64,000 nucleotides of DNA, taken from Candidatus Doudnabacteria bacterium (lineage in GTDB: Bacteria > Patescibacteriota > Doudnabacteria > UBA920). The DNA is taken from the NCBI GenBank assembly GCA_031291995.1, contig JARLHZ010000025.1, positions 25,174-89,173 on the forward strand, read 5' to 3'. The number at the start of each line of letters is the position of its first letter. The stretch's first letter is position 1. The position numbers and the translations under genes are program-made. This document shows positions 1-64,000 of this stretch, one piece after another. The notes beneath the pieces are model-generated. The model searched no databases, was not told the DNA's origin, and worked only from the letters and a program-made list of their open reading frames with translations.

Positions 1-2
1 GA

Positions 3-683
3 ATGGCCGATGTGTATCAACTGTTTAGCGCCAATGCCAAAACGGTCTGGTCACGCGCTTTTTTTCGAGCCAGAAAAAGAAAATCGGCAGTCCGGCTGGA
101 AGATGTTTTTTCCGCCCTACTTGACGAACCGTCCGTAGGTCAATTATTTTTACGATTGGGGGAAAACGCCAAAACCGCAAAGTTATTGCTAAAAAATTAT
201 CTCAAGCTGGAGGCCTTGGGACATGAAAATGACGTATTAAAAAAAATTCCCTTTGAAGCTTACGTCTTGGCCGTAAAACTCCACGACCACAGAGTGGGCA
301 GCCTCATGCTGCTGGGCGCGCTGCTCAAGCTGGCGCCCAAAGACAGCATTTTGCAATCCATCTTTACCAACATTGGACTAAACGCCGCCAAGCTGGAACT
401 GTTCGCCGTGTGGCTGTTAAATTTAAATTTTACCTTTCCCCCCAATTCCACCAGCGATAAATTCCTTTTTTGTTTAAAACAGGTTAATGGTTTGGAGGAG
501 CACTTTGGCTACTTTTTTGAACTTTCGGCCATAGAAACCGCGGTGGAATTCAGCCAGGATCAAACGTCACCCGACCTCCAGCATGCCGCGGCGTTGCGGC
601 TGCTGGTTAAGGCCGGACTGTTGGCTCGAAACAAAGACACTAAAATTATTTTCTCCGAATTGGTAAGCCACGCCTTCGTCTAA
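3..683 (+). CDS. Clp N-terminal-domain repeat protein (stand-alone double Clp_N-like)
   Basis: ORF 226 aa with two or three repeats resembling the ClpA/ClpB N-domain (VFSALLDEPSVGQLFLRLG..., GSLMLLGALLKLAPKDSIL...). ATG lies at the window edge and may be the true start. Confidence 0.45.
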   Translation: MADVYQLFSANAKTVWSRAFFRARKRKSAVRLEDVFSALLDEPSVGQLFLRLGENAKTAKLLLKNYLKLEALGHENDVLKKIPFEAYVLAVKLHDHRVGSLMLLGALLKLAPKDSILQSIFTNIGLNAAKLELFAVWLLNLNFTFPPNSTSDKFLFCLKQVNGLEEHFGYFFELSAIETAVEFSQDQTSPDLQHAAALRLLVKAGLLARNKDTKIIFSELVSHAFV

Positions 684-1723
684 GCGGAGGCTTTTTTAAT
701 TAATCGGTTCAGCTTGCGGCCAAAACCATAAAGCTTATACCATAAACTGTCGCAAACCAAATCGTAAGCCCCGGAATATTGCAAAGGCTGGCCCCCGAAA
801 CCAAGTTTGAATCGGACAAACCCGGGAATATTTCCGGAGCTGGTCTCGATGCCCCAAAAATCATATTCCGAAAATCCGGACGCTTTGGCATCAAGCATCG
901 CCTGCCAGTGCATTAAATATGGCGCCATAATATTTTTATGTTCCGCCGATGAGCCGCCGAATAAAAACGTCCTGGTGTTACCAAAATCCACCATGATCGC
1001 CGCGGCCAAAAGCTGGTTTTGGAATACCGCCTTATAAATATGAAGTTTAACTTCCCCCTGATTTTTTAAAGCGAAAAAGTCCACTAATTTTTGGTAATAC
1101 CGCGCCGAAAAAGTGGAGAACTGTTGGCGCTCGGAAGTTTGCAAAATTAATTTTAGCGCTTCGTCAAAAAATAACCCGTGCCCCACGGAAACCGCAAATT
1201 CATCCTTAATTTGGCAGCCGTGCTTTTGCGCCAGCTTAATATTATAGCGGGTTTTGTGATGCATTTCTGCCATTAACTGCTCAGCATTTTTGGACAAATC
1301 AATTATGAGCGTTTTAGCGGGCTGGATGTTTGTGCTCTTGGTTAAAGATAAAGGATTAATGATTAAAGATATGTCCCCCTTGGGCTCTGCGCGGATAAAT
1401 ACCGCTTGCGGCAGCTCCCGCCTTAACAATTCAAAAAACTGTCCGCTGTCCGCTTGCCGCTGTCCGCTTGCCGGCACCGGCCCGTACGGCGCGTACCAAT
1501 AATATTTTTTACCGAAGATCGGCATTTTTAACAGCTGGATTGTTTCCGTCCACTCCCCGCTTTCCGTTTTCAGCGCAAATCTTTTAATCTGCCGGCCCAA
1601 ACTTTCCTGCCATTGTCCCCATTCCCAAGACTGCAAAAAACTGCCGCTTGGGCTTTCGGCCACAAAGCGGTTATAGGAGTCTTTATCAGCGGAAGATAGT
1701 TCAATAAGATTCACAAATTCCAA
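680..1723 (-). CDS. FemAB-family peptidoglycan interpeptide-bridge aminoacyltransferase
   Basis: 347 aa. N-terminal LQSWEWGQW and C-terminal SAEHKNIMAPYLMHWQAMLDAKASGFSEYDFWGI match the FemX/FemA pattern (…HHMQYTMMKYAREHGATTYDFGG…). Confidence 0.7.
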   Translation of the reverse strand: MEFVNLIELSSADKDSYNRFVAESPSGSFLQSWEWGQWQESLGRQIKRFALKTESGEWTETIQLLKMPIFGKKYYWYAPYGPVPASGQRQADSGQFFELLRRELPQAVFIRAEPKGDISLIINPLSLTKSTNIQPAKTLIIDLSKNAEQLMAEMHHKTRYNIKLAQKHGCQIKDEFAVSVGHGLFFDEALKLILQTSERQQFSTFSARYYQKLVDFFALKNQGEVKLHIYKAVFQNQLLAAAIMVDFGNTRTFLFGGSSAEHKNIMAPYLMHWQAMLDAKASGFSEYDFWGIETSSGNIPGFVRFKLGFGGQPLQYSGAYDLVCDSLWYKLYGFGRKLNRLIKKASA

Positions 1724-1823
1724 ATATCAAATAAAAAATATCAAATCAAGTTCAAATGTCTAATTTTAAATTTCAAACTTTGACATTCATTTGAAATTTT
1801 TTATTTTAAATTTGAAATTAATT

Positions 1824-2381
1824 TTAGGCTTTGCCTAAAAATTTCAATGCCTGCTTTAGCTGCTCCTGCTGCGGTGCCGCGTGGTCAAGCTTGCCGACGG
1901 CTTCGCGCACTTCTCTTTGTCCATAGCCCAAAGCCAGCAAAGCATCAAAGACATCGGTACTGACTGCTGACTGCTGACTGCCAATTGCTCCCACTTTGCT
2001 CTTTAACTCCACAATAATTTTTTCCGCGGTCTTTAATCCGACTCCGGAAATTCGGGTAAACACTCCCGCGTCCTGGTTGGCAATAGCCTGCTTGACCGCG
2101 TCAACCTGAGCGGATGACAAAATTGCCAGCGCGACCTTCGGACCCACGCCGGACACGGTAATTAGCAATTCAAAAAACCGCAGCGTGATAAAATCCGGCA
2201 AGCCGAACAGGCTCTGTCCGTCATCGCTGACTTTCATGTAAGTATATAGGGCAACTGAATCCCCAACGCCCTGCTCCAAAATCTCCGGCGTGACAAATAC
2301 CTTATAGCCAATTCCCTGGTTTTCTAAGATTATATAAGTCAGGCCTTTTTCCAATATAGACCCTTTTAAATAAGCGATCAT
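1824..2381 (-). CDS. ruvA: Holliday junction DNA helicase RuvA
   Basis: 185 aa with the N-terminal OB-fold MIAYLKG...IGYKV, HhH repeats (GVGPKVALAILS) and a C-terminal domain III. Confidence 0.85.
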   Translation of the reverse strand: MIAYLKGSILEKGLTYIILENQGIGYKVFVTPEILEQGVGDSVALYTYMKVSDDGQSLFGLPDFITLRFFELLITVSGVGPKVALAILSSAQVDAVKQAIANQDAGVFTRISGVGLKTAEKIIVELKSKVGAIGSQQSAVSTDVFDALLALGYGQREVREAVGKLDHAAPQQEQLKQALKFLGKA

Positions 2382-2410
2382 AAGTTAATTCTAACATTAT
2401 CAAGAACCGT

Positions 2411-2439
2411 TGACAAAGGCGGACATGGGTAGTAGAATC
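2411..2439 (+). promoter_or_regulatory. Near-consensus sigma70-type promoter (TTGACA-17-TAGAAT) with no ORF downstream
   Basis: ttgacaaaggcggacatgggtagtagaat. It is followed by about 700 bp without a credible reading frame. Confidence 0.5.
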
Positions 2440-2456
2440 CCTTTACAACAATGGGA

Positions 2457-2950
2457 TGGGGGGTTCTCGATCACTCATGATCATAGGGAGTTTAGCGAAC
2501 TCACCCGTGACAGAGTTGGCTTCTGTGCCACTCATTCCATTTTTTGGCCCGAGCCCTTAGCTGGGTGGTTTGGTGCGAATGCCTGCAGCACGGCACGAAG
2601 GAATAGGCGCTACCGCGTCCTAAACCCACACCGACAAAAACCTTTGGCAATATTTGCCAATCTCGGGCCGCCAATTCTCATAATTTTGGGGGTCAGGCTT
2701 GGCAAGTCTTAATCTGAGGCTAGCCAGGTTTACGGCACCGCGATGCCACGACCCCCTCCAATTTTAAAAGATCCTGGACGCAGCGGCCTTCGCGTCAGGC
2801 CGTACGGGCCGCATTTGAGCGGTCATGCGCGTCCAGACCAGGGACAACGTTTACCCAGTGGCTTCGCTACGGGAATAACGTGTCCCGCCCGGGGGCCAAA
2901 CGGTTTTTGGATTAACTAGCCGTAATCCATTTACCATTGGCCCCCAACCA
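2457..2950 (+). ncRNA. Candidate structured non-coding RNA(s), identity unresolved (tmRNA-, RNase P RNA- or 6S-like candidates)
   Basis: The region starts GGGG just after the promoter and is GC-richer than its flanks. It has many local and long-range complementary segments (ctggacgc...gcgtccag, gggacaacg...cgtgtccc, ttggcaatatttgccaa, gggggccaa...ttggccccc-aacca). The only ORF (2410-2712) has no homology signal. Partial resemblance to the tmRNA 5' region (GGGAGTTTAGCGAACTC versus GGGATTTGCGAAACCC) and to RNase P CR-I/II-like strings, neither convincing. Confidence 0.3.
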
Positions 2951-3135
2951 AGTTTAAGGAGGATTCACAGCAATTATTTGCGGCCTTAAGATTCATTAGC
3001 CGCGCAGTTTTTTAAAGTTCTCCTCAAAAAAACGGCCGAGATCCATTCCCGACCTACCGAACTTCCGTCCCCCCGGCGGCAATTCGGTCTTTTTTTTGTT
3101 TGCCGACGATGTTATGATATAAGTCTAACTGGTTT

Positions 3136-5256
3136 TTGTGTCATCCCGCATTGAAAAATTGTATGTCCAAATTCAAACTTCAATCCAAATTCCAACCGGC
3201 GGGAGACCAGCCCGCGGCTATTGAGGGGTTATTAAAATCCCTCAAGGCCAAACGCCGCTACCAAACCCTGCTGGGTGTTACGGGAAGCGGTAAGACTTTT
3301 ACTATGGCCAATATTATAGAGAAAATCCAAAAACCAACGCTCATAATCAGCCATAATAAAACCCTGGCCGCGCAACTGGCCGCGGAATTCCAGGAGTTTT
3401 TTCCGGACAACGCGGTCCACTATTTTGTATCTTACTACGATTATTACCAGCCCGAAGCCTATATCCCCCGCTCCGACACATATATTGAAAAAGATACCCA
3501 AATTAACGAAGAAATAGACCGGTTAAGGAACGCGGCCACGCAATCGCTTTTGTCGCGAAAGGACGTGCTGATTGTGGCTTCGGTGTCCTGCATTTACGGT
3601 TTAGGCAATCCGGCCAATTATTTGGAGCTGTCGCTGGCCATAAAAAAAGGACAGAGCTTAAAACGCGACAAATTGCTCAGGCGGCTGACTGATTTGCAAT
3701 TCCACCGCAACGACATCGACCTGCAGCGCGGTACCTTCCGTGTCCACGGCGACGTGCTGGAAATTATTTTATCTTCAGAAGACACGATTATCCGCATGGA
3801 TTTCTTTGGCGACGTACTGGAAAAAATCGAACGGCTGGACGCGGTGTCCGGCCACAAAATTGAGGAGCTGGATGAATTTATGATTTTCCCGGCCAAGCAT
3901 TTTGTCACTCCCGAGGACAAACTAAAAGAAGCGGAAGAAAACATCCGTCTGGAACTTATAGACCGGCTCAAGGAGCTAAAGTCACAGGGCAAAGTTTTAG
4001 AGGCCGCCCGTTTGGAACAGCGCACCAATTTTGATTTGGAAATGTTGACCAATACCGGTTTTGTGGCCGGCATAGAAAACTATTCCCGGGTATTGGAAGG
4101 CCGCGAGCCGGGCAGTCCGCCTTCCACGCTTATTGATTACTTCCCCGATGATTTTTTGCTATTTTTGGACGAATCCCACCAAACGGTACCGCAAATTGGC
4201 GCCATGTACGAAGGCGACAAATCCCGCAAAACCACTTTGGTTGATTACGGTTTCCGTTTGCCCAGCGCGCTCGACAATCGCCCGTTAAAATTTAACGAAT
4301 TCGAAAAAAAGATCAATCAGGTAATTTTTGTTTCGGCCACGCCGGCGGAATTTGAAATAGAGCGAAGCTTGACGCAAAAAGACACCAAATTCGTGACCAA
4401 ATCCAAACGGACCGAAGCCGAGCAAAGCATTATAGACGCCCGGCCAAAATTAAAACAAATGGACCCGCCGTCCATTGTGGAGCAAATCATCCGCCCCACC
4501 GGACTTATTGACCCGACAATTGAAATAAAGCCGATTAAGAACCAGGTGGACGACTTAATAGAAAGAATTAAGGAACGGATTGCTAAACACCAGAGAGTAC
4601 TCGTAGCCACACTGACCAAACGCATGGCCGAAGAGCTGGCGGAATATTTGAAAGAGGACGGCATTAAAGTCCAGTACATGCATTCGGACGTGGATACTTT
4701 TGAACGTTTGGAAATTTTACGCGACCTCCGGCTGGGAGTTTACGATGTTTTGGTGGGCATTAACCTGCTGCGCGAAGGTTTGGATCTCCCGGAAGTCTCT
4801 CTGGTTGCGATTTTGGACGCGGATAAAGAAGGCTTCCTGCGCTCCGAAACCTTCTTTATGCAAATGATGGGCCGCGCCGCTCGCCATTTGGAAGGTCATG
4901 TTGTTATGTACGCCGACAGAATTACCGGCTCCATGCAACGCGCGATTGACGAAACCAACCGCCGGCGCAAGCTCCAGGAAACCTATAACAAAAAACACGG
5001 CATTACGCCGCAAAGCATCCAAAAAGCCATTGGCGATTCGCGAATGGCCGGCAGCAAAGTGGAATTTGAAACAGCCGACGACGAACAAAAACGCCGCGAC
5101 CCCGGCAAAATGGACAAACAGGAACTAAAATTTTATCTGGACGAATTAAACGAGCAAATGGACCTGGCCTCAAAAAACCTGGAATTCGAGATCGCGGCAA
5201 AAATACGCGACAGGATTGAAGAAATAAAAAAAATAAATAAACTAAAAAGTCGATAA
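3136..5256 (+). CDS. uvrB: Excinuclease ABC subunit B
   Basis: 706 aa with Walker A GVTGSGKT, helicase motifs and a C-terminal UvrB/UvrC interaction helix ([17 protein letters not shown]). Confidence 0.95.
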
Positions 5257-5266
5257 ACGACAAAAC

Positions 5267-5306
5267 AAAGAGCAGGATTCTAGCGGCCGCTAGAATCCTG
5301 CTCTTT
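5267..5306. terminator. Perfect 40-nt palindrome, bidirectional terminator between convergent uvrB and the trmB-like gene
   Basis: aaagagcaggattctagcggccgctagaatcctgctcttt, flanked by T and A runs. Confidence 0.7.
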
Positions 5307-5315
5307 GTTTTCAGG

Positions 5316-6056
5316 TTATGGCGTATCAATCGGCTCGCTGGCTTTCCAGGCAAACTCATACAGACTTGTTAAAGACCTGTAAATCCCCTGGCTTCTAATC
5401 TGGATTGCCGATATGTACGGTTGAAAAGAAAAAAATACCGCGTTGCCGTCATATAAACAATTATCGGTCATAAAATCCCCTTCCCCTTTTACAAAACGCT
5501 GAGAAAAATTCTCCCCGTGGCGCATAGTTTTAATATATTCCAAATCGGCCGGACTTTTTGTTAAAAGCTCTCGGACTTTTACCCGGCCCTTCATTGCTTC
5601 ATCATTCAACTTTTTTGGAAAGTCGGGATAAACGGAAATAATATCTCTGATGGTAGAAAACCAGGCAACTTCTTTGGCGTCTAAAATCCGCTCATAAACT
5701 TCCCTCACCGCGTCTTTCCCTTCAAACAGCAAAACCTGGGGCTTGTCGACTTTGGCATTATATAGAGCCAACAGCTGTGGCAGATACCGCTTCACAAGAT
5801 CTTGTTTACGGCCCAAATCGGAAACAATTTTTTCCGGACTTTCCGCCGTATACAAAACTTTCCTGGCCCTTGGCACCACACTTACCAGTCCCCTGGCCTG
5901 CAAATCTTCCAATATTAAATAAGTGGTAGGCCTTTTTACCTGGGCTTTAGTGGCAATGGGATGAACTGTTGCGGTTCCTAATTCCAAAAGCGCCATATAC
6001 ACTGCAGCCTGCTTTTCGTTAAGGCCGGCTTGTTTTAAAGTGTCCAAAATCTCCAT
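5316..6056 (-). CDS. TrmB-family transcriptional regulator (wHTH plus C-terminal effector domain)
   Basis: 246 aa. The N-terminal region LKQAGLNEKQAAVYMALLELGTATVHPIATKAQVKRPTTYLILEDLQARGLV is a TrmB-type winged helix. Confidence 0.65.
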   Translation of the reverse strand: MEILDTLKQAGLNEKQAAVYMALLELGTATVHPIATKAQVKRPTTYLILEDLQARGLVSVVPRARKVLYTAESPEKIVSDLGRKQDLVKRYLPQLLALYNAKVDKPQVLLFEGKDAVREVYERILDAKEVAWFSTIRDIISVYPDFPKKLNDEAMKGRVKVRELLTKSPADLEYIKTMRHGENFSQRFVKGEGDFMTDNCLYDGNAVFFSFQPYISAIQIRSQGIYRSLTSLYEFAWKASEPIDTP

Positions 6057-6280
6057 ATGTTGATTATACGCCGATTTATATTTTTTGTCAACTTTTCTGA
6101 CAACATATTAATAATCAATGAATTTGCCTATTTTATTGGATATTTCACATTTCTTATTAGTCAGCATTATTGACTATATGTTAAATTTATGACATAATGA
6201 TTGGTTACATTGTAACACCTCCCGACTCCGGAGCGGTCGGTCAAGGTAAATTAAGCTCTAACGACCCAGAGGAGGGCAAA

Positions 6281-6409
6281 ATGTCACCCAAAAAGATTTG
6301 GATTATTCAGTTGGCTCTGCTGGTACTGCTGGTTGCGGCTTTCTACGCAACACCCTGGCATGAATATGCCAAGGCCAGAGAAATCCAGGCAGTGTCGGCA
6401 TGCCACTGA
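6281..6409 (+). CDS. Small membrane protein (42 aa, one TM helix)
   Basis: Strong RBS GAGGAGGG 5 nt upstream of the ATG. Hydrophobic core IWIIQLALLVLLVAAFY. Followed by a hairpin gggcggc...gccgccc. Confidence 0.35.
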   Translation: MSPKKIWIIQLALLVLLVAAFYATPWHEYAKAREIQAVSACH

Positions 6410-6554
6410 CAGGCTACGGGGCGGCAATAATCTAGACTAGCCGCCCTACCTATAAATTTCAATTTCATATAAACAACATTACCGTAATGCGGTTTACCAA
6501 TAATCGAATTAATGCCACTTAGCCCCTTGAGGGCAAGAGCAACAAAGGAATCAA

Positions 6555-7562
6555 ATGAACAAGAAAATTTCATTATACATTGTAGTGTTAATTGTGGCAG
6601 GACTATTTAGTGTGCTTTACATCAACCACACTAAAAACCAAAAGTTTACAGATCAATTCCCTACGGTTCGGGTCGGCCTTAACCCTTGGATCGGCAACGG
6701 ACTTTACTACTATGCCCAGGACAAAGGAATTTATAAACAGAATGGTATTAATGTTAACCTGGTTGAGTATGACGATAATTCGGTTGGGAAACAGCTGTTA
6801 AATTCTAACCAAATTGACGTGCTGCCCTTTACGCCGGACGTATTGGTAGACCTCAAGGCAGCCGGGGCCGATGTTACGGCCGTAGCCATAACAGACAACA
6901 GCCAAGGCGCTGACGGTATTGTGGCCAGCGATAAGATTAAAACCATCGCCGACCTAAAAGGCCAAACTGTGGCATTTGAAACAGGATCAACTTCACAGTT
7001 ATTGCTCGCTCAAATTCTGGCCAAAGCAGGGTTAACATTAAACGATATCAAGCCGCTCAGTATGTCAGCCGGAGATGCCGGCGCGGCTTTTCTGGCCGGA
7101 AAAGTTGACGTAGCCGTCACTTGGGAACCCTGGCTTACCAAAGATTCTACCAGGCCAGGCGGGCACATATTGGCAAGTTCCAAAGACCTTGACGTATTGC
7201 CGGATATAATGATTTTTCGCACCGATTTTGTAACCAAGCACCCTGATGTGGTTAGCCGTTTTATGGCAAGTTTTTTTGATGCGGTTACTGTGTCCAAACA
7301 AAACCCCCAGGAAATCCAAGCCGAGCTCGCCAACCAATATGGTTTAAGTCCCTCCGAGGTTCAACAAATGATGCCAAAATTTTCCTGGTTTGATTTAGCC
7401 GGAAACATGGAAAAATTTGCGGGTAACGGTTCGCCTACAAAAAATTTAACCGAGTCCGCCAACCAAATTTGGACCACTCAGGGCATTATCAGTCAACAAG
7501 TTAACTTACAAGAAGTCTGGGATGATAGCTTTTTAAACACCCTAAACCATGCGAACAATTAA
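6555..7562 (+). CDS. ABC transporter substrate-binding protein, NMT1/SsuA/TauA family (sulfonate, nitrate or taurine type)
   Basis: 335 aa with a signal/TM N-terminus and an NMT1-like fold (VRVGLNPWIGNGLYYYAQDKG...). RBS AAAGGA. Confidence 0.7.
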   Translation: MNKKISLYIVVLIVAGLFSVLYINHTKNQKFTDQFPTVRVGLNPWIGNGLYYYAQDKGIYKQNGINVNLVEYDDNSVGKQLLNSNQIDVLPFTPDVLVDLKAAGADVTAVAITDNSQGADGIVASDKIKTIADLKGQTVAFETGSTSQLLLAQILAKAGLTLNDIKPLSMSAGDAGAAFLAGKVDVAVTWEPWLTKDSTRPGGHILASSKDLDVLPDIMIFRTDFVTKHPDVVSRFMASFFDAVTVSKQNPQEIQAELANQYGLSPSEVQQMMPKFSWFDLAGNMEKFAGNGSPTKNLTESANQIWTTQGIISQQVNLQEVWDDSFLNTLNHANN

Positions 7563-8328
7563 TAATTTAAAACTCAAACCTTTAGCCTTAGCCGGTTCAG
7601 GTTTCATTTTTCTTCTAATTATCTGGCTATGGCTAACCAACGGCGGGTATATTGCTCCTGTGTTATTGCCCAGTCCTCAAAACGTATTTAAGGCCGGGCA
7701 GATCATGTTCCAAAATGGCCAGCTTGGTTCGGCATTTTTAGCCAGCGGGGAAAGGATTATGGTTGGATTCCTCATCTCGGCCGCCATCTCCATACCGCTT
7801 GGGTTACTGATTGGGTCTTACCGCCCGGCCAGAACTTTGCTTGCTCCGATATTGGCATTCATTCGCTACATACCACCGTCAGCTTTTATTCCGCTAATGA
7901 TTGTCTGGCTCGGCATCTCCGAAGCCCAAAAAATTAGTGTAGTAATTTTGGCCATCGCCCCATACTTTTGCCTGATGGTCGCCGACGCGGCGGCGGCAAC
8001 AAAACCGGAGCTAATTAACAGCGCCTTAACGCTCGGGGCGTCAAAAAGCGATGTGTTTTGGCAAGTTATAGCGCCGCACTCCATGCCCGCGGCCTGGGAT
8101 TCCGGACGCATCATGCTAGGCGCCAGCTGGTCATTTGTAATCATTTCCGAAATTGTCGGTTCAAACAATGGCTTAGGCCATTTAATTACCGAGTCCCAAC
8201 GCTACCTGCAAACTGCCAATATTTTTGCCGCCATTATTATTATCGGACTAATTGGCTTAGTGAGTGATTTTATTCTTCACCATAGCTCCAAATTAATTTT
8301 CCCCTGGTTCCACCATGCTGCAAATTAA
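7549..8328 (+). CDS. ABC transporter permease (SsuC/TauC-type)
   Basis: 259 aa, multi-TM. Overlaps the upstream SBP gene and the downstream ATPase gene. Confidence 0.75.
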
Positions 8329-9079
8329 CCAAATCTCAAAAACTTTTCACCTTGGCGGCCGCGAACTAAAAGTTATAGACGGACTGTCTTTGAATTTGGC
8401 CGCCGGAGAATTTGTAGCAATTGTCGGACCCAGCGGCTGTGGCAAAAGTACGCTGGTTTCCATGGTCGCCGGCCTGGAACAACCAACCAGCGGAGAAATT
8501 TTACATTCGAATAAAACTGTAGAACGGCCGCATGTCAGTCGCGGAGTAGTATTCCAAAATTTTTCCCTGTTCCCATGGCTGAGTGTCAAAAAAAATATAG
8601 CATTTGCGTTAAAGCTTAAAAGGTTTCCGACATCGGAGATAAATTCCATCGTCAATAAATACCTTAATCTTGTTGGGCTAAAGGATTTTGGCGACTACCT
8701 TCCCAAGCACCTGTCCGGTGGGATGCAACAGCGCGTGGCAATAGCGCGCACTCTGGCGGCTGACCCGGAAATTATTCTTATGGATGAGCCTTTTGGGGCT
8801 CTGGACGCCCAAACCAAAATTTCACTGCAACAGACTCTGGCGGATATCTGTGTCCGCGAGAAAAAAACTGTTCTGTTTATTACCCACGACATTCACGAAG
8901 CCGTATTCCTCGCTGACCGCGTTTGCGTAATGAGCCCGAGGCCGGGAAAAATTATTGCCTCATTCAATATTAACTCTGTTAAACCAAGAACCCAAAATCT
9001 AAAAAGAACCCGAGAATTCTCCGATACCGTCTGGGAAATTCAAGAAGCTCTAAATAAAGGTTTCCAATCGGAAGTATAA
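8315..9079 (+). CDS. ABC transporter ATP-binding protein (SsuB/TauB/NrtD-type)
   Basis: Walker [10 protein letters not shown], signature [15 protein letters not shown], Walker [13 protein letters not shown]. Confidence 0.9.
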
Positions 9080-9212
9080 ATAAAGCCTTGCTTTTTTCAT
9101 CGAATTTTGGTAGACTCTTTATATCCTAATAAGGCTTGCTGCGCTTTGTTGGACCGTGTTAGATTATGCAGGCCACGGGCCTGCGCTACAGACCTATAAA
9201 TTAACAAATTCT

Positions 9213-9476
9213 ATGCCAAACACCAAATCGGCCGCTAAGGCCATGAGACAAGCTATTGTGCGCCGGGTCAGGAACGTGCACGCCAAAGACAAATTCAAGA
9301 ACGCGGTTAAGGACGTTAAAAAACTCATTGCCGCCGGCAAGAAAAGCGAAGCCATGGAAGCCATGAAAAAGGCCATGTCCGCGCTCGACAAAGCCGCCAA
9401 GAAAAATGTCATTAAAAAGGGCAAATCTTCCCGCTTAAAATCCCGCATGGCCAAAGCGCTGGCTAAAATAAAGTAA
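9213..9476 (+). CDS. rpsT: 30S ribosomal protein S20
   Basis: MPNTKSAAKAMRQAIVRRVRNVHAKDKFKNAVK... is the typical S20 pattern. The ORF-track start at 9156 is probably too long. Confidence 0.85.
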   Translation: MPNTKSAAKAMRQAIVRRVRNVHAKDKFKNAVKDVKKLIAAGKKSEAMEAMKKAMSALDKAAKKNVIKKGKSSRLKSRMAKALAKIK

Positions 9477-9560
9477 ATTTCGATTCTGAATTCCGGATAT
9501 TTTTTGCGCCCGCGAATTCCCGTCATCGCAAAAAATTTCGGAATGAAAAGCCTGCTATAT

Positions 9561-9596
9561 AAAATCCCGCCTCTCATAAAAGAGGCGGGATTTTTT
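9561..9596. terminator. Rho-independent terminator after rpsT, bidirectional
   Basis: aatcccgcctct-cataaa-agaggcgggatttttt. A second imperfect hairpin lies upstream (ttccggatattttttgcg...cgcaaaaaatttcggaa). Confidence 0.7.
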
Positions 9597-9614
9597 GGCA
9601 GCTCGCATACTTTG

Positions 9615-9851
9615 CTAAACGGACACTTTTTCCTGAGCCTCGTTTAAGGCCTTGAGAAATTCCTGTAAATCGTTCTGAAAAACAGTGACATTTCCGCGAT
9701 GACCCATGCCGTCTTTTATCCAGCTCTGGCCGATGCTCAAATATTTGTGGCCATTTTTGGCCGCTTTGACATCAAAGAAATACATTTGCCCTTTGGTCTT
9801 AAGATTTTGCGAATAGATAGGAGGAGTTTGTTGGGAAGAATTTTCCTGCAT
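9615..9851 (-). CDS. PUR-alpha-like / DUF3276-type small nucleic-acid-binding protein
   Basis: 78 aa. MYFFDVKAAKNGHKYLSIGQS resembles the PUR repeat (F.D...N..G.FL.I). Confidence 0.45.
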   Translation of the reverse strand: MQENSSQQTPPIYSQNLKTKGQMYFFDVKAAKNGHKYLSIGQSWIKDGMGHRGNVTVFQNDLQEFLKALNEAQEKVSV

Positions 9852-9914
9852 ATGTTTACGCTTGGTTTATTATAACGACCTTTTATCAATAACTCCCCGC
9901 AGCTGTTCGGGGAT

Positions 9915-10994
9915 TTATTTTTTATTAATTAAATTAACTACGAGTTTAACCATAACATCCTTCTGCACGGGATCGCTTTCGGCGACTAGTAAAGTTAAAG
10001 CGGCTAAGGTATTATCATTAATTTTGCGATCCCCTGTTTTGATGCTGTAAAGGGCGTTGTTCTGCACCAAATAGACCATAAACACCAACGCGCCAATCCT
10101 TTTATTGCCGTCGGTAAACGGATGGTCTTTGACCAAAAAATAGAGCAGATGCGCCGCTTTTTCTTCCATAGACGGATACAGCGGCTTGCCTTCGTAAGTC
10201 TGGTTAATATTGCCGAGTACAGCTTTAAACTTTTCGCCGACTTCCTGGCCAAACAACCCGCCCGCCTCCTGTTTTAACGACAAGCGTTTTTTAAATACCG
10301 TAATATATTTTTGTAAGTTCTGGTACTCGAGTGGCGCGGGAGAACGTCTAGAAACGCCGTCAATTTCCAGCTCGCCTTTATCGTATTTATTTAATAGCGC
10401 CCAAGTGTGCGCATAATCGGTAATTATCTTAAGCAAATCTTTTTCATACCCCTGCGCGCGCCGGTTTTCCAAAACATTCTGGAACAGCACCGTTGTCTGT
10501 GCCAGCTCCTTCATTTGCAAATCATGCTGTTCCTTTAGCCGATTCTGATTTACCGCGTAACCTTTAATTAAATAGTCCCGTAATCTCTGGGTGGCCCAAA
10601 TACGGAATTGGGTGCCGCGTTTGGATTTAATCCGATAGCCGACGGAAATTATTACATCAAGATTATAATAAATATTTGGCTTAAACAAGGCAATTCCAAT
10701 ATTATTGGAACTCCCTTGTTTAAGGGTAGTTTTGGTTTCGTCCAGCTCGTTTTCCTTATAAATTTGGCCAATATGAAAGGATATTGTCCTAAAATCTTTT
10801 TGGAACAATTCTCCCATCTGCTTTTGGGTAAGCCAGACCGTTTCACCATCCATTTGAACCTGTAATTCCGGCCCTTCTGGAGCTTTGTAAATAATAATCT
10901 CGCCTTTTTTTGCTTCTTCTGGCATAGAATCTCCCTTTTTTACCGTCGGAGGGGGAACCACCTCTGGCGGAAAGCTTTTATGTATTTTTTGCAT
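9915..10994 (-). CDS. RhuM-family N-terminal domain fused to a Doc/Fic-type (death-on-curing) toxin domain
   Basis: N-terminal GETVWLTQKQMGELF...NLDVIISVGYRIKSKRGTQFRIWATQRL is RhuM-like. The C-terminus carries HPFTDGNKRIG, the Doc variant of the Fic motif. Confidence 0.7.
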   Translation of the reverse strand: MQKIHKSFPPEVVPPPTVKKGDSMPEEAKKGEIIIYKAPEGPELQVQMDGETVWLTQKQMGELFQKDFRTISFHIGQIYKENELDETKTTLKQGSSNNIGIALFKPNIYYNLDVIISVGYRIKSKRGTQFRIWATQRLRDYLIKGYAVNQNRLKEQHDLQMKELAQTTVLFQNVLENRRAQGYEKDLLKIITDYAHTWALLNKYDKGELEIDGVSRRSPAPLEYQNLQKYITVFKKRLSLKQEAGGLFGQEVGEKFKAVLGNINQTYEGKPLYPSMEEKAAHLLYFLVKDHPFTDGNKRIGALVFMVYLVQNNALYSIKTGDRKINDNTLAALTLLVAESDPVQKDVMVKLVVNLINKK

Positions 10995-11187
10995 ATTGAC
11001 CTATTTATAAGCATCCCCAACCATTAAGGAATTCTTAACTTCTCATATGTGCAATTTTTGTACTTTCCTATTCTCTATTCCCTAAGCACTATTGACTTAC
11101 TATTATAGTAAACAATCGTTCACCTACTGTCAAATACCTTTATATAAAGGTAAAATAAATTTTCGCCATAGTTATCCACTGTTTAAA

Positions 11188-12354
11188 TTATGCGTCTGAA
11201 CTCAGCCGGACATTCCCAAAAGCCACAGCTGGAATTACTGCCAACAAAGCAAAACCCGCGGCCAACCAAAAGGCCCAATTAATACCCAATCGATCGGAAG
11301 TCAAACCGAGCAATATTGGTACAATCACGGCGGCCACAGTATCGCCGAACTGCGCCACGCCGTTGGCGCGCTCAAAATTTTGAGATTCGGCCATAGACTG
11401 GTAAACCATGGTTTGCGTCGCCGGCACCGTCCCCCGCGTGGCAATTCCCAAGACAACAGAAATAATTACAATCAGCCACAAAGCGCTAACAACGGTCAGC
11501 AGGACAATTAGCACAGCCATCAAAATTTCCGTTATAACAAAAACTTTGACGCTTCCCAGACGGTCAACCCATCTACCCAACACTGCCTTGCCCAATAAGG
11601 TTCCAACAATAAACGCGCCGGCAAACGAACTCAAAAAAGTCGGTTGGATATGTTTGCTTAGAAGCAAAAAAGGTAAAAATAAAAATAACCCGGAACTGGC
11701 CAGGTTATCCAGCGCGGTAACCGCGGCCGCGTAAATAAATTGGCGGTTTTGCAATAAATGTGTAAATTTGCCGAGTTGGAAATCTTCCCGCTTTTGGTCA
11801 TTTAACCGGTCTGTGCGAAAATGGAAAAAATATAGATACATAAAAACCGCCACACCGGCCACGCCGTAAAGCAGCGCCGAACTGCGCCAGCCCCAGGCGA
11901 CAATTATAAAAGTCACGCCGCCCGATATTGCTAAACGCCCCACGTCACCCCAGGCGGTAAAATTTCCAATGTGCCTGCCAATATTTTCACTTCCCGACAG
12001 GCGGGAAACCAAAGCAAACCCTATAGGGTGGAACAAACCAAAAGGTATGCCTATTAAAATAAATAAAAGCAGCAAAATACCAAAGCCGGTGGCCAGGCTC
12101 ATTAGCAAATAGGCAATCCCGCAAATAAGCAAGGCAAACAGCAACGTTTTAAAATGGCCGAACCGGTCGGCCAACAAGGCACTCGGCAGCGCCAAAGCAA
12201 TCGGCAATAAATTCATTCCCGAACCCAAAATGCCGACCTTGGTTAAATTCAAACCCATGTCTTTGGCAATAAACGGCAAAAACAGCAGCAGGCTCGCCGA
12301 AAACCCGTCATTAAAAAAATGCAACAGCGAGACGTAAAAAAATTTACTTTTCAT
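11188..12354 (-). CDS. MFS transporter
   Basis: 388 aa with about 12 TM segments. Abuts the upstream HD gene with a zero-nt gap. Confidence 0.7.
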   Translation of the reverse strand: MKSKFFYVSLLHFFNDGFSASLLLFLPFIAKDMGLNLTKVGILGSGMNLLPIALALPSALLADRFGHFKTLLFALLICGIAYLLMSLATGFGILLLLFILIGIPFGLFHPIGFALVSRLSGSENIGRHIGNFTAWGDVGRLAISGGVTFIIVAWGWRSSALLYGVAGVAVFMYLYFFHFRTDRLNDQKREDFQLGKFTHLLQNRQFIYAAAVTALDNLASSGLFLFLPFLLLSKHIQPTFLSSFAGAFIVGTLLGKAVLGRWVDRLGSVKVFVITEILMAVLIVLLTVVSALWLIVIISVVLGIATRGTVPATQTMVYQSMAESQNFERANGVAQFGDTVAAVIVPILLGLTSDRLGINWAFWLAAGFALLAVIPAVAFGNVRLSSDA

Positions 12355-13020
12355 TTATATGTCAAATTCCTTTAATCGCTCTCTGGTTTCCGTAATCGTC
12401 ATTTCGGTAATTTGCTCCGGCTTTATAGCGCAACAGGCAAAAATTTGTTGTTCAATGTGCCGCAGAGCGTTCTCAAATGCCAGCCTTTTTTGTTCACTGC
12501 CCCATTCCTGGTGCCGGTGGGCGTATCTGGCGCGCAAATCGTCAAATCTGCCTTCCAAACTTACCACCCCGCACGGACTGACGCGGCTGTCGCAATAAGC
12601 GCAAATTTTTTTGCCAAAATCATGGCCGGCGGAATTTTCAACCGCAGTTTCAAAACCAATTGCGTCTATCAGCTCAAGTTTTCTGGGGTTCACGCCTAAC
12701 TCACGCGCAATTTTTAAACTGGCCGCATGTTCATCCGCTCCATATTTTTTACCGTATTGATCTTTTACCTTCTGCCAAAAATTTACGTCAATGTCTTTAT
12801 TTATCACCAAATGGCTATTGCTTAAATCAAACTTCAAAATATTCCCCATATCATGCAGCAAGCACACGGCCACTATATCGTATCGGTTAAGGGTTAAGGA
12901 TGAAGGATTAGGGATATTATCAATTATCACATCCGCCACCGCCGCGACCCTCAGTTGGTGTTCCGCGAGCTGTGGCATTATCTGATATTTTTTATAAACC
13001 TGTAAAATTTTCATATTCAC
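12355..13020 (-). CDS. HD-domain phosphohydrolase (YfbR-like 5'-deoxynucleotidase family)
   Basis: H..RVA (AEHQLRVAAVADVI) and LLHDMGN motifs. Cys-rich C-terminal half. Confidence 0.55.
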   Translation of the reverse strand: MNMKILQVYKKYQIMPQLAEHQLRVAAVADVIIDNIPNPSSLTLNRYDIVAVCLLHDMGNILKFDLSNSHLVINKDIDVNFWQKVKDQYGKKYGADEHAASLKIARELGVNPRKLELIDAIGFETAVENSAGHDFGKKICAYCDSRVSPCGVVSLEGRFDDLRARYAHRHQEWGSEQKRLAFENALRHIEQQIFACCAIKPEQITEMTITETRERLKEFDI

Positions 13021-13379
13021 GGCTTTTCTAAAAGCAAAATTCTTTTTTCAAATCCGCCATTTTTTTCTCGTTTCCCTGTTTGCACGGCCTGAATGTCTTC
13101 CAAATTCCATCCCTTGAATTTAATTATGGATGTTATCAATTCCAAGATATCCGCCAGCTCTTCTTGCATATCGGAATCATCAACGGAACGCGACAGCTCC
13201 GTTGATTCTTCGACCATTTTCCTCAACAAATACTGCCAAAACTCCTTGTCGTCCAAAGTTCTGGTCTTGGCTGTTAACCCCCGGCTTTGGATAAACTCCG
13301 GGATGTTGTCCCGGACTAATTTTGGGTATTCATTATTACTTTCCTGATCGGTTCGCATAAATACTTTAAAGCAACTCAA
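13017..13379 (-). CDS. MazG-like nucleoside triphosphate pyrophosphohydrolase (small all-alpha NTP-PPase)
   Basis: YPKLVRDNIPEFI...EELADILELI pattern. 4-nt overlap with the HD gene. Confidence 0.6.
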   Translation of the reverse strand: MSCFKVFMRTDQESNNEYPKLVRDNIPEFIQSRGLTAKTRTLDDKEFWQYLLRKMVEESTELSRSVDDSDMQEELADILELITSIIKFKGWNLEDIQAVQTGKREKNGGFEKRILLLEKP

Positions 13380-13773
13380 TTTTTATTTCCTTAACCTTTT
13401 TCAGGCTTTTATCATTGGTAATAAATCTATCCGCGCCCGAGTCTATGGCCGTGGCGATATGTATGGCATCGGGGGTGAGCAAACCATATTCCGCGCGCAG
13501 GCTGGAAGCGATGTCTGCAATATCATCGGACAAATTTATTATCAGTAAATTAGGATAATTATAGAGCCTGTTTTTGTATTCGGCGGCCAATCCATAATTG
13601 CCGTCTATTTTGGGTCCGGTGAACAGTTCTATCATGCCAATCAGCGAAAACACCCCAACGCTTCGTCCGGTTTCAATTTCCTTGAGTATGGATACGGATG
13701 CATCTGCCACCGCCCCCAAATCTTCAAAGGCGTAAATAAAAATGCTTGTATCTAAACCTATTATTTGTCCCAT
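13366..13773 (-). CDS. vapC: PIN-domain toxin (VapC-like)
   Basis: MGQIIGLDTSIFIYAFE...TPDAIHIATAI...ITNDKSL carries the PIN acidic residues. Confidence 0.75.
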   Translation of the reverse strand: MGQIIGLDTSIFIYAFEDLGAVADASVSILKEIETGRSVGVFSLIGMIELFTGPKIDGNYGLAAEYKNRLYNYPNLLIINLSDDIADIASSLRAEYGLLTPDAIHIATAIDSGADRFITNDKSLKKVKEIKIELL

Positions 13774-14009
13774 GAGCGGCGCTCGCCTTTAATATACTTG
13801 TCGGCCCCTCCCAGCTTTTTCCAGACATCCTTACCCAGTCCCCTTAGTGATTCGGCATAACCACCAGGCGCCGGGTGCTTAAGCAGCAAGGCATGGCTGT
13901 CGTCTACAGCATATAACGTTAGCAAATCGCCCTTGCGCAATTTTAACCGCTCACGCACCATTGCCGGTATGACAATCTGATTCTTTGAGGACATTTTGAT
14001 CTTTTTCAT
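13761..14009 (-). CDS. vapB: AbrB/MazE/SpoVT-type antitoxin (VapB-like)
   Basis: SSKNQIVIPAMVRERLKLRKGDLL swapped-hairpin motif. Overlaps vapC. Confidence 0.7.
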   Translation of the reverse strand: MKKIKMSSKNQIVIPAMVRERLKLRKGDLLTLYAVDDSHALLLKHPAPGGYAESLRGLGKDVWKKLGGADKYIKGERRSWDK

Positions 14010-14065
14010 AAAATTTGCGATATTAATATAACCCTTTACATTTTATATAAAAGTAAAGGGGATTG

Positions 14066-16951
14066 TCAATTTTGCTCAATTGGCTTCATCTCCCCCCAAT
14101 TGTCCCCAACTTTGGCTTCCACCTTTACCGGAACTGATAATTTAATAGCATTTTCCATCAATGGAATGAGTTTCTTGACCCACGTCTCCACTTTGTCTTC
14201 GGACACCTCAAACACCAATTCGTCGTGCACTTGCAAAAGCATCCGTATTTCCGGCCTCTCCGAGGGCAACCCTCGGAAAACCCTATGGATATTGATCATT
14301 GCGACTTTTATTACGTCGGCGGCTAACGACTGGATGGGAAAATTCACGGCCGCGCGTTCGGCGGCGGCACGAATAAAGAATTGGGAAGATTTGATTTCCG
14401 GAAATTTGCGCATGCGGCCAAGCTCGTTTTTTACAAACCCTTCCTGGTTGACCTGGAGTTTTATCTGTTCTATATATTGTTCCACTGCGGGATACGCCGC
14501 GAAGTATTTGGCAATAAATTCCTTGGCTTCGGCGCGGGAGACTTCGCCAATCCTGGACGACAACCCAAAACTGGACAGCCCGTATAAAATTCCAAAATTT
14601 ATGGTCTTGGCGTCGCGGCGCATATCCGGGGTAATTTTATCCGCGGCCACCCCAAAAATTTCCATGGCTGTTTTGCTGTGAATGTCCTCGCCGTTCTTAA
14701 ACACCTCCAGCATCTTTTTGTCTTTGGCCAAATGCGCCACAATCCTCAGCTCAATTTGGCTATAATCAATCGATAAAAGTTTATACCCCTTTTCCGCCAC
14801 AAACGCCTGCCGAACTTTGCTGCCTAGCCCTTCCCCGCGCACCGGAATATTCTGCAAATTTGGATCAATCGATGATAATCTACCCGTTGCCGCAATCGTC
14901 TGATTGTAATTAGTATGTATTCGTCCGGTTTTTTTATTTACCAGTTCCGGCAATGTTAACAAATAAGTAGACTGCAGTTTGGAAAGTTCCCGGTATTCCA
15001 AAATTTTATCTATGACCGGATGCTGGCCCTTCATTTTTTCCAGTTCCCCTGCCGCGGTACTTAAGCCGGTTTTGGTTTTACGATTTGCTATCGGCTCCAG
15101 CTTCATCCGCTCAAATAAAACTTCCTTCATCTGCTTGGGAGAGTTTAAATTAAACTCCTCGCCCGTAAGTTTATAAATTTTGCTTTCCAGTTCCTTAATG
15201 TCTATTTCCGCCTCGGCCGATAATTTATTCAAAAACTTGCTGTCCAATTTAATGCCATTTAACTCCATAGCGGCCAAAACTTCCACCAGCGGCATTTCTA
15301 TATCGTAAAAAACTTTTTCCAGGCCTTCGGTTTTTAATTGCGGCTCAAAAATCTCCTTAAGCCTCAGCGTCATATCCACGTCTTCACAGCAATACCAGCT
15401 AACTTTTGCCGGCTCAACCTTATCCATAGTTATCTGGTTTTTCCCCTTGCCAATTAACTCCTCGATGGGCTGCATCTGATAGCCCAACTCATTAAAGGCC
15501 AAGGCGTCAAGCCCATGCTGGCGGGTAGCCGCGTTAAGAAGATAGGAGGCAATCATGGAGTCAAAAGAGATAGTGGACAGTGGATAGTGGCCAGTGGTCA
15601 GTATTTCCAGGTCGTACTTTATATTGTGGCCGATTTTTTTGATTTTTGGATCAGCTAAAATATTTTTTAATTCCGCTGACGATTCCAGAAGCGCCGCCAG
15701 CACATAATAAGCCTCGCCGGGTTTAACGCACAAACCCACGCCGACTAATTTGGCGTCCATGGTATCCAGACTCGTAGTTTCGGTATCTATAACCAGCTCT
15801 TTGACCGATGATAGTTTTTTTATGAGTGCTAATAGTTTGTCGTCAGTATCAACAAACTGATAATCTTGTTTGCCGATTGAAGACACAACCCCCTCCCCTC
15901 GCTTCGCCCCGTACCATCCGGTACCGGGCTTCGCAGGGTACTCCTCCTCGGACAAGGAGGAGAGACTCCGCCCTGGTCCGGAATTTAAGAGCACTCGCGG
16001 AGCTTCCCCTCCTTGCTGAGGAGGGGTGTCCGCGTTAGCGGACGGGGTGGTGCCCGTCTTCGGCAATTTGCTAATCAAGCTCCTAAACTCCAGCTCCTGA
16101 AAAAGTTTTACCACAACCGATAAATGTCCGGCGTCTAAATCGTATTTTGGAATATCAATTTCCAGCGGCACATTACAATCAATTACAGAAAGTTTATATG
16201 ACATCCTAGCCTGATCTTCCTGCGCCTTCAGCAACTCCAAAATCCGGGATTTTACCCTATTACCTGTTGTCTGTTCGCTAATCGCTTTATAAAGATTATC
16301 CAGCGATCCAAATTCCTTAATAAGTTCCCCTGCCGTCTTTTCGCCAATTCCTTTTACCCCCGGAATATTATCGGACGGATCACCTCGAAGAGACTTATAG
16401 TCCACCATCTGGTCAGGATTCAGCCCGTAACGCGCCCTAACTGCCTTGGCGTCGTAAATTACCACATCCGTAATTCCTTTGCGCATGGTATAAACTTTTA
16501 TTACGTGGTTAACCAGCTGTAAAGTATCCAAGTCGCCTGTGACAATAATGACTTCCGCTTCCGGATTTAACTTATGAAGCTTCATGGCCAAAGTTCCAAG
16601 GCAGTCGTCCGCCTCAAACCCCTGCTTTTCAAAAATCTGAATATTCAACGCGCGCACCACTTCCTTAACTCGCGGGATTTGGTCGTAAAGTTCCTGGTCG
16701 GCCTTGACCCGCGTCCCCTTATAGTCCTTATATTGTTCATGCCGAAACGTCGGGCCGGCCAAATCAAAAGTACAGGCAATGTGGGTGGGTTTGATGTCGG
16801 CAATGGCTTTAAGTAAAATCATGGTAAAACCATAAACCGCGTTAGTCTGCTCTCCGGATTTGGTATTTAGTACCGGAATAGCGTGATAGCCGCGGTGAAT
16901 TAGCGCGTTACCATCGACTAACATGTAGCGATTTTGAGTCGGTTTAACCAT
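14066..16951 (-). CDS. polA: DNA polymerase I (5'-3' exonuclease, 3'-5' exonuclease-like and polymerase domains)
   Basis: Polymerase motifs DYSQIELR, RRDAKTINFGILYG and QVHDELVFE, with the 5' nuclease N-terminus MVKPTQNRYMLVDGNALIHRGYHA. Start chosen at the internal Met; the ORF track extends to 17119. Contains a GC-rich low-complexity insert (see findings). Confidence 0.9.
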   Translation of the reverse strand: MVKPTQNRYMLVDGNALIHRGYHAIPVLNTKSGEQTNAVYGFTMILLKAIADIKPTHIACTFDLAGPTFRHEQYKDYKGTRVKADQELYDQIPRVKEVVRALNIQIFEKQGFEADDCLGTLAMKLHKLNPEAEVIIVTGDLDTLQLVNHVIKVYTMRKGITDVVIYDAKAVRARYGLNPDQMVDYKSLRGDPSDNIPGVKGIGEKTAGELIKEFGSLDNLYKAISEQTTGNRVKSRILELLKAQEDQARMSYKLSVIDCNVPLEIDIPKYDLDAGHLSVVVKLFQELEFRSLISKLPKTGTTPSANADTPPQQGGEAPRVLLNSGPGRSLSSLSEEEYPAKPGTGWYGAKRGEGVVSSIGKQDYQFVDTDDKLLALIKKLSSVKELVIDTETTSLDTMDAKLVGVGLCVKPGEAYYVLAALLESSAELKNILADPKIKKIGHNIKYDLEILTTGHYPLSTISFDSMIASYLLNAATRQHGLDALAFNELGYQMQPIEELIGKGKNQITMDKVEPAKVSWYCCEDVDMTLRLKEIFEPQLKTEGLEKVFYDIEMPLVEVLAAMELNGIKLDSKFLNKLSAEAEIDIKELESKIYKLTGEEFNLNSPKQMKEVLFERMKLEPIANRKTKTGLSTAAGELEKMKGQHPVIDKILEYRELSKLQSTYLLTLPELVNKKTGRIHTNYNQTIAATGRLSSIDPNLQNIPVRGEGLGSKVRQAFVAEKGYKLLSIDYSQIELRIVAHLAKDKKMLEVFKNGEDIHSKTAMEIFGVAADKITPDMRRDAKTINFGILYGLSSFGLSSRIGEVSRAEAKEFIAKYFAAYPAVEQYIEQIKLQVNQEGFVKNELGRMRKFPEIKSSQFFIRAAAERAAVNFPIQSLAADVIKVAMINIHRVFRGLPSERPEIRMLLQVHDELVFEVSEDKVETWVKKLIPLMENAIKLSVPVKVEAKVGDNWGEMKPIEQN

Positions 16952-17018
16952 ACCGGTATTATAATCTATTGCCGCCTCATTGGTCGAATTGTATTGAACA
17001 TAAGCCAAAGTACGTGTT

Positions 17019-19130
17019 ATGCTGTGGGCAATGAAATTAAGCAAAAAACAAAAATACTGGGCGGTTTCGGGTCTAATATTAATAGGCCTGTTTTGCGCCT
17101 GGCAAACACTGTCCACCAAATTGAACAGCCGGCTCCAAGCCGATTATATTATACTCAATTCCCGGGTTGTATACGACCGGACCGGCACAATTATCGAAGT
17201 CAATCCCAATAGCCGGGGGAACTACGACCAATTTACCGAGGCCATCCCGCCGCGCGTCGCGCAATTACTTCTCAAAAAAGAAGACCGGTTTTTTTACCTA
17301 CATCCCGGGTTTAACCCCTTGAGTCTGGCGCGGGATTTTTACAGTTACCTGATTACCGGCAGACGCGCCGGGTCTTCCACCATAACCCAGCAGCTGGTTA
17401 AAACGTTGCTGGCCAACGAAAACCAGCGCTCCTGGAAAAATAAAATCACGGAACTAATTTATACCGAGGCTCTGGAATGGAACAATTCGAAAAAAAGTAT
17501 TTTAACCATGTACTTAAACAGCGCCTATTTTGGCAGCCAGTCCGAAGGGCTCAAGCAGGCCAGCCTGGATAATTTTGGCTCGCCCCCGGAAACTCTAAAC
17601 GACGCGCAAATCCTGTCCCTTCTCGCCGCGCTAAACAGCCCGTCCCAAAACCAGCCGGGAACGGCAACTAATATAAAATACGCCAAAAATCTGGCTAATA
17701 AATTCCGGCTTTCCATAAACGACTCGGACTGGATGAATCTTTCGCCCGCCTTGGCCGAAAAATCTTCCCGCAGTTCCAACGCGGCTTTTGAAGTTAATTC
17801 CCTTAATTTAAATTGCCCGGTTAACTGCCAAACAACTTTGGATGCCGGCCTCACCCAAAACATCCGCGCCATTTTAAAACGCGATTTGACTTCGCAAGCC
17901 CTGGATACCGCGGAAAACGGCGCTGTGGTGGTTATTAAGCTGCCGGAAAATCAGATTTTAAGCATTGTCGGTTCGCCCGACCCATCATCGCCGGGAGAAG
18001 GCATGCAATTGGACATGGCCGTAAAACCCCGGCCCATCGGCTCCACCTCCAAACCGTTTATTTATATGAACGCCTTTGAAGAAGGCGCGCGCCCGTTCAG
18101 CCTGGTGGATGACACGGAAATGAAATATGAGCTGGCCTCGGGTTTTGATTTTTTTCCCAAAAATTTTGACGGCCAATACCGCGGCCTCGTCACGCTCCAC
18201 CAGGCGCTCGACAACAGCCTGAACATCCCAAGCGTCCAGGTACTGGAGTTTGTCGGCCTGGACCACTTTTATAAATTTATGTACGACCAAATGGGCTTTA
18301 CCCCGCTGCAGCCATTGGAAAGCTACGAATTGGGTATTGCACTGGGCGGTTTGGAGTCGGATTTACTAACGCTGTCCAACTATTTTACCATTTTCCCCAA
18401 TCAGGGCGTGTTAAAACCGTTAACGCTTTACCAGGAAACTTTAAGCCCCTATTATAAAGATCCGATGGCCAAACTCATTACCGAGCCAAAACAAGTCGGA
18501 CAGGAGCCGATGGTGGAGCTGGTCAACCGTGTTTTAAACGACCGTGACACGGGCGTGAACCAGTTCGGGATAGAAAGCAGCCTTAATCTGCCGTATACCA
18601 ATTACGGCGTGAAAACGGGCACGTCGCGCGATTACCACGACAGCTGGACCATGGGCTATACGCCGGACTTTTTGGTCGGCGTGTGGGTGGGCAACAGCAA
18701 TAACACAGCCATGCGGCAAATTACCGGCCTGGCCGGCGCGGCCAAAGTCTGGCATGAGGTCATGCAGGTTATGTACAACTCGGAATATAATAAAAACACG
18801 CCGTTTAACTTTAGTAAAATCCGGGAAATCCAAAGCGGCAATACCCTGGATTTCGGTTTGGACGGCGACGACTACAATACCATCCGCAATATTATGTTAA
18901 AAAATAATTTAATTCTCTCCCCGCATCAGGACGACAAATATTTGCTTCTGCCCGGCACCACCATTCCCCTTTCCGCCTCCCAGGAAGTAACTTGGTCCGT
19001 TAACGGCCAATTCTTCGCCAAATCCCAAAAATCTTTCTGGCCTCCCCCCTCCCCCGGCACCTACACCATTTCCGCCGAATCCTCGGACGGAAAAACGGAA
19101 CAGGTAACCATAAATATAAACAAAAAGTAA
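17019..19130 (+). CDS. Class A penicillin-binding protein, PBP1C-like (transglycosylase, transpeptidase and a PbpC-type C-terminal domain)
   Basis: GT51 motifs EDRFFYLHPGFNP and GSSTITQQLVK, transpeptidase STSKPF...KTGTS. The C-terminal 90 aa (TWSVNGQFF...PGTYTISAESSDGKTEQVTININ) resembles the PbpC C-terminal domain. Confidence 0.75.
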   Translation: MLWAMKLSKKQKYWAVSGLILIGLFCAWQTLSTKLNSRLQADYIILNSRVVYDRTGTIIEVNPNSRGNYDQFTEAIPPRVAQLLLKKEDRFFYLHPGFNPLSLARDFYSYLITGRRAGSSTITQQLVKTLLANENQRSWKNKITELIYTEALEWNNSKKSILTMYLNSAYFGSQSEGLKQASLDNFGSPPETLNDAQILSLLAALNSPSQNQPGTATNIKYAKNLANKFRLSINDSDWMNLSPALAEKSSRSSNAAFEVNSLNLNCPVNCQTTLDAGLTQNIRAILKRDLTSQALDTAENGAVVVIKLPENQILSIVGSPDPSSPGEGMQLDMAVKPRPIGSTSKPFIYMNAFEEGARPFSLVDDTEMKYELASGFDFFPKNFDGQYRGLVTLHQALDNSLNIPSVQVLEFVGLDHFYKFMYDQMGFTPLQPLESYELGIALGGLESDLLTLSNYFTIFPNQGVLKPLTLYQETLSPYYKDPMAKLITEPKQVGQEPMVELVNRVLNDRDTGVNQFGIESSLNLPYTNYGVKTGTSRDYHDSWTMGYTPDFLVGVWVGNSNNTAMRQITGLAGAAKVWHEVMQVMYNSEYNKNTPFNFSKIREIQSGNTLDFGLDGDDYNTIRNIMLKNNLILSPHQDDKYLLLPGTTIPLSASQEVTWSVNGQFFAKSQKSFWPPPSPGTYTISAESSDGKTEQVTININKK

Positions 19131-19206
19131 TTTTGACTTTTTAATTTGCAAGTTGCCTTTATGTTCAGGCGGGTAATTCATCGATATAACCTTCTGTCTT
19201 TTAACA

Positions 19207-19236
19207 AAACACTCGCCTGATTTACAGGCGAGTGTT
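19207..19236. terminator. Bidirectional hairpin terminator between the convergent PBP and alpha-2-macroglobulin genes
   Basis: aaacactcgcctg-attta-caggcgagtgttt. Confidence 0.65.
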
Positions 19237-19252
19237 TACAATTATCCGATGG

Positions 19253-22200
19253 TTATTGGGTAATCGTGAAATATTCTCCGCCGCTTCGGCCGAAGTTTTC
19301 GGGGGTGTAGAGTTCGCTGGCTATGGCGGGCTGGGCTTGGAATTTGCCGGGGATTAGGGCGCGGATAAAGTAATCATATTCATAGACGCCCGGGTCGAGA
19401 TGCTGGTTAAACAGCATCAGGCGGTCGTCGTGAAATTCCGTGGAATCGGGCCGCAACTTGTCCGTTTGGGTAATAAAGCCGGAGTAAATTTCGTCCGGCA
19501 AATCGCCCTGGGCGGAAGAGGCCGGCGACAGCGCGCTCTTACGCACAAACCAGCCTTTTATCCAAAGCCAGGTTCTGGTAAAAAATCCGGGCCGGTTCAC
19601 CACAACCGGTTTTGGCGCGGGGATGGGCGCCGCGGTTATCTGATTGTCGATATTCACCGGCGCGTTAGCCTGACCGGCCAGATTTTGGTCTTCCGTGGCC
19701 AAATTATAATTAACCAATTGCGTGCCGGCCGGAATGAAGCTTTCTACGGCCACAAAATTCCGCGGTTTCGTAATGGTAATGGTTAAATGCCCGCGCAGGA
19801 CATCACCAACTTTGGCTGAAGTCAGCGGCGTTTTACCGGCCGCGTCATCCAAAGCGTACATTTCCCTTTGCACGGTAAAGCCCTCGTCTTTGGGCGCCAC
19901 GCCGTCGATAGGCAGATAATATTTCAACACCATGTCGTAATAAAAACCGTTTGGCTGGTCATTGAGATTTTTTTTGACGAACTTCAGTTCGCTTAACTTA
20001 TTCGGCGTAAAACTGTCTATCGGGATGATGGCGCTAAGCGAGCCTAAAATATTCTGACTGTTAAAAGTCACGCCGCCTTTATTGTTGCCGTCCTGAAATA
20101 AATCCAAACTGAAATTGGAAAGATTTTCGCGGCTAAAATTCAGGTAATCCACCAGCGCGTCCAAAACCGTAGCTGTGTTGTTTGTTGTCCCCCACGACCC
20201 GTCCTGGGCGCGGGAATTTTGCAGCCAGCGGATAAGCTTGTCCGTCATGGCAAAACTTCGGCTGGCATCCGCCTCCGCTTTTAGCAGGAGCGCGGTATCC
20301 TTAACCGGCGTTTCGTAATACTGCCACAAATTCTCCTGCGTACTGCCGGTGGACAAATAAGCGCCGCGGCCATCCACCACCACGCGATTTTCCAAAACGG
20401 TGAAAACTTTCCGGCTAAACGCGCTGGATTGGTTTTGCGAAGTCAGCAGCGCCAAATAAACCAAAGACAAATTACTGATGTCTTCCTGAAAATATTTGCT
20501 GTTTTGGTCAAGCCTTAACACCCGGCTCATGAGCAGGGACAGCTCTCCGGCCTGGCTGTTTATGCCGCTTAAAGTATAGGCGGTCAAAATTAACGTGTCA
20601 TTATTGGAATTTAACCCTAAAGTGCCGTTAAACGTCTGGGCCACATAAGCCGCGGCTTTGTCTTCGGCCGTCTGGTTAATCTTGTAACCGGCCTGCTTTA
20701 ACTGCTGTAGGGCGTTAATCACATCCAGAGTCAAATAATAATCCGAACTCATTTGCGGATAATAAGCAAAACCACCGTCGGAATTCTGATTGGACATAAT
20801 TCTCTGCTGGCCGATTTGGATGACATCGTCCGCCGAATAACTCTGGCCGTCAAAAGTTACGTTCGGCAATTTAAATTTGTCGCCCAAATTTTTAATTTGC
20901 GTAAAACGTTTGGCCGTAGCCACGGCGGCCAGCTTGCTCATCATCTGTTCGGTACAGCCGTACGGATACTGGACCAGATAATTTAAGGCGTCCGGAATTA
21001 CCCCGGCCAGCGTGGCCGAACCTTTTACAGTTACCCCGCCTTTGCCCGGCACCACGTTTTGCGGCAGCCAGACATATTCGCTGGCAGTGGCATCCGTCGT
21101 ATAATTGGAAGTCGAGACCGCCTCATAAGTCCGGCTCGGCTCCACCGGAAAACTGGCGTCCACGCTGTCCTGGAAGTTGTTATTTTTGGCGGTCAGGTTT
21201 AAAGTATCCGTGCCGCTATCCATAGAGGTCGGAGCCGTGACTTTAAAATAGACGCTTTGAGTCTGCCCGGCATCCAGTGAAATATTTTGGCTTTTATTGT
21301 CGGTTATTTGCAAAGTCGAACTGTCCAAAGTTACCGCCAGCTGTTGTTTGGCACCGGTCTGGTTAAACACTTTGCCGCCCACCACAAACTGGTCGCCGGG
21401 AATAATAAACAACGGCACTAAAGGTGTAACCATCAGCTGTTTTTGGGCGGTAAACTGCCCGTAGCCCACACCCAGTTTGGTGTCCTGCGTGAGCCCGAGG
21501 CTTTCCACCTGCCAAGTGGTCAAATTGTCCGGTAACGTAAACTTAACCTGGGCGTGACCAGCGGCATCGGTTTCCACATCGCTGTTCCAGTATGCCGTAT
21601 CTTTAAACACGCCGCGTTTTTTGTTGGCCAAATCCCCGGGCTCGGCGCCGCTCCCGCCTTTGGTGCCGGTTGGAATTTGCGCCTGCTCCAGAATATTTTT
21701 TAAGTTGGATGATGTCGTCACCGCCAGAGGCCGTCCATCGTAAAAGAAACTGACCGGATCTTTTTTGGGGTTGCCCGCCAAAGCCAGTACGCTCAAATCT
21801 GCCACGGACAACGACACGTCGGCCGCCACCGGCTTCCCGCCCGCGTCTTTGGTGGTAATGTTAAGCGTTACCTCTTCGCCCGGTAAATAACTGCTCTTGT
21901 TGGGCGCAGCCTCCACGGTAATGGTTTTTTCTTTGGTATTAACAAAGAATTCCGCCTGGCCGAATTTAACCTGGGGATCGGGCGACAACAGCAAAACTGT
22001 GGCGTAAAAATTCGGGTAATACGAGTCTTTCACCTGGAAAGTATAGTTGTAAAAATTGCTGTTAATGTCCACAACCTGATAATCCATTATCCGGCCGCTT
22101 TCAATGGCAATAAGCGCCTTGGCTTTGGTAAAGGGCGATTTAATTACCATGCTCGCCGATTGTCCGGCCTCAACCTGGGAATTGGGCACCGCAATATCCA

Positions 22201-25200
22201 AAGAATCGTTATTCAATGGCTGAATATCCACAGTCCCGCTGCCATAAACATAAAAACTCTGGCTGGAGGTAACCGGGTTACCGCGGCTGTCCTTGCCTAA
22301 AACATCCAGTTCGTATTCGCCTTCATCTTTGACCGTAAAATCCTGGCTGAAATTTCCCTGGCCGTCGGTATTGGCGGTAATGGTCTGGACGGTATCCAGC
22401 TTTTTCTGGGAATTATAATAGTAACCGCCGTCGACTTCCTGGCGCTTATCGTACTGCCAGGTGACTTTGCTGACCGTGGCGGAAATATTGGAAACGGACA
22501 CCGGCTTTCCCTGGGTATCCACGGATTTGATTAAAATTTTATTCGGCTGGTTGGCGGCAAAATAATTATTCTGCAAATTCACCCCGAGATAAAACAATCC
22601 GCGGTGTACAATAAACGACTGTTCGCCCGAAACCGACTGGCCGGTACTGTTTTTGACCGTGACGCGCACGTCAAAAATTTTACTCTGCTTGCGGTCGTCG
22701 CTATTGGAAAATAGTTTATCAAAATCGAGGTCCTGCGTAATCGTCGCTTTTCCCTGATTGTCCAAATTCGCTTTGCCCCGCAAAATAAAATTATCTCCAT
22801 AAATCGGGCTGGGCGAATAATACCAACCGGCGCCGAACTGGAAGTTTTGGTCCTGATAGCGGTCAAAGTAATAGTTCTGCGCCAGCACGGAATACTCCAC
22901 GCTACCTCCTTCCACCGGCACGCCAAAATAGTAGTTGGCGTTAACATTGAGGTTAAAATTATCGCCGGCAATGTATTCCGGTTTGTCCGTGGATAAATCC
23001 AGTTTAAAAGCGGACGGCACGTATTCTTCCACGTCAAAAGTATAAATACCGCCCAAGGCTTCCACTCGGTACGTTCCCAGCGGGGCATCGGCCGGTAAAT
23101 CAAACTCGGTATTAAACGTTCCTTGAGCGGTAATATTCAAATCCTGAGTTTGAACCGCGTTGTTATTACTGTCAAAAATCTGCATATGCGCCGGCTTGCC
23201 CTGGAAAACCTGGTAAACGCCGTCGTAACCGATGCGATACAAACCCTTAATGAAAACCTGTTGGCCGGGACGGTAAATTGGCCGGTCGGAATAAATATAG
23301 GTTTTATCGCCGCCCGGGTTAGCCCCCGACCACTGGAATTTGTCCGTAGCCGAAGAAACCAGCGTGCTGTCCTGTCCGTTAGTCACAATAGCCGCCCCAT
23401 AACCGCTATAAGCTTTGGTTCTCGCGATGCCGTCACTGCCGGTTTGAGCGTTATCAAACAAAGTATAGCCGCCTTTGTTCCCCTGCTGGTAAACCGCGAC
23501 TTGGGCGCCGGCTACGGCATCCATACTGCCGATTTGCGTTACCCAATATAAATTCCCCTGGGCATCATTTATAACTTGATTTTCCACCGACCGCTCGGGA
23601 GTTGCGCCATCCGCCACCTCCACCTTTTTTTCCTGCGCCGCCAAATTGGTCACGTTCAAAAAAGTCCGCTCGAACAACATTGGGCCCGGATTGGTTTGGC
23701 CGGTTTTATAATCATAAACCTGCTGGCGCAAATTGGGATTGGAAAAAGTTAAGATATAATAACCCAACGGGTCGGGCACGAGATCCCGCAAGTCAAACTG
23801 GAAATAATTCAAATCCCAATATTTGGGCGGCCAGGTAATATTCTTTTGCCAGGTCTGCTGGCAATTTAAACTCTGCCCCGGCGTCGAATCGGATGGCCGG
23901 TTGGCCAAATACTGGAGCATGGCCTGTGCCGTAACCTGGCAAACCTGCAAATCAACATTGTCCAAATTTTCCGTGGCGTAAGTCAGCTTGGTTTGGCCGG
24001 GAGAAGTTACATTGTAATCTTTTTGCAAAGAATTAAATCCGGTGTGCAGGCTGTCAATTTTTCCCGAGGTAAAACTTAAATTTTGGCTGACGTTCTGGCC
24101 GAACTGGTCGGTTAAATTTAACTGTAACTGATAATCGGTCTGGGGATGCAGGCCGTAAAGCAAGTGGCTGTCATATTGTCCCGCGTCGCATTTTTCATTA
24201 TCGCCGGGTTGCCTGGAAGATACTTTATACGGCGGTTGCCACGTCCACTTACCCACCGTAACATTAGACTTCAGTATTTGGTAAAAAGTTTCGGGCTGGG
24301 CGTCGACAATCGGCGTGTTGCTGCAAATGACCAGGTCGGTAACGCTCGCGGAATTTTCTCCCTGGGCCGGGGAAGTGCTCAGAATCTTTGGCTGAGGATA
24401 AACCGTCACCGACTCATGGATGCTTTGGGAATTTAACTGCAGACCCTTGGTATTTACGATTTTTACCAATTCCACGTCAAAATTTTGGGCGGGCGCAAAG
24501 CTATCCGGATTGAAACTTAACAGGAGCTGCTTTTTATTGTCTTGTTTTTGGCAATCCGAACCGTTCATTATTTTGTTGCCGTCGGCATCATACTGGCAAA
24601 CCTGGCCATATGACACGCCGGTAAAATTGGGGGCTTTAAACTGGGAACTGTCTTTGTCGATATCTTCATAAAAATTCAGAACCAGATGCCCTTTTGGGTC
24701 AAACAAACCCGGATCAACCAATTCCGAACGCGGGGAATCGGCCGCCACCGACGCAATAATGTCCGGCACCTGGATCTGGACCGTCCTCGCCTCATCCAAT
24801 TTAATATCACCTTCAAGCGGTACCGCGCCTTTAATAGTTACCGAATAATTGGAATTACTGTCCCAAAATTTGGCCCGCCCGAATTTGTCTTTTTGCTGAT
24901 ATATATAGAGCAGGGACTTGTCGACATAATCGGCTTGTTTTCCGTTGCTGCCCAGGCTGACCGCGCGCGTCCCATATTCCGCGACAAAAGGCACGTTGCC
25001 GTTGTTGCCGGTATTTTTTACATCAATTAACCCCTGGGTCTTATTTAAGTCCACAGGCTGGTTAAACTGGATACTGACCGGTTCGTCATACAGCGTCGGC
25101 CCATCGTGATGAATGGTGTTGGAGTTATAGCGTAGCGGCCGGGTAGTAAAATGACTTTCCATAGGCGCCACCGGCAAACCATCCATCGACACAAAACCGC

Positions 25201-25918
25201 TACCCACGCTAACGGTGTAGTTACTGGACCTGGCAAGTCGCGTGTCGGGAATAAACTGTAAGTTCCGCGTGCTAATCCATTTAAACTTTCCGGCGGTTTG
25301 AGGGGTTATAGTCACGGGAATTTTCACGCTCAGCTGTTGGTCTAAAGTTGTCAGCGGGATCATGGGCCGGTTAAAAGCGATGGTAACGCTCGAAGTCTCA
25401 GGCGCTTCGCTGCCGTCTTTGGGTAAAATGATGTCGATTTTTGGGTCGTCTACAACCTGAAAATCCTTGGCCAGATTCACTCCGTCCGCCGCCAAGGTAA
25501 TATGATAATATGTGTTCAACTTTAGCTGTTGTTCGGGTTTAAATACCAATTGTTTGACGGTCGAACCTGCCGACCAACTGCCCAATACTTCGGGGTCAAA
25601 GCTGATGCTGTTTTTTGCCTCATCGGGAGTTAAGTTTATGCTGTCCGGCAAATTTACCAGCACGGCGGCGCTTTGGGAAATTTTATCCGCCACCAGCCCC
25701 TGCGGCTGGTCCTGCCACTTAGGACCGTAATTTTTTTGATAAAAATAATGATAACCAAAAAAACCTACTCCGGCAAAAATTAAAACCGCCGCCAGAATAC
25801 CCAAAACCAGTCGGGATTTTTTCCAAACAGGAATTTTGGCTTTCGGCGGGATTAAATTACCCATGGGCATTTGGCCCGGTTCCGGAGGAATTTCGTCCAT
25901 ATAATTTAATTTCCTCAA
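19253..25918 (-). CDS. Alpha-2-macroglobulin family protein (bacterial A2M, MG domains plus thioester)
   Basis: 2221 aa with an N-terminal TM anchor. Thioester-type motif YPYGCTEQ followed by the A2M receptor-binding-like C-terminus. Confidence 0.8.
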   Translation of the reverse strand: MRKLNYMDEIPPEPGQMPMGNLIPPKAKIPVWKKSRLVLGILAAVLIFAGVGFFGYHYFYQKNYGPKWQDQPQGLVADKISQSAAVLVNLPDSINLTPDEAKNSISFDPEVLGSWSAGSTVKQLVFKPEQQLKLNTYYHITLAADGVNLAKDFQVVDDPKIDIILPKDGSEAPETSSVTIAFNRPMIPLTTLDQQLSVKIPVTITPQTAGKFKWISTRNLQFIPDTRLARSSNYTVSVGSGFVSMDGLPVAPMESHFTTRPLRYNSNTIHHDGPTLYDEPVSIQFNQPVDLNKTQGLIDVKNTGNNGNVPFVAEYGTRAVSLGSNGKQADYVDKSLLYIYQQKDKFGRAKFWDSNSNYSVTIKGAVPLEGDIKLDEARTVQIQVPDIIASVAADSPRSELVDPGLFDPKGHLVLNFYEDIDKDSSQFKAPNFTGVSYGQVCQYDADGNKIMNGSDCQKQDNKKQLLLSFNPDSFAPAQNFDVELVKIVNTKGLQLNSQSIHESVTVYPQPKILSTSPAQGENSASVTDLVICSNTPIVDAQPETFYQILKSNVTVGKWTWQPPYKVSSRQPGDNEKCDAGQYDSHLLYGLHPQTDYQLQLNLTDQFGQNVSQNLSFTSGKIDSLHTGFNSLQKDYNVTSPGQTKLTYATENLDNVDLQVCQVTAQAMLQYLANRPSDSTPGQSLNCQQTWQKNITWPPKYWDLNYFQFDLRDLVPDPLGYYILTFSNPNLRQQVYDYKTGQTNPGPMLFERTFLNVTNLAAQEKKVEVADGATPERSVENQVINDAQGNLYWVTQIGSMDAVAGAQVAVYQQGNKGGYTLFDNAQTGSDGIARTKAYSGYGAAIVTNGQDSTLVSSATDKFQWSGANPGGDKTYIYSDRPIYRPGQQVFIKGLYRIGYDGVYQVFQGKPAHMQIFDSNNNAVQTQDLNITAQGTFNTEFDLPADAPLGTYRVEALGGIYTFDVEEYVPSAFKLDLSTDKPEYIAGDNFNLNVNANYYFGVPVEGGSVEYSVLAQNYYFDRYQDQNFQFGAGWYYSPSPIYGDNFILRGKANLDNQGKATITQDLDFDKLFSNSDDRKQSKIFDVRVTVKNSTGQSVSGEQSFIVHRGLFYLGVNLQNNYFAANQPNKILIKSVDTQGKPVSVSNISATVSKVTWQYDKRQEVDGGYYYNSQKKLDTVQTITANTDGQGNFSQDFTVKDEGEYELDVLGKDSRGNPVTSSQSFYVYGSGTVDIQPLNNDSLDIAVPNSQVEAGQSASMVIKSPFTKAKALIAIESGRIMDYQVVDINSNFYNYTFQVKDSYYPNFYATVLLLSPDPQVKFGQAEFFVNTKEKTITVEAAPNKSSYLPGEEVTLNITTKDAGGKPVAADVSLSVADLSVLALAGNPKKDPVSFFYDGRPLAVTTSSNLKNILEQAQIPTGTKGGSGAEPGDLANKKRGVFKDTAYWNSDVETDAAGHAQVKFTLPDNLTTWQVESLGLTQDTKLGVGYGQFTAQKQLMVTPLVPLFIIPGDQFVVGGKVFNQTGAKQQLAVTLDSSTLQITDNKSQNISLDAGQTQSVYFKVTAPTSMDSGTDTLNLTAKNNNFQDSVDASFPVEPSRTYEAVSTSNYTTDATASEYVWLPQNVVPGKGGVTVKGSATLAGVIPDALNYLVQYPYGCTEQMMSKLAAVATAKRFTQIKNLGDKFKLPNVTFDGQSYSADDVIQIGQQRIMSNQNSDGGFAYYPQMSSDYYLTLDVINALQQLKQAGYKINQTAEDKAAAYVAQTFNGTLGLNSNNDTLILTAYTLSGINSQAGELSLLMSRVLRLDQNSKYFQEDISNLSLVYLALLTSQNQSSAFSRKVFTVLENRVVVDGRGAYLSTGSTQENLWQYYETPVKDTALLLKAEADASRSFAMTDKLIRWLQNSRAQDGSWGTTNNTATVLDALVDYLNFSRENLSNFSLDLFQDGNNKGGVTFNSQNILGSLSAIIPIDSFTPNKLSELKFVKKNLNDQPNGFYYDMVLKYYLPIDGVAPKDEGFTVQREMYALDDAAGKTPLTSAKVGDVLRGHLTITITKPRNFVAVESFIPAGTQLVNYNLATEDQNLAGQANAPVNIDNQITAAPIPAPKPVVVNRPGFFTRTWLWIKGWFVRKSALSPASSAQGDLPDEIYSGFITQTDKLRPDSTEFHDDRLMLFNQHLDPGVYEYDYFIRALIPGKFQAQPAIASELYTPENFGRSGGEYFTITQ

Positions 25919-25974
25919 AATTAAGATTAAATTTTTGTTTATAAGCTTATTATAGATGAAAGACGCTCAATGTC

Positions 25975-26013
25975 AAAAAATCCGCCCCAGCTCATTTGAG
26001 GGGCGGATTTTTT
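25975..26013. terminator. Hairpin terminator downstream of the surface-protein gene
   Basis: aaaaatccgcccc-agctcatttga-ggggcggatttttt. Confidence 0.65.
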
Positions 26014-26038
26014 ATTGATTATTTAACAGATAATCGAA

Positions 26039-29000
26039 TTATTGTCCGGAAGTTCCAGCCGTAAAAGTTACGGGTATAGATATCGCCACGTTAGGGATAC
26101 TGGAATTAATGTTGTTAATTATTACGTGCCCGTTAAAAATGGTTCCCGGGGGAGTTCCGGCAGGAATTACCACCGAAACATAAAAAGTGGAGTTACCGGC
26201 TACTGTAATTAATCCGGTTCCTGATCCTTGGCTGGAATTCGATACCCCAAGCCAAGACAGACTATTTGAATCTACTTGAACTATTAAGGGGTTAACGGTT
26301 GTGGCCGAAGAAAAATTTCCTCCGCTCACAGCAATAGCCTGCGCCGTGGTGCTAGCTGTAGAAACAAAGTTTAAAGATGTCGGAGCAACCGTAACGCCGC
26401 TTTGCGTGCCACAAATCCCGTTAACCTGGTCCAGCGGGCTGTTGCAACCGGCCTGTCTCATTGGCACGACGCCGATTTGGCTTAGCGCTTGTTCGGCGCT
26501 GTTGGCCGGCACCACATTCGTAAAACTAAAATTCCAGGAGTTAAATGTAAGAAGATCGGGAAACCCATACAGGCCGTTTGGCCCGACCAAATAAACCGTG
26601 CCGTTGTTGTTAATAATTGCTCCTACCCGAATACCGGTCGAACCCGAAACTGTAAAGTTTAAAGAGTTGCTTATACTTGAGCCGTTGCTGACATAAACCG
26701 AGTAAACGCCGGCGGCAACCGCAATCGAAGGCGCATTGCACGGACCGAGTTCGCCGGTTGAAATAGCGCAGGATGGCAAGTACGATGCCGGAACAATAAA
26801 AGTTAAAGTACTGCCGTCGGACGAAGCGCTCCCAGCCGTGCTAACTATACCCTGGCCAAAGTGGACAATATACTGGGTGCCGGGTGCAAACCCGCTACCG
26901 CTCATTGTCACCGTGGTACCGACCGGTCCGCTAGGGGGACTTAAACTATTAATGAAAGGGCCAGTGGAAGTTCCGCTGGTAACAGTAAACGGTTGAGTAT
27001 TGCTTGTCCCATTGGCGTTGACCACCGAGACCTGATAATTACCCGGGCCGACATTCAAATAATACTGTGGGCAGGCCGTACCGGCTGGACAATATGCGCC
27101 CATACCGCTCGGGATGTTAAATTGTAAAGTTTTCCCGTCGCTGGAACTGACATTACCTGCTGCCAAATTATTTGCCATTAAGATATTATTACCCGTTGAG
27201 GTAAACCCGCTGCCGGATATTGTCACCTGTGCGCCGACCGGACCGGAAGTCGGGTTTATTGTACTAATGGTCGGTATAGAACTAATTTTAACCAGATGTG
27301 CGCCGCACACCGGGTAAGGCTGTCCGCCCACATATTGGTAACCAGCCGGAGGCGCGGGATATTCACACTGCTGTGCGACAGTCGAGCTAACGATATTAAA
27401 TGGCGCGGGGCTGGAGCCGCTGGCGACAATGCCCGAGGCATCGGAAACCGTAATTACATATTGACCCGAAGTTAAACTCGCGCTGCCGCCGGACAGGTTA
27501 TTTACTTGGCCAACCGTCCAGCTATAGGAACCTGTATTGGCTACGTGATTGGCTATAACAAACGGCGCGAGAGTGGCTATCATCGGGCAAGGACCACTGG
27601 TGCAAGGGACTACATAATGGGAAATAGTAATATTTACATTGGATAACGGCGCCGAATTATTCCACTTTATAGTTTGCGTGTTACCCATTGTCCATTGCTC
27701 GCCGCCCGTAGGTGAAGTAATAACTATCGCCGATTGTGAACCGGTACATGTTCCGTTTATCTGACTAATCGGATCATTACAATTCGGATTGCGCGAAGGT
27801 ACAATGCCAATTTGGCTTAAGGCCTGTTCGGCGCTGCTCGCCTGGAGGACTTGCCTGAAGTTCCATCCCCAGGAATAAAATACCGCCAGGCTGGGAATAC
27901 CATACAACCCATTCTGCCCGACTAAATATACTGTACCGCCGTTGGTAAAGATAAGTTTGCCAACGCGGATATTGGAATTAGATTGTGCCGGATTAACAAC
28001 TAAAGTAAATTGCTTGCCTATTCCAGCCGAACCCGTACCCGCGTAAGATGGATCATTAATGGACAGGTTAAATGTATAGGTCCCGGCAGTTGTTGGCGTC
28101 CCATTAATATAAACTGTCCCGGTTCCTCCGCTTAAAGCTGGGGTCATGCCGTTGTTATTTAAACTCGGCGAGCCGGCTATCCCGGTATACAATCCGGGGG
28201 GCAAGCTGGAAAAACTGGAGTTTAAGGCATCCTGACCGCTGTAGGTGTAATAAATACCGCTGGCATAAGCTTGTCCGACAGTGGCGTTCGGTAAGCTAGT
28301 GGTAGTAATTTTCAAAGACTGGGAATTGCTGTTTGCGGCATTAACCACCATCACAAATTGTTTGGTCTGGGTCAAACCGCTTTGGTTGCTGACAGTCAAA
28401 GTAACATTATAATTTCCGGCTTGTGTTGGCGTGCCAACTAAAGTAATAACATTGGATTGCTCGTATTGGGAAAATAATTCGGTATTAAATACCTGTCCCG
28501 GGCTCATGGTTTCCGGCATCCCAATCCCCGCGGGCAGTCCGCTAAATGTCACCGACACCGGATTGACACTCCCCGTTTGGCTGAAGGTAATAGCGCTATT
28601 GGAATAGCTCTGGCCTACTGTAGCCGGCAATACTGAAAACTGATTAATAACCAGTGTGGGGGCAGGCAAACTGGCCGGAGCCGGATTTATTGTTAAGGTT
28701 ACCGGGACGATTATGGGTGCTCCCGGGAAGCTGCCGTTAATTTTAATATTAGTAGTATAAGTCCCTGTTGCAAGACCCGAAGGATTTATACCGGCGCCAA
28801 AACCATTGAGGACTTGCGGGTCGGCCGACAGGGTGCTGGTGTTATAACTCTCATTAAACCAAGCCGGCTGGTTGTCGACGCTGAATGAATACGGAACCGA
28901 AGTATTGGTAACGTTTACTAAAACCGCCGACTGCTGCTGGTAGATAACGTCTCCCTGGTTGGCCGTAAAATTAAAGGAAGTTTGAGATAACTTTAGGGTC

Positions 29001-30100
29001 TGCAGGGCGCTGGGCAATTCCGGACTTACAGTCACAGTAAAAGTATTGTTAGCCGTATTTCCCGCCGCATCAGTTACAGTGGCGGTGATTGTGTAGTTAC
29101 CCGCGGATTGCCAAATGTGGTATTGGGTATCAACCAAGCCCGAATATAAATTGGAACCCAATGAGAGAGCGGAATTATCGCCCCAATTAATAGAGTAACC
29201 TAATGAGCCAAACGGACTGGCGGAAACAAAATTATAAGTTGCAACGTTTCCAGCCATAACGGATGCCGGACCGGTGATAACCGGTTTGATTAAAGCCGCG
29301 GTTTGCGCGCAAGTATTATTAATTTGATCAAAGGGGTTGGCACAGCCGGAAAGTTTGGAAGGTACCATGCCGATTTGCGATAAAGCCAGTTCCGCGGCGT
29401 TGGCCGGGATAATCTGATTAAACGTAAAATTCCAGGAATAAAAAACCGCGGCGCTAGGAAAACCGTACAGGCCGTTTGACGCGACCAAATATACCGTTTT
29501 ATCGGTTGGGGTATAAATTAATTGACCAACCCGGATGGAAGCCGCAGTCGTGGTGGCTGAATGGTTATTAGAAGAGCCGCAAGTCCCGGCCAGCTGGGAC
29601 AGTGGATCACCGCATCCCGTCAAACGCGTCGGGACGTTGCTCAAAACGCTTAAATTCTGTTCGGCGGCATTTTCGGGTACAATCTGATTAAACTTAAAAT
29701 TCCAGGCGTAAAAAGTCGCGGCATTGGTAAAACCGTATAAGCCGTGCTGCCCGACTAAATATACCGTCTTACTTGTCGGATTATAAACCAGCTGCCCCAC
29801 TCGAATGGATGTTGTATCGCCAAGCACCCGGCCGCTAAACCCAAGCAGGTTTGGTTTGGCATGGGACATGGCTACCCGGGGGCTTGGGTCAACCGCCGTG
29901 GCAATTTCGGGAGAAGCCAAAGCCGCCAGCCCCGCTACCGAACTTGCGGCAAACAGCACAAATAATAAAGCCGCCAACGAATTCATGGGCGAATTAAAAA
30001 TCGCGTTAGTCCATGAGCTGATGGCGGATACCTTGCCGGTCCGTTTAACCGGTTTACGCGCGGAGCCGACTCTGCGCTTGCCGTAGGTGTAGGGGTTCAT
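26039..30100 (-). CDS. Large secreted/surface protein with four ~80-aa internal repeats and two IPT/TIG-like domains
   Basis: 1353 aa with an N-terminal TM/signal. Repeat consensus IRVGQLVYxPTxKTVYLVGxNGLYGFPxAAVFYSWNFxFNQ(I/V)xPAxxAExALSQIGxVPxxxxGCxxPxxQ(I/V)NGTC occurs four times. TIG-like PTISTINPTSGPVGAQVTISGSGF. AGGAGG RBS. Confidence 0.7.
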   Translation of the reverse strand: MNPYTYGKRRVGSARKPVKRTGKVSAISSWTNAIFNSPMNSLAALLFVLFAASSVAGLAALASPEIATAVDPSPRVAMSHAKPNLLGFSGRVLGDTTSIRVGQLVYNPTSKTVYLVGQHGLYGFTNAATFYAWNFKFNQIVPENAAEQNLSVLSNVPTRLTGCGDPLSQLAGTCGSSNNHSATTTAASIRVGQLIYTPTDKTVYLVASNGLYGFPSAAVFYSWNFTFNQIIPANAAELALSQIGMVPSKLSGCANPFDQINNTCAQTAALIKPVITGPASVMAGNVATYNFVSASPFGSLGYSINWGDNSALSLGSNLYSGLVDTQYHIWQSAGNYTITATVTDAAGNTANNTFTVTVSPELPSALQTLKLSQTSFNFTANQGDVIYQQQSAVLVNVTNTSVPYSFSVDNQPAWFNESYNTSTLSADPQVLNGFGAGINPSGLATGTYTTNIKINGSFPGAPIIVPVTLTINPAPASLPAPTLVINQFSVLPATVGQSYSNSAITFSQTGSVNPVSVTFSGLPAGIGMPETMSPGQVFNTELFSQYEQSNVITLVGTPTQAGNYNVTLTVSNQSGLTQTKQFVMVVNAANSNSQSLKITTTSLPNATVGQAYASGIYYTYSGQDALNSSFSSLPPGLYTGIAGSPSLNNNGMTPALSGGTGTVYINGTPTTAGTYTFNLSINDPSYAGTGSAGIGKQFTLVVNPAQSNSNIRVGKLIFTNGGTVYLVGQNGLYGIPSLAVFYSWGWNFRQVLQASSAEQALSQIGIVPSRNPNCNDPISQINGTCTGSQSAIVITSPTGGEQWTMGNTQTIKWNNSAPLSNVNITISHYVVPCTSGPCPMIATLAPFVIANHVANTGSYSWTVGQVNNLSGGSASLTSGQYVITVSDASGIVASGSSPAPFNIVSSTVAQQCEYPAPPAGYQYVGGQPYPVCGAHLVKISSIPTISTINPTSGPVGAQVTISGSGFTSTGNNILMANNLAAGNVSSSDGKTLQFNIPSGMGAYCPAGTACPQYYLNVGPGNYQVSVVNANGTSNTQPFTVTSGTSTGPFINSLSPPSGPVGTTVTMSGSGFAPGTQYIVHFGQGIVSTAGSASSDGSTLTFIVPASYLPSCAISTGELGPCNAPSIAVAAGVYSVYVSNGSSISNSLNFTVSGSTGIRVGAIINNNGTVYLVGPNGLYGFPDLLTFNSWNFSFTNVVPANSAEQALSQIGVVPMRQAGCNSPLDQVNGICGTQSGVTVAPTSLNFVSTASTTAQAIAVSGGNFSSATTVNPLIVQVDSNSLSWLGVSNSSQGSGTGLITVAGNSTFYVSVVIPAGTPPGTIFNGHVIINNINSSIPNVAISIPVTFTAGTSGQ

Positions 30101-30320
30101 TTGCTTGGCCTGTTAATTCCTCCTAAAGGACGTTTAACAGATATTTTTCCCGCAAAAAACCTAAACTCGGCTGATTTTGGCCGGCAAGGAATTTGCGATA
30201 TTAATTTTTATTTTTGTTTCAAAGGTGAACGGCTAATTTTGGCCAGACACCAAATTTAAAACTTGTACAATTATTATAGCATAAAATCATAAATTCCGCA
30301 AGAGCCCCGTATTATAACTA

Positions 30321-30345
30321 AAAAACCGCATATTTTTGCGGTTTT
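30321..30345. terminator. Hairpin terminator downstream of the pilB-like gene
   Basis: aaaaaccgca-tattttt-gcggtttt. Confidence 0.55.
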
Positions 30346-30371
30346 ACATAGTCAAAAACACATGTTTATCC

Positions 30372-32027
30372 CTATCCTTCCCCAGCCACTCGAAAAACCT
30401 CTTCCACATCGGTAATCCCCTGCAGAGCCTTTAGCAATCCGTCCTGGACCATGGTAATCATACCCTGGGACACGGCAACTTTTTTGAATTCGGCCATGGA
30501 GGAATTATCTTTTAAAATTAATGCCTGGATGGCTTCGGTATTTTCCAAAACCTCATAAATGCCAATGCGCCCCTGGTAGCCCAGATTGTGGCACTGCTCG
30601 CATCCGGTAGAGTGAAAAAATTGCAGCTCTTTGGGCAAAGCGGCAGCGGAACTTTTTGGCAGTTGTTTTAAAAGATAGGTAATTTTTTCCATGACCGTGG
30701 GTGAAAGCGCTGCCGGCTTTTTGCAATTTTGGCACAAACGCCGGACCAACCGTTGGGCCAAAACAGCAGATAGCGCCGGGGCGGCAACAAAAGGCTTAAT
30801 ACCCATATTTAACAAACGCGGGATGGCACCGGCCGCGTCGTTGGTGTGCAAGGTGGAAAAAACCAAGTGCCCCGTTAACGCGGCCTGCATGGCCACTTCG
30901 GCGGTTTCCTGGTCGCGGATTTCACCGACCATAACTATGTCCGGGTCTTGCCGCAAAATGGCCCGCAACCCTTTGGCAAAATCAAAATCCACATTGTGGT
31001 CTATGGGAGTTTGCACAATCCCCGGCAGTTTATATTCCACCGGATCTTCCAGAGTAATAATTTTTACCTTAGAGTCGTTTATTTCATTCAAAAAAGCGTA
31101 AAGCGAAGTTGTCTTGCCGCTGCCGGTCGGCCCGGTGGTAATAACCATCCCGTTGGGTTTTTGCAGCTGCCGCTCAACAACTTCCATAGCTTGGGCGGAA
31201 AAACCCAAATCTTTTAATTTTAAAGTCGTGGCGCCGGTACCCAAAAGCCGCATAACCACCTCTTCGCCGTACGCCGAAGGCAAAGAGGAGACGCGCACGT
31301 CAATGGGTTTTCCCAAATAATAAAAAGTAATGCGACCGTCCTGCGGCACGTTGTCCACATTTAGTTTAAGTTTGGATAAAATTTTTATTCTGGTAACAAT
31401 ACCGCGCTGGAGATCTTTGCTCAAATGAAGCATGTCCTGCAATACGCCGTCTACCCGGAAACGCAGTTTAAAAAAATGCTCCTCCGGTTCCAGGTGAATA
31501 TCGGAAGACTTATAATACATGGCGGCGCCAAAAATATAACCCAACAAAACGCTGGCATTGTGTTTTTTCTGCTCTTCTTCAGCGGACAAAGCCCTGAATA
31601 ATTCCGTATAATTTTCATCCCGTTCTATTTTCACGGTTTCTTCCGTGGCAAGCTTTGGCCTCAGCACCTTGCTGAAAAATTTTAACGTCTGCGCCAAACT
31701 TTTCGGGGAAACCAAATACAGGGTAACTTTATTTTTTTTGGACAATTCGGCAATTTTTTCCTGAAGCAAAGGATGACGGGGATCTACGGCCCCAAGCCGC
31801 AAATCGTTCATTTCCTTATAAAACGGCACTGCGCCCATTTCCGCCGCTTCTTCTTCGGTAAAAATCCCCAGTACGCTCAAATCTATGGGGAAATTATGCA
31901 GGTCTACATAAGGCAGCCCCAAAGTAGCCGCCTTGGCCTGGATTTCCTGCTCCTGCATTTTACGGTTTAGGTCTTCCAGGCTTTGCTGAAGTTCGTGAGT
32001 CGATGACGCTAAAAACTTATTGGACAT
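30372..32027 (-). CDS. pilB: Type II/IV secretion-system ATPase (GspE/PilB family)
   Basis: Walker A GPTGSGKTT, Asp box and His box (TGHLVFSTLHTND), and the C-terminal tetracysteine motif CQNC...CEQC. Confidence 0.85.
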   Translation of the reverse strand: MSNKFLASSTHELQQSLEDLNRKMQEQEIQAKAATLGLPYVDLHNFPIDLSVLGIFTEEEAAEMGAVPFYKEMNDLRLGAVDPRHPLLQEKIAELSKKNKVTLYLVSPKSLAQTLKFFSKVLRPKLATEETVKIERDENYTELFRALSAEEEQKKHNASVLLGYIFGAAMYYKSSDIHLEPEEHFFKLRFRVDGVLQDMLHLSKDLQRGIVTRIKILSKLKLNVDNVPQDGRITFYYLGKPIDVRVSSLPSAYGEEVVMRLLGTGATTLKLKDLGFSAQAMEVVERQLQKPNGMVITTGPTGSGKTTSLYAFLNEINDSKVKIITLEDPVEYKLPGIVQTPIDHNVDFDFAKGLRAILRQDPDIVMVGEIRDQETAEVAMQAALTGHLVFSTLHTNDAAGAIPRLLNMGIKPFVAAPALSAVLAQRLVRRLCQNCKKPAALSPTVMEKITYLLKQLPKSSAAALPKELQFFHSTGCEQCHNLGYQGRIGIYEVLENTEAIQALILKDNSSMAEFKKVAVSQGMITMVQDGLLKALQGITDVEEVFRVAGEG

Positions 32028-32099
32028 TTTTTATTTCTGAGGATAAATTAACTGATATTTAGTATATCAGAGAAATGTGCTAAAATATTGGTAAATAGA

Positions 32100-33062
32100 C
32101 CAATAACTTAAGACTAAAGGGTTCCAAAACTTGAGCACTTTTCTCTGAAACCAAAACAAAAATGAAAAAGAACAAAAAGGATTACAATCCGCTTGTTAAG
32201 CGGGTTAGTCAGAAGGAATTTAATCAGTATATTCTGCCTCAGCTTAAAAAGCCTTTAATGGGGCCAAAGCCTAAACTTTCCCTCTACAAAATCTTTAACT
32301 ACGTTTTGTATGTGCTATCCACCGGCTGCCAGTGGGAACAGCTGCCGATATACCGAAACGAAATTCACTGGAGCAATGTCTACAAGTGGCATAACCGCTG
32401 GAGCAAGAACGGCAGCTACCAGAATTTGTTTGAGTCTACTGTAGACCTACTAAACCAGAAAGGCAAACTCGATACTTCCATTCTCCATGGCGACGGTTCT
32501 AATACTGTCGCTAAAAAGGGGGAGAAAAAATCGGTTACAGCGGACACAAGCACCAGAAGGGCGAAAAAGCTCTTGCCATAGCGGATAATCGGGGAAATAT
32601 TATTTCATCGCTATTAGCTAAACCGGTAAACGAAACCGACATGGCGTTACTTGACCAAGCTTTTTATCAGTTGCTGGAAATTGCAGATGTTATTCACTTG
32701 GATTTAAAAGGAACCAAACTAACTTTAGACTCAGGGTTTGACTCTGAGCGGAACCATACCATCATCGAAGATGCTGAAATGATTCCGGTCATCAAGCCCA
32801 ATCGCAGAGGAACAAAGAACGAGGACAAACTACATGTGATGTTTGAAAAGGAAGACGATCAGGAAAAAGTTTACAAACAACGCTACAAGATTGAACGGAC
32901 TTTTGCCTGGGAGGATACTTACCGAAAGACTGTTATTCGCTATGAGAAGCGCTCCGATACCCATATGGGATTTAAGTACCTTGCTTACTCGCTGATTAAT
33001 CTTCGTTGGTTTTTAAAGAGAAAATGATTACTACTCGCTATGAGTTCAATCTTAAGTTTATT
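32100..33062 (+). mobile_element. IS5-family insertion sequence (about 0.96 kb), transposase split at an A6 tract
   Basis: Two consecutive ORFs (32162-32581 and 32641-33027) together encode an IS5-type DDE transposase (GCQWEQLP...LHGDGSNTVAKKG / ...LDSGFDS...RYKIERTFAWED). Candidate imperfect terminal inverted repeats ATAACTTAAGAC (around 32103) and ATCTTAAGTTTAT (around 33051). Boundaries are approximate. Confidence 0.6.
32162..33027 (+). pseudogene. IS5-family transposase interrupted by a -1 frameshift at GAG-AAA-AAA-T (A-run 32525-32530); either a programmed frameshift or an inactivated gene
   Basis: Reading in the -1 frame from the A6 run gives GEKIGYSGHKHQKGEKALAIADNRGNIISSLLAKPVNETDMALLDQ..., which joins ORF1 seamlessly to ORF2. 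Confidence 0.55.
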
Positions 33063-33167
33063 ATAACATTTGGCGGACGAATTCCAAAGTCCGCGCTTAA
33101 ATTTCCAAAAACCGGATTATTTATGGTAAAATATTGTAAAGCAATATTAATTGAGGAGCAAACATAT

Positions 33168-33383
33168 ATGAAGCAAATGACCTGCGCCCAAATGGGCGGT
33201 CCGGCCACCTGCGCGACCGTAATCACCGGCGACACCGCCGAGGAAATGGTCAAAAATGGCATGGAACATATTACCCAGGAACACCCCGACCTGGCCGCGC
33301 AAATTTCAAAAATGACTCCCGAAGAAACATCAAAGTGGATGACCGAGTTCCAAATAAAGTTTGACGCGCTGCCCGTAATGTAA
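33168..33383 (+). CDS. DUF1059-family small protein
   Basis: MKQMTCAQMGGPATCATVITGDTAEEMVKNGMEHITQEHP... matches the DUF1059 pattern (M.Q..C.D.G..C.....G.T.EE....A.EH....H). RBS GAGGAG. The 33006 start in the ORF track is probably too long. Confidence 0.55.
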   Translation: MKQMTCAQMGGPATCATVITGDTAEEMVKNGMEHITQEHPDLAAQISKMTPEETSKWMTEFQIKFDALPVM

Positions 33384-33458
33384 CAATTACCAATGGCATT
33401 GCGTTAGTATCCGCTAAAAAAAATCGCCGCCCGGGATTGGGCGGCGATTTTGAAATTA

Positions 33459-34631
33459 CTAAGCCGGTTTTTGGCTGTTGTCCAAATTTTTTACGGCCTG
33501 GGAAAAACGTTCTTCCAGAGTTTCCAATAAAATATCGCTAAAAGCCATTTCAATGACCGCGAAATTATTTATCCCCGCGTCGACAATTTGACCAGAGCCG
33601 TCTATGGACGAAAGCAGTTTTTTTGCCGAGAACTGTTGGTGAACCGCGGCCAGTAAACGCGGACGGCCTTTAGCCGGCTCGGCAATAATGGCGATTACCG
33701 AATAGTCGCCAAGGTTGTCTGACATTTCCTTTAAGGCCGGCAACAAATACTTCACACCGGCTTCGGCGCGGACGAAATCTTCGGCGGTCAATAAAGAAAT
33801 TACCGTTTTTTGCCGCTCATCGATTTTCATCCGGGCCAGGGCACGGCCCCATAATTTCAGCAGGCTCAACGGTTTGGTTTTAAAAATATTTTTTATAACT
33901 TCCTGCTGGCGACCGCCCAAAGCCACTAGCTCGCTGGCTTTAATAAATGCTTTGGGGGTAGTTTGAGCGCGCTGAAAACTTCCGGTCTGCTCAATAATCC
34001 CCGCCAAAAGACAGGTGGCAATGTCCTGGTCTATCAGCTGTTCTTCATATTTTTGCATCAAGTCGGCCAGCAATTCCGCGATCGAGGTGGCGGTAACATC
34101 TACCAAATTGACGCTTCCGAAATATTCGTTGGCCGCTGAAACATCCAAGTTGATTTTTGGCGTCTCATAAAACAAATCGGCGTTTTGTTCATGCAGCCGG
34201 CCCAAATTTTCCAGGGACTTGGCACCGACGGTAATAATCAAATCCAGCGGGAATTTTTCCTGGGCAAAGCTCAAATCTTCGGGAGTAAATTCCCCATCCT
34301 TGGATTTTAAAAAGACCTGGGCCTTTAGTTCGCCGGTCTGATAACTGATTTCCGCCAGTTTTTTTTGGCTGGTATCCACGGTAATTACCAAACTCTTACC
34401 ACCCTCTAAAACCGATTTGACGGCTGAAACATCGGGCAGGAACTGGAGGCTCTCTCCGGCCTGTTTCCCGCTGCCCGCCACTACCACATCTTTTTGCAAT
34501 TTAAGCAAAAACAGGCGCAAAGCCAAAGCCGAGGCCAGCGCGTCGGTTGTGGCCGGGTCCGGCAGGGCGATGAGCACTTTTTGGCTTTTCTTGATGAGGG
34601 AAAAAATTTGTTGGTCCGGACTAAGCTCCAT
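33459..34631 (-). CDS. DHH/DHHA1-family phosphoesterase-like protein (NrnA/RecJ-like fold), catalytic motifs apparently degenerate
   Basis: 390 aa with NrnA-like architecture (KVLIALPDPATTDALASALAL...VITVDTSQ...). The canonical H-x-x-PDGD and DHH motifs are not intact. Confidence 0.4.
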   Translation of the reverse strand: MELSPDQQIFSLIKKSQKVLIALPDPATTDALASALALRLFLLKLQKDVVVAGSGKQAGESLQFLPDVSAVKSVLEGGKSLVITVDTSQKKLAEISYQTGELKAQVFLKSKDGEFTPEDLSFAQEKFPLDLIITVGAKSLENLGRLHEQNADLFYETPKINLDVSAANEYFGSVNLVDVTATSIAELLADLMQKYEEQLIDQDIATCLLAGIIEQTGSFQRAQTTPKAFIKASELVALGGRQQEVIKNIFKTKPLSLLKLWGRALARMKIDERQKTVISLLTAEDFVRAEAGVKYLLPALKEMSDNLGDYSVIAIIAEPAKGRPRLLAAVHQQFSAKKLLSSIDGSGQIVDAGINNFAVIEMAFSDILLETLEERFSQAVKNLDNSQKPA

Positions 34632-34640
34632 TAGATTACG

Positions 34641-34710
34641 ATAATTGATAATTTATAGTTGATAACAACCGTTCGCGTCCACAGAGTTATAAGTTATCAA
34701 TTATAAATTA
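34641..34710. repeat. Family-B palindromic element, empty hairpin (arms AATTTATAGTTGATAAC / GTTATCAATTATAAATT, about 27-nt loop)
   Basis: Read directly from the sequence. It shares the arm AATTTATAATTGATAAC with the copies at 38690, 39080 and 49613. Confidence 0.7.
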
Positions 34711-34861
34711 TGAGTTATTTCCACGATTTATTATTATAATCCATTTTACTTCCAGCGTCAATCGGGTTAAAATAGAATTATTGCAGACATTAATTGATTT
34801 TTGGATATTGGGGTATTTGCAAAACGGCGTTCAATCGATCAATATCCCAATCCAGCCGCCA

Positions 34862-35269
34862 ATGAAACAAACCTCGCTCGTAACTTTAAATGATATACCA
34901 AAATTTGCCAAACAGCTTGCCAATACGCTTAAAGGCGGGGAAATTTTGGCGCTTATCGGGCCGCTTGGAGCCGGGAAAACGACTTTTGCCAAAGCTCTTG
35001 GCAAAGAATTAAACATCAAGCATAAGATAACCAGTCCGACTTTTACGCTAATGCACTCTTTTGCGGCAAAGTTAAAGCAGGGCAAGCCGGCAACGCTTTA
35101 CCATCTGGACTTGTACCGCACAAAAAATTTCCGAGAAGCCAAGGCTTTGGGTTTAAACGAATTTTGGGGACAGCCCCGAACCGTCACTTTAATTGAATGG
35201 GCGGACAAGATCGGCCGGCACTTGCCCAAAAAAACCAAAAAAATAATATTTACCGGTCATGAAAAATAA
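34862..35269 (+). CDS. tsaE: tRNA threonylcarbamoyladenosine biosynthesis protein TsaE
   Basis: P-loop GPLGAGKTTFAKAL, then SPTFTLMHSF, then LYHLDLYR, the typical YjeE/TsaE order. Internal Met start chosen; the ORF track begins at 34781. Confidence 0.75.
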   Translation: MKQTSLVTLNDIPKFAKQLANTLKGGEILALIGPLGAGKTTFAKALGKELNIKHKITSPTFTLMHSFAAKLKQGKPATLYHLDLYRTKNFREAKALGLNEFWGQPRTVTLIEWADKIGRHLPKKTKKIIFTGHEK

Positions 35270-36512
35270 ACCCCTGTTAATGTTATCGGCGCTGGCGGCC
35301 TGTCTGATTTTCTTCCCGAAATTAGCTTGGGCCGACACCGGTTCGGCTGCCGTTTCTTATCCTCCCCAGCAGCAAAGCGCGCCGAACGGCGCGAGGCTGA
35401 ATTTGACTTTGGACGGGCAAAACTTTCCCATTTCCCAAGCCCAAGCCGATGACTGGTTCGGTCAACAAACCGTCACCCCCAGCCTCATGTTCAACCGGCC
35501 GCCACTGCCTCTCCGGGACATGCTAAAACAATCCCTGGGCATAGCGCCTCAAACGACGCAGGTGCTGCCCATTTACCACTACCGGCTCAGCGATATTTAT
35601 AATTTTTTGCGGGCGCTGTCCGACAAGGTTAACCGCCCTGCCGTTGAGCCCGTGTTCCAAATGGCGGACAACCGCGTTGCCACCTTTACACCTGCCCAAA
35701 CCGGCCTGGCGCTGGACATCTATCAGAACTCTCTCAACACCCTGACCGCGCTGGAACTCGGACAGCACAATTTAAACCTGGTTTCGTACCGGCAGGAGCC
35801 CAAAACCGCGCTGGCGCAAACTAACAACCTCGGCATTAGCGAACTTATCGGGGAGGGCGTTTCAAATTTTAAAGGCAGCCCCAATAACCGGCGCCACAAT
35901 ATTGCCGTAGGTTTGGAAAAATTTAAAGGACTTATAATTCCGCAGGGCGCGACTTTCAGCTTTGACGACAACCTCGGGCCGGTTACGGCCGATGCCGGAT
36001 TTTTACCGGAGCTGGTCATTGACAACGGCACTACCCTGCCGGAACTTGGCGGCGGCCTTTGCCAGGTTTCCACCACGACTTTCCGCGCCGCCATGGCGGC
36101 GGGATTGCCGATTACGGCGCGCCGGAACCACGCTTACGCCGTGACTTATTATTCCCCACAGGGAACCGATGCAACCATCTATCCCGGCTCGGCCGATTTA
36201 AAATTTGTAAATGATACGCCCGGAGCCATTCTAATCTGGCCTTACGAAAAAGACAGCAATACTTTGGTATTTGATTTTTACGGCACCAGCGACAACCGAA
36301 CGGTAATTTTACAGCAGCCGGTGGTGTACGATAAAAAAGCCGATCAAAGCATGAAGGCCACCTGGACGCGGATAGTCACCGCGGCCGACGGGAACCAAAG
36401 AACCGACGTATTCAAATCCACATACCAATCACCGGCGCTTTTCCATAAAACCGAAACTTTTGTTAGCGCCACGGGAAGCCAGTCTTCCGGACTAAAAATG
36501 CCAAAAACCTAA
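35259..36512 (+). CDS. VanW-family protein (secreted)
   Basis: 417 aa with an N-terminal signal/TM. VanW core GGGLCQVSTTTFRAAMAAGLPITARRNHAY. Confidence 0.75.
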   Translation: MKNKPLLMLSALAACLIFFPKLAWADTGSAAVSYPPQQQSAPNGARLNLTLDGQNFPISQAQADDWFGQQTVTPSLMFNRPPLPLRDMLKQSLGIAPQTTQVLPIYHYRLSDIYNFLRALSDKVNRPAVEPVFQMADNRVATFTPAQTGLALDIYQNSLNTLTALELGQHNLNLVSYRQEPKTALAQTNNLGISELIGEGVSNFKGSPNNRRHNIAVGLEKFKGLIIPQGATFSFDDNLGPVTADAGFLPELVIDNGTTLPELGGGLCQVSTTTFRAAMAAGLPITARRNHAYAVTYYSPQGTDATIYPGSADLKFVNDTPGAILIWPYEKDSNTLVFDFYGTSDNRTVILQQPVVYDKKADQSMKATWTRIVTAADGNQRTDVFKSTYQSPALFHKTETFVSATGSQSSGLKMPKT

Positions 36513-36530
36513 AGTACCGTTACGGCATCA

Positions 36531-36646
36531 AATATAGTAGAATATTAGTATTGCATGATGTTAATTGATAATGATGGATATTAGTTGATATTTGGGGATA
36601 TAAAACGAAACATTCAATATCCTAATATCTATTAATATCAACCCCT
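36531..36646. repeat. Family-C intergenic repeat (GGATATTAGTTGATATTTGGGGATAT...CCTAATATCTATTAATATCAACC)
   Basis: Strong similarity to the reverse complement of 51405-51500. Confidence 0.7.
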
Positions 36647-37696
36647 ATGATCCAATCCAACCAGGACAACGAGGCAGCCTCGGCCTTAAATGACGCTATG
36701 GCCGACGAAGAAGAAATAATCATAGAACAGACCCTGCGGCCGCAGGCGCTTTCGGAGTACGTGGGTCAGGACGGGATAAAAAATAATTTAAATATAATTA
36801 TCCAGGCCGCCAAACAGCGGGGCGAAATTTTGGAACACCTGATGTTTTACGGTCCGCCGGGCTTGGGCAAAACCACTTTGGCGTTTATTGTCGCCAAAGA
36901 AATGGGCGGTAATATTAAAGTTACCTCGGGTCCGGCCATTGAGCGGGCCGGCGATTTGGCCAGTCTGCTCACCAACCTCAGCGAAGGCGATGTTTTATTT
37001 ATAGACGAGATTCACCGTTTGAATAAAGCCGTGGAGGAAGTTTTATATCCGGCCATGGAAGACCACGTGCTGGATATTGTTTTGGGCAAAGGCCCGGGCG
37101 CGCGTTCCATACGCATGGAACTGCCAAAGTTTACCTTAATTGGCGCCACCACCAGGATCGGCCTGATTTCCTCTCCCCTGCGCGACCGCTTTGGCGCCAC
37201 TTATCGCCTGGAATATTACCCCGAAGAAGATTTGGAAAAAATTATCCGCCGCAGCAGCAAAATTTTAAACGCGCCTATCGACCGGGAAGCCGCGGCAGAG
37301 CTTTCCAAACGATCGCGCTTTACCCCGCGTATTGCCAACCGGCTGCTCAAGCGCGTGCGGGATTTTGCCCAAGTCCGCGGCCATGCTACAATAAATCAAA
37401 ATACGGCCGCGGAGGCTTTGAAACTGCTGGAAATAGACAGCCAGGGACTTGATAAAAACGACCGGAGGATATTGGAAACCCTCATCCATAAATTTTCCGG
37501 AAATCCCGTCGGTCTGTCCACACTGGCCGCGGCGACCGGGGAAGAAGAAGACACGATTACCGATCTTTACGAACCGTTTCTCATTCGCCTGGGTCTGATT
37601 GCCAAAACGCCCAAGGGCAGGCAGGCAACCGAAGCCGCGTACAGGCATTTGGATGTTACGCCGCCAATAAATAACCAACAAAAAACCTTATTGTAG
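36647..37696 (+). CDS. ruvB: Holliday junction branch-migration ATPase RuvB
   Basis: AAA+ Walker [10 protein letters not shown], Walker [10 protein letters not shown], sensor motifs and a C-terminal winged helix. Confidence 0.95.
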
Positions 37697-37783
37697 TTTA
37701 CGAAGTACGAACGAGAACGAACTTACGAAGAGTAAGTACCCGTTCGTTCGTAAGTTCGTAAAATTTCGTACTTAGTAAAATTA
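37694..37783. repeat. Family-A palindromic element (terminal arms TTACGAAGTACGAA / TTCGTACTT(A)GTAA), copy 1, immediately after the ruvB stop codon
   Basis: gtagtttacgaagtacgaacgagaacgaacttacgaag...cgttcgttcgtaagttcgtaaaatttcgtacttagtaaaatt. A second copy lies at 58542-58617. Confidence 0.75.
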
Positions 37784-37995
37784 TGAATCTTTCCAACCCC
37801 GCCAATCTCTTAATCGCCGGTATTTACTACGTATTAGTCGGCCTGGTCAGTTTGTTTTCACTGTTTGGCGTTTACATTCTCATTCGCTACGGGCGCTCGC
37901 TACCGCTGGCTTTTTCCATTGCCGTAGTTTACGCGCTGTTCTTTTTAAAAATTTTAATGGAAACTTCACAGACGCTGCACGCGCTGCTTAGTTAG
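37783..37995 (+). CDS. Small membrane protein (70 aa, two TM helices)
   Basis: Hydrophobic segments LLIAGIYYVLVGLVSLFSLFGVYILI and LAFSIAVVYALFFLKIL. No homology recognised. Confidence 0.3.
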   Translation: MNLSNPANLLIAGIYYVLVGLVSLFSLFGVYILIRYGRSLPLAFSIAVVYALFFLKILMETSQTLHALLS

Positions 37996-38139
37996 AGGGT
38001 TATGGTTGTAGGTTATAGAATGTGGTAGGGAAAATGGTTGTTGGGCTTAGGGCTATGAGCGCTAACGGCCTACTTTCCAAGGCCTATGACCAATCTACTT
38101 TCCATAACTTACAACTAATAACTAACTCCCCACCCAACT

Positions 38140-38688
38140 ATGTCCAAAAAACTTTTCCCCAGCCAGCTGGATGACGAACAAATTTTTCTTGTCGTACGCG
38201 AACACTGGGTCCACCTGACGCTAAAACTCATTGTCTGGGGATTCTTTGCTTTTTTGTTGGTGCTGTTTGAACAGGCGGGCCAAGCCAATATCCCCCAGCT
38301 GTTTTTGGGCACTTGGGGCGAAGTAACCCTGTTGTTTATTCAAATCTACACCTTAATGCTGATTATGGCGCTATTTTTGATTGTGGTTATATATTATTTA
38401 AACATTCAAATTATTACCAACCTCCGGGTTGTGGATGTCAGCCAGGAAGGACTGTTTTCCCACACGATTTCGGAACTTCATATAGATAAAATTGAAGACG
38501 CCACGAGCAAAACCAGCGGGCTGCTCGGCACAATTTTTAATTACGGCGATGTGTTCGTGCAAACCGCCGGCACGGTGGAACGGTTCGATTTTCACAACGT
38601 CCCCAACCCGGCGGCTATTGAAAAAATGGTATTGGATCTATACGAAAAAAATTCCAATTTCGCTAAAGACGCCGGGGAGAATAACTGA
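38140..38688 (+). CDS. Membrane protein with a bacterial PH (bPH_2/DUF304, YdbS/YdbT-like) domain
   Basis: Two N-terminal TM helices followed by a roughly 90-aa domain (VVDVSQEGLFSHTISELHIDKIEDATSKTSGLLGTIFNYGDVFVQTAG). Confidence 0.5.
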   Translation: MSKKLFPSQLDDEQIFLVVREHWVHLTLKLIVWGFFAFLLVLFEQAGQANIPQLFLGTWGEVTLLFIQIYTLMLIMALFLIVVIYYLNIQIITNLRVVDVSQEGLFSHTISELHIDKIEDATSKTSGLLGTIFNYGDVFVQTAGTVERFDFHNVPNPAAIEKMVLDLYEKNSNFAKDAGENN

Positions 38689-38723
38689 TAATTTATAATT
38701 GATAACTAATAACTAACCCCCTT

Positions 38724-39087
38724 ATGGCGTTTAGATTCCAATCTTGGCAAGTTTATAAGGATGCACGGACGTTCAGGAAAGAAATTAATGCCATACTCAA
38801 AACATATCCGCCAGCGGAACGATATGTACTTATAGACCAAATAAAGCGGGCGATGTTGTCGGTAATGCTACAAATTGCCGAAGGATCCGAACGAAAGACC
38901 GAAAAAGATAAAAATCTTTTCATAAACCGATCGTTAACCTCCCTTTTTCGAGATAGTCGCCTGTTTAGATTGTGCGGTTGATGACAAATACATCACCGAA
39001 GATCAATATAAAGACCTGACGCAAAAAGCCGAAAATATAGCCAAACAACTTAGAGGTTTTGAGAAGTATATCCGCAAAAGTTATTGA
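38724..39087 (+). pseudogene. Four-helix-bundle protein (23S rRNA intervening-sequence protein family, TIGR02436-like), frameshifted at the T5 run 38944-38948
   Basis: N-terminal MAFRFQSWQVYKDARTFRKEI...LQIAEGSERKTEKDKNLFINRSLTSL parallels the intact paralogue at 56650-57027. Removing one T restores ...EIVACLDCAVDDKYITEDQYKDLTQKAENIAKQLRGFEKYIRKSY*. It could be a homopolymer sequencing error. Confidence 0.6.
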
Positions 39088-39113
39088 TTATAAATTATTA
39101 ATTATAAGTTATC

Positions 39114-39551
39114 ATGACTACCATAGCAATCTCCGGAGGTTTTGACCCCATTCACATCGGCCATGTGGAAATGATGAAGGAAGCCAAACAGCTCGGTGAC
39201 AGGCTGGTGGTGATAGTGAATAACGACAACTGGCTGAAAAAGAAAAAAGGCTTTGCCTTTATGAGCGAAGCCGAGCGTAGATATATAGTCGAGGCCATCC
39301 GCTATGTTGATGAAGTTATTTTGACCGGCCACCCCCAAAACCCGACCGACATGTCAGTATGCGCGGAACTGGAAAAACTCAAACCCGATATTTTTGCCAA
39401 CGGCGGCGACCGCCACCCCGAAGGCGACCCGGTTCCCGAAGTCGAACTCTGCAAAAAACTCGGCATTCAAATGCTCTACAACATCGGCAAAAGCGGCAAA
39501 ATCCAAAGTTCCAGCGAACTGGTCAAGCGTGTCAGGGAAATAAAGAAATAA
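39114..39551 (+). CDS. Cytidylyl/adenylyl-transferase-like nucleotidyltransferase (TagD / RfaE-domain-II family)
   Basis: ISGGFDPIHIGHVEMM carries the H-x-G-H motif. 145 aa. Confidence 0.65.
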   Translation: MTTIAISGGFDPIHIGHVEMMKEAKQLGDRLVVIVNNDNWLKKKKGFAFMSEAERRYIVEAIRYVDEVILTGHPQNPTDMSVCAELEKLKPDIFANGGDRHPEGDPVPEVELCKKLGIQMLYNIGKSGKIQSSSELVKRVREIKK

Positions 39552-39556
39552 AGGTT

Positions 39557-39576
39557 CCCCGCCGCAAGCAGCGGGG
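39557..39576 (+). terminator. GC hairpin after the nucleotidyltransferase gene
   Basis: ccccgccgcaagcagcgggg. A second hairpin plus T-run lies at 39754-39790 (ccggtatggataagtgcgaatccataccg-acttttttg). Confidence 0.45.
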
Positions 39577-40087
39577 TATTACTGCAAGGAACAGCTGCAT
39601 CTTCGCGGCAAGCCGCTAGGTATTGAACCTTTCTTTCCGCCAAAGGCGGATCCGCCTCCGGCGGAAGTTCCCTGCCTGGCGGCAGGCAGGCCTCGGCTCG
39701 CTTGTCCATTGAAAGACAAAGGACAGACTCGCCTACGTCGCGAATAAATAGCGCCGGTATGGATAAGTGCGAATCCATACCGACTTTTTTGATGGCGTTC
39801 ATTTTAGGATCCAGCGAACGCCAATGACGGGGCGGAACGTTTGGCGGTCAACGAGCGGAGCAAACCACAGCTTAAATGCAGTACGCGGGATAGAAAGCTC
39901 CACTTTCGGTCCGTTGCACTTAAAGCGCTCGGAAAAGCTGCCTAGCCCTAAAGTTTTGCTCATCCGGTAATTAGTTTCCACCTTGTACCAAAAGCCGCTG
40001 CCACCGTCCTCAAACACCGCGAGGCCAGAAAGTTTGGCCTTGCCCACCCAAATAAGGACGAATTAAGCTATTGACATACAATATAAT

Positions 40088-40384
40088 ATGTCATATCATA
40101 TTAACATGAAGTCTTTTAATTGGAGTAATGATAAAAATCTTTGGCTGCAAGATATAAGAAAAGTGTGCTTTGAAGATGCTGTTAGAGAGATTACTGAACA
40201 TAGAGTACTCGATAACTTTAAACACCCAAACCAAAAAACATATCCTAATCAAAAAATTTTTATTATTGCGATAAACGGATATGCCTGCAGGGTTCCCTAC
40301 ATAGAAAGTGAAGAGACTATATTTTTCAAAACAATAATTCCAAGCAGACAAGCCACTAAAAAATATCTTGTCAATAAACCTTAA
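40088..40384 (+). CDS. brnT: BrnT-family (DUF497) ribonuclease toxin
   Basis: FNWSNDKNLWLQDIRKVCFEDAVREI...IFIIAINGYACRVPYIESEETIFFKTIIPSRQATKKY follows the BrnT pattern. Upstream TTGACA-17-TATCAT. Confidence 0.65.
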   Translation: MSYHINMKSFNWSNDKNLWLQDIRKVCFEDAVREITEHRVLDNFKHPNQKTYPNQKIFIIAINGYACRVPYIESEETIFFKTIIPSRQATKKYLVNKP

Positions 40385-40388
40385 AAAT

Positions 40389-40745
40389 ATGAACAATATA
40401 GATTTTGATAACCTACAATTAGACAAGGAAGAGAGGGAGATAGAAGAAGCCTTCGAAAAGGGCAGTGTTGAACGTGTTCTAAATTATGAGGAAGAAAAAG
40501 TAAAACTTGAAGCCGCGGCCCGCGCCACCTTGGAAAAAACCAAAAATATCAACATTCGTATTTCCCAAGGCGACTTATACAACATTAAGACTAAAGCTGC
40601 TGAGCAGGGCGTCCCCTACCAAACCCTTATTTCATCACTTATCCACCAATTCTCCAACAACCGGATTAACTATAACATTCTGCGCGAGCCCGGGAAGCCC
40701 TATCGCACATTTAATTCCAAGCCAACCAAAAAGAGCGGCGCCTAA
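40389..40745 (+). CDS. brnA: BrnA-type antitoxin
   Basis: C-terminal ISQGDLYNIKTKAAEQGVPYQTLISSLIHQF is the BrnA/COG3514 signature. Start chosen just after the brnT stop; the ORF track begins at 40368. Confidence 0.6.
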   Translation: MNNIDFDNLQLDKEEREIEEAFEKGSVERVLNYEEEKVKLEAAARATLEKTKNINIRISQGDLYNIKTKAAEQGVPYQTLISSLIHQFSNNRINYNILREPGKPYRTFNSKPTKKSGA

Positions 40746-40760
40746 ACGCCGCTCTTTTTT
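40732..40760 (+). terminator. Rho-independent terminator overlapping the brnA stop
   Basis: agagcggcg-cctaaa-cgccgctcttttttg. Confidence 0.7.
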
Positions 40761-40932
40761 GTTATAGTTCAACCAATCCCAAACTTTCAACACAGCCAAA
40801 TCATAATTTAAAATACTATTTAGCTTAGATTAGGTCAATTTACGAAACAATACTTAATACTAATAAATTAGACACGAGAGTTATTAATCAAATTTTTTTT
40901 AAATGTACCCGCTAGCATGGTTCGTTTATACC

Positions 40933-41370
40933 CTAGGATTTTGTGGACTTGCTTTTCCATAGTCTAAACCCTAACACAAAGCAACCAAGTCCTAAAATTA
41001 TAAACAACCATTTTGCAAGATCCTCGGTCAAAATATTATATTTGCTTCCATTTATGTTGTATACTATAAAATTTGTCGGATCGCTTGGATCATATATTAC
41101 TTTTACCGGTCCAGTATTAAACCCAGATGTGTTGTTCATATCCTCAAGCTGATGACTATGCCCCGATAAATCAATAAACTCAACAGTATAAGAAGTTTTT
41201 GGCCCTCTATCAACACCACCATAAGACCAAGACGTTTTCTCATTTATAATGTTTCCATCAACCTCTTTTCCGCTCCATAGTAAGTTAACTCCGCTGAACA
41301 GAAACGAAAAGATAAATATGATTCCTGCCAGGAAAGCAAAAATCGATACTACCTTCATGTTTTTATCCAA
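40933..41370 (-). CDS. DUF3592-like membrane protein (TM, beta-rich domain, TM)
   Basis: 145 aa with N- and C-terminal TM helices flanking the domain DGNIINEKTSWSYGG...YTVEFIDLSGHSHQL...VKVIYDPSDP. Confidence 0.45.
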   Translation of the reverse strand: MDKNMKVVSIFAFLAGIIFIFSFLFSGVNLLWSGKEVDGNIINEKTSWSYGGVDRGPKTSYTVEFIDLSGHSHQLEDMNNTSGFNTGPVKVIYDPSDPTNFIVYNINGSKYNILTEDLAKWLFIILGLGCFVLGFRLWKSKSTKS

Positions 41371-41518
41371 GGTTTACTTACATCCATAAGTTTATTTTTA
41401 ATTTGCCCGAAATTCTCCAATAGATAACCTAAGGGGTAGGAACACCACGCTTCCACTTTACACTAAGCGGAATAATTTTAAATGGCCTCCCAAGAGTATC
41501 AAACTGATGATTGTTGAA

Positions 41519-42247
41519 TTATCTTATTACCTTCCACTCCTTGCTGTGTGAACGGTCGAAAACGGTCACGTGGAGGGAGTTGCGGACCCATTGCCAGATA
41601 AGCCTGGGCCAGCCGATTTTGTGTGGGCGTCGGCCGGTGTGGTAAACCAGCAGCTTGGGATCGGTTTTGGTGCGTCCTAATTTGGATATCCGATAAAATA
41701 AATCTATATCCTCGCCAATGGTCAGGTCTTCCCGGTATCCGCCCAGTTCCCGATAAACTTCCGCGGTCATCATTTGAAATTCCCCGCAAGTACTGCCGCT
41801 GTGGAACCAATTATTTTTAATATAAAACTGCCAATCCGATAAAATCACATAACCCAAATAGTCGGCCCAAGTTTCAGTCTCAGGAAAAACCCTGACCCAG
41901 CCGCTCAAACCTTTTAGCCGCGGGTTAAGTTTAAATTTGTCCAAAGCTCTGGCAAAAAACTTGTCCGGTTCCGGAATGTAAACGTCCGCGTCCAAAAAAA
42001 CCAAATACTCACCCGTGGCCAAAGCCGCGCCGCGGTTCCGGCCTTCGCCAATAGTCTGCCGGCGGCCGCTGGCATTCCCCGCGATCTTTACTCCATACCT
42101 TCCGGCAATCTCCAGAGTTTTATCTGTGCTTTTCCCGTCGCTGACAATAATTTCGCAGTCGACAGCCGTAACAGACTTAAGGTTTTTTAGCAGCTTTTCC
42201 AGCACCGACTCTTCGTTTAAGGTGGGGATTATAAACGAAATGGTCAT
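41519..42247 (-). CDS. Family 2 glycosyltransferase
   Basis: ISFIIPTLNEE...EIIVSDGKSTDKT...VFLDADV matches the GT-A DxD fold. Confidence 0.75.
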   Translation of the reverse strand: MTISFIIPTLNEESVLEKLLKNLKSVTAVDCEIIVSDGKSTDKTLEIAGRYGVKIAGNASGRRQTIGEGRNRGAALATGEYLVFLDADVYIPEPDKFFARALDKFKLNPRLKGLSGWVRVFPETETWADYLGYVILSDWQFYIKNNWFHSGSTCGEFQMMTAEVYRELGGYREDLTIGEDIDLFYRISKLGRTKTDPKLLVYHTGRRPHKIGWPRLIWQWVRNSLHVTVFDRSHSKEWKVIR

Positions 42248-42849
42248 AGTTTGTTTTTTAGCAACAATTGTTTAAAATACTTACCGCCGCCGTAGAGAAG
42301 GCCAACCATAAACACGGACAGGGCGATGATAAAAACCACTTTAAAGCCCCTGTTTAACACGGCATACAGATTGCCAAAAAAATAACCCGCCGCCAGAAGG
42401 ACTCCCGTCCAGATAAACCCGCCGAAAAAATTAAACAGCGCGTACTTTTTAAAATTTACCTTTACCAGCCCGGCAGTAAAAAGCGTGGCTACGGCAAACC
42501 CAAAACCCATAGTCAGTTTGGAGATAACCAAAATCTTGTCCTGATGCTTATGGAAAAAGTCCTCGATTTTTTCCACCACATCGGGAGTCAGGCTGAAATA
42601 TTTGCCGAACCGGTCCACAAACGGACGTCCGCCGTAATAGCCGACCCAATACCACGCCAGGTCGGCGACAAAATCCCCAAGCATTAACGAAAAATAAACC
42701 GGCAAAAAATAAAAAAACCCCAATCGCAGAAGTATGCCACTGGCTACCATGACCATTGGGCCTTCAAAAATCGCCAGGACAAAAGTCAGCACGTAGCGAT
42801 AATAAGCCAATCCCGATAACAAATTTTCCAACAACGCCTGAAAAGGCAT
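42244..42849 (-). CDS. DedA/VTT-domain membrane protein
   Basis: 201 aa, multi-TM, with the VTT core FEGPMVMVASGIL...GRPFVDRFGKYF. 4-nt overlap with the GT2 gene. Confidence 0.7.
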   Translation of the reverse strand: MPFQALLENLLSGLAYYRYVLTFVLAIFEGPMVMVASGILLRLGFFYFLPVYFSLMLGDFVADLAWYWVGYYGGRPFVDRFGKYFSLTPDVVEKIEDFFHKHQDKILVISKLTMGFGFAVATLFTAGLVKVNFKKYALFNFFGGFIWTGVLLAAGYFFGNLYAVLNRGFKVVFIIALSVFMVGLLYGGGKYFKQLLLKNKL

Positions 42850-42853
42850 AAAT

Positions 42854-43579
42854 TTATTTGGTTAACAACCGTACCGTCGATAACGCGGACAGACTGGCGG
42901 TATCCGCCCTGAGTAAAATCGGACCCAGGCTGACCGTTTCCGCGCGGGACGGGCTTCGGAACAGCGCGATTTCCCCGCCTGTCAGCCCGCCTTCCGGGCC
43001 GATAATCAAGGCCAATGATTTGATATTCCGATAACCTTCCGGACGGCTAAAACCGCGGCCGGTAATATCAAATAAGATAATTTTATCATATTCAGCCAAT
43101 TTATGCCCGACTTCGCGAATTGAAGGAAAAAACTCTATTTGCGGCCAAACCGCGCGATCGCTTTGCTTGGCGGCTTCCTTTACTATCTTCTCCCAACGCG
43201 GCAGCTTTTTTTTAAAGTTATCCGCCGAAAGCCGCGTGCCGGTATTTTCGGAGTTAAACAAGATTAATCTTCCCAAACCCAGCTCCGTCCCTTTTTGTAA
43301 AACAAAATCCAGAGCCGCTTCGGAAACAACGGCCAAAAACAGGGTTAAAAATACAGGCGACTCATCGGGAACGGGCAAAACTTTTAAGACTTTTACCTTA
43401 ACCGATTTTTTATCGGAAACCATAACCTCGGCCGCAAATCTTTGCCGCCTGGGATCCTGAAGATTAATTTGCTCTCCGGGTTTGGTACGGCGGGACAATA
43501 AAATATGCCGGGCTTCCTCGCCAGAAAGACCGGCAACTTGTCCAACAGATAAATTTTCCGCGCAAAAAAAATAAGACAT
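42854..43579 (-). CDS. rsmE: 16S rRNA (uracil1498-N3)-methyltransferase RsmE
   Basis: PUA-like N-terminus and a SPOUT C-terminus with LIIGPEGGLTGGEI. Confidence 0.75.
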   Translation of the reverse strand: MSYFFCAENLSVGQVAGLSGEEARHILLSRRTKPGEQINLQDPRRQRFAAEVMVSDKKSVKVKVLKVLPVPDESPVFLTLFLAVVSEAALDFVLQKGTELGLGRLILFNSENTGTRLSADNFKKKLPRWEKIVKEAAKQSDRAVWPQIEFFPSIREVGHKLAEYDKIILFDITGRGFSRPEGYRNIKSLALIIGPEGGLTGGEIALFRSPSRAETVSLGPILLRADTASLSALSTVRLLTK

Positions 43580-43603
43580 AAGCTCAATTAAATGGCATTT
43601 AGC

Positions 43604-43918
43604 TCAAGATTCAATCGCAATCGCGTAAACGACAGGGCGTCCAACCAGGCGATTTATTATTTCGATAATCCTGGGCACAAATAATTTCAACCGCACAGCC
43701 AGCTCGCGGGACAAACAAGCAACTTTCAGCACGCCTTTTTGAAAATCAACCGCCTTGGTTAAATTGGCAGCTTCGTCAAAAAACTGGGAAACAGCGTTTT
43801 GCCAATTTTTAATAACCTTATAACGGCTCATGGCCTGCTCCAGGTGGTACTGTTTTGCGGTTTTATTCAATACTTTATCAATCCGCGAAAAACCGCGGCT
43901 GTCTTTTTTATTGCTCAT
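43604..43918 (-). CDS. DUF721 (DciA-like) protein
   Basis: 104 aa. Located downstream of dnaA-dnaN-recF, which is the typical DUF721 genomic context. Confidence 0.5.
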   Translation of the reverse strand: MSNKKDSRGFSRIDKVLNKTAKQYHLEQAMSRYKVIKNWQNAVSQFFDEAANLTKAVDFQKGVLKVACLSRELAVRLKLFVPRIIEIINRLVGRPVVYAIAIES

Positions 43919-43946
43919 TTTGTTTCGTGTTTACTGATAGTTTTTC

Positions 43947-45056
43947 CTATGCCTGTGTTTCACTTTCTTCTTCCACCACGGCCGGGGTCAAAGTTATATG
44001 CTGGGCCGGCATCTCCAAAGGATGGGTGGTGGTAATAAAAGTTTGAAATTTATTTTGCAGATATTTGAGCAGGAACGACCGGCGTGTTTCGTCCAGCTCC
44101 GATAAAACATCGTCAAGCAATAAAATCGGCTTTTCGTCTCCACGGCTTAAATGCTCCATTTCCAACACTTTTAAAGCCAAAACCTGGCCGCGCAGTTCGC
44201 CCCGGGAAGAAAAAGGCGGTAAAAAAAGACCATCACTTTTCAGGGAAAAATCATCGCGGTGCGGACCCACCAAAGAGGTCCCCACCAGAACTTCTTTTCC
44301 GGCCTTAGCCGCCAGCTGTAATCGAAAGTTTTCCATGACTTCTTCCAAAGAATTACCAGGCAGACTTTCCAGAACAACTTCTATCGGCCGGTGGAATCCC
44401 GAAATGGTCGTATAGACGTCGGCAATCCCGGTATTGAGAAAATTTACAAACTTTTTGCGCTCCTGGGTTATCAGGCTTCCCAACTCCACCAACTGTTCGT
44501 TCCAGGCGGGCAAGTCCTCTCCCTGGCTTTGACCGGTTTTTATTGCCTGGAGCAGCCGGTTTTTTTGGTATAAAACTTTCTTGTACCCAGCCAAAGCATC
44601 CAAATATTCAGGATTTTTTTGCGACAAAACCATGTTTAAATACTTTCTCCTGGCCTCCGGAGATTTTGTAAACATATCAACATCAGTCGGGTCAAAAATC
44701 ACCACACTCAGAAAACCTTGCGCCTCGCGGCGCTTCTTTTTTACGCCGTCAATTAAAAAATTGGCATAAATTTTGTCGCGCTTTTCCAAAAACACCGACA
44801 ATTCATGGTCCTGGCCCTCTTTCTCCACAACCATTTTCAGTTCCAGGCTGGAAGAATCTTTTAAAAAAATAAACTCGGTATCATCGCGAAATGATTTGAA
44901 CAATGAGGCAAAATACACCGATTCCAGCAAGTTGGTCTTTCCCACGGCGTTTGGGCCGGTTAACACCACAACATCGCTGTTTATCTCAATATTCAGGCTT
45001 GGATAATTACGAAAGTTTTTTATCTCCAGATTTTTTATTCTCATAGTTTTCCACAA
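43947..45056 (-). CDS. recF: DNA replication and repair protein RecF
   Basis: N-terminal Walker A GPNAVGKTNLLE and C-terminal signature/Walker B (ILLLDDVLSELD). Confidence 0.9.
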   Translation of the reverse strand: MWKTMRIKNLEIKNFRNYPSLNIEINSDVVVLTGPNAVGKTNLLESVYFASLFKSFRDDTEFIFLKDSSSLELKMVVEKEGQDHELSVFLEKRDKIYANFLIDGVKKKRREAQGFLSVVIFDPTDVDMFTKSPEARRKYLNMVLSQKNPEYLDALAGYKKVLYQKNRLLQAIKTGQSQGEDLPAWNEQLVELGSLITQERKKFVNFLNTGIADVYTTISGFHRPIEVVLESLPGNSLEEVMENFRLQLAAKAGKEVLVGTSLVGPHRDDFSLKSDGLFLPPFSSRGELRGQVLALKVLEMEHLSRGDEKPILLLDDVLSELDETRRSFLLKYLQNKFQTFITTTHPLEMPAQHITLTPAVVEEESETQA

Positions 45057-45123
45057 ATCACCAATACTGCAAATACGTACAAATTAATTTACAAAATTTG
45101 TTTTATTTGCGATTAATGAATAA

Positions 45124-46224
45124 TTAGCTTTTAATCGGCATAACCAAATACAAATAGTCCGCCTGTCCCTCGGGTAAAATTAAGCATGGTGAATTGTCAT
45201 CCACAATTTTAATTACCAAATTATCAGTATCAAGATTATTCAGGCAGTCAAGGACGTAACGATGATTAAAAATAATTTCCGCGCCTTCGCCATCCACAGA
45301 TGCCGCCAAACCTACCTCGCTTTTTCCCATTTCCGACGACTCCGCGGTTATTATTAATTTCTGATTTTTCCCGTCCAGGTTAAATTTAATGCTATTATTG
45401 CTCTGACAAAACACCGCGGCGGCCTTTAAAGCGGAAACCAGCGGCTGCTTGGGCAAAATTAGGGTTGTGGAAAATTTTTCGGGAATAATTTGTTTATAAT
45501 CCGGATACTGGCCGTCCACCAGACGACTGATAATTTGGGTATCGTTAAAATCTACGCCAACCTGATTACTATTTACCACAACAGCCACTTCCCCGGCATG
45601 AGCGCCGATAATCCGGGATATTTCCGCGGCGGTTTTTTGGGGAATAATCATGGATACATTACCAGAAAACCCGTTTTTTAAAACCAAACTTTTTTCCGCG
45701 AGCCGATACCGGTCAGTTGCGGCAATTTTCAATTTTTCATTCTCCAAGTTTACATATACCCCGCACAATTCGGGCTGGGTTTGGTTTGTGGAAGCCGCAA
45801 AAAATACCACGTCCAGGGAATTTTTAAATTCCTGGGAATCGATAGAAAACGGGGTTTTATTATCTAATTTTGGTATTAAAGGAAAGTCTTCCGGCGGCAG
45901 CGTTTTCAGATTTGTGTGGTAGTTCTCGTTATCAATAACAAGTTCCCCGCCTTCGGTTTTTATTGTTATATTTTGGTTCGGCATGTTATTTATAAGTTCA
46001 CCAAATGTCTTGGCCACGACCGTTGCTTCCCCATCCTCTTCCACCCTGCACCTTATTTGCGTGATAATCGCGACTTCCAGGTTGGTGGAATAAATTTTTA
46101 ACACCCCGTTTTCTGTTTTCATTAATATATTACTCAGGATCGGAAGGGTGTTTGATGAAGAAACAATCCTTCCCACAATTGCCAGTCCTGATTTTAGATT
46201 TTCTTGGGTGCAAACGATTCGCAT
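45124..46224 (-). CDS. dnaN: DNA polymerase III beta sliding clamp
   Basis: 366 aa, three-domain clamp (MRIVCTQENLKSGLAIVGRIV...). Position between dnaA and recF. Confidence 0.9.
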   Translation of the reverse strand: MRIVCTQENLKSGLAIVGRIVSSSNTLPILSNILMKTENGVLKIYSTNLEVAIITQIRCRVEEDGEATVVAKTFGELINNMPNQNITIKTEGGELVIDNENYHTNLKTLPPEDFPLIPKLDNKTPFSIDSQEFKNSLDVVFFAASTNQTQPELCGVYVNLENEKLKIAATDRYRLAEKSLVLKNGFSGNVSMIIPQKTAAEISRIIGAHAGEVAVVVNSNQVGVDFNDTQIISRLVDGQYPDYKQIIPEKFSTTLILPKQPLVSALKAAAVFCQSNNSIKFNLDGKNQKLIITAESSEMGKSEVGLAASVDGEGAEIIFNHRYVLDCLNNLDTDNLVIKIVDDNSPCLILPEGQADYLYLVMPIKS

Positions 46225-46401
46225 AAAGTGTTTATTAATTTTAAAACTTAATATGTAATTGTATTAATAAGGGCTGTGGTTTTGTGGATAGCTGTCTTTT
46301 TCCAGTAAAAGATATTGATTTAGCTGTTTTTTGTTGTTGATAATTCGGTGGAGTTTTGTGTGTAAGTATTTGTTTGTTACCGGTTGGAGATTGAAGTTGA
46401 T
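46225..46401. promoter_or_regulatory. dnaA-dnaN intergenic DnaA-box cluster (part of a bipartite oriC?)
   Basis: TTGTGGATAG at about 46281-46290 (8/9 to TGTGGATAA), TGTTGATAA at about 46333-46341, and CTGTGGTTT. AT-rich. Confidence 0.5.
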
Positions 46402-47754
46402 TTAAACGAACAGTTTATCCATAATTAAATCCACTTCTTGTTTAAAATTTTCCTTCTCTTTAATCAGGTTATCCACTTTTTCCACAGCGTGCATGACAGT
46501 GGTGTGGTCGCGGCCTCCAAAAAAGTCGCCTATAGATGGAAATGAATTTTCCAATTCTTTCCTGATTAGATACATGGCAACCTGCCGCGGTTTAACAAAC
46601 TCTTTTTTTCTGGATTGCTTTATAAGGTCTTCCATATTGACGTTATAAAATTCCGCAACCATCTCGGCGATTTTTTTTGCCGAAGTTATCCGTTTTTTAC
46701 TGCTAATTATGCTGGATAAGATAGTCTTGGCCTGGTCCAGGACAAGACCGCGGTTTTCCATTTGCTGGTAAACCGCCAGGCGGTTTAAAGCTCCCTCAAG
46801 TTCTCTGATGTTGGTGACAACATTTTCGGCAATATAAAACAGAATATCTTCGGTAAGATTAACACCTTTTTTTTCCATTTTCGTACGGAGAATTGCCATG
46901 CGTGTTTCCAAATCCGGCGCCTGAATGTCGGCAACCATACCCCACTCAAAGCGAGAGATTAGACGCTGCTCGATGGCCGGAATCTCTTTTGGCGGCCGGT
47001 CGGAGGTTATGATTATTTGTTTGCCTCTTTCCCGTAATTCGTTAAATGTGTGGAAAAATTCCTCTTGGAAGCCTTCTTTGCCTGCCATAAACTGGATGTC
47101 GTCAATCAGTAACGCATCGGTTCCCCGATATTCTTTTTTGAATTCTTCCACCCGTTTTTGCGCGATGGCGTTGACGTAGTCGTTGGCGAACTTTTCGCTG
47201 GTAACGTATAAAAGTTTGGTTTTGGGGTTATTTTGAACTAAGCGGTGCCCGGCGGCTTGCATGAGGTGGGTTTTGCCCAGACCGACACCGCCGTAAATAA
47301 ACAGCGGGTTGTATTGCGTACCGGGATTTTTTGCAATGCTCTGGCTGGCGGCGTGGGCCAATTCGTTATTTTTTCCGATAATGAACGTTTCAAAAGTGTA
47401 TTTGGGGTTTAAGCTCGTCTGGCTGGCAGCCGGTCCGGATTCTTTGTGGGAATGTCCCGGGAAGTCGGAGGAGATTTTTTGAACCGGTTTTTGGGCGGAG
47501 GGAGCTGACGAACTTCCTAATTGGTATTTAATCTCTTTAATTTCAGGCGCCAGGCTTTTCAGAGCCTTGAGTATTTCCTGGTGATATTTGGCGGCAATCC
47601 AATCGCGGTTAAAAGTGCTGGGAACCCCGACAATAATGTAATCACTTCCTCGTTCGAGAATGTGGGTATTTTTAAACCAAGTATTGAAATTAGCGCGACT
47701 TAAAGATACTTCCATGCTACCCAAGATGGCTTGCCAGAGTTGTTGGTTATTCAT
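46402..47754 (-). CDS. dnaA: Chromosomal replication initiator DnaA
   Basis: AAA+ Walker [14 protein letters not shown], Walker B LLIDDIQF, and the C-terminal DNA-binding helix-turn-helix ([34 protein letters not shown]). Internal Met start chosen; the ORF track goes to 47808. Confidence 0.95.
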
Positions 47755-48038
47755 AAGTACCGAAATGAGAGTAACTTCACGCGGATAAACGCGGTAAGAC
47801 AACCTCATAAATTTTGTTTCTGCGAAGTCCCGCGTGAGGTTCCGCGCTCTTCAGCGATAGTGGATTTATTCTAACAGGGGGTTATCAACATGTAAACACT
47901 TGTAAACAGCGCATGTTTGACACTTAAAGCGCTAAGGCTGTTTATATCCTGTGGACAGGTTGTGTTTTTTTAAAAATTCAAATTATTTCCGGATTTGCCG
48001 TTGACTAATGGGCCGCTTTTCTTTATAATTACCGTTGT
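47755..48038. promoter_or_regulatory. Putative oriC and divergent promoter region between dnaA and rpmH
   Basis: DnaA-box-like TTATCAACA (47882-47890), AGTGGATTT (47859-47867) and the palindrome CCTGTGGACAGG containing TGTGGACAG. Direct repeats TGTAAACA x2. AT-rich stretch tttttttaaaaattcaaattatttcc (candidate DUE). Consensus promoter TTGACT-17-TATAAT (48001-48029) for rpmH. Confidence 0.6.
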
Positions 48039-48173
48039 ATGAAAAGAACTTATCAGCCAAAAGTAAAACGCCGCAAAGTCCGACATGGATTTTTAAAGCG
48101 TATGCAAACCAGGACCGGCAGGGCAGTTTTGGCGCGCCGACGCGCAAAAGGCCGCAAAAAACTCAGCGTATAG
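48039..48173 (+). CDS. rpmH: 50S ribosomal protein L34
   Basis: [44 protein letters not shown], read directly. Missed by the ORF track because it is shorter than the track's cut-off. Confidence 0.95.
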
Positions 48174-48193
48174 GCTTTTGGCTCAGCCACCTT

Positions 48194-48520
48194 ATGCTAA
48201 AAAAAGTTAACCGTCTGGCCAAAGCTAAGGATATTTTCGCAACCCTTGGCAGAGGGCGGACTTTTTTTAACCCTTATTTTAGCGTCAAATTTTTGCGGCG
48301 CTCCGGAGCCAGCCGTTTTACGGTTGTTGTTTCGACGAAGGTTTACAAAAGCGCGGTTAAGCGGAATCGGCTAAAGCGAGTTGCTCGCGAATTTTTGCGC
48401 CGCCGGCTTACAGAGCTTCCCGCGGGCGACTATTTAATTTCGGCCAAGCCGAAAATAAGAGGCCTGCCGGAAAACCAAAGACTGGGGTGGTTTTCAGATT
48501 TAATATCTAAAATCCGATGA
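48194..48520 (+). CDS. rnpA: Ribonuclease P protein component
   Basis: FSVKFLRRSGASRFTVVVSTKVYKSAVKRNRLKRVAREFLR is the RnpA signature. Located directly after rpmH. Confidence 0.85.
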   Translation: MLKKVNRLAKAKDIFATLGRGRTFFNPYFSVKFLRRSGASRFTVVVSTKVYKSAVKRNRLKRVAREFLRRRLTELPAGDYLISAKPKIRGLPENQRLGWFSDLISKIR

Positions 48521-48780
48521 TTAAATTTATTTCTGAATTGCCGAAAAAAATAGTGTTAAGCCTGATAGGCTTGTATCAGGTAACTCTTTCGCCTGACCAT
48601 GGTTTTTTCCGCGCGCGGTTTCCCCATGGTTACTGTCGTTTTTATCCGTCTTGCAGCGACTATGCCAGGCAATCAATTATTAATTTTGGTTTAATTAAAG
48701 GCGGTTATTTGGGAGCCAAAAGAGTTTTACGTTGTCACCCCTGGGCCGAACCCAAGTTTGACCCGGTTCCCCGAACATAG
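48517..48780 (+). CDS. yidD: Membrane protein insertion efficiency factor YidD
   Basis: LIGLYQVTLSP...CRFYPSCSDYA...HPW(G)EP is the YidD signature. Overlaps the rnpA stop. Confidence 0.9.
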   Translation: MIKFISELPKKIVLSLIGLYQVTLSPDHGFFRARFPHGYCRFYPSCSDYARQSIINFGLIKGGYLGAKRVLRCHPWAEPKFDPVPRT

Positions 48781-48893
48781 TTCTTGGCTACAGAAAATAA
48801 GATAGGAATATGTTTTAGGGCTTAGGCAGCCCAAGACCTAAAACCATTTTCCCTGCTACCTTCTATAATTTACAATCATAGCCTCTCCAACCC

Positions 48894-49613
48894 ATGACGT
48901 TCATTTCCGTTTACAACGCAATAATCTATCACCCCCTTCTGAACCTGTTGGTGTTTTTTTACAATATCGTTCCAGGCCACGACATTGGCGTGGTTATTAT
49001 TTTAATTACCATTTTTATCCGGCTGTTATTGGCTCCGAGTTTTGGCAAATCCATCCGGAGCCAAAAAGCCATGAATGATTTACAGCCCAAATTGAATGCC
49101 GTGCGGGAAAAATATAAGGACGATAAAGAAGGCCAGGCCAAAGCCATGATGGAACTGTATAAAGAAAATAAAATAAACCCTTTTTCTTCCTGCTTGCCCC
49201 TGTTAATCCAGTTGCCGATTTTGATCGGCCTGTACCAGGCATTCCGCGTGGCGTTAAATCCCGCCATTGGCATGGCCGAGCGGTTGAGCGGGCTTTACCC
49301 GTTTGTCTATCGTCCTGAATCCATTAGTCCTTTTTTCTTTAAGGTTATCAATTTATCCCAACCGAGCGCGGTGTTGGCAATTATGGCCGGCTTGGCCCAG
49401 TTTTGGCAGTCTAAAATCATGATGCCCCAGGGACCGGGACAGGATACCACCATGAAAGCCATGAGCATGCAAACTACTTATGTATTGCCTGTAATCAGCA
49501 TGTTTATCGCCTGGCGTCTGCCTGCCGGATTGCCGCTTTATTGGGTGGTTACCACTTTATTCGCCGTGGGCCAACAGTATTATGTTATGAGAAAACCGAA
49601 AGTTAATCAATAA
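48894..49613 (+). CDS. yidC: YidC/Oxa1-family membrane protein insertase (short form)
   Basis: 239 aa with five TM helices. The PLLIQLPILIGLYQA and GLPLYWVV motifs are typical of the YidC core. Confidence 0.85.
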   Translation: MTFISVYNAIIYHPLLNLLVFFYNIVPGHDIGVVIILITIFIRLLLAPSFGKSIRSQKAMNDLQPKLNAVREKYKDDKEGQAKAMMELYKENKINPFSSCLPLLIQLPILIGLYQAFRVALNPAIGMAERLSGLYPFVYRPESISPFFFKVINLSQPSAVLAIMAGLAQFWQSKIMMPQGPGQDTTMKAMSMQTTYVLPVISMFIAWRLPAGLPLYWVVTTLFAVGQQYYVMRKPKVNQ

Positions 49614-49666
49614 TTTATAATTGATAACTTATAACACCGCTAGGTTACTTGTTATCAATTATAAAG
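49613..49666. repeat. Family-B palindromic element, empty hairpin (arms AATTTATAATTGATAAC / GTTATCAATTATAAAG, 21-nt loop containing GCTAGG), immediately after the yidC stop
   Basis: Read directly. The arm is identical to the one at 38690-38706. Confidence 0.75.
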
Positions 49667-49682
49667 TATAAATTCCAAATCC

Positions 49683-50153
49683 ATGACCGACTACAACAAG
49701 ATTGAAATTGCCAAAAACGTTATTGCCGAACTGCTGGAAAAATGCGGCGTGCCGGCCTCCGTGGAATTTGAAGAAAGCATCACAAAAGGGTTGGTGTTTA
49801 ACATTGCAACCACGGAATCGTATTTGCTGATTGGCCGCCAGGGCATCACTTTGCATTCCCTTCAAATTTTGTCCCAGGCGCTGGTCGCGAAAAAACTGAA
49901 TTCGCAGGAGCCGTTTTGGTTTACTTTGGATGTTGATGATTATAAAAGAAAACGCGAATGGCTGCTTAAGGAAACGGCCAAAGCCGCGGCAGACAAAGCC
50001 AAACTTACCGGCCGCGCCCAAGCCTTAGAGCCCATGCCCAACTACGAACGCCGCCTCATTCACGCCTACCTCCAGGAACACTGCCCCGAAGTTTACAGCG
50101 ACAGCATAGGCAATGAGCCTTACCGGAAAGTGGTTATAAGATTGAAGAGATAA
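49683..50153 (+). CDS. jag: Jag/KhpB-type RNA-binding protein (KH plus R3H domains)
   Basis: The C-terminal R3H motif LEPMPNYERRLIHAYLQEH. Position after yidC. Confidence 0.8.
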   Translation: MTDYNKIEIAKNVIAELLEKCGVPASVEFEESITKGLVFNIATTESYLLIGRQGITLHSLQILSQALVAKKLNSQEPFWFTLDVDDYKRKREWLLKETAKAAADKAKLTGRAQALEPMPNYERRLIHAYLQEHCPEVYSDSIGNEPYRKVVIRLKR

Positions 50154-50156
50154 ATA

Positions 50157-50190
50157 AATCCTCAGATCATTACGATCTGAGGATTTTAAA
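50157..50190. terminator. Bidirectional hairpin terminator (aatcctcagatc-attac-gatctgaggatt + T)
   Basis: Read directly. Lies between the convergent jag and O-antigen-ligase-like genes. Confidence 0.7.
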
Positions 50191-50213
50191 TTCAACGGAA
50201 GTGATCTGTATAT

Positions 50214-51401
50214 TTAGAACATGGCCAGAATTGTCCAAAAGACCAGTGCCAAATCATTTTTGAAATAAGGGTTGTCGACCAAGCCTTGGAAGACCATGGC
50301 GATTAAGAACAGGCTGACACCGAGAGCAAATAGGTTGCCGCGATTTTTGAGGCCTCGGTAAATATAGAGCCAGGTTAAGTAAATAAAACTGATTAATCCT
50401 AAAAGTCCGGTTTCTACCCAGAAGTTTAAAAAGATGTTGTGGGGGAAGTTGTGTGTGTCCAGGGTCGGGTCGGAATTTAATGCCTCATATTTATAGGCAA
50501 ATCCGTTTAATCCCAGGCCGAATATTGGCGATTCTTTTATGGCTGTAAAACCGTCACCCCAAAGTTCGACGCGTGAGGTTGCGGACTTTTCCCCGTAAAA
50601 AGGAAGAATAAAGCGCCAGCGGAGATTGGGAACGGCTATGATGACAATAGCGATAACAATAATCCCGCCTAAAATCATACGGCGGATTTTTTTATCGGCA
50701 ACCACCAGGGTATAAATTCCGATTGCCGCGGCCAGCCCGAGCCATCCGGCGCGGGACAGCGAAAATAACAGCCCGGCCGCGCCCAGCAGCCAGGCAACCG
50801 GATAAATACGGTCTCTGATTTTTGAGTCCTCATTTTTAATTTTCGGAAAAATATCCGGTATTAAGAATGCCAGAAGCGGGGCGCACCACAGGGCGTAAAA
50901 ATTTGGGTGGGCAAAAAAACTTAAGGCGCGTTTGGGTTCTATGGAATTTCCCCACCAGGCGGCAGGCAGGCCCCAGAGAGTGAAGTACTGGATAAGCGCG
51001 TAGATTCCGGCCAAAGCGAGCAGGAAGTATATCGTATTTATTATATAGTATTTAGTATTTTGGTTTTGCTTGATTATAAAACCGGCTATAAAAAAAGTCA
51101 GAATCGGTTGCAGGAAAATGACGATGAATTGTCCAAGTTTGGCCCGGTCTATGCCCCCAGTAAAGAGACTAATTACGCCGGAAAGAAAAAATAGCCCAGT
51201 CAGCCGCAAAATTTTTCTATCCGCATTTTTAACGGCAGTTAAAAATGTGGATAATTTCTTTTTGGCCAACAGCCAAACCGCAAAACTCAGCCAAAACAAA
51301 AATACCCAAATCATCAATAAATTGGCGGGAAAACTTAAAAATTTAAACCTAATCGCATAGGTCGGCGCCAGAATTAAAGTCAGGATCAAAAAGTATTGCA
51401 T
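50214..51401 (-). CDS. O-antigen ligase / Wzy_C-family polysaccharide polymerase-like membrane protein
   Basis: 395 aa with at least 10 TM helices. Has the Wzy_C-like loop RAGWLGLAAAIGIY preceded by SLSRAG. Confidence 0.55.
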   Translation of the reverse strand: MQYFLILTLILAPTYAIRFKFLSFPANLLMIWVFLFWLSFAVWLLAKKKLSTFLTAVKNADRKILRLTGLFFLSGVISLFTGGIDRAKLGQFIVIFLQPILTFFIAGFIIKQNQNTKYYIINTIYFLLALAGIYALIQYFTLWGLPAAWWGNSIEPKRALSFFAHPNFYALWCAPLLAFLIPDIFPKIKNEDSKIRDRIYPVAWLLGAAGLLFSLSRAGWLGLAAAIGIYTLVVADKKIRRMILGGIIVIAIVIIAVPNLRWRFILPFYGEKSATSRVELWGDGFTAIKESPIFGLGLNGFAYKYEALNSDPTLDTHNFPHNIFLNFWVETGLLGLISFIYLTWLYIYRGLKNRGNLFALGVSLFLIAMVFQGLVDNPYFKNDLALVFWTILAMF

Positions 51402-51404
51402 AAA

Positions 51405-51500
51405 AGATATTAATAGATATTGGTTGATATTAATAGATATTGGTTGATATTAGGCATTACAAATAATATCCTAATATCCCAACATCAACTAATATCCATA
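51405..51500. repeat. Family-C intergenic repeat with an internal 20-bp tandem duplication (ATATTAATAGATATTGGTTG x2)
   Basis: Its reverse complement aligns with 36560-36646 (tatggatattagttgatgttgggatatt... / cctaatatcaaccaatatctattaatatcaacc). Confidence 0.7.
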
Positions 51501-51504
51501 TTAA

Positions 51505-54363
51505 CTAAGGAACCGTGACGCTGATTTTTTTGCTGGTTACCCCGGAGTCGGTTTTGGCGTAAATTAAATAAGATCCGCTGTCGGGAGGCGTCTGCCAAGA
51601 AAAACTGTAGTCGTAAGCGCTGCCGGTATGGCTGACATTGCCGGCAGGTCCGATGAGCGTGCTTTGGCCGGAAGAGGTCTGGTAATAAAAATTTACCGTG
51701 TTATAGAGTTTGTTGGTCTCGGCATTTACGGTCGCGGGAAACTGCAACAAGCTTTGATTGGGGGGCTGGGTTACGGTTAAAGGAGATGAAATATCCAAAA
51801 TAATATTTACACTGGTATCCGCGGTTAGTCCCTGGGTATCGACGGCGTGCGCGGCAAGCACATGGGGTCCGTCCGTCAGGTTTTTATTGACGGTAAAAAT
51901 AAACGGCTGGCTGGTCAGGCTTTGGAAATATTGTCCGTCAATGGACAGGTCGATGCGGGCGATGGGGCTACTGGATACGGCATTGACGGAAACGGTAAAT
52001 GGCAGTTGGTTGATGGTTTGGCTGTCCTGCGGATCTAAAATATTTACGGTCGGCCCCTGGCCGCTGGCGGTGAGCGGGGTAATTGTGGCGTTGGACCCCG
52101 GCGGATAGACATAGCCGTTTTGCAGCGCCCAGGCCACAACCGGATTTTCCCAGTTGGGGTTGCTCGGCATTTCGCTATGAAAGACCGTGTAGGTTTTATA
52201 TATAATATTGCCGGGAGGGGTCAGGCTGGTTGCCGGTTGTCCGGTGGTGGAATCAAAGGCCACTTTTTGGTGGACGTTGTCGTAGGCCGTAGGTACGCTG
52301 TAGCTGGCAAAAGTTTCGGTTTTGGTTTGCGGCGTGGCGTCGGTGGGTAAAAGTCCGGATACGGAATCCACCGTAACCTGGGTAATTCCCGGAGGCACGG
52401 TAAAAGTTTCCGGTGTCGATGTGGCCAGCGCCTGAACCATAAAATCATGCCAAATTGGCGCGGCAACTACCACTCCGTCCGAGCCTTTTTTTAACAGCGT
52501 GCCGTCGTTATTTCCCGCCCATACTCCCGCCGCCAACGACGGCGTAAAGCCCAAGGTCCAGCCGTCGCGGAAGTTTTGGGTTGTACCTGTTTTGGCCGCC
52601 ACGGTGCGGCCAGGGAGGGTTAACGGCGAATTTGCTCCGAAAACAAAAGCCCGGGCGTTATTATCGGTCATTATGCTGATTAATTCATAGGCGGCCTGCG
52701 GATCTAAAACTGTTTGCGGGTTTGGCTTGTATTGTTCCAGGACATTGCCGTTTTTGTCCAAAATTTTTAATATCGGGGTCTCGGGATTTTTTACGCCTTC
52801 GTTGGCAATGACCGAATAGGCCGCCACGTGGTCGAGCAGTCTGACCTCGCAGCCTCCCAAAACCAAAGACAAACCGCAGTCGGCCAGTGGACTGGTAATA
52901 CCCAGGTCATGCGCCGTTTGGACGGCATTGTTTACCCCCACTAAAGCCAGGGTTTTTACCGCCGGAACATTTAAGCTTCCGGCCATAGCCTGGCGCATCG
53001 ATACCGGTCCGTAGCTCTGGTCGTTGTAATTATGGGGAATATAATCTTTGCCGTTATAGGAACCGAAATCGGTGACAACATCCATCAGCATGGAGGCCGG
53101 CGCGTAATTATTGCCTTTTTTAAAGGCCGTACCGTAAACATATGGCTTAAACGAAGATCCCGGCTGGCGCTGGGACAGGGAGACGTTTACATTTGGTTCA
53201 AATGTGCAATTTTTGCCCGGCGTGCAGCCCGCGGGGGTGGAGGTGCCAAAATAGTCTTTGCTTCCGACCATGGCGAGGACTTGGCCCGTTTTTGGGTCGA
53301 TGGCCACTAAGGCCGCGTTGTTGGCGTTATATTTTACGCTTTCTTTGGCAACATCATTTTTTACCACCGTTTCGGCGATTTGCTGCATTCTTGGGTCAAG
53401 CGTGGTATAGACTTGAAGCCCTCCCTCTTCCAGGGTGACCTCGCCGTACTTATTAGCCAGATAATCCTCAACCCACAAAACAAAATGAGGTGCTTTGATG
53501 CCGTTGGTTATTGGAGAAAAATTTACGGGTTCGGTTTTGGCTTGCTGTTCCTGGTCGCTCGTAATATATCCTTGTTGCCGCATAAGTGTCAGGACGGTAT
53601 TTTTGCGGGCGTCCAGATCTGCCCGATGCGCTCCCATTGGATTGTAATAAGTCGGAGCCTGGACCATGGCGGCCAAATAGGCGCTTTGCGCCAGATCCAG
53701 ATTTTTTGCCGAAACGTTAAAGTAAGCTTCGGCGGCGGCTTCTATGCCGTAGGCATTGCGCCCATACGGAATTTCGTTAAGGTAAAGCTGCAAAATTTGG
53801 TCTTTGGAAAATTTCGCGTCTATGGTAACGGCCAAAATTGCCTCACGGATTTTTCTGTCCCAGGATTTGTTGTCGGTTAGAATGGCATTTTTTACGAATT
53901 GCTGGGTAATGGTGCTGGCGCCCTGGCTTTTGCGCAGGCTTAAAATATCGGCCAAGCCGGCGCGGGCGATTCCGGTTAGGGAAATCCCCCCCTCGTTATA
54001 AAAATTTTTGTCTTCAATGGCAATAGTCGCGTCCTTGGCGCTTGCGGGGACTTGGTCAAGCGTGACCAGAGTGCGCTTGTACTCGCCGTGAATTTCATAG
54101 AGCAGACTGCCGTCTCGGGCGTAAATTTTTGTCGATTCCGGAACGTCGCGGCTGAGCAATTGGTTGGGATTGGGCAGGTTGCGCGTGTAGTATAAAAATA
54201 AAATTGCCACAAACAACACGCCCAAAGCGCAAAGCCTGAACATCCACGTAAAAAACTTTTTCCAGTTGAATTTTCTACTCCTTCTTGGCTTTTTCGCCGG
54301 TTTTACCGCGACGGGTTTGCCGTTGGAGCTGATTTGGGGGGTTTTATAGCTATAAACTCGCAT
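51505..54363 (-). CDS. Class A penicillin-binding protein (PBP1A-type), transglycosylase and transpeptidase with a C-terminal Ig-like/Big extension
   Basis: EDKNFYNEGGIS and GASTITQQFVKN (GT51); SSFKPYVY, SLN and KTGTTQNF (transpeptidase). About 300 aa of beta-rich C-terminal repeats. Confidence 0.85.
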   Translation of the reverse strand: MRVYSYKTPQISSNGKPVAVKPAKKPRRSRKFNWKKFFTWMFRLCALGVLFVAILFLYYTRNLPNPNQLLSRDVPESTKIYARDGSLLYEIHGEYKRTLVTLDQVPASAKDATIAIEDKNFYNEGGISLTGIARAGLADILSLRKSQGASTITQQFVKNAILTDNKSWDRKIREAILAVTIDAKFSKDQILQLYLNEIPYGRNAYGIEAAAEAYFNVSAKNLDLAQSAYLAAMVQAPTYYNPMGAHRADLDARKNTVLTLMRQQGYITSDQEQQAKTEPVNFSPITNGIKAPHFVLWVEDYLANKYGEVTLEEGGLQVYTTLDPRMQQIAETVVKNDVAKESVKYNANNAALVAIDPKTGQVLAMVGSKDYFGTSTPAGCTPGKNCTFEPNVNVSLSQRQPGSSFKPYVYGTAFKKGNNYAPASMLMDVVTDFGSYNGKDYIPHNYNDQSYGPVSMRQAMAGSLNVPAVKTLALVGVNNAVQTAHDLGITSPLADCGLSLVLGGCEVRLLDHVAAYSVIANEGVKNPETPILKILDKNGNVLEQYKPNPQTVLDPQAAYELISIMTDNNARAFVFGANSPLTLPGRTVAAKTGTTQNFRDGWTLGFTPSLAAGVWAGNNDGTLLKKGSDGVVVAAPIWHDFMVQALATSTPETFTVPPGITQVTVDSVSGLLPTDATPQTKTETFASYSVPTAYDNVHQKVAFDSTTGQPATSLTPPGNIIYKTYTVFHSEMPSNPNWENPVVAWALQNGYVYPPGSNATITPLTASGQGPTVNILDPQDSQTINQLPFTVSVNAVSSSPIARIDLSIDGQYFQSLTSQPFIFTVNKNLTDGPHVLAAHAVDTQGLTADTSVNIILDISSPLTVTQPPNQSLLQFPATVNAETNKLYNTVNFYYQTSSGQSTLIGPAGNVSHTGSAYDYSFSWQTPPDSGSYLIYAKTDSGVTSKKISVTVP

Positions 54364-54509
54364 AATTCGCTTAAGTAAAAAGTTTTTGGGTGTGGAAACC
54401 GGAACGGTTTTTAGTTATAAGGGTAAGGGTATTTGCCTTATATTGTTAGACTTAAAACCATACTGGTATCTATACCTAATAACACATAACTAATAAATTA
54501 TAGCTGTTT

Positions 54510-55760
54510 TTGGCTTTTAAGAAAAATGCTATAATAACATATGAAATTAAGCGTATATACATGAAAATCATAACGGACAAGAAAAGAATTGATGAAATCC
54601 TTAACCGGGGGGTAGTGGTGGATGTTTTACCGTCGAAAGATGAGTTTGTAAAAAAACTGCTATCAGGGGAGCGCCTGAAAATTTACTTTGGGGCGGATGC
54701 CACTTCCGATTCTTTGCATCTTAGCCATGCTAAAAATTATATGTTGCTGGAAGATCTGCGGCAATTGGGGCACGAGATTACGATTTTATTTGGCGACTTT
54801 ACCGCGCAAATTGGGGACCCGACGGGAAAAAATACGGCGCGGCCGATGTTATCCGAAGCGCAAATAAAAAACAACGTTAAAAGCTGGTTGTCGCAAATCC
54901 GTCCGATAATGGATTTTAAGGCTAACGTTAATCCGCCGAAAATCGCGTACAATGGCAAATGGCTGTCCAAGTTGTCTTTAAAAGATGTTATCAGGCTCGC
55001 ATCTAATTTTACAGTCCAACAAATGATTGAGCGTGATATGTTTGAAAAGCGCTGGAACAGTAATGTGCCGATTTATCTGCACGAATTTTTATACCCGCTC
55101 ATGCAGGGCTACGACAGCGTGGCTTTGGATACCGATGTGGAAATGTGCGGCACGGACCAAACGTTTAACGCGCTGGCTGGCCGGACGTTGCTCAAAAGGA
55201 TAAAAGATAAAGAAAAATTTATACTGATTGTCAATTTAATGGCCAACCCCAAAACGGGCGCGCTAATGTCCAAAAGCCAGGGTACCGGAGTATTTTTATC
55301 ATCCCCGCCAAATGAAATGTATGGCGCGGTTATGGCCCAGCCGGACGAGATGATAGAAATTTTATTTATTAACTGTACAAGAATTCCCCTTTCGGAAAAA
55401 GACGAGTTGATGGCTAAGGGTCCCCGGGAGGCCAAAGGTAAAATTGCTTTTGAAATTGTCAGAAAGTTTTATGGCGAAAAAAAAGCCGCGGAAGCCGAAG
55501 CCGCGTTTGTATCCCAGTTCAGCAAAGGTGAGTTGCCGGGCGATATTCCGAGCAAAAAAATCGCGGCTGGATCATATGATATTGTGGATCTGATGTTGGA
55601 AGCGGCTCTGGTGTCGAGCAAGTCGGAAGCCAGGCGGATGATAGAACAAAATGGCGTGAAAGTAGATCAACAATTGTTTAAAGAAAAAAATTTGGAAAAA
55701 ATTGCTGGACAAGAAATTATTCTCCAAGTTGGGAAAAGAAAGTTTGTTAAATTAGTATAA
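54510..55760 (+). CDS. tyrS: Tyrosyl-tRNA synthetase
   Basis: Class I HIGH-type motif HLSH, GDPTGK, KMSKS-type LMSKS and a C-terminal S4-like domain (SYDIVDLMLEAALVSSKSEARRMIEQNGVKVD). The true start may be Met 18 (54561). Confidence 0.75.
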   Translation: MAFKKNAIITYEIKRIYMKIITDKKRIDEILNRGVVVDVLPSKDEFVKKLLSGERLKIYFGADATSDSLHLSHAKNYMLLEDLRQLGHEITILFGDFTAQIGDPTGKNTARPMLSEAQIKNNVKSWLSQIRPIMDFKANVNPPKIAYNGKWLSKLSLKDVIRLASNFTVQQMIERDMFEKRWNSNVPIYLHEFLYPLMQGYDSVALDTDVEMCGTDQTFNALAGRTLLKRIKDKEKFILIVNLMANPKTGALMSKSQGTGVFLSSPPNEMYGAVMAQPDEMIEILFINCTRIPLSEKDELMAKGPREAKGKIAFEIVRKFYGEKKAAEAEAAFVSQFSKGELPGDIPSKKIAAGSYDIVDLMLEAALVSSKSEARRMIEQNGVKVDQQLFKEKNLEKIAGQEIILQVGKRKFVKLV

Positions 55761-55828
55761 ATTGAAAATTTAAGGGATTCCTCGGCTCGGTGGCACTCGC
55801 TCGGGATGACAACTAGATAAACTTAAAA

Positions 55829-55850
55829 CCCCTCCTCGCGGAGGGGCTTT
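55829..55850 (+). terminator. Rho-independent terminator after tyrS
   Basis: cccctcctcgcggagggg-ctttat. Confidence 0.7.
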
Positions 55851-55897
55851 ATATTCAGCGTGAAATCCGCGTAGCTATCCGCGTTTAAATCCGCGGT

Positions 55898-55993
55898 TTA
55901 GACCTTGCCTTCATCGTCATCATCTTCGTCTTCTTCCGTGCTTTCCGGCACACCGCCGTCCGGCATTGTTGTGTCGTCATCGTCTGGTAGCAT
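55898..55993 (-). CDS. Candidate small acidic protein (31 aa: MLPDDDDTTMPDGGVPESTEEDEDDDDEGKV)
   Basis: GGAG lies 7 nt upstream of the ATG. Not in the ORF track because it is short. Compositionally extreme and could be spurious. Confidence 0.2.
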   Translation of the reverse strand: MLPDDDDTTMPDGGVPESTEEDEDDDDEGKV

Positions 55994-56093
55994 TGTAATC
56001 TCCTTTTGGTCTTAATTTTTAACCCTGTTTGCAGGGTATGCAAATTATATCAGGGCTTTTTTGGGGAGTCCAGAAAACATATCCACCGCCCAC

Positions 56094-56615
56094 TTATGCC
56101 TTTAACCGGAGGTCTTTTTGATATTTATGGCCGGCGCACATTGCAATGGCTACCGCGTCCGCCGCGTCGTCCGGCTTGGGTGGGTTTTTGAGTTTAAAAG
56201 TTTTTTGAACAATGTACTGAACCTGTTTTTTTTCCGCTTTGCCGTAACCGCAAATAAAGCTCTTGACCTGAAGCGGGGTAAATTCCAGAATCGGAACTTT
56301 ATGCTGTTGGCAAACCAGCAGGACGGCTCCCCTGGCCTGGGAAACGGTCATAACCGTTTTTTGGTTGGTGGTAAAAAACAATTTTTCAATCCCCACGGCA
56401 TCCGGCCTGAATTTTTTTAGGAGTTGGATTATGTCATCGGCCAAAATGTTTAAGCGTTCCGCGTCTGTCAGATTTTTGTCCGTCGTAATTACGCCAAAAT
56501 CCACCAGCTCGGGCTGGTTTTTTCCGCCGGAGGCGGACCCGCCTCCGGCGGGAGTCATTTCTATTACTCCGAATCCGGTAGTTGCCGTACCCGGGTCGAT
56601 GCCTAGTATAATCAT
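56094..56615 (-). CDS. ruvC: Crossover junction endodeoxyribonuclease RuvC
   Basis: MIILGIDPGTATTGFGVIE plus the RNase H-like catalytic residues (DPG..., ...E..., ...HAD-type motif AADAVAIAMC). Confidence 0.9.
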   Translation of the reverse strand: MIILGIDPGTATTGFGVIEMTPAGGGSASGGKNQPELVDFGVITTDKNLTDAERLNILADDIIQLLKKFRPDAVGIEKLFFTTNQKTVMTVSQARGAVLLVCQQHKVPILEFTPLQVKSFICGYGKAEKKQVQYIVQKTFKLKNPPKPDDAADAVAIAMCAGHKYQKDLRLKA

Positions 56616-56634
56616 AAGTTAACAATAACTATTA

Positions 56635-57052
56635 CTATAACGATAACTGCTAGGATTCGGGGTGTTCAATAGCATTCTTGAGATGGTTTTCTAAACCCCG
56701 GAGTTGCTTAGCTAAATTTTCGATTTGGTTGTAGAAGTATTTATATTTATCTTCATCAATATAAACATCATCAAGCGCGCAGTCAAAGCAGGCCATAACT
56801 TCATCGAGCGAGGTTAGGGCCCGATTTATAAAAACAATCTTGTTATTTTCTGTCCTGCGGTTAGAACCTTCGGCAATCGCTAACACAACTGAGAGAGCCG
56901 CCCTATCGGTTTGACTTATAAGAATATATTTTTCGTCCGATGGCCAGGTTTTGGTTGTTTGTTTAACCTCTTTTCTAAAAGTTCTCGCGTCTTTATAAAC
57001 CTGCCAACCATGGAATTTAAAAGACATAGGGAAGTTATGGTTATCGTTATAG
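56635..57052. repeat. Perfect 13-bp inverted repeats (CTATAACGATAAC / GTTATCGTTATAG) bracketing the four-helix-bundle gene, an IVS-like cassette
   Basis: Arms at 56635-56647 and 57040-57052, each 2-12 nt from the ORF ends. Confidence 0.75.
56650..57027 (-). CDS. Four-helix-bundle protein (23S rRNA intervening-sequence protein family)
   Basis: 125 aa (MSFKFHGWQVYKDARTFRKEV...LAIAEGSNRRTENNKIVFINRALTSLDEVMACFDCALDDVYIDEDKY...). Paralogue of 38724-39087. Confidence 0.7.
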   Translation of the reverse strand: MSFKFHGWQVYKDARTFRKEVKQTTKTWPSDEKYILISQTDRAALSVVLAIAEGSNRRTENNKIVFINRALTSLDEVMACFDCALDDVYIDEDKYKYFYNQIENLAKQLRGLENHLKNAIEHPES

Positions 57053-57056
57053 TCAG

Positions 57057-57773
57057 CTAAAGGTTTGCAGAAGTGTGTACCGCTATAACGTCCTCGTCAT
57101 TTTCCAGGGCCGCGAATAGAGTGTCAACTTTAGGCTTCTGGTCTTCGGTTAAGTCCGTTCCCTGCGACGATTCCTTAATAATTTCCGCCTGGGCGATTTT
57201 GGCTCCGGCTTTTTCCAGAGCAGTTTTAATTTTGTGCAAATCCTGGGGCAGTGTGTAAACCTCCAAACCTTCTTCGGACTCCCGGACATCGTCCGCTCCG
57301 GCGTCTATGGCGGCCATTTCGATATCCGAAATATTTTTATCGCGCTCGACTAAAATTTGTCCCTTGGTGCTAAATTGCCACGCTACGCTCCCCTGGGCTC
57401 CTATACTGCCGCCGTGTTCGGAAAAAATTTTGCGGACGTTGTTAAAAGTGCGGTTGCTGTTGTCCGTGGCCGCTTCCACCAAAAATGCCGTGCCGAACGG
57501 CCCGTAGCCTTCGTAGGCGACTTCTTTGACCGCGGCCGCCCCCGCTCCCAGCGCGTTTTTTATGGCCCGTTCCACGTTTTCGTTGGGCATGCCCTGGGCT
57601 TTGGCGCTGTCGATTATCGTTTTTAATTTAAAATTGGCCGACGGGTCGCCGCTGCTTCCTTCTTTTACGGCTATGGAGATTTTTTTGGAGTACTTGGAAA
57701 ACAGCAGTCCCTTTTTTTGGTCAAGGACGCCTTTGGTTCGTTTAATTTGCGACCACTTGGAATGTCCGGACAT
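57057..57773 (-). CDS. yebC: YebC/PmpR-family transcriptional regulator
   Basis: MSGHSKWSQIKRTKG... is the near-universal YebC N-terminus. Confidence 0.9.
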   Translation of the reverse strand: MSGHSKWSQIKRTKGVLDQKKGLLFSKYSKKISIAVKEGSSGDPSANFKLKTIIDSAKAQGMPNENVERAIKNALGAGAAAVKEVAYEGYGPFGTAFLVEAATDNSNRTFNNVRKIFSEHGGSIGAQGSVAWQFSTKGQILVERDKNISDIEMAAIDAGADDVRESEEGLEVYTLPQDLHKIKTALEKAGAKIAQAEIIKESSQGTDLTEDQKPKVDTLFAALENDEDVIAVHTSANL

Positions 57774-57818
57774 AGGTTCATTGACAAAATTAAATAAAAT
57801 TGACCAGAATTGACATAA

Positions 57819-58538
57819 TTATTTAAATGAGATCATTACTGTAAATTCCCCTTTTATGGAGGGTTTGTCTTTGAGTGCGTCAGATACTTGGGTTGGGGTA
57901 CCACGGATGAATTCTTCATGCATTTTAGTCAGCTCGCGGGCAATAACGACCTGTGAAGAAGGGAACGCGTTGCTTATGTAGCTGAGCGTCTTAAGAATTC
58001 TTTCGGGGGACTCATAAAAAATCGCGGTGGCTTCGGCATTGGCCGCAAACTGTAAGGCCTCGACCGTTTTGCTGACGGTTTTTTGTAAAAAACCCAAAAA
58101 CAAAAACTTGTCAGTAGGCAGGCCGGAGGCAGACAGGGCGGCAATGGCGGCATTCGGCCCCGGGAATGGGATGACTTGCACGTTTTCTTTTACGCATTCG
58201 CGAACCAATCTAAATCCGGGATCGCTAATCCCGGGAGTTCCGGCGTCGGTAATCAGCGCGCCGTCTTGTTTGCTTAAGCGGCGGGCGAGTTCTTTGACAA
58301 TCTGCTGTTCGTTATGTTCCGCGAATTGGACGACTTCTTTTTTTGCTGTCATCCCAACTGAGTCATTAGATGCAATTACCGAAGCGGTTCGCACGGAAAG
58401 TCCGTCTATATATTGCAGCAGCCGCCGCGAATAGCCCGGATTTTCCGCAATTACAAAATCGCACCGCTTGAGCGTCTCAATCGCCCGCAGTGTAATATCC
58501 CCCATGTTTCCGATTGGTGTTGCGACTATGTAAAGCAT
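57819..58538 (-). CDS. rsmI: 16S rRNA (cytidine1402-2'-O)-methyltransferase RsmI
   Basis: MLYIVATPIGNMGDITLRAIETLKRCDFVIAE is the tetrapyrrole-methylase-fold RsmI N-terminus. Confidence 0.85.
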   Translation of the reverse strand: MLYIVATPIGNMGDITLRAIETLKRCDFVIAENPGYSRRLLQYIDGLSVRTASVIASNDSVGMTAKKEVVQFAEHNEQQIVKELARRLSKQDGALITDAGTPGISDPGFRLVRECVKENVQVIPFPGPNAAIAALSASGLPTDKFLFLGFLQKTVSKTVEALQFAANAEATAIFYESPERILKTLSYISNAFPSSQVVIARELTKMHEEFIRGTPTQVSDALKDKPSIKGEFTVMISFK

Positions 58539-58541
58539 ATC

Positions 58542-58617
58542 GTAGTTTACGAAGTACGAATTTTTACGAACATACGAAGGGTTCGTAAGTTCGTAACCGT
58601 TCGTACTTCGTAAAATT
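58542..58617. repeat. Family-A palindromic element, copy 2 (perfect 14-bp arms TTACGAAGTACGAA / TTCGTACTTCGTAA)
   Basis: gtagtttacgaagtacgaatttttacgaacatacgaagggttcgtaagttcgtaaccgttcgtacttcgtaaaattt. It lies 4 nt upstream of the rsmI start on the opposite strand. Confidence 0.75.
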
Positions 58618-58928
58618 TACCAGTTCTTATCCGGTGCCTCCAGGCCAAACGCTTCTTCCAAAAAATCGTATTCGGCTTTGAGCCTGTCGCGGACTTCTTC
58701 CATTTCGTCTTTTTCCGACCCTTCGGCCTCGTACCACTGGTCGTAGCCGGCTTTTAACTCGTCGTCAATCTCCTGCAGGCGCGCGTAAGCCTCGGCCTCG
58801 CTTTGCGGGCCGGCGCTTTGCCATTCATCAAAGGGAATTCCCATGCGCTTCTTGTATTTTTCTTGATAGAGATCCTTAATATCATCCTGGTCCATAAAAT
58901 TAAAATTAATTGATTTTTTTGTTTGCAT
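58617..58928 (-). CDS. Hypothetical acidic protein (103 aa)
   Basis: ORF with a charged, helical composition and no recognisable family. Confidence 0.35.
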   Translation of the reverse strand: MQTKKSINFNFMDQDDIKDLYQEKYKKRMGIPFDEWQSAGPQSEAEAYARLQEIDDELKAGYDQWYEAEGSEKDEMEEVRDRLKAEYDFLEEAFGLEAPDKNW

Positions 58929-59275
58929 TTACTAGATTAGCACAAGATTAGAATTTTTGCATCTTTTCCAAATGAAAAACCCTCTATGGTTTGCCAAGGC
59001 CGTCGGGCCGTAAAGGCAAATAGAGGGTTTCCCCGAAAAGTCAAAAGAAGTGTATAGTTATAAGCATAACCTTATAACCAATCGCCTGAAAAATCAGGGC
59101 GATTAAGTCATCACCGTCAGGTGACGTGGTTGCTAAACTATTAGATTGTTTTTGATTTTTGTTTCTTCGAATGAAGAACTAACTTTTCTATACTTAGTAT
59201 AGCAGATTTTTCGGAAGTTGTCTAGAGCATAAAAAAATCAAGATTATCGTCTCACTTAGACTTGCGAATTGAAAT

Positions 59276-59710
59276 TTAGAGCAGCTCAATGGTTTCTATA
59301 TCCGGGATTTTTTTATGAGCGCGCGCGTCGGCGCTTAATAATGGAATATTCAGAATTTTTGACAATGCGGCATACGAAGCGTCGTAAAAAGTTAAATTAT
59401 GACGAGTCATTATTTCTACAGCAGTGGAAGTTAACAGCGTATCAGGCGGGAAGATTTGTATTCGGGAATTGTATAAATCCTCTATGGCCTCGGTAATTTC
59501 ACCAGCCGAAAATTTTTTACCTTTTCCAAGCGCGTTGACCACTTCGTAAATCAGCAAGTCCGGCGCGAATAGCTCTGCGCTCCCCGCAAAGCACCTGGCT
59601 AATAAATTTTCTGCTTGGGTGGTTCCAGCCTCCTCGCTAAATAATTTTACCGCTATCGAGGCGTCTATAACTACCCGCTTGATGTGTTCAGTGGTTATTT
59701 CTGTCGGCAT
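59276..59710 (-). CDS. vapC: PIN-domain toxin (VapC-like)
   Basis: VVIDASIAVKLF...DLLIYEVVNAL...LTFYDASYAALS is the PIN acidic-residue pattern. Confidence 0.7.
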   Translation of the reverse strand: MPTEITTEHIKRVVIDASIAVKLFSEEAGTTQAENLLARCFAGSAELFAPDLLIYEVVNALGKGKKFSAGEITEAIEDLYNSRIQIFPPDTLLTSTAVEIMTRHNLTFYDASYAALSKILNIPLLSADARAHKKIPDIETIELL

Positions 59711-59963
59711 AAATGAATTTGCTAAGATTTTGTTTTTTGCCGCTTTTGCGCAATTTGGCGAGGCTTTCTTTTATTTCTCCCCAAACAGGCCCGCTATACG
59801 AGGCTTTAGCCTTTAATTTTTCGTAACTTTCGGCGTCTATTAACACGGCTTCTTTTTTTAAACGCGCGCCCAAATACACAGGCCTCCCGGTTTTTTTGGC
59901 CTGATTTATGAGTTGTCTGTAATTCCGCTGTATTTGGCGTATTGATATAATTTGTTCGTCCAT
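59688..59963 (-). CDS. Phd/YefM-type antitoxin
   Basis: MDEQIISIRQIQRNYRQLINQAKKTGRPVYL...AVLIDAESYEKL is the Phd/YefM N-terminal pattern. Overlaps the PIN gene. Confidence 0.65.
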   Translation of the reverse strand: MDEQIISIRQIQRNYRQLINQAKKTGRPVYLGARLKKEAVLIDAESYEKLKAKASYSGPVWGEIKESLAKLRKSGKKQNLSKFIYADRNNH

Positions 59964-60010
59964 GATTGTATTATATTTGACATACAATTGTATGTCAAAT
60001 ATTAAATATT

Positions 60011-61585
60011 TTAAAAAAGCTTTCCCTCGGCCTTTTTACCTTGTTCCGCCCAAGAAGCCAGGAAGCGGTTTATAAATTCCTGCGGACTTTTTTGCATTTC
60101 CAAAAATTCGGAGAGTATAACAGCCACCGTCAGAAGGATATGGTATTCCTGAAAACCGGAGGTCTTGGCTTTTTGCCAGGCAGGGTGCTTAATGTTTATG
60201 GTTAGGGTGTCGTCTATAATCCGGCCCAGGGCTTGGCTTGGTGTATCGTTAATTTCTCCTAAGACTATTTGGATTCCCGTTTGCCTGGCTTTAACCAAAT
60301 TTTTTGCTTCCGATTTTCCAGTTCCTTTTGGCAGCACCTCGTTTTTTTCATTTTTGCCGCTCTCTGGGCCGTTGTCCGGATTGGTTTGGTCCTGACGATT
60401 CTCACCACTACGCAATTCCAACTCGGATTTTTTTCTGTCCGATTTGCCGAGAACGCGTTTGGCCCGCGAACCCATCAGGCTTTCCAGCTCCGGGAAATCA
60501 TCCACCAGATTATTCAGAGCTTGATCGATAGTTTTATTCAGGGGTTTGATAATTTTTTCCGGCGCGACTTCGGATTTTTCGCGGCTTTCCCCCAGGCTTT
60601 CCAAAATGGGGAGGACGGCTTCTTGAATCGCTTTCCGGTACTTATAGTATTTTTTTAAAGATGTTGCGTCGCTTAAAAAGTCGTTTTTATTGGTAGTTAA
60701 AATTTCCGCCAAAGCGGGGATTTCCACTATGCCTGCCAGCGTTTCATTATTTTTTGGCAGAATACCCAGCCATTCCCAGCCGCCCTTTATGACTTTACCG
60801 AAGGTGGAAATATACAGGCCGGGCCTAAGCGAAGTCAAACGGTCGTTCTTGCCCAGCACTTTTTCAAGCCAGTTTAACGGATTTTGGGTTTTAGTTAAAT
60901 ATCCCACGCCAATGGGCGCGCGGGCTTTGCCCTGGCGGATGGAAAACCAGTGGAGCAATTCGTCCTGGCTATTTTCCGGAACCGCGATGGGTTGCCCGTT
61001 AACATAAAACTCAATCGGTTTTTTATAAAAATACTTAAGCAAGTCCCGCATTATTTTTTGGTTTAACAGCGGATAAAAATGCTTTAAGATAGATTCACGG
61101 ACAAAATCAATTTTTAATAAATGGGATTGGCTGTCTGCAAAATGTATGGCCACCGACGTGCCTCGCGGGCTATTAATTTTATCACTAAAAGTAATAAATT
61201 TCCACGGCGCTCGGTAAGGCCCGGTCAATTGCCAAGTAGTGGCGCAATGGCTGCCGTAGCCGCCTTTGCTCTCGGTTATTACCTGACTGGCAATCAGTAG
61301 CGAGAGCTTTGCCCCCACGCCGGCAAAACCGATGCCGCTGCCGCGGGTTTTGGTAGAAGCGGCTATGTTATGGTAATTTTTTATAGCTCCCCTTTTCATA
61401 CCGTTGCCGTTGTCGGTACAGCGAATAAATTTATTTACAACGTCCACGTCAAAATCCACTCTCGTAGCCTTGCTGTCCAGGGCATTGGCCACCAGTTCCG
61501 TCAAAATAATTTCTTCCAAAGGCGAGGTATAAGAGTCCCTTATGTCCTCCAAAAGATGCTGTAAGTTAACGCGGGTTTCGTTCAT
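60011..61585 (-). CDS. GHKL-superfamily ATPase (HATPase_c_3 / MORC-like Bergerat fold) with a roughly 350-aa uncharacterised C-terminal region
   Basis: Motif I ELVANALDS, motif II DNGNGM, G-rich motif III GSGIGFAGVG. Start chosen at MNETRV..., which overlaps the upstream gene's stop as ATGA. Confidence 0.65.
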   Translation of the reverse strand: MNETRVNLQHLLEDIRDSYTSPLEEIILTELVANALDSKATRVDFDVDVVNKFIRCTDNGNGMKRGAIKNYHNIAASTKTRGSGIGFAGVGAKLSLLIASQVITESKGGYGSHCATTWQLTGPYRAPWKFITFSDKINSPRGTSVAIHFADSQSHLLKIDFVRESILKHFYPLLNQKIMRDLLKYFYKKPIEFYVNGQPIAVPENSQDELLHWFSIRQGKARAPIGVGYLTKTQNPLNWLEKVLGKNDRLTSLRPGLYISTFGKVIKGGWEWLGILPKNNETLAGIVEIPALAEILTTNKNDFLSDATSLKKYYKYRKAIQEAVLPILESLGESREKSEVAPEKIIKPLNKTIDQALNNLVDDFPELESLMGSRAKRVLGKSDRKKSELELRSGENRQDQTNPDNGPESGKNEKNEVLPKGTGKSEAKNLVKARQTGIQIVLGEINDTPSQALGRIIDDTLTINIKHPAWQKAKTSGFQEYHILLTVAVILSEFLEMQKSPQEFINRFLASWAEQGKKAEGKLF

Positions 61586-61881
61586 ATTAAGTAAGCGAAT
61601 TGGGTAAAGTATTCTTCCAGCAGACTGGGGGAATATTCTATATCTTTGCTGTTTGCATGCCAACCACTAACAAGTTCTTTTGTTTTATTCAGTTCTTTTT
61701 TAGCGGACATGGGAATATTGCCTTCCAACGTGGCATCAAGCATCTCTAAAATCCGGTGCAAGGACATATTCCTGGCTAAAATATCCTTCTTGTCGTCCCA
61801 CAACCTGGCACGCGCGACTTCACTGCCAATGTTGCCGAGTTTTTGGTGAAGAGTGAATTTGTTCCAGCGTTCTATGTTCAT
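61582..61881 (-). CDS. Small hypothetical protein (99 aa), translationally coupled on both sides. Contains an R-x4-H motif (RNMSLHRI), possibly HEPN-like; that is speculative.
   Basis: ATGA overlaps with both neighbours. Predicted all-alpha. Confidence 0.4.
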   Translation of the reverse strand: MNIERWNKFTLHQKLGNIGSEVARARLWDDKKDILARNMSLHRILEMLDATLEGNIPMSAKKELNKTKELVSGWHANSKDIEYSPSLLEEYFTQFAYLI

Positions 61882-62228
61882 ATGGAAATAAGTTTATTTA
61901 CAATTGCCGTAATCTTATTTTTTATGAAGGGGTCTTGAATTTCCATGCCGCGATTATTTTGCCTGGGGCGGATGTTAATCAACGAAACAAACGCTATCAT
62001 GCCATCTGGAGACTTGTCAGGATAAATGTTAATTCCCCAAAGGTTTGTTTGAGTCGAGCCGTTTTCCAAGAGCGCGCTTTCCGCATCGGCGTGCCATTCA
62101 CCGCCAATAGCAATAATACCGCGTTCAATATCAACCACAGCCTTAACCATGTCGCCGTAGCTATCGGCAGCTATTTGTTTAACTTCGGCAAGCGTGATTC
62201 TGTTTGTGATAATCTTTATTTCCATCAT
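61878..62228 (-). CDS. Conserved small protein (116 aa, DUF5674-like from memory). Function unknown.
   Basis: MMEIKIITNRITLAEVKQIAADSYGDMVKAVVDIERGIIAIGGEWHADAESALLENGSTQTNLWGINIYPD. The family assignment is from recollection and not verified. Confidence 0.4.
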   Translation of the reverse strand: MMEIKIITNRITLAEVKQIAADSYGDMVKAVVDIERGIIAIGGEWHADAESALLENGSTQTNLWGINIYPDKSPDGMIAFVSLINIRPRQNNRGMEIQDPFIKNKITAIVNKLISI

Positions 62229-62262
62229 AGCCGTTGTATTTTATCCCCATTCAAAGTTTTTT

Positions 62263-63060
62263 TCAAGTTGTAGTATTTTTCTGCGAAGCCGCGTTGTGTA
62301 GTCTTTTTGCTTCTTCCCACGCAAGATCGTAAAGTGTTTTTACTGAATCGGCAATTTCCTGGCTCTCTATTATTATTCCCAGTCTTTCCCGCCAGGAGGC
62401 AATCATTACTTTATTGTCGTAAACGTCTATTTCCGGAATGAATTTATATTTATCGGCCGGGATGAATGCGGTATCGCGCAGCTCTTCTTTGTCGTTTGCG
62501 GAAATTTTTCTCCCCTCTTCATTGGCGGAAAGAATGGCCTTAATATTTAGCCCCCTTTGCGCACGGCGCTTATAATATTTTGGAAAATACTTTGGCAAGC
62601 CAGCATGCATTTCATTTACGTTGGCAATCCCGCGAATGGGCTCGTGCGATGTAAGCGTATCATCGTATACATGCTCCAGACCCGCACTACCCTCATAAAA
62701 AGTTATTTTTGGGCGATTGCTGACATTGTGCATGGATTTAAGCTGTGGCACTAAATTTTGCGCTTCTAATAATATGCCTTGCTTTTCCGCAAGCTCGTCT
62801 CTTAACATGTTTAAAATATTATCCGGAGACTCTGCCACATACTCTTGTAGCGGCTCTTTGCCAGAGATGCTGACAAGCCTTTTTGAAATTAGTGATTCCA
62901 AAATATCGTAAACAGTTGTTCTATTTATTCCCGCTTTTCGGGCTATTGCGGAAACAGTTCTTTTGCCAAGTTCAAGCAGAGCCAAATATATCACAATCTC
63001 TTTGTCGGAAAACCCAATTCTTATAAGGCTCTTATATATTGGCAATTCGTGGTTTAACAT
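62263..63060 (-). CDS. TrmB-family-like winged-helix transcriptional regulator
   Basis: N-terminal LIRIGFSDKEIVIYLALLELGKRTVSAIARKAGINRTTVYDILESLISKRLV wHTH, plus a roughly 170-aa C-terminal domain. Confidence 0.55.
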   Translation of the reverse strand: MLNHELPIYKSLIRIGFSDKEIVIYLALLELGKRTVSAIARKAGINRTTVYDILESLISKRLVSISGKEPLQEYVAESPDNILNMLRDELAEKQGILLEAQNLVPQLKSMHNVSNRPKITFYEGSAGLEHVYDDTLTSHEPIRGIANVNEMHAGLPKYFPKYYKRRAQRGLNIKAILSANEEGRKISANDKEELRDTAFIPADKYKFIPEIDVYDNKVMIASWRERLGIIIESQEIADSVKTLYDLAWEEAKRLHNAASQKNTTT

Positions 63061-63184
63061 AGGTTTTTGTTTAATATCTATATATTAATAGTATAGCAAA
63101 AAAAAGGTAATTGTGTCAATACTATTCCACAAAACATGTAAATTTATAGATTTAGTCTTAAATAAAGGATAATTAGGATATATA

Positions 63185-63219
63185 TTTGACGTTTATTATT
63201 GACAATATATAATAAATAT
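63185..63219 (+). promoter_or_regulatory. Candidate sigma70-type promoter (TTGACG-16-TATAAT, also TTGACA-17-TATTCT) for the radical-SAM-like gene
   Basis: ttgacgtttattattgacaatatataataaatatgctattct. A hairpin taaggc-aatactagta-gcctta and RBS AAGGAGG follow. Confidence 0.45.
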
Positions 63220-63317
63220 GCTATTCTAGCAGGTAAAATAAATATGAAAGCATCCTGTAAGTGGGTTTTGGTAAGGCAATACTAGTAGCCTTATGAAAAC
63301 CTAAAGGAGGCTTTCAA

Positions 63318-64000
63318 ATGAGCACATTAACGATTTTGCAACAAACTACGAGTTCCAAGAAGGTGGCGTTGGTGGAACAGCAGTACCCTTACGGGAAAAG
63401 CTCTGTCTACATGCCCACCGCGTTGGTCGTGGTCGCGGCTCAGTTGATGGCCGCGGGGCATGAGGCGCACATTGTGGACTTGAACATTGACCCAGTAGTG
63501 GAAGGTGGCCCGGTTAAGTTATTTTTTGAAGCTGTGGACGTTATTGGGGTTGCCGTAATTGGAGCGCCATACATTCCGCAGACTATTGAGCTTTGTCGGC
63601 GCTTTGCAGTAGAGTACCCAAACAAGCCGGTGATTGTCGGTGGCCAGATTATTAGCAGGCTCAGCCAACTTCAGTTTTCTCGGCTGTTTGCCTTCACTAA
63701 TGCCATCCAGATTGCCTCAGCGGAGGATCTTCATCCGTTGTTTGGGCAGGTGCCCTCGCCCTACGAAGTGTCCTTGGTTCCGGTATATGAGCACTTGGGT
63801 ATGGGGCGGCTGTGTGAGTATCTTAAGCATGAATTCCCTCTTTGGGTTTCCCAAGGGTGTGCTTTCAATTGCAAAGAGTATTGCACGGCCGAACGGAACC
63901 AGCTGGAACAGCACCACCATTTGGAACACTTCAAGGACGGCATTGAGTATTTGATTCTGTTCGCGAAGAAATGGGCATTGCAGGACCTCGGCTGTTATGC
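63318..64000 (+). CDS. B12-binding-domain / radical-SAM-like protein, 3'-truncated by the window end
   Basis: Open frame with no stop from 63318 to the window end. Strong RBS AAGGAGG. The N-terminus (KVALVEQQYPYGKSSVYMPTALVVVAAQLMAAGHEAHIVDLNID) resembles the B12-binding-like domain of class B radical SAM enzymes. It is followed by the Cys motif GCAFNCKEYC (CX3CX3C). Confidence 0.5.
   Translation, partial: MSTLTILQQTTSSKKVALVEQQYPYGKSSVYMPTALVVVAAQLMAAGHEAHIVDLNIDPVVEGGPVKLFFEAVDVIGVAVIGAPYIPQTIELCRRFAVEYPNKPVIVGGQIISRLSQLQFSRLFAFTNAIQIASAEDLHPLFGQVPSPYEVSLVPVYEHLGMGRLCEYLKHEFPLWVSQGCAFNCKEYCTAERNQLEQHHHLEHFKDGIEYLILFAKKWALQDLGCY

Follow-up and report, generated by a model that had tools for sequence, protein, structure and literature searches.

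Organization of the locus

Between a bPH-like gene and a cytidylyltransferase gene, the window (the whole stretch of DNA analysed, 64,000 nucleotides) carries a small four-helix-bundle (4HB) gene, copy 1, which is co-directional with both neighbours and enclosed by two inverted arms. We call this element cassette 1 (Table 1). Its 5′ arm overlaps the stop codon (38686-38688) of the bPH-like gene, whereas its 3′ arm overlaps the last codons of the 4HB gene (K-S-Y-stop) and leaves a single nucleotide before the cytidylyltransferase start codon (ATG at 39114). The arms form a 34-nt inverted repeat with 85% complementarity, whose mismatches sit at the variable position of each 7-nt unit, and a region of lag-7 periodicity (38680-38718) covers the 5′ arm. 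When 38672-39122 is folded, the minimum-free-energy structure has the two arms paired in a long-range stem of ~22 bp. The 5′ arm is conserved in the orthologue L004 and persists as a remnant in L184; a promoter scan gave no + strand promoter-like site within it.

The original prediction had placed the 4HB gene inside inverted arms and the same 17-mer in gene-less hairpins of the window, and all its coordinates check out. The 17-mer AATTTATAATTGATAAC is found exact at 38690-38706, 34693-34709(-) and 49612-49628, and with 1-2 mismatches at 34650, 39080-39096(-) and 49651(-). At up to 3 mismatches it has 16 matches in the window against 0.56 expected, and the window contains 12 lag-7 regions against 0 in each of 10 shuffles. 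Arms in the window abut start codons.

Table 1. Coordinates of cassettes, arms and hairpins in the window
Feature	Position	Strand	Description
Cassette 1, 5′ arm	38681-38714	+	tandem 7-nt units TAACTGA TAATTTA TAATTGA TAACTAA TAACT
4HB gene copy 1 (PF05635/TIGR02436)	38724-39087	+	repaired product 120 aa
Cassette 1, 3′ arm	39079-39112	+	AGTTATT GATTATA AATTATT AATTATA AGTTAT
Cassette 2	56618-57056	-	between yebC and ruvC
Cassette 2, 4HB gene	56650-57027	-	intact, 125 aa
Cassette 2, 5′ arm	~57031-57056	-	own ATAAC-type; core 57040-57053
Cassette 2, 3′ arm	~56618-56649	-	own ATAAC-type; core 56634-56647
Solo hairpin, ATAAC-type arms	34641-34718	.	arms 34641-34666 / 34693-34718; 26-nt loop
Solo hairpin, ATAAC-type arms	49605-49674	.	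arms 49605-49635 / 49644-49674; fold z = -4.6
Hairpin, GTTAT-type arm first, ATAAC-type second	38003-38135	+	related family; fold -48.4 kcal/mol
Solo hairpin, TACGAA-repeat arms	37697-37779	+	between ruvB and 70-aa gene; fold z = -5.6
Solo hairpin, TACGAA-repeat arms	58546-58614	-	fills spacer upstream of TP_methylase gene; fold z = -8.2

The 4HB protein

Copy 1 is disrupted by a 1-nt insertion in the run CTTTTTC (38943-38949). Once one base is removed from this run, the product matches PF05635 at 95.8 bits (cut-off 33.8) and TIGR02436 at 83.3 (cut-off 24), and on these profile scores it is unambiguously assigned to the PF05635/TIGR02436 four-helix-bundle proteins, the family of the 23S rRNA intervening sequence (IVS) protein. 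Its core reads DQIKRAMLSVMLQIAEGSER, with the pattern Q..RA..S....IAEG, and positions Q39, S46, A52 and E53 are invariant in an alignment of 34 sequences. Profile comparison with PDB retrieves the solved pentameric 4HB structure 2GSC (E = 2.8e-17) as well as 2RLD (E = 7.6e-7). Nearly all of the 122 homologues listed measure 116-122 aa. The intact reading frame absent in copy 1 is present in copy 2, the gene of cassette 2, which scores 89.5 with PF05635 and 77.8 with TIGR02436; the arms of cassette 2 also pair in the computed fold.

Hairpins without a gene

Hairpins with repeat arms occupy several other junctions of the window. The one at 34641-34718 (-25.2 kcal/mol, z = -5.8) is located between a divergent DHH-family gene (-) and tsaE (+); as a promoter-like site for the DHH gene, at 34761-34733(-), precedes it, it is probably part of the DHH 5′ UTR. 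The hairpin at 49605-49674 fills the yidC-jag spacer, with the yidC stop codon within its 5′ arm, and the one at 38003-38135 fills the gap from the 70-aa gene to the bPH-like gene. Solo copies also exist in unrelated contexts. An exact 17-mer-arm scan of metagenome contigs gave, among the matches listed, solo hairpins with the same 24-mer arm as 49605-49674 in L108 and L168; the matches listed were mostly chance AT-rich ones, the one among them related to the window being L102, which is identical with the L004 contig. Similarly, L184 has a homologue of the 38003-38135 hairpin at the corresponding junction, and L182 has one at another junction.

Generality of the architecture

An ORF between inverted arrays of short repeats was found in about 50 relatives, which include true 16S rRNA insertions, the Azospirillum 23S IVS, and cyanobacterial and Bacteroidota plasmids. 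The flanking sequences of 52 genome loci reach a median lag-7 identity of 0.47, while other lags and 827 control ORFs give 0.27 (P ~1e-20); the median arm-arm duplex energy is -26.9 vs -16.7 kcal/mol. A blind scan of 0.9 Mb for arm pairs yielded 58 pairs with loops of at most 80 nt and 44 with loops of 320-460 nt, with almost none between; the long loops mostly hold a 4HB ORF, and each of three further pairs, picked up from the arms only, encloses a PF05635 ORF (3/3). Cassettes are sense to both neighbours in 35 cases and antisense to both in 1, and the rRNA insertions are sense in 3/3. There are exceptions: one Nostoc cassette is antisense to its operon, and in one Pseudanabaena cassette the arrays are direct, not inverted. 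The neighbours belong to more than 70 distinct families.

PF05635 genes flanked by inverted short-repeat arrays occur in rRNA genes, operon spacers and CRISPR-cas operons. The earlier analogy to rRNA intervening sequences is borne out by the presence of the same PF05635 family with repeat-array arms inside 16S rRNA genes (L055, L057, L059) and the Azospirillum 23S rRNA gene (L196). These data show that the architecture is common to the protein family across phyla and to true 16S/23S rRNA IVSs. Other gene junctions hold hairpins with arms of this kind but devoid of an ORF. For 39 of 54 solo hairpins, arm 6-mers were shared with the cassette resident at that locus, vs 31 expected from other loci, but the cross-matching of low-complexity k-mers makes this test too weak to use.

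Role of the arms

We consider it probable that the locus is an IVS-type cassette residing in a messenger-RNA spacer instead of an rRNA gene. The element, of ~430 bp, consists of a PF05635 4HB ORF of ~120 aa flanked on either side by 4-5 tandem 7-nt units, the two arrays being mutually inverted. Both adjacent housekeeping genes run in the same direction as cassette 1, which is therefore predicted to be part of their transcript; there, the arms would pair into an imperfect stem of ~30 bp. By analogy with rRNA IVSs, RNase III would cut this stem, releasing the ORF RNA and separating the flanking messages, and the element would consequently be tolerated wherever a cleavable stem is harmless. No RNase III signature motif or rnc gene was found in the window and in the relatives' loci, which cover parts of genomes only.

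Alternatively, the arms could mainly be arrays of binding sites for a protein, the 4HB pentamer or a host factor, on DNA or single-stranded RNA, with pairing as a by-product and possible roles in autoregulation, translation control or marking of the element for recombination. We regard this reading, which is compatible with the RNase III model, as a serious though somewhat doubtful one. Protein clades with members only 52-71% identical to one another keep a conserved repeat unit in many different contexts, which suggests that the unit itself is recognized, perhaps by the 4HB pentamer. Plain co-inheritance of the cassette would, however, also make unit and protein clade covary. The two arms of an element pair barely better than arms from different elements of the same repeat-unit clade, and compensatory co-evolution of arms within unit clades is weak or absent (P = 0.016, 0.54, 0.015, 0.17). 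On the sense strand, G:U and A:C mismatches number 68 vs 60 overall. Intergenic cassettes lack a strand-specific G:U excess, whereas in the three rRNA copies alone (15 G:U vs 2 A:C) pairing is clearly selected. The position of the mismatches at the variable base of each unit and the direct arrays of the Pseudanabaena cassette also point to binding arrays, as do the TAACTGA direct repeats that precede start codons in Beggiatoaceae, cyanobacteria and Bacteroidetes and have been proposed as regulator binding sites (PMC4679880), and the near absence of Shine-Dalgarno sequences from the genome of the window (5/53 genes). On the other hand, RNase III cleavage of such stems has been demonstrated experimentally (PMC4990558), and solo hairpins exist in 20-kb stretches containing no cognate 4HB gene (L012; those stretches only).

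Filled, solo and empty junctions in relatives

The original prediction called for filled and empty sites to be compared in related genomes, and polymorphism was indeed found, at the junction of cassette 1 and upstream of the TP_methylase gene. At the bPH-like to cytidylyltransferase junction, 3 genomes are filled, another 3 are empty and 2 have solo hairpins; these states are not nested on the host-marker tree. Among the empty sites, L184, sister to a filled genome, retains the 5′ arm joined directly to the downstream start codon. The solo hairpins of L182 and L183 at this junction belong to other, unrelated arm families; simple loss of the gene from cassette 1 is therefore ruled out as their origin. 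The junction preceding the TP_methylase gene is filled in L014 and bears, in L012, a solo hairpin whose arms are homologous to those of the L014 cassette. At the other solo junctions of the window, L007 displays a hairpin with a different unit between DHH and tsaE, and in the yidC-jag spacer L012 has another hairpin, while that of L014 is free of hairpins; the two ATAAC-type solo hairpins of the window were never found filled in the relatives compared.

The yebC-ruvC junction is also filled in L010, L012, L013 and L014, where the 4HB protein tree is at odds with the host tree. Host proteins pair the window with L012, but the 4HB protein of the window is 56-60% identical to the copies of these four relatives, which are 70-80% identical among themselves; we count these identities as a sign of probable cassette replacement. 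As both cassettes of the window occupy positions shared with relatives, neither is a recent insertion. The junctions show that, over evolutionary time, such elements have been gained, lost and replaced between genes.

The idea of a cassette whose gene can be lost, leaving a solo hairpin, is largely right but supported only in part: the filled/solo/empty polymorphism and the homologous arms of L014 and L012 agree with it, while the L182/L183 hairpins and the two never-filled solo hairpins of the window give it no support. The GCTAGG-T-C motif of one loop, once taken as a remnant of the other cassette, is at chance level, like every other candidate ORF remnant in solo-hairpin loops, including a GAATTC..GCAGT match between L012 and L014 (P = 0.2-0.98). 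No target-site duplication is visible by eye at the arm ends, the spacers are too diverged to define the ends, and no recombinase was identified; for this reason mobility is inferred only from distribution.

The direction of the process could be the reverse: repeat-arm hairpins would be older, independent intergenic elements, comparable to REP or cyanobacterial STRR, the 4HB ORF would be a cargo entering their loops, and solo hairpins would be unfilled targets. This is unlikely in our opinion, but it draws on several of the observations above, namely solo hairpins of several unrelated arm families at junctions, the lack of ORF remnants in their loops, the two unfilled ATAAC-type hairpins, and different hairpins occupying one junction in different genomes. 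The lone 5′ arm of L184 is, by contrast, a deletion-like pattern, and the way in which arm unit and protein clade travel together over many contexts is hard to reconcile with ORFs entering unrelated hairpins.

Frameshift of copy 1

In frame 0, copy 1 ends at a stop at 38981 after 85 aa. The single additional T in the T5 run (38944-38948), noticed in the original prediction, is reproduced in an independent assembly, a Logan contig (L001; 6 samples) matching 38023-39575 at 100% identity, T5 run included, and the orthologues of L004 and L007 are in frame at this site. The portion 3′ of the frameshift retains 84-87% identity to the nearest homologues, and by these comparisons the frameshift is real and recent. 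Copy 1 was inherited at the bPH-like/cytidylyltransferase junction and has lately been inactivated by the 1-nt insertion.

The frameshift might instead be bypassed, a +1 ribosomal slip at CUU-UUU-C (tRNA-Phe from UUU to UUC) giving the full 120 aa. Such a slip restores the exact family sequence ...SLFEIVAC..., and downstream of the shift there are no more stops and no excess of divergence. We nevertheless find it very improbable: coding is in a single frame in all 120 homologues listed, the truncated product of the window itself excepted, the L004 and L007 orthologues are uninterrupted at the same site, no stimulatory element is evident at copy 1, and a recent 1-nt insertion accounts for the same facts. 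A last alternative would explain arms and hairpins by chance matching in AT-rich DNA, by faulty assembly or as ordinary terminators, and the frameshift by a sequencing error. It has next to no probability and is already refuted: the region is AT-rich and of low complexity and its source is a metagenome-assembled genome, but the observed number of AATTTATAATTGATAAC matches is reached in 0 of 100 shuffles, hairpin fold z-scores range from -4.6 to -8.2, the independent assembly is identical, the same architecture exists in finished plasmids of cultured strains, and the terminator scan of the window scored no repeat-arm hairpin as an intrinsic terminator while finding canonical ones elsewhere (e.g. 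40728-40759).

Significance for reduced genomes

In the literature, we found no description of IVS-type cassettes outside rRNA that have solo forms. The annotation of reduced CPR genomes is affected, as such hairpins take up many of the spacers separating operon genes. They may set the processing of polycistronic messages in organisms largely without Shine-Dalgarno sites.

Comparison with known systems

The Avd proteins of DGR have an apparently homologous four-helix-bundle fold, reflected in weak matches to PF22296, NF033474 and phrog_3206. Identity with Avd was rejected (NF033474 29.1 vs a cut-off of 80, PF22296 27.9 vs 40), and defence-system and phage libraries returned only this weak Avd match and a spurious coiled-coil match. 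Unlike DGR loci, the cassette has housekeeping neighbours on both sides, and no reverse transcriptase is present among the neighbouring genes scanned.

REP sequences, REPtrons (with their RAYT transposase gene) and MITEs offer a second parallel, with a small gene between inverted repeat copies and the same repeat scattered as gene-less palindromic hairpins in operon spacers. The enclosed 4HB protein, however, lacks any transposase signature, HUH/Y1 included, each arm is built of short tandem units rather than of a single palindrome, and no target-site duplication was seen at the cassettes (by eye, with ill-defined ends).

In Beggiatoaceae, cyanobacteria and Bacteroidetes, direct repeats of TAACTGA are known from positions immediately before start codons (MacGregor 2015; PMC4679880). 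Like these and the STRR, the arrays described here consist of 7-nt tandem intergenic units ending a few nt before start codons in Shine-Dalgarno-poor genomes; the literal TAACTGA unit opens the 5′ arm of cassette 1 (38682-38688), and on a Nostoc plasmid a 4HB gene lies between (GTAGGGA)n and (TCCCTAC)n. STRR and TAACTGA repeats were described as direct arrays with no function known and no tie to 4HB genes or hairpins, whereas the present arrays are paired in inverted orientation, some around a 4HB ORF and some around none, and occur in Patescibacteria, from which heptamer repeats of this type had not been reported. An STRR insertion in cyanobacterial RNase P RNA was reportedly noted by Vioque in 1997.

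A further parallel is with the rRNA IVSs of Leptospira, Coxiella burnetii and Alphaproteobacteria and with the 16S/23S insertions of CPR, which have PF05635 (S23p, IVP) in common with the cassettes. In both, an ORF that runs sense to the host transcript is enclosed by complementary borders forming a stem, heptamers precede it (GACAGAG/GACGGAT in Azospirillum, five 7-nt units in cassette 1), and the distribution is sporadic. In Coxiella, tandem GACAGAT heptamers lie upstream of the ORF of the 23S IVS, RNase III cuts within a 28-bp stem, and decay of the ORF is known (PMC4990558); short IVS forms lacking an ORF also occur in rRNA (PMC11270868). The cassettes differ in being located in the spacer or 5′ UTR of protein-coding operons, not in an rRNA helix (an Rfam scan of the window gave no family and no rRNA), and the intergenic ones do not display the G:U strand signal of rRNA copies. 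RNase III processing is proven for rRNA IVSs, and would apply to the cassettes by analogy.

The origin of rRNA IVSs, the function of the protein that some of them encode and the heptamer repeats of cyanobacteria and giant sulfur bacteria are three puzzles, decades old, that have been studied separately. Tentatively, and as a possibility on the doubtful side, PF05635 4HB proteins with short tandem repeats (mostly 7 nt) could constitute one widespread class of mobile hairpins, of which rRNA IVSs would be only the subset landed in rRNA. The pentamer would recognize 4-6 units of its own arms and help to maintain or spread the element, and the STRR and TAACTGA repeats of cyanobacteria, Beggiatoaceae and Bacteroidetes would be solo or one-armed remains. 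Cassette 1 and its relatives suggest that rRNA IVSs, their protein and the heptamer repeats belong together.

Repeat-array arms of the cassette and solo hairpins

The original prediction had described a four-helix-bundle (4HB) gene bracketed by arms whose 17-mer recurs in gene-less hairpins, and this description of 38681-39112 (cassette 1) is borne out, the hairpins lying at 34641-34718 and 49605-49674. The 17-mer AATTTATAATTGATAAC has exact copies in the window at 38690, 34693(-) and 49612 and near-copies at 34650, 39080(-) and 49651(-); with up to three mismatches it reaches 16 matches against 0.56 expected, a number attained by no shuffle. The inverted repeat enclosing the gene spans 34 nt on each side, with 85% complementarity (38681-38714 and 39079-39112). 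The stop codon of the preceding gene falls within its 5′ arm; its 3′ arm takes in the final codons of the 4HB gene and stops one base short of the ATG that follows. Both arms are arrays of a 7-nt unit (TAACTGA, TAATTTA, TAATTGA, TAACTAA and so on), and of the five stem mismatches, three (positions 7, 14 and 21) are spaced seven bases apart and coincide with the unit's variable position. Lag-7 periodic stretches number 12 in the window versus 0 in shuffles. Tandem 7-nt repeats (e.g. CTGACTG x3, AGTGGnC x4) also occur within long ORFs, at 1342-1371, 1438-1469, 1953-1990, 12880-12916 and 15568-15603.

Repeat-arm hairpins and the second 4HB gene of the window
Element	Position	Arms	Fold	Remarks
Solo hairpin	34641-34718	ATAAC-type	z = -5.8 vs shuffles	
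Solo hairpin	49605-49674	ATAAC-type	z = -4.6 vs shuffles	
Hairpin	37697-37779	TACGAA repeats	z = -5.6, better than shuffles	
Hairpin	58546-58614	TACGAA repeats	z = -8.2, better than shuffles	
Hairpin, ~110 nt	1716-1824	TCAAAT-type repeats	z = -4.95	fills spacer of two minus-strand genes
Hairpin, ~130 nt	38003-38135	GTTAT-type first, ATAAC-type second	-48.4 kcal/mol	
Intact 4HB paralogue	56650-57027(-)	own ATAAC-type		125 aa, 58% identical to copy 1, between yebC and ruvC

Folded whole, cassettes 1 and 2 each form a long-range stem closed by the two arms. Each hairpin is located between the stop codon of one gene and the start codon of the next gene on the same strand, except 34641-34718, which follows a promoter-like site and so probably belongs to a 5′ UTR; in such positions they should be transcribed. 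A terminator scan found canonical terminators nearby; no repeat-arm hairpin was terminator-like, and this identity was rejected. For the two TACGAA hairpins, the window holds no matching 4HB gene. The perfect palindrome at 5262-5311 (25+25 nt, bordered by runs of A and T), between convergent genes, would most simply be a bidirectional terminator; it includes CCGCTAGAATCC, similar to a motif pointed out in the original prediction.

The same architecture in other genomes

Scanning the genome collection gave 52 loci encoding relatives, in Patescibacteria, Omnitrophota, WOR-1 and Peregrinibacteria, nearly all with tandem short repeats 5′ of the ATG and their reverse complement 3′ of the stop codon. 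The unit varies by locus (nnATAAC, nTTGACA, GAAGAAC, CTAAC, TTAAC, CCAAC and others) and tracks the 4HB protein tree; members of one unit clade share just 52-71% protein identity and are found in numerous contexts. Median flank identity is 0.47 at lag 7 but 0.27 both at other lags and for 827 control ORFs, and arm-arm duplex energy is lower around 4HB genes than around control ORFs. Thirty-five cassettes share the orientation of both neighbours, and a single one opposes both; three of the 52 loci are inside 16S rRNA genes, all three sense.

The architecture also occurs on finished plasmids from cultured strains (Nostoc, Riemerella, Geminocystis, Stanieria, Gemmatirosa). On Nostoc edaphicum pNe_5 (L187, 1400-1890), the spacer between nrdB and nrdA houses a 4HB gene, exceptionally antisense to the operon and flanked by (GTAGGGA)8 and (TCCCTAC)5; this cassette may link the cyanobacterial heptamer (STRR-like) repeats with the 4HB family. 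Anabaena sp. 90 pANA02 and Pseudanabaena galeata pPg_01 carry 4HB genes between cas6 and cas4 of CRISPR-cas operons, the latter with direct instead of inverted arrays, (AAAAGCT)12 upstream and (AAAAGCC)9 downstream.

Blind detection of arm pairs in 0.9 Mb, by lag-7 periodicity and shared reverse-complement 5-mers, separated 58 pairs with loops of at most 80 nt from 44 with 320-460 nt, about four lying in between. Away from the query genes, three of eight cassette-sized pairs hold PF05635 ORFs; the other five represent neighbouring solo hairpins on either side of ordinary small genes, or a gap from arm to arm. Solo hairpins also form dense runs, up to six or more per few kb (loci L021 6876-7210 and 11894-12989, L026 11183-16635, L043 7535-10147), often with the same unit as a nearby 4HB cassette.

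RNA stem or recognized unit

Do the arms act as a paired stem, or are the units recognized as such, perhaps by a pentameric 4HB protein? G:U and A:C mismatches number 68 and 60 overall, with no excess in intergenic cassettes (15 versus 2 in rRNA copies); own arms pair hardly better than those of other elements of the same unit clade, and no ORF remnants were detected in hairpin loops. Together with conservation of the unit within clades and homology of the 4HB profile to pentameric 2GSC, these data tell against the RNA stem as the whole explanation and leave room for unit recognition, a reading held less likely than not. In other phyla, direct TAACTGA repeats that precede start codons have been proposed as regulator sites (PMC4679880). 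A Shine-Dalgarno-like motif precedes only five of 53 likely genes of the window, so that translation initiation there is largely independent of it.

Gain, loss and replacement at junctions

The predicted losable stem-loop cassette was followed between the bPH-like and cytidylyltransferase genes, in the window and seven relatives (L-numbers). This junction is filled in three (window, frameshifted; L004 and L007, bPH 73% and 60% identical to the window's), carries a solo hairpin of another family in two (L182, 126 nt, 82%; L183, 76 nt, 78%) and is empty, with a 16-20 nt spacer, in three (L184, 70%; L185, 68%; L186, 65%). These states are non-nested on the tree of the two flanking proteins. L184 keeps TAACCGATAAATAATAATTGATA, homologous to the window 5′ arm and fused straight to the next start codon, which looks like a deletion scar. 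The states among relatives and this remnant favour the predicted mobile or losable cassette, without extending to recent mobility of the window copies.

Upstream of the TP_methylase gene, L014 is filled by a cassette of a different 4HB subfamily whose units are 9 nt long; in L012 a solo hairpin is present, both of its arms aligning with those of L014, and the window has the TACGAA hairpin 58546-58614. The L182 hairpin (3107-3232) is homologous to L184 2375-2500 and window 38003-38135; the latter two share a junction, different from that in L182. Between yidC and jag, an ATAAC hairpin in the window corresponds to an unrelated one in L012 and none in L014. In the TP_methylase-yebC spacer, the window carries one-sided GTCAATn repeats without complementary partner (57773-57819), L013 a second 4HB cassette and L012 an insert of 392 nt containing a small ORF on the reverse strand.

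The yebC-ruvC junction is filled in all five genomes compared. Its window protein is an outlier (56-60% identity, versus 70-80% among the other four), at odds with the host proteins, which group the window with L012, a pattern suggestive of either replacement at a fixed site or strong acceleration.

A GC-rich palindrome, TTCCGCCrrAGGCGGAyCCGCCTCCGGCGG, recurs at 39636-39664, 10943-10970 and 56523-56551, the last in frame within ruvC (residues 22-31, PAGGGSASGG), where two independent Logan contigs terminate exactly. In L183, the junction hairpin has a similar one in its loop (3075-3110). It is reminiscent of palindromic elements inserting into coding regions. Two small gene pairs, 40088-40745 and 59276-59987, are toxin-antitoxin-like: a Logan gene call reports PhdYeFM antitoxin and PIN for the second, and 40368-40745 is the counterpart of a CopG-like match in the L004 orthologue.

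The frameshifted copy

With one base deleted from CTTTTTC (38943-38949), the gene encodes a 120-aa product (PF05635, 95.8 bits; TIGR02436, 83.3 bits) with 122 homologues, nearly all of 116-122 aa and up to 89% identical. The predicted single-T frameshift is real and recent, judging from a Logan contig that is reported for six samples and matches the window exactly along 1553 bases, the extra one among them, from orthologues in frame at the site (L004, L007) and from the 84-87% identity to the nearest homologues kept beyond it. With a +1 slip on UUU-C the ribosome would again produce the full protein, but nothing beyond the slip site supports programmed frameshifting, a most improbable explanation.

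Comparison with known systems

The observation behind the original prediction is confirmed and its interpretation largely right, with reservations: the supposed gene remnant (GCTAGG-T-C) in the 49613 loop is at chance level, window copies show no recent mobility and RNA excision is putative. Full-text searches, of incomplete coverage, retrieved no paper tying non-rRNA PF05635 genes to repeat-array arms, solo hairpins or STRR/TAACTGA repeats. On membership criteria, DGR Avd identity was rejected and REPtron identity set aside. PF05635 ORFs in CPR rRNA insertions are already on record (PMC11270868), and the Coxiella intervening sequence (IVS) has GACAGAT heptamers upstream of its ORF and a 28-bp terminal stem cleaved by RNase III (PMC4990558). 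The Azospirillum 4HB copy is a true 23S rRNA IVS, with units GACAGAG/GACGGAT. Along with the copies inside 16S genes, it upholds the proposed analogy in part: although the window element lies outside rRNA, the location that defines an IVS, it has the parts of one and would act alike.

Follow-up and report, generated by a model that had tools for sequence, protein, structure and literature searches.

A putative IVS-like cassette carrying a four-helix-bundle protein gene between yebC and ruvC of a Candidatus Doudnabacteria genome

In a Candidatus Doudnabacteria genome, a small gene for a four-helix-bundle (4HB) protein lies between yebC and ruvC, two genes of a repair operon, and is flanked on both sides by complementary repeats. 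What kind of element is this, and how is it related to the intervening sequences (IVSs) of 23S rRNA, which carry an ORF of the same protein family and in which that family was discovered? The 'IVS protein' family (PF05635) has reportedly been described since 1993, with two crystal structures since 2006-2007, and we know of no function assigned to it outside the Avd proteins of DGRs. We analysed the locus within a stretch of 64 kb, here called the window, and compared it with related loci.

Anatomy of the yebC-ruvC locus and its 4HB protein

The 125-aa ORF (56650-57027, minus strand), which forms the loop cargo of the cassette, matches PF05635 (23S_rRNA_IVP) with an E-value of 2e-25 and 89.5 bits against a cut-off of 33.8, and TIGR02436 (four helix bundle protein) with 77.8 bits against a cut-off of 24. 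Its upstream host gene is yebC (57057-57773, minus strand; TACO1/YebC family, PF01709 and PF20772, assigned with Pfam and from relatives), and its downstream host gene is ruvC (56094-56615, minus strand; PF02075, assigned with Pfam). The ORF is enclosed by an inverted repeat, with ACTATAACGATAAC at 56634-56647 and GTTATCGTTATAGT at 57040-57053, which are, in gene sense, the 3' and the 5' arm (minus strand; sequence, repeat finder and shuffling). The sequence-only reading of this DNA had described the repeat as perfect and 13 bp long; it is indeed perfect, and the repeat finder corrects its length to 14 bp, over which the arms are 100% complementary. Measured on the sequence, the arms lie at the distances from the ORF ends that had been proposed: the 3' arm follows the 4HB stop codon (last base 56650) at a distance of 2 nt and precedes the ruvC start by 18 nt, and the 5' arm follows the yebC stop at a distance of 3 nt and precedes the 4HB start codon (first base 57027) by 12 nt. 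The cassette thus delimited measures ~420 nt, with 392 nt between the arms, which occur a single time within the 64-kb window.

Both arms are embedded in arrays of hexamers, as read from the sequence. The 5' arm lies within three NATAAC units at 57034-57053 (minus strand), with ACTATAAC GATAAC CATAAC on the sense strand and GTTATG GTTATC GTTATA GT on the plus strand. The 3' arm lies within five GTTATN units at 56618-56647 (minus strand), reading GTTATC GTTATA GTAATA GTTATT GTTAAC in sense orientation and GTTAAC AATAAC TATTAC TATAAC GATAAC on the plus strand; an array of five units would permit alternative pairing registers. When the two 60-nt flanks were shuffled 20,000 times, a perfect 14-nt complement never arose and the maximum of 13 was reached in three shuffles, and when the same geometry was slid over the window in 9,072 placements, 14 was reached at the yebC-ruvC locus only. 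A chance origin of the 14-bp repeat is therefore excluded.

The minimum free energy (MFE) fold of the sense transcript is closed by the arm helix, with 14 bp in its perfect form and ~20 bp with a bulge, although the 461-nt fold as a whole is barely better than that of shuffled sequence (z = -1.9). A scan for promoters and terminators in and around the cassette gave matches near background level only, and an Rfam scan of the whole window matched no rRNA and no other family. No direct repeat that could represent a target-site duplication was found at the outer flanks, where CTATT precedes one arm and CAGCT follows the other, nor in the orthologues.

The AF2 model of the monomeric protein (pLDDT 95.3) has helices at residues 9-25, 30-55, 60-86 and 92-121. 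In Foldseek comparisons the model resembled the pentameric XCC0516 (2GSC; TM 0.88/0.94), which it also matches in sequence (E 1e-18), and the DGR protein Avd (4DWL; TM 0.75/0.86), with which it shares 8-10% sequence identity. XCC0516 and BT_0352 (2RLD), with five chains in each structure, are stand-alone pentameric 'S23 ribosomal protein' bundles with a fold like that of the 4HB protein of the window. With its Avd/XCC0516-like bundle, the protein is most likely an oligomer with a putative affinity for nucleic acids; nucleic-acid binding is a reasonable guess because Avd, whose fold it shares, belongs to a ribonucleoprotein. We rejected an assignment to defence systems, for which PADLOC gave just a coiled-coil-like match to JetC (E 3e-4) that we judged spurious. 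Orthologues of the gene show dN/dS values of 0.05-0.17 at pS values of 0.45-0.79, which are mostly saturated, and the ATAAC/GTTAT arrays are kept in the window and in three orthologous loci (L161, L164 and L165) although synonymous sites are saturated. Purifying selection acts on both the ORF and the arms.

The junction across relatives

The description of this junction as normally tight agrees with the outgroups, in which ruvC directly follows yebC in 56 of 67 loci with a median gap of 29 nt and a single gap of more than 150 nt, and with two close relatives (L003 and L013), in which the junction measures 0-4 nt. The 4HB gene had been suspected to be a mobile cassette, as opposed to a gene fixed at this junction in all relatives. 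It is not present in all of them, because it is missing from 12 of the 13 relatives of Doudnabacteria type in the first sample. Among closer relatives the junction holds nothing, a solo hairpin, an ORF with an ASCH domain, a GC-rich structure or an orthologous 4HB cassette, and ORF-less hairpins occupy it in seven relatives. The ASCH ORFs (L004 and L005) lack arms and were ruled out as cassettes.

The closest homologues of the 4HB protein (73-84% identity) are all encoded at the yebC-ruvC junction, so that the copy is old and vertically inherited there and not recently mobile. The cassette is ancient at this junction in a subclade, and over longer times it has been gained, lost or replaced. 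A neighbour-joining tree of YebC and RuvC was star-like and did not separate one ancient insertion followed by losses from several gains.

Inverted short-unit arrays around 4HB genes

The window contains a sister cassette with heptamer-array arms (38681-39105, plus strand; repeat and ORF analysis), whose bracket is an imperfect inverted repeat of 22-27 nt with the arm consensus ATAACTGATAATTTATAATTGATAACTTATAAC. One of its arms reads TAACTGA TAATTTA TAATTGA TAACTTA. The sister 4HB gene (38724-39087, plus strand) has a +1 frameshift in a T-run at 38944-38948, and its final codons AGT TAT TGA fall inside the 3' arm; its orthologue is intact in two relatives (L082 and L172), in the same bPH_2 / CTP_transf context. 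This gene is the first 4HB gene alluded to in the sequence-only reading. The arm sequence of the sister cassette is found at three loci in the window, namely in the cassette itself and in two solo, ORF-less hairpins, one at 34641-34718 (z = -5.7) and one at 49605-49674 (z = -4.8), the latter filling the intercistronic gap of co-directional genes. Compared with the TAAYTRA heptamer arms of the sister, the NATAAC/GTTATN arms at yebC-ruvC represent a hexamer variant, which bears out the suggestion that they form a variant arm-sequence subfamily.

The cassette idea holds well beyond this window. Counting a gene as bracketed at an arm score of at least 12, inverted arms enclose 68 of 76 diverse 4HB genes (89%), compared with 6% of 316 control genes (MWU, p = 1.4e-31). 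None of the 20 4HB loci tested for this lies in 23S rRNA, so that we rejected the view that the metagenomic 4HB loci are plain 23S rRNA IVSs; two of the 20 are located just upstream of 16S rRNA and two between tRNA and SRP RNA. The arms are periodic: across 60 cassette arms, self-identity was 0.58 at lag 7 and 0.56 at lag 14, compared with ~0.25 at other lags. The typical arm is accordingly a tandem array of ~7-nt units, and the yebC-ruvC cassette has 6-nt units; arm lengths cluster around 4-5 units. In 13 of 32 loci, 11-mers of the cassette's own arms recur elsewhere. Both neighbouring genes run in the direction of the 4HB gene in 41 loci and against it in one, with median gaps of 51 and 42 nt, and this co-orientation together with the short gaps fits a promoterless cargo that is expressed by read-through. 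Our search of the literature on the 4HB family and on heptamer repeats turned up no paper in which 4HB genes are connected with repeat arrays on their flanks. The rRNA IVS appears to belong to a broader class of gene cassettes that has received little description.

Such bracketing makes the rRNA IVS a particular instance of a general kind of ORF-in-hairpin cassette, since the sampled 4HB genes lie almost always within inverted short-unit arrays, be it in mRNA operon spacers, in rRNA leaders or in tRNA/SRP-RNA spacers. Experiments could start from the defined arms, from solo hairpins whose arms are identical, and from orthologous sites that are either occupied or empty. In the annotation of CPR genomes, cassettes and derivatives of them without an ORF can be flagged simply by their bracket, and there may be a connection to the unexplained heptamer arrays at start codons in several phyla.

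Proposed mechanism, rival explanations and known elements

We give about even chances to the following reading, which draws on analogy with the rRNA IVS: the locus would be a promoterless, IVS-like ORF-in-hairpin cassette that is co-transcribed with its operon and whose arms form an RNase III-type stem in the RNA. The ~420-nt module would hold the 4HB gene in the loop of a long-range hairpin with (NATAAC)n and (GTTATN)n arms, placed in what is normally a 20-30-nt intercistronic spacer of the yebC-ruvC operon. Since the cassette is co-oriented with this operon, it would be transcribed with it. In the polycistronic RNA the arms would then pair, over a perfect 14 bp or over ~20 bp with a bulge, and the repeat arrays, by offering several registers, should help arms 392 nt apart to find each other. 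Pairing would restore the region between the yebC stop and the ruvC start to roughly its ancestral distance (3 + 18 nt). The stem would form a double-stranded, RNase III-type substrate, cleavage of which would release the 4HB mRNA, as with the 23S rRNA IVS. We infer co-transcription, in vivo RNA pairing and RNase III cleavage, and likewise translational coupling and the mobility route. Without the bulged extension, the perfect stem of 14 bp is a short one for RNase III. The RNase III signature motif (rnc), sought among the ORFs of the 64-kb window, which is part of the genome, was found in none of them.

An RNA-level role of the arms predicts traces that a DNA-level role does not share, and neither of our two comparisons separated the roles. 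With symmetric scoring, the stems of cassettes contained 113 G.U and 99 A.C mismatches (p = 0.37), so that a sense-strand wobble-pair signature of RNA-level constraint was dropped as not significant. We also compared the strands of 33 strong solo hairpins that separate co-directional genes: the sense strand was more stable in 11 and the antisense strand in 20, which is not significant either. The absence of both a G.U bias and a sense-strand bias is what homogenisation of the arms in DNA predicts, and it favours the explanation that the arms are terminal inverted repeats or hairpin ends, like those of MITEs, REP/BIME or Correia elements, which are recognised by a recombinase or transposase encoded elsewhere or are kept identical by template switching in replication. 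The 4HB gene would then be a passenger, the RNA stem incidental, and the solo hairpins non-autonomous derivatives. Consistent with this, one genome has identical arms both with and without an ORF, arm units are scattered at other intergenic sites, 22 pairs of 4HB genes that are at least 70% identical share arm units in non-homologous contexts, and single genomes (L090, L098, L008 and L165) contain two cassettes with different arms. We nevertheless hold this explanation to be unlikely, although deserving of attention: the arm ends lack a target-site duplication, no transposase, integrase or RAYT-like gene adjoins any cassette examined, and copies are stable at orthologous sites across synonymous-site saturation. 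Moreover, the orientation of the cargo is 41:1 and not random, which points to selection through transcription.

The arrays may alternatively be putative binding sites of the oligomeric, probably pentameric, 4HB protein, which would regulate itself through the sites flanking its gene and would act as a transcriptional or post-transcriptional regulator at many junctions, with solo arrays and hairpins as further targets. This is suggested by arms that co-vary with the type of protein and not solely with the genome, by arrays of the same unit at other junctions, in many cases immediately before a start codon, by the match in fold to Avd as part of the DGR ribonucleoprotein (8UB7, 8UBE), by the clustering of arm lengths near 4-5 units, and by the start-codon heptamer arrays of Beggiatoaceae, Cyanobacteria and Bacteroidetes, which lack an identified binding partner (PMC4679880; bioRxiv 10.1101/2022.06.06.494920). 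Host phylogeny could, however, account for part of the covariation of arms and ORFs, since genomes contain unit families that are spread genome-wide. Orthologues with 60-84% identity are flanked by arrays of period 6 (window, L161, L164 and L165) or of period 7 (L008), which argues against a fixed subunit-to-unit geometry; the unit GTTCAT occurs in either polarity relative to the ORF across subfamilies (L108 versus L094); and hairpin families of the window, TACGAAN and others, have no matching 4HB gene in the 64 kb. Such a regulator therefore appears doubtful to us. Just as doubtful is the broader proposal that PF05635 proteins and ~7-nt arrays constitute one system, in which the oligomer would recognise cognate arrays in RNA or DNA and its own gene would always lie between an inverted pair. 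The oligomer would find further targets in the solo hairpins and start-codon arrays of CPR genomes, and possibly also in the TAACTGA/heptamer arrays known from Cyanobacteria, Beggiatoaceae and Bacteroidetes, and the 23S IVS would be one landing site of the system. It is highly improbable that the locus is a DGR remnant or accessory, with the 4HB protein as Avd and the flanking repeats as degenerate TR/VR repeats. CPR genomes are rich in DGRs, the structure resembles Avd (TM 0.75/0.86), and there is a weak match to NF033474 (DivGenRetAVD); the score of 23.9 bits is nevertheless far under the cut-off of 80, no reverse transcriptase is found among the neighbouring genes (yebC and ruvC, and rsmI-like and tyrS-like genes), the repeats are inverted short-unit arrays of 14-30 nt and not direct TR/VR pairs of 100 nt, and the 4HB subfamily is nearly absent from viral contigs (one locus). 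With the HMM score below cut-off and no reverse transcriptase nearby, we regard this explanation as all but refuted at the yebC-ruvC locus and rejected it. We give equally little credence to the idea of an ordinary small gene whose inverted repeat is trivial or due to chance, such as two regulatory sites without relation to each other or the halves of a terminator. The shortness of the perfect repeat (14 bp) and its AT-richness would suit this idea, but 14 bp was reached in 0 of 20,000 shuffles, the arms are kept in orthologues, and the bracket is present in 89% of the family compared with 6% of controls; these three observations refute it.

The proposed IVS-like cassette has its closest known counterpart in the 23S rRNA IVS of Leptospira and Coxiella burnetii. 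In Coxiella, the IVS comprises 428 nt, with a terminal stem of 28 bp that is cut by RNase III and an S23p ORF in the loop (PMC4990558). The resemblance in geometry that had been noted from the sequence extends to size (428 versus ~420 nt), to the PF05635 ORF in the loop and to the complementary terminal arms, which close the element inside a longer host transcript, the transcription of our cassette being presumed; both also have a sporadic phylogenetic distribution (PMC4990558). In contrast, the host site of the IVS is helix 25 or 45 of 23S rRNA and not the yebC-ruvC spacer, its stem has 28 bp and not 14 perfect bp, and the arms of the cassettes are tandem arrays of 6-7-nt units. Cleavage by RNase III has been demonstrated for the Coxiella IVS and would apply to the yebC-ruvC cassette by analogy. 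Avd (4DWL; ribonucleoprotein 8UB7/8UBE) shares the four-helix-bundle fold, whereas no RT, TR or VR is found near the cassette.

Tandem 7-nt units are themselves known: direct repeats of the heptamer TAACTGA occur in intergenic regions of Beggiatoaceae, Cyanobacteria and Bacteroidetes, with only one inverted set reported (PMC4679880), and in Nostoc heptamer repeats lie near start codons (bioRxiv 10.1101/2022.06.06.494920). Like the arms of the cassettes, these arrays are located just before start codons in spacers without a clear Shine-Dalgarno sequence, and the arm of the sister cassette is itself an array of TAACTGA type. The arrays described here form inverted pairs around a gene or a short loop, whereas those in the literature are direct and have no reported link to PF05635 genes.

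REP/BIME, ERIC, the Correia elements of Neisseria and other MITEs are multi-copy intergenic palindromes that are co-transcribed with operons, and Correia elements are RNase III substrates. They resemble the solo hairpins of the window as multi-copy inverted repeats between co-directional genes, and differ from the cassette in having neither an ORF nor tandem 6-7-nt units; the cassette shares terminal inverted repeats with MITE/REP-like elements, without their target-site duplication. Integron cassettes have a single attC at the 3' end and need IntI and attI. They are similar to the yebC-ruvC cassette in comprising a small, promoterless, co-oriented ORF that is read from upstream host transcription, and an imperfect inverted repeat that forms a hairpin. 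Unlike them, the 4HB cassettes have two mutually pairing arms that bracket the ORF, and they are single and scattered in housekeeping operons. A search of viral contigs for relatives returned just one locus (L174), so that this 4HB subfamily is not noticeably phage-borne; this viral locus has TAAC-type inverted arms as well.

The cassette at the yebC-ruvC junction

The four-helix-bundle (4HB) ORF (56650-57027, minus strand; 125 aa, ATG start) lies between yebC (57057-57773) and ruvC (56094-56615), both also on the minus strand, with an rsmI-like methylase gene further upstream of yebC. It is enclosed by the arm ACTATAACGATAAC (56634-56647), 2 nt past the stop codon, and by the exact reverse complement of this arm, GTTATCGTTATAGT (57040-57053), 12 nt ahead of the start codon. 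The sequence-only reading had described a perfect 13-bp inverted repeat at these distances; the perfect pairing and both offsets are borne out by the sequence, while the length is 14 bp by sequence and repeat search. The arms are the best-paired portions of two hexamer arrays, which on the sense strand read ACTATAAC GATAAC CATAAC upstream of the gene and GTTATC GTTATA GTAATA GTTATT GTTAAC downstream of it. That the repeat arose by chance is very improbable, since shuffling both 60-nt flanks 20,000 times never gave 14 nt of perfect complementarity; when this geometry was slid over the window (9,072 placements), the focal locus alone showed it.

Sequence comparison places the protein clearly in PF05635 (23S_rRNA_IVP; E 2e-25) and TIGR02436 ('four helix bundle protein'). 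A protein of identical sequence has been annotated in Candidatus Doudnabacteria, which belongs to the CPR/Patescibacteria. A profile built from 28 homologues matches the pentameric protein XCC0516 (2GSC; E 1e-18) and also 2RLD. The AlphaFold model (pLDDT 95.3) superposes on 2GSC (TM 0.88/0.94), on 2RLD and on Avd, the accessory protein of diversity-generating retroelements (4DWL; TM 0.75/0.86). Identity with such a retroelement was rejected, because an Avd-specific model scores 23.9 bits against a cut-off of 80 and no reverse transcriptase lies near the focal 4HB gene; that the element is a retroelement remnant is hardly credible.

A YebC scan yielded 13 Doudnabacteria-type loci and 67 outgroup loci. 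In 56 of the 67 outgroups, ruvC comes directly after yebC in the same orientation, with a median gap of 29 nt and a single gap above 150 nt, in agreement with the earlier statement that this junction is tight elsewhere. When the orthologous junctions were checked for absence of the cassette, as had been proposed, 12 of the 13 first-sampled relatives had no 4HB gene there. The junction measures 0-4 nt in L003 and L013, contains a GC-rich, structured insert in L007, and holds a solo hairpin (an ORF-less inverted repeat) of 75-130 nt in L001, L002, L006 and L009-L012, each with a tandem unit of its own (TCTAATG in L011, for example). In L004 (4722-5112) and L005 (4722-5091) it is occupied by an ASCH-domain ORF of 122-129 aa without flanking inverted repeats. 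Only L008 carries a 4HB cassette, with 60% identity to the focal protein. The nearest homologues of the focal protein (73-84% identity) are all found at the yebC-ruvC junction, in the further relatives L161-L167, and their cassettes have NATAAC/GTTATN arrays as in the window.

A neighbour-joining (NJ) tree of YebC and RuvC is star-like, with the 4HB-bearing taxa scattered among the rest; either a single old insertion followed by several losses or multiple gains would fit. Whichever history applies, the 4HB gene at this junction is neither universal nor recent; its presence in all relatives, which the sequence-only reading had named as grounds against mobility, is not what is seen. Orthologous cassettes at the junction have dN/dS values of 0.05-0.17, and their ATAAC/GTTAT arrays persist although synonymous sites are mostly saturated (pS 0.45-0.79). 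Selection therefore maintains both the 4HB protein and the arms.

In relatives, a second 4HB subfamily is found beside the operon's rsmI-like gene (L004 2328-2709, L005 1955-2336, L006 3592-3961, L008 3574-3958 and L165 1336-1710). Its members are ~125 aa long, more canonical TIGR02436 proteins, and have inverted arms; the window has no more than a 45-nt gap at this site. The rsmI-yebC-ruvC operon is a hot spot for 4HB-type cassettes.

Inverted arms across the 4HB family

Eighty diverse 4HB relatives (31-57% identity) were taken from metagenomes with two peptide patterns from the focal subfamily. For each gene, the 135 nt surrounding the start were compared with the 135 nt surrounding the stop, and the complementary segment with the best ungapped match gave the bracket score. 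A score of 12 was reached by 89% of 76 4HB genes and by 6% of 316 other genes at the same loci (Mann-Whitney p = 1.4e-31), which upholds the earlier cassette idea: the inverted-arm bracket is a property of the family. Several positive 'controls' are themselves cassettes, of the second 4HB subfamily (L004, L005, L006, L008) or of the GxxExxY / PD-(D/E)XK family (L145). Since the bracket is family-wide and none of the 20 4HB loci tested lies in 23S rRNA, the anatomy of rRNA intervening sequences (IVSs) recurs widely outside rRNA.

Four of these 20 cassettes, two of each kind, occupy spacers of processed stable-RNA transcripts, just upstream of a 16S rRNA gene (L151 2494-2857; L117 610-970) or between a tRNA gene and an SRP RNA gene (L138 2497-2842; L154 2482-2845). 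The GxxExxY / PDDEXK_3 ORF of L145 (minus strand, 4492-4879 in reverse-complement offsets; TIGR04256, 128 aa) is enclosed by a 39-nt inverted repeat of CCGAAT units and represents a second small-ORF family with the bracket architecture.

Cassette arms are typically 20-60 nt long and consist of tandem short units, including GTTCATG/GTTCATA, AGTCCGGA, GAAGAAC, ATGAACG and TAACTGA-like units; their pooled self-identity is 0.58 at lag 7, 0.56 at lag 14 and ~0.25 at other lags. Pairs of 4HB proteins that are 70% or more identical have arm 6-mers in common irrespective of flank homology (mean shared fraction 0.54-0.60), 22 of these pairs being in different contexts as judged by tblastx on flanks that were sometimes short; below 45% identity the shared fraction is ~0.05. 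Because arm 6-mers track 4HB identity, and because two different cassettes within one genome have different arms, this argues that arms go with the ORF type, with host phylogeny as a partial confound since genomes have genome-wide unit families. In the alignment of homologues, many C-termini (...KSY / ...NSY) correspond to AGT TAT within a GTTAT-type 3' arm; in this subfamily the ORF extends into the arm, as at 39079-39087 in the window.

Transcript-level and DNA-level readings

The most likely reading, to which we give about an even chance, is that the focal element is an IVS-like, co-transcribed ORF-in-hairpin cassette. Its arms would pair in the operon RNA and insulate the insertion, and the stem may be an RNase III-type processing site. 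When the transcript was folded, as the sequence-only reading had suggested, the arms closed the predicted sense fold as a helix of 14 bp, or ~20 bp across a 2-nt bulge. With the predicted stem formed, 3 + 18 nt and the stem base would lie between the yebC stop and the ruvC start, close to the ancestral spacer of 22-29 nt. In the 23S rRNA IVS of Coxiella (~430 nt), a PF05635 ORF likewise occupies the loop closed by a terminal stem, and RNase III cuts this element (PMC4990558). The focal cassette resembles it but is no IVS itself: location in 23S rRNA is defining for an IVS, whereas the flanks here are yebC and ruvC and the 64-kb window, the part of the genome covered by the analysis, has no Rfam match.

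It is possible, though unlikely, that the element is instead a palindromic mobile element acting at the DNA level, with the 4HB gene as a passenger. Two tests for RNA-specific constraint were negative: among mismatches in cassette stems, G.U (113) and A.C (99) are equally frequent, and in solo hairpins the sense strand is not more stable. Thus the arms apparently owe their likeness to a DNA-level process, for example gene conversion between them or template switching, which fits this reading and is still compatible with a function of the RNA stem. However, the two genes next to the 4HB gene both share its orientation at 41 of 76 loci and both oppose it at one (median gaps 51 and 42 nt), as expected of promoterless cargo relying on host transcription and not of a randomly inserting DNA element. 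Neither target-site duplications nor an adjoining recombinase were found at the cassettes examined. A promoter and terminator scan around the focal cassette gave no signal above background. A protein-repeat system, in which a 4HB oligomer binds the arrays, is quite improbable; its simplest geometry is disfavoured by orthologous proteins with array periods of 7 nt (L008) and 6 nt (window, L161, L164, L165), and by one unit occurring in either polarity to the ORF across subfamilies.

The PF05635 family and the IVS anatomy are already known, and PF05635 genes have been noted as insertions in cas loci (PMC3936711). In a literature search of incomplete coverage, we found no paper linking these genes to repeat arrays at their flanks, which is absence of evidence only.

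Solo hairpins and other repeats

The sister 4HB gene of the window (38724-39087, plus strand) has arms with the consensus ATAACTGATAATTTATAATTGATAACTTATAAC. The same arms bracket 4HB genes of L008 and L082 as well, and make up two solo hairpins without an ORF in the window (34641-34718 and 49605-49674). Slippage, a sequencing error or decay into a pseudogene could account for the +1 frameshift that the sister gene carries in a five-T run (38944-38948); in L082/L172 its orthologue P0066, which shares the bPH_2 / CTP_transf context, is intact. The arm units are of the TAACTGA type, as in direct repeats that adjoin start codons in Beggiatoaceae, Cyanobacteria and Bacteroidetes and were left unexplained (PMC4679880); similar heptamer repeats in Nostoc were reported without an identified partner (bioRxiv 10.1101/2022.06.06.494920).

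In 13 of 32 loci, 11-mers from the cassette's own arms reappear at other positions (28 sites; ~8 expected), and L090, L092 and L098 have own-unit solo hairpins between ordinary genes, with arrays of up to 134 nt before 4HB genes. Immediately before a 4HB start codon, L092 (2343-2476) and L090 (3413-3558) have very long tandem arrays, one comprising 134 nt of GAAACAGAAGAACAGAGAAACTAA-type units and the other ~8 copies of a 17-nt unit, whereas the downstream arms that match them are short. Solo hairpins are similar to intergenic palindromes of the REP/Correia type, apart from being composed of tandem 6-7-nt units.

Two further window hairpins (37697-37779 and 58546-58614), with 33-nt arms of TACGAAN heptamers, span intercistronic gaps nearly exactly from stop codon to start codon, between ruvB and the next gene and between a 103-aa ORF and the rsmI-like gene. 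Long intergenic hairpins also occur at 38000-38130 (GGTTATGGTTGTAGGTTATAG-type arms; sense-strand fold better by 12 kcal/mol) and at 1716-1824 (AT-rich, 52-nt arms). Within the ruvC coding sequence, a GC-rich perfect palindrome, CCGCCGGAGGCGG-AC-CCGCCTCCGGCGG (56524-56551), codes for a Gly/Ser-rich stretch (...PAGGGSASGG...). Its 13-mer, with an imperfect partner, recurs at 39637-39664 in a highly structured, 247-nt non-coding gap (39552-39798), and may represent a second, GC-rich repeat family able to sit in-frame in genes.

Follow-up and report, generated by a model that had tools for sequence, protein, structure and literature searches.

The six-gene locus at positions 63060-59276 of the window, a 64,000-nt stretch of DNA from a Candidatus Doudnabacteria bacterium, is very probably a mosaic in which three units, each independent of the others, share one strand. 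The first would be a backbone in which the gene of a TrmB-like regulator is followed by that of an Hsp90-fold GHKL ATPase. The second, the autonomous type II toxin–antitoxin (TA) cassette Phd-VapC, would have been inserted just past the GHKL stop codon, and the third, a self-contained pair of a DUF5674 protein and a 99-aa partner, directly against the start codon of the GHKL gene. The DUF5674-partner pair is widespread, co-diverging, near-obligate and undescribed; no mention of it was found in the indexed literature searched. The minus strand carries all six genes, at the coordinates given by an earlier sequence-only reading, which had proposed a novel four-gene module. Direct reading of the sequence confirmed its gene calls, both of its ATGA overlaps and the 34-nt gap behind the TrmB-like gene.

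In ~80% identical relatives, the backbone consists of the TrmB-like regulator, the Hsp90-fold GHKL ATPase, a small acidic protein and RsmI, and related Doudnabacteria-like genomes carry the small acidic protein, RsmI and YebC after TrmB-GHKL. The source genome has two extra two-gene cassettes on this backbone, the DUF5674 pair and Phd-VapC. When compared at the DNA level with the relatives L100 and L009, the TrmB, GHKL and downstream genes align, and only 62304-61587 and 60007-59208 are unmatched. The former is the inserted segment with DUF5674 and its partner (61587..62304): blastn homology to L100 and L009 ends at 62305, at the end of the TrmB gene, and restarts 1 nt short of the GHKL ATG, at 61586. 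This cassette stands where relatives have a TrmB–GHKL spacer of ~190-210 nt (211 nt in L100). Gene maps of L009, L099 and L100 place TrmB directly upstream of GHKL without the pair. The latter segment is an 800-nt insertion with Phd-VapC (59208..60007), delimited by blastn boundaries and gene maps, and its slot is occupied in relatives by 22 nt (L100), a PALP gene (L009) or the DUF5674 pair (L017). The gene order of L017 is AbiEi, AbiEii, GHKL, DUF5674 and partner, so the pair there fills the slot of the window's Phd-VapC. As no target-site duplications or mobile-element genes were found flanking either cassette, insertion is inferred from the comparison alone.

The DUF5674 gene (62228-61878) starts with an ATG 34 nt past the TrmB stop codon. 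A promoter-like site (62238..62266, minus strand; TTGAAA-17-TAAAAT, 10/12, pattern match only) overlaps this stop codon and lies 10 nt upstream of the ATG. The DUF5674 gene overlaps the partner gene (61881-61582) by the ATGA 'tccatATGAacata' at 61881-61878, and the partner gene overlaps the GHKL gene by the ATGA 'ttaatATGAacgaa' at 61585-61582. Since the pair sits flush with the GHKL start, the second overlap would be a junction made by the insertion and not an ancestral coupling. ATGA/GTGA overlaps are not rare in the window, with five more cases among its 64 same-strand junctions, so an overlap alone is weak evidence of functional linkage. One transcript of DUF5674, partner and GHKL could start at the promoter-like site by the TrmB stop, and GHKL may therefore be co-expressed with the pair, in the source genome only.

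DUF5674 and its 99-aa partner form a unit whose two genes are passed on jointly, by inheritance and by transfer, in many phyla. Among 80 DUF5674 genome loci from ~20 phyla, 77 have a homolog of the partner as the next gene downstream, most frequently with a 4-nt overlap. The three remaining loci have a divergent partner (L096), are cut by a contig end (L059) or are decayed (L061), and the pair is present in all nine of nine additional contexts. The distance matrices of the two proteins are correlated (r=0.64, reached in 0/500 permutations), with a mean pairwise identity of 53% for DUF5674 and 41% for the partner. The 116-aa protein called DUF-like from the letters alone matches PF18924 with E=6.9e-41. 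It is an acidic alpha/beta protein with invariant K29, D33, H46, W64, G65, N67, I84 and N85, and its fold gave no confident match in the PDB. The partner carries the motif W-x8-LGNIGSEVxRA, has R43 and E63 as invariant residues across 77 homologs, and is probably helical, judging from its sequence pattern. None of the 77 members matches Pfam, the window protein matches nothing in NCBIfam or PADLOC, and no credible sequence match was found in the PDB. An exhaustive search gave 1323 clusters of the partner family at 50% identity; neither Pfam nor NCBIfam has a profile model for it. An R-x4-H string had been noted in this protein as a possible HEPN motif. The string is present in the window (R37-x4-H42), and the histidine is replaced by E, G, N or K in close homologs, which rules out the HEPN reading.

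The GHKL gene (61585-60011) encodes 524 aa with a HATPase_c_3 match (E=4e-10) and belongs to the backbone; in keeping with the earlier gene call, the protein is no ordinary MutL, HtpG or kinase fragment. Its listed open reading frame reaches a TTG at 61663; homologs begin with MxNETRVN, which supports the ATG at 61585 as the start. The motifs ELVANALDS, DNGNGM and GSGIGFAGVG are present, and the key residues E30, N34, D58, G60, G62 and G82-G91 are invariant in 41 homologs. More than 1153 homologs were found, mostly in Patescibacteria and uncharacterised. A profile search matched the N-domains of Hsp90/GRP94 (E about 4e-7). With an AF2 model (pLDDT 77.8), the top 50 Foldseek matches were all of the Hsp90 family (TRAP1, HSP90, GRP94, HtpG), the best with probability 1.0 and E about 1e-14 over ~370-400 aligned columns in entries covering the N and middle domains. 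The window protein thus shares the Bergerat ATP-binding domain and the middle domain with Hsp90 proteins and, with all Bergerat motifs intact, would act as an ATP-driven dimeric clamp, in which the middle-domain strand G-L-x-I-S-T-x-G-K264 could provide the catalytic basic residue. It differs from them in a beta-rich and helical C-terminal domain (420-516) with invariant N464, H467 and H482, which matched no family, and in its genomic contexts, which vary and abound in genes of TA and restriction-modification systems.

Prokaryotic MORC and paraMORC GHKL ATPases belong to restriction-modification systems (Iyer, Abhiman and Aravind 2008, PMC2292703). As in these proteins (PMC2292703), the GHKL domain of the window protein is followed by an alpha+beta domain with a conserved basic residue, and residues 256-266 (GLYISTFGKVI) resemble the MORC motif GhXhhpXXRhl, with K in place of the R of MORC. 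A distant branch of the family sits in restriction-modification-like operons next to methyltransferases and ResIII/SFII helicases, and sporadic, standalone members occur in both groups. However, the window's own clade lacks methylase, helicase and nuclease neighbors, neither MORC nor MutL appears in the Foldseek top 50, and the protein is not assignable to any of paraMORC1-5.

The sequence-only reading had proposed that TrmB, DUF5674, the 99-aa protein and GHKL form one defence or stress system, and it held that the absence of the three overlapping genes together from other genomes would refute this. Such a co-evolved system, in which the small proteins would serve the ATPase as partners or effectors, is highly improbable. 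Two ATGA overlaps in succession, the location of the pair beside a member of this GHKL family in both the window and L017, and TA modules around GHKL in several relatives speak for it. However, the co-occurrence holds for DUF5674 with its partner and fails for GHKL, which is found in 0/80 DUF5674 loci; the pair is present in just 2/78 GHKL-bearing loci, the window and L017, in different gene orders. By the reading's own test the four-gene system is already refuted. Moreover, TrmB stands immediately before GHKL without the pair in 81% identical relatives, 5 of the 64 window junctions show such overlaps elsewhere, and PADLOC matched no defence model, a generic HTH excepted. Two related genomes place the pair next to the same GHKL family, each in its own arrangement, which could reflect a lineage-specific functional tie and not a shared insertion hotspot. 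We consider it unlikely, though less so, that the pair came by insertion and now works with GHKL in this Doudnabacteria lineage, by virtue of having replaced the upstream region of GHKL and of its translational coupling with GHKL. The insertion directly abuts the GHKL start, the ~200-nt upstream spacer of relatives is gone, the same GHKL gene is flanked by the pair on either side in two related genomes, and in L182 the gene immediately upstream of the pair encodes a GHKL-superfamily protein of another kind (HATPase_c_2 plus DUF4325). On the other hand, the nearest homologs of the pair mostly adjoin PPDK_N and not GHKL, the same slots take Phd-VapC, AbiEi/AbiEii and a PALP gene as an insertion hotspot would, and a promoter-like site within the partner gene (61663-61635) could drive GHKL alone. 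Somewhat more plausible, and still improbable, is that GHKL is the Patescibacteria version of the chaperone HtpG and that the locus holds housekeeping genes with TA insertions and no conflict-system role. The Hsp90 matches by fold and profile, the conserved location by RsmI and YebC, and the absence of GHKL from viral contigs are consistent with this. Against it, the protein scores 23.7 bits on the HtpG equivalog, whose cut-off is 371, and it is ~100 residues shorter than the 614-position model, with the unmatched C-terminal domain. Homologs 38-44% identical lie between DNA methyltransferases, a conserved 152-aa protein and ResIII helicases, and MNT/HepT, AbiE or ParE modules flank many relatives.

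For the DUF5674 pair within the mosaic, we tentatively propose, as the most likely role, that it assists or regulates His-phosphorylated 'swivel-domain' phosphotransferases, e.g. in phosphohistidine hydrolysis or relay. The acidic, enzyme-like DUF5674 and the basic, probably helical partner would form a complex; the invariant residues of DUF5674 include His46, which would sit at the N-terminus of a helix, and K29, D33, N67 and N85. In CPR/Patescibacteria genomes, the pair adjoins split PEP-synthase/rifampicin-phosphotransferase-like phosphohistidine enzymes: a PPDK_N ortholog lies immediately 3' of the partner in L013, L015, L182, L183, L184 and L185, and 3 kb off in L017. Genes of PEP-utilizers or PPDK_N occur in 8/80 DUF5674 loci versus 0/80 GHKL control loci. 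The other 72/80, mostly outside the candidate phyla, lack a PPDK-type neighbor and have heterogeneous housekeeping genes instead. The PHPT1/Janus 14-kDa phosphohistidine phosphatase was not recovered by Foldseek and shows no sequence-level similarity in any test. Next in likelihood, and doubtful, is a TA-like selfish module, possibly type VII-like, in which DUF5674 would be an enzyme antitoxin modifying the basic helical partner as toxin. The two small overlapping genes have their own promoter-like site upstream, the encoded proteins differ in charge, acidic for the first gene and basic for the second (median pI 5.0 vs 8.8), and the spread over ~20 phyla is patchy at ~50-59% identity. Thirty-two Nostocales plasmids, 18 of which are conjugative, also carry the pair, some records having two copies; it is tandemly duplicated in L084, decayed in L061 and L185, and takes the same slot as known TA cassettes. 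The likeness to MntA-HepT (nucleotidyltransferase-HEPN), a type VII system, is by analogy only: a small acidic alpha/beta enzyme-like protein precedes a small basic, putatively helical one, from overlapping genes of patchy distribution. Yet DUF5674 has no nucleotidyltransferase motif, the partner no conserved Rx4-6H, and neither sequence nor fold matches. Furthermore, the searches revealed neither a DNA-binding domain nor an operator palindrome, the two proteins are conserved more strongly than is usual for TA pairs, and some lineages keep a stable housekeeping synteny of GAPDH, pair, AspRS and ScpAB (6 loci). Mobile or defence genes are not enriched among the neighbors, the pair is nearly missing from phage collections, and it gave no PADLOC match.

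The Phd-VapC call was borne out by Pfam. The Phd/YefM-type antitoxin (59963-59688, 91 aa; listed from TTG 59987) matches PF02604 at 34.2 bits, over the cut-off of 29.8, and the VapC-type PIN toxin (59710-59276, 144 aa) matches PF01850 (E=2.5e-16). Translation begins probably at the ATG 59963, because the TTG 59987 falls within the promoter and palindrome at 59970..60002 (minus strand). There, a sigma-70-type promoter (TTGACA-17-TATAAT, 12/12) is overlapped by a perfect 15+15-nt palindrome (inverted repeat I3; 30 nt, 100% complementary, no loop), a probable autoregulatory operator. With its own perfect promoter and perfect palindrome, Phd-VapC is autonomous. As in Phd/YefM-VapC systems, the antitoxin comes first and the PIN toxin second within 59963-59276, with a 23-nt overlap, and the translated toxin has the four acidic PIN residues D16, E56, D110 and D128. 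The cassette is an ordinary member of this class with no notable difference, and it is unrelated to the upstream genes.

The TrmB-like gene (63060-62263, 265 aa) has a promoter-like site on its 5' side (63090..63119, minus strand; TTGACA-18-TATACT, 11/12, pattern match only). The earlier assignment as a TrmB-like winged helix proved correct, as the N-terminal residues 14-79 match PF01978 (E=1.6e-15), to which the match is confined. Unlike the characterised TrmB and TrmBL1, the protein lacks a sugar-binding C-terminal domain and reaches 36-38 bits against full-length TrmB equivalogs with cut-offs of 600-650. The gene is syntenic with the TrmB genes of L009, L099 and L100, and the regulator is part of the conserved backbone and not of the pair. 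Short TrmB-like genes are abundant in these genomes, and L004 has five within 13 kb.

All six genes of the locus lie on the minus strand, and Pfam families together with direct reading of the sequence bore out the genes and coordinates proposed in the sequence-only reading. A TrmB-type winged-helix gene (63060-62263) is followed by genes for a DUF5674 protein (62228-61878; PF18924, 139.1 bits, cut-off 27), a 99-aa protein (61881-61582) with no match in Pfam, NCBIfam or PADLOC, and a GHKL ATPase (61585-60011; Pfam HATPase_c_3), after which come the Phd antitoxin and PIN toxin genes recognized by Pfam. The sequence also shows the two ATGA overlaps as described, and 34 nt separate the TrmB-type gene from the next one. 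The window holds five other cases of 4-nt overlaps of the ATGA kind among its 64 same-strand junctions; these are possible ATGA/GTGA overlaps at 12355-13379, 32641-33383, 39476-40047, 41519-42849 and 48035-48780. The ATG at 61585, rather than a longer TTG ORF, is supported as the predicted start of the GHKL gene because the N-termini of the homologues agree with it, and the exact protein sequence is already in the record from Candidatus Doudnabacteria. The TrmB-like protein has the wHTH of TrmB sugar-sensing regulators (Pfam), while the equivalogs of these regulators scored 36-38 bits against cut-offs of 600-650, and the combination of wHTH and sugar-binding C-terminal domain was not found.

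The genes from TrmB to GHKL had been read as a candidate four-gene defence or stress module. We sampled neighbourhoods of the GHKL gene, six contexts first and then 80 metagenome loci. Its neighbours differ from locus to locus and include MNT/HepT, AbiEi/AbiEii, Phd/ParE, PIF1 helicases or ordinary housekeeping genes. Among these neighbourhoods, DUF5674 and the 99-aa family stand beside the GHKL gene only in the window and in the related locus L017, where the order is AbiEi, AbiEii, GHKL, DUF5674, partner. The backbone common to the window and its relatives consists of the TrmB-like regulator, the GHKL ATPase, an acidic protein and RsmI, and is ~77-80% identical in DNA, as nucleotide comparison and gene maps showed. 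In the close relative L100 the order is TrmB, GHKL, acidic protein, RsmI, 23S-IVP protein and YebC; another, L009, has the same order plus a PALP gene after GHKL. Compared with L100, only two segments of the window are without a counterpart. One (62304-61587) holds DUF5674 and its partner, for which L100 has a 211-nt spacer; the other (60007-59208) holds Phd-VapC, for which L100 has 22 nt. The slot of the window's Phd-VapC is taken in L017 by exactly this DUF5674 pair. Both sides of the GHKL gene thus take up small cassettes. A search for repeats at the flanks and for tRNA or RNA elements that would mark the insertions found none. The ATGA overlap between the partner and GHKL genes is a junction left by cassette insertion. 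The supposed four-gene module is a regulator-ATPase backbone juxtaposed with two inserted cassettes, an insertion hotspot in genome-reduced Patescibacteria that accepts small cassettes on either side of one ATPase gene.

L004 and the closest relatives are the only GHKL loci examined in which a TrmB gene precedes GHKL. L004 (1-13539) carries five TrmB-like and two RhuM-family genes within 13 kb around its GHKL homologue, a strikingly dense set of TrmB-like paralogues in a variable region, and a DUF6155 gene follows GHKL there. The acidic protein of the window (58617-58928, minus strand) is a strongly acidic 103-aa protein without a Pfam match, and its gene keeps its syntenic place after the GHKL slot in L009, L017 and L100.

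The cassette after GHKL is an ordinary autonomous type II toxin-antitoxin cassette. The Phd/YefM antitoxin (PF02604, 34.2 bits, cut-off 29.8) and the PIN toxin (PF01850, 60.8 bits, cut-off 23.6) are encoded by adjacent genes, antitoxin first, with a 23-nt overlap, and the acidic active-site residues D16, E56, D110 and D128 of the PIN protein are present in the translation. Directly after the GHKL stop lies a predicted sigma-70 promoter with 12/12 matches (TTGACA-17-TATAAT, 59970-60002). A perfect 30-nt palindrome of 15+15 nt (59973-60002) overlaps this promoter and is a putative autoregulatory operator of Phd-VapC. The likely start of the Phd gene is the ATG at 59963, only 6 nt past the -10 box, a position that suggests a leaderless transcript. 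The ATG of the DUF5674 gene is similarly near, 9 nt from its own -10-like box.

The first cassette proved to be of wider interest. DUF5674 has at least 621 homologues, and at least 546 species-representative genomes carry it. The hosts include many Patescibacteria lineages, Nitrospirota, Planctomycetota, Elusimicrobiota, Omnitrophota, Acidobacteriota, Actinomycetota, Gemmatimonadota, Chlamydiota, Bacteroidota, Ignavibacteria, WOR-3, Rokubacteria/Methylomirabilota and one Oscillibacter isolate, and the gene is also found on 32 Nostocales plasmids. For the 99-aa protein a word-index search returned 17 homologues, whereas an exhaustive profile search returned 1323 clusters at 50% identity. We then counted the synteny of the pair over 80 DUF5674 genome loci, calling the partner with an HMM of the 99-aa family. 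The HMM matched the ORF directly downstream of DUF5674 in 77 loci, and a 4-nt overlap was the most frequent spacing; the other three have a divergent partner, a contig edge and a decayed locus. Around the pair these 80 loci share no further conserved gene, and GHKL occurs in none of them. The two proteins diverge together (Mantel r=0.64, matched by 0/500 permutations). DUF5674 is acidic and the better conserved of the two; the partner is basic, and its invariant residues are R43 and E63. Fusion proteins of the two were not found, the long matches being mis-called starts. The pair is an actual conserved two-gene unit, widespread and undescribed. No member of the partner family has a Pfam match, no credible sequence relative of either family is in the PDB, and the literature searched mentions neither DUF5674 nor PF18924 nor the Nostoc accession numbers.

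Thus the observations of the sequence-only reading stood and its module did not, while the DUF5674-partner part of that module survives as a real two-gene unit. The R-x4-H string of the 99-aa protein, suggested as a possible HEPN motif, is not conserved, since close homologues carry E, G, N or K in place of H42 and no His is conserved across the 77 partners; the HEPN reading was rejected on this ground. Known defence systems were considered with PADLOC 2.0, in which only the TrmB wHTH gave a weak match, to the CasR/Csa3 HTH, and the other five proteins gave none at E<=1. The locus is not a new GHKL-based defence system. A phage origin of its genes was rejected as well: among 2.9 million viral contigs there is no GHKL gene and a single DUF5674 match, and the phage genome collection has no DUF5674 match.

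On the Nostocales plasmids the gene after DUF5674 is too divergent for the partner HMM. In Nostoc punctiforme pNPUN01 (L180:4992-5679, NPUN_RS34590/34595), and in the same arrangement in L181, DUF5674 is followed by an overlapping gene for a 118-aa "hypothetical protein" with LGHIASNLAR, a version of the LGNIGSEVxRA motif. As this motif is kept, the plasmid genes are a divergent branch of the pair, and one whose host can be cultured. Plasmid alpha of Nostoc PCC 7120 has a copy in two pieces with no annotated gene. L084 carries two same-strand copies of the pair (1852-2525 and 4456-5120), ~2.6 kb apart. L185 (3509-6413) is decaying, as its partner gene is truncated and its PPDK_N gene fragmented beside two transposase genes.

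The neighbours of the pair hint at what it may do. Among the loci whose pairs are most closely related to that of the window, three full-length ones were checked (L015, L182 and L183), and in all three an orthologue of PPDK_N (ATP-grasp) lies within a few nt after the partner. PEP-utilizer swivel-domain genes are nearby in most of the loci closest to the window's pair, and in L017 PPDK_N is 3 kb away. PPDK_N/PEP-utilizer genes accompany 8/80 DUF5674 loci, compared with 0/80 GHKL control loci; the window has neither, and most non-CPR DUF5674 loci lack this context. We tentatively suggest that the pair is an accessory to phosphohistidine enzymes, a possibility that we hold to be somewhat doubtful. 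A more specific proposal, which we consider quite improbable, is that the pair is a widely transferred two-protein module acting on such enzymes, with DUF5674 as a PHPT1-like hydrolase or phospho-relay and the partner as a helical subunit for specificity or regulation; in CPR it would control a split phosphotransferase made of PPDK_N and swivel paralogues, each with its own N-terminal domain. Sequence homology of DUF5674 to PHPT1/Janus was tried and rejected (hhalign probability 0.2, HMM -1 bit, Smith-Waterman z=0.3; no PF05005 match among 105 members). The pair might instead be a selfish module resembling a toxin-antitoxin system, as its two small adjacent genes with conserved, patchy and mobile spread resemble one; it is plasmid-borne, occurs twice in L084, has decayed in L061 as well as L185, and fills toxin-antitoxin slots. 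We judge this reading to be unlikely. Should the pair turn out to be toxic and neutralising, its two unclassified folds would make up a new type of toxin-antitoxin system.

The enzymes of the phosphohistidine proposal form split clusters in candidate-phyla genomes (L015:1-7242, L182:1-6745, L013:1029-6887, L029, L038 and L060). One stand-alone ATP-grasp PPDK_N of ~310-360 aa stands beside several paralogues of ~350-490 aa, which have a C-terminal PEP-utilizer phosphohistidine swivel domain and an N-terminal region without a family, and the DUF5674 pair is often inside these clusters. They look like a split system of the rifampicin-phosphotransferase/PigC/PEP-synthase type with exchangeable substrate modules. 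Directly upstream of the pair in L182 (3981-4991) is the gene of a 336-aa protein that combines HATPase_c_2 (anti-sigma-kinase-like GHKL) with a STAS-like DUF4325 domain; it is a second GHKL-superfamily neighbour of the pair, unrelated to the first.

The DUF5674-partner pair is the part of the locus worth pursuing. One half of this tightly conserved unit, which occurs in 546 or more species representatives and makes up ~1300 clusters of sequences, is only a DUF, and the other has no family model. Tractable hosts exist in Nostoc punctiforme and the Oscillibacter isolate, and the pair offers a testable link to phosphohistidine chemistry. The known bacterial phosphohistidine phosphatases are few; the literature searched yielded SixA.

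The 524-aa GHKL protein is no ordinary MutL, HtpG or histidine-kinase fragment, as NCBIfam/Pfam profile scores showed. None of its Bergerat motifs (E30, N34, D58, G60, G62 and G82-G91) varies among 41 homologues, and the family profile matches Hsp90/GRP94 N-domains. With the AF2 model (pLDDT 77.8), the top 50 Foldseek matches are all of the Hsp90 family (TRAP1, HSP90, GRP94, HtpG; E from 6.5e-15, probability 1.0), and the match (E about 1e-14) spans the N and middle domains. The predicted fold is that of the Hsp90 family with N and middle domains. Orthology to HtpG (NF003555, 23.7 bits, cut-off 371), to MutL (TIGR00585, 25.3 bits, cut-off 180; the match to PDB MutL is confined to residues 27-68) or to a sensor histidine kinase (the ATPase domain begins near residue 25) was rejected because the NCBIfam scores are far under the cut-offs and there is no HisKA or MutL_C match in Pfam.

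MORC proteins carry an S5-like domain motif, GhXhhpXXRhl, after the GHKL domain (PMC2292703). Residues 256-266 of our protein, GLYISTFGKVI, resemble this motif with K where MORC has R, and G256, T261, G263, K264 and I266 are invariant. MORC/paraMORC genes have SFII helicase, DNA methylase or nuclease neighbours, whereas none is found in the window or its clade at >=45% identity; helicase/methylase neighbours occur only in a branch of GHKL homologues 38-44% identical (L124-L159, e.g. L135:5001-9465 and L153:211-5155). A conserved 152-aa gene without a Pfam match, absent from the window, lies directly downstream of these homologues in 21 loci, and S24-N6_N4 or Eco57I-like methyltransferases and ResIII helicases, a context not seen in the window's clade, are near them. 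The branch fits the paraMORC theme and is a candidate restriction-modification-like system with this ATPase family. A large Hsp90-fold ATPase family is thus available for study, with a distant branch set in restriction-modification-like operons. In this branch the methyltransferases lie upstream of GHKL and the ResIII helicase at +2.
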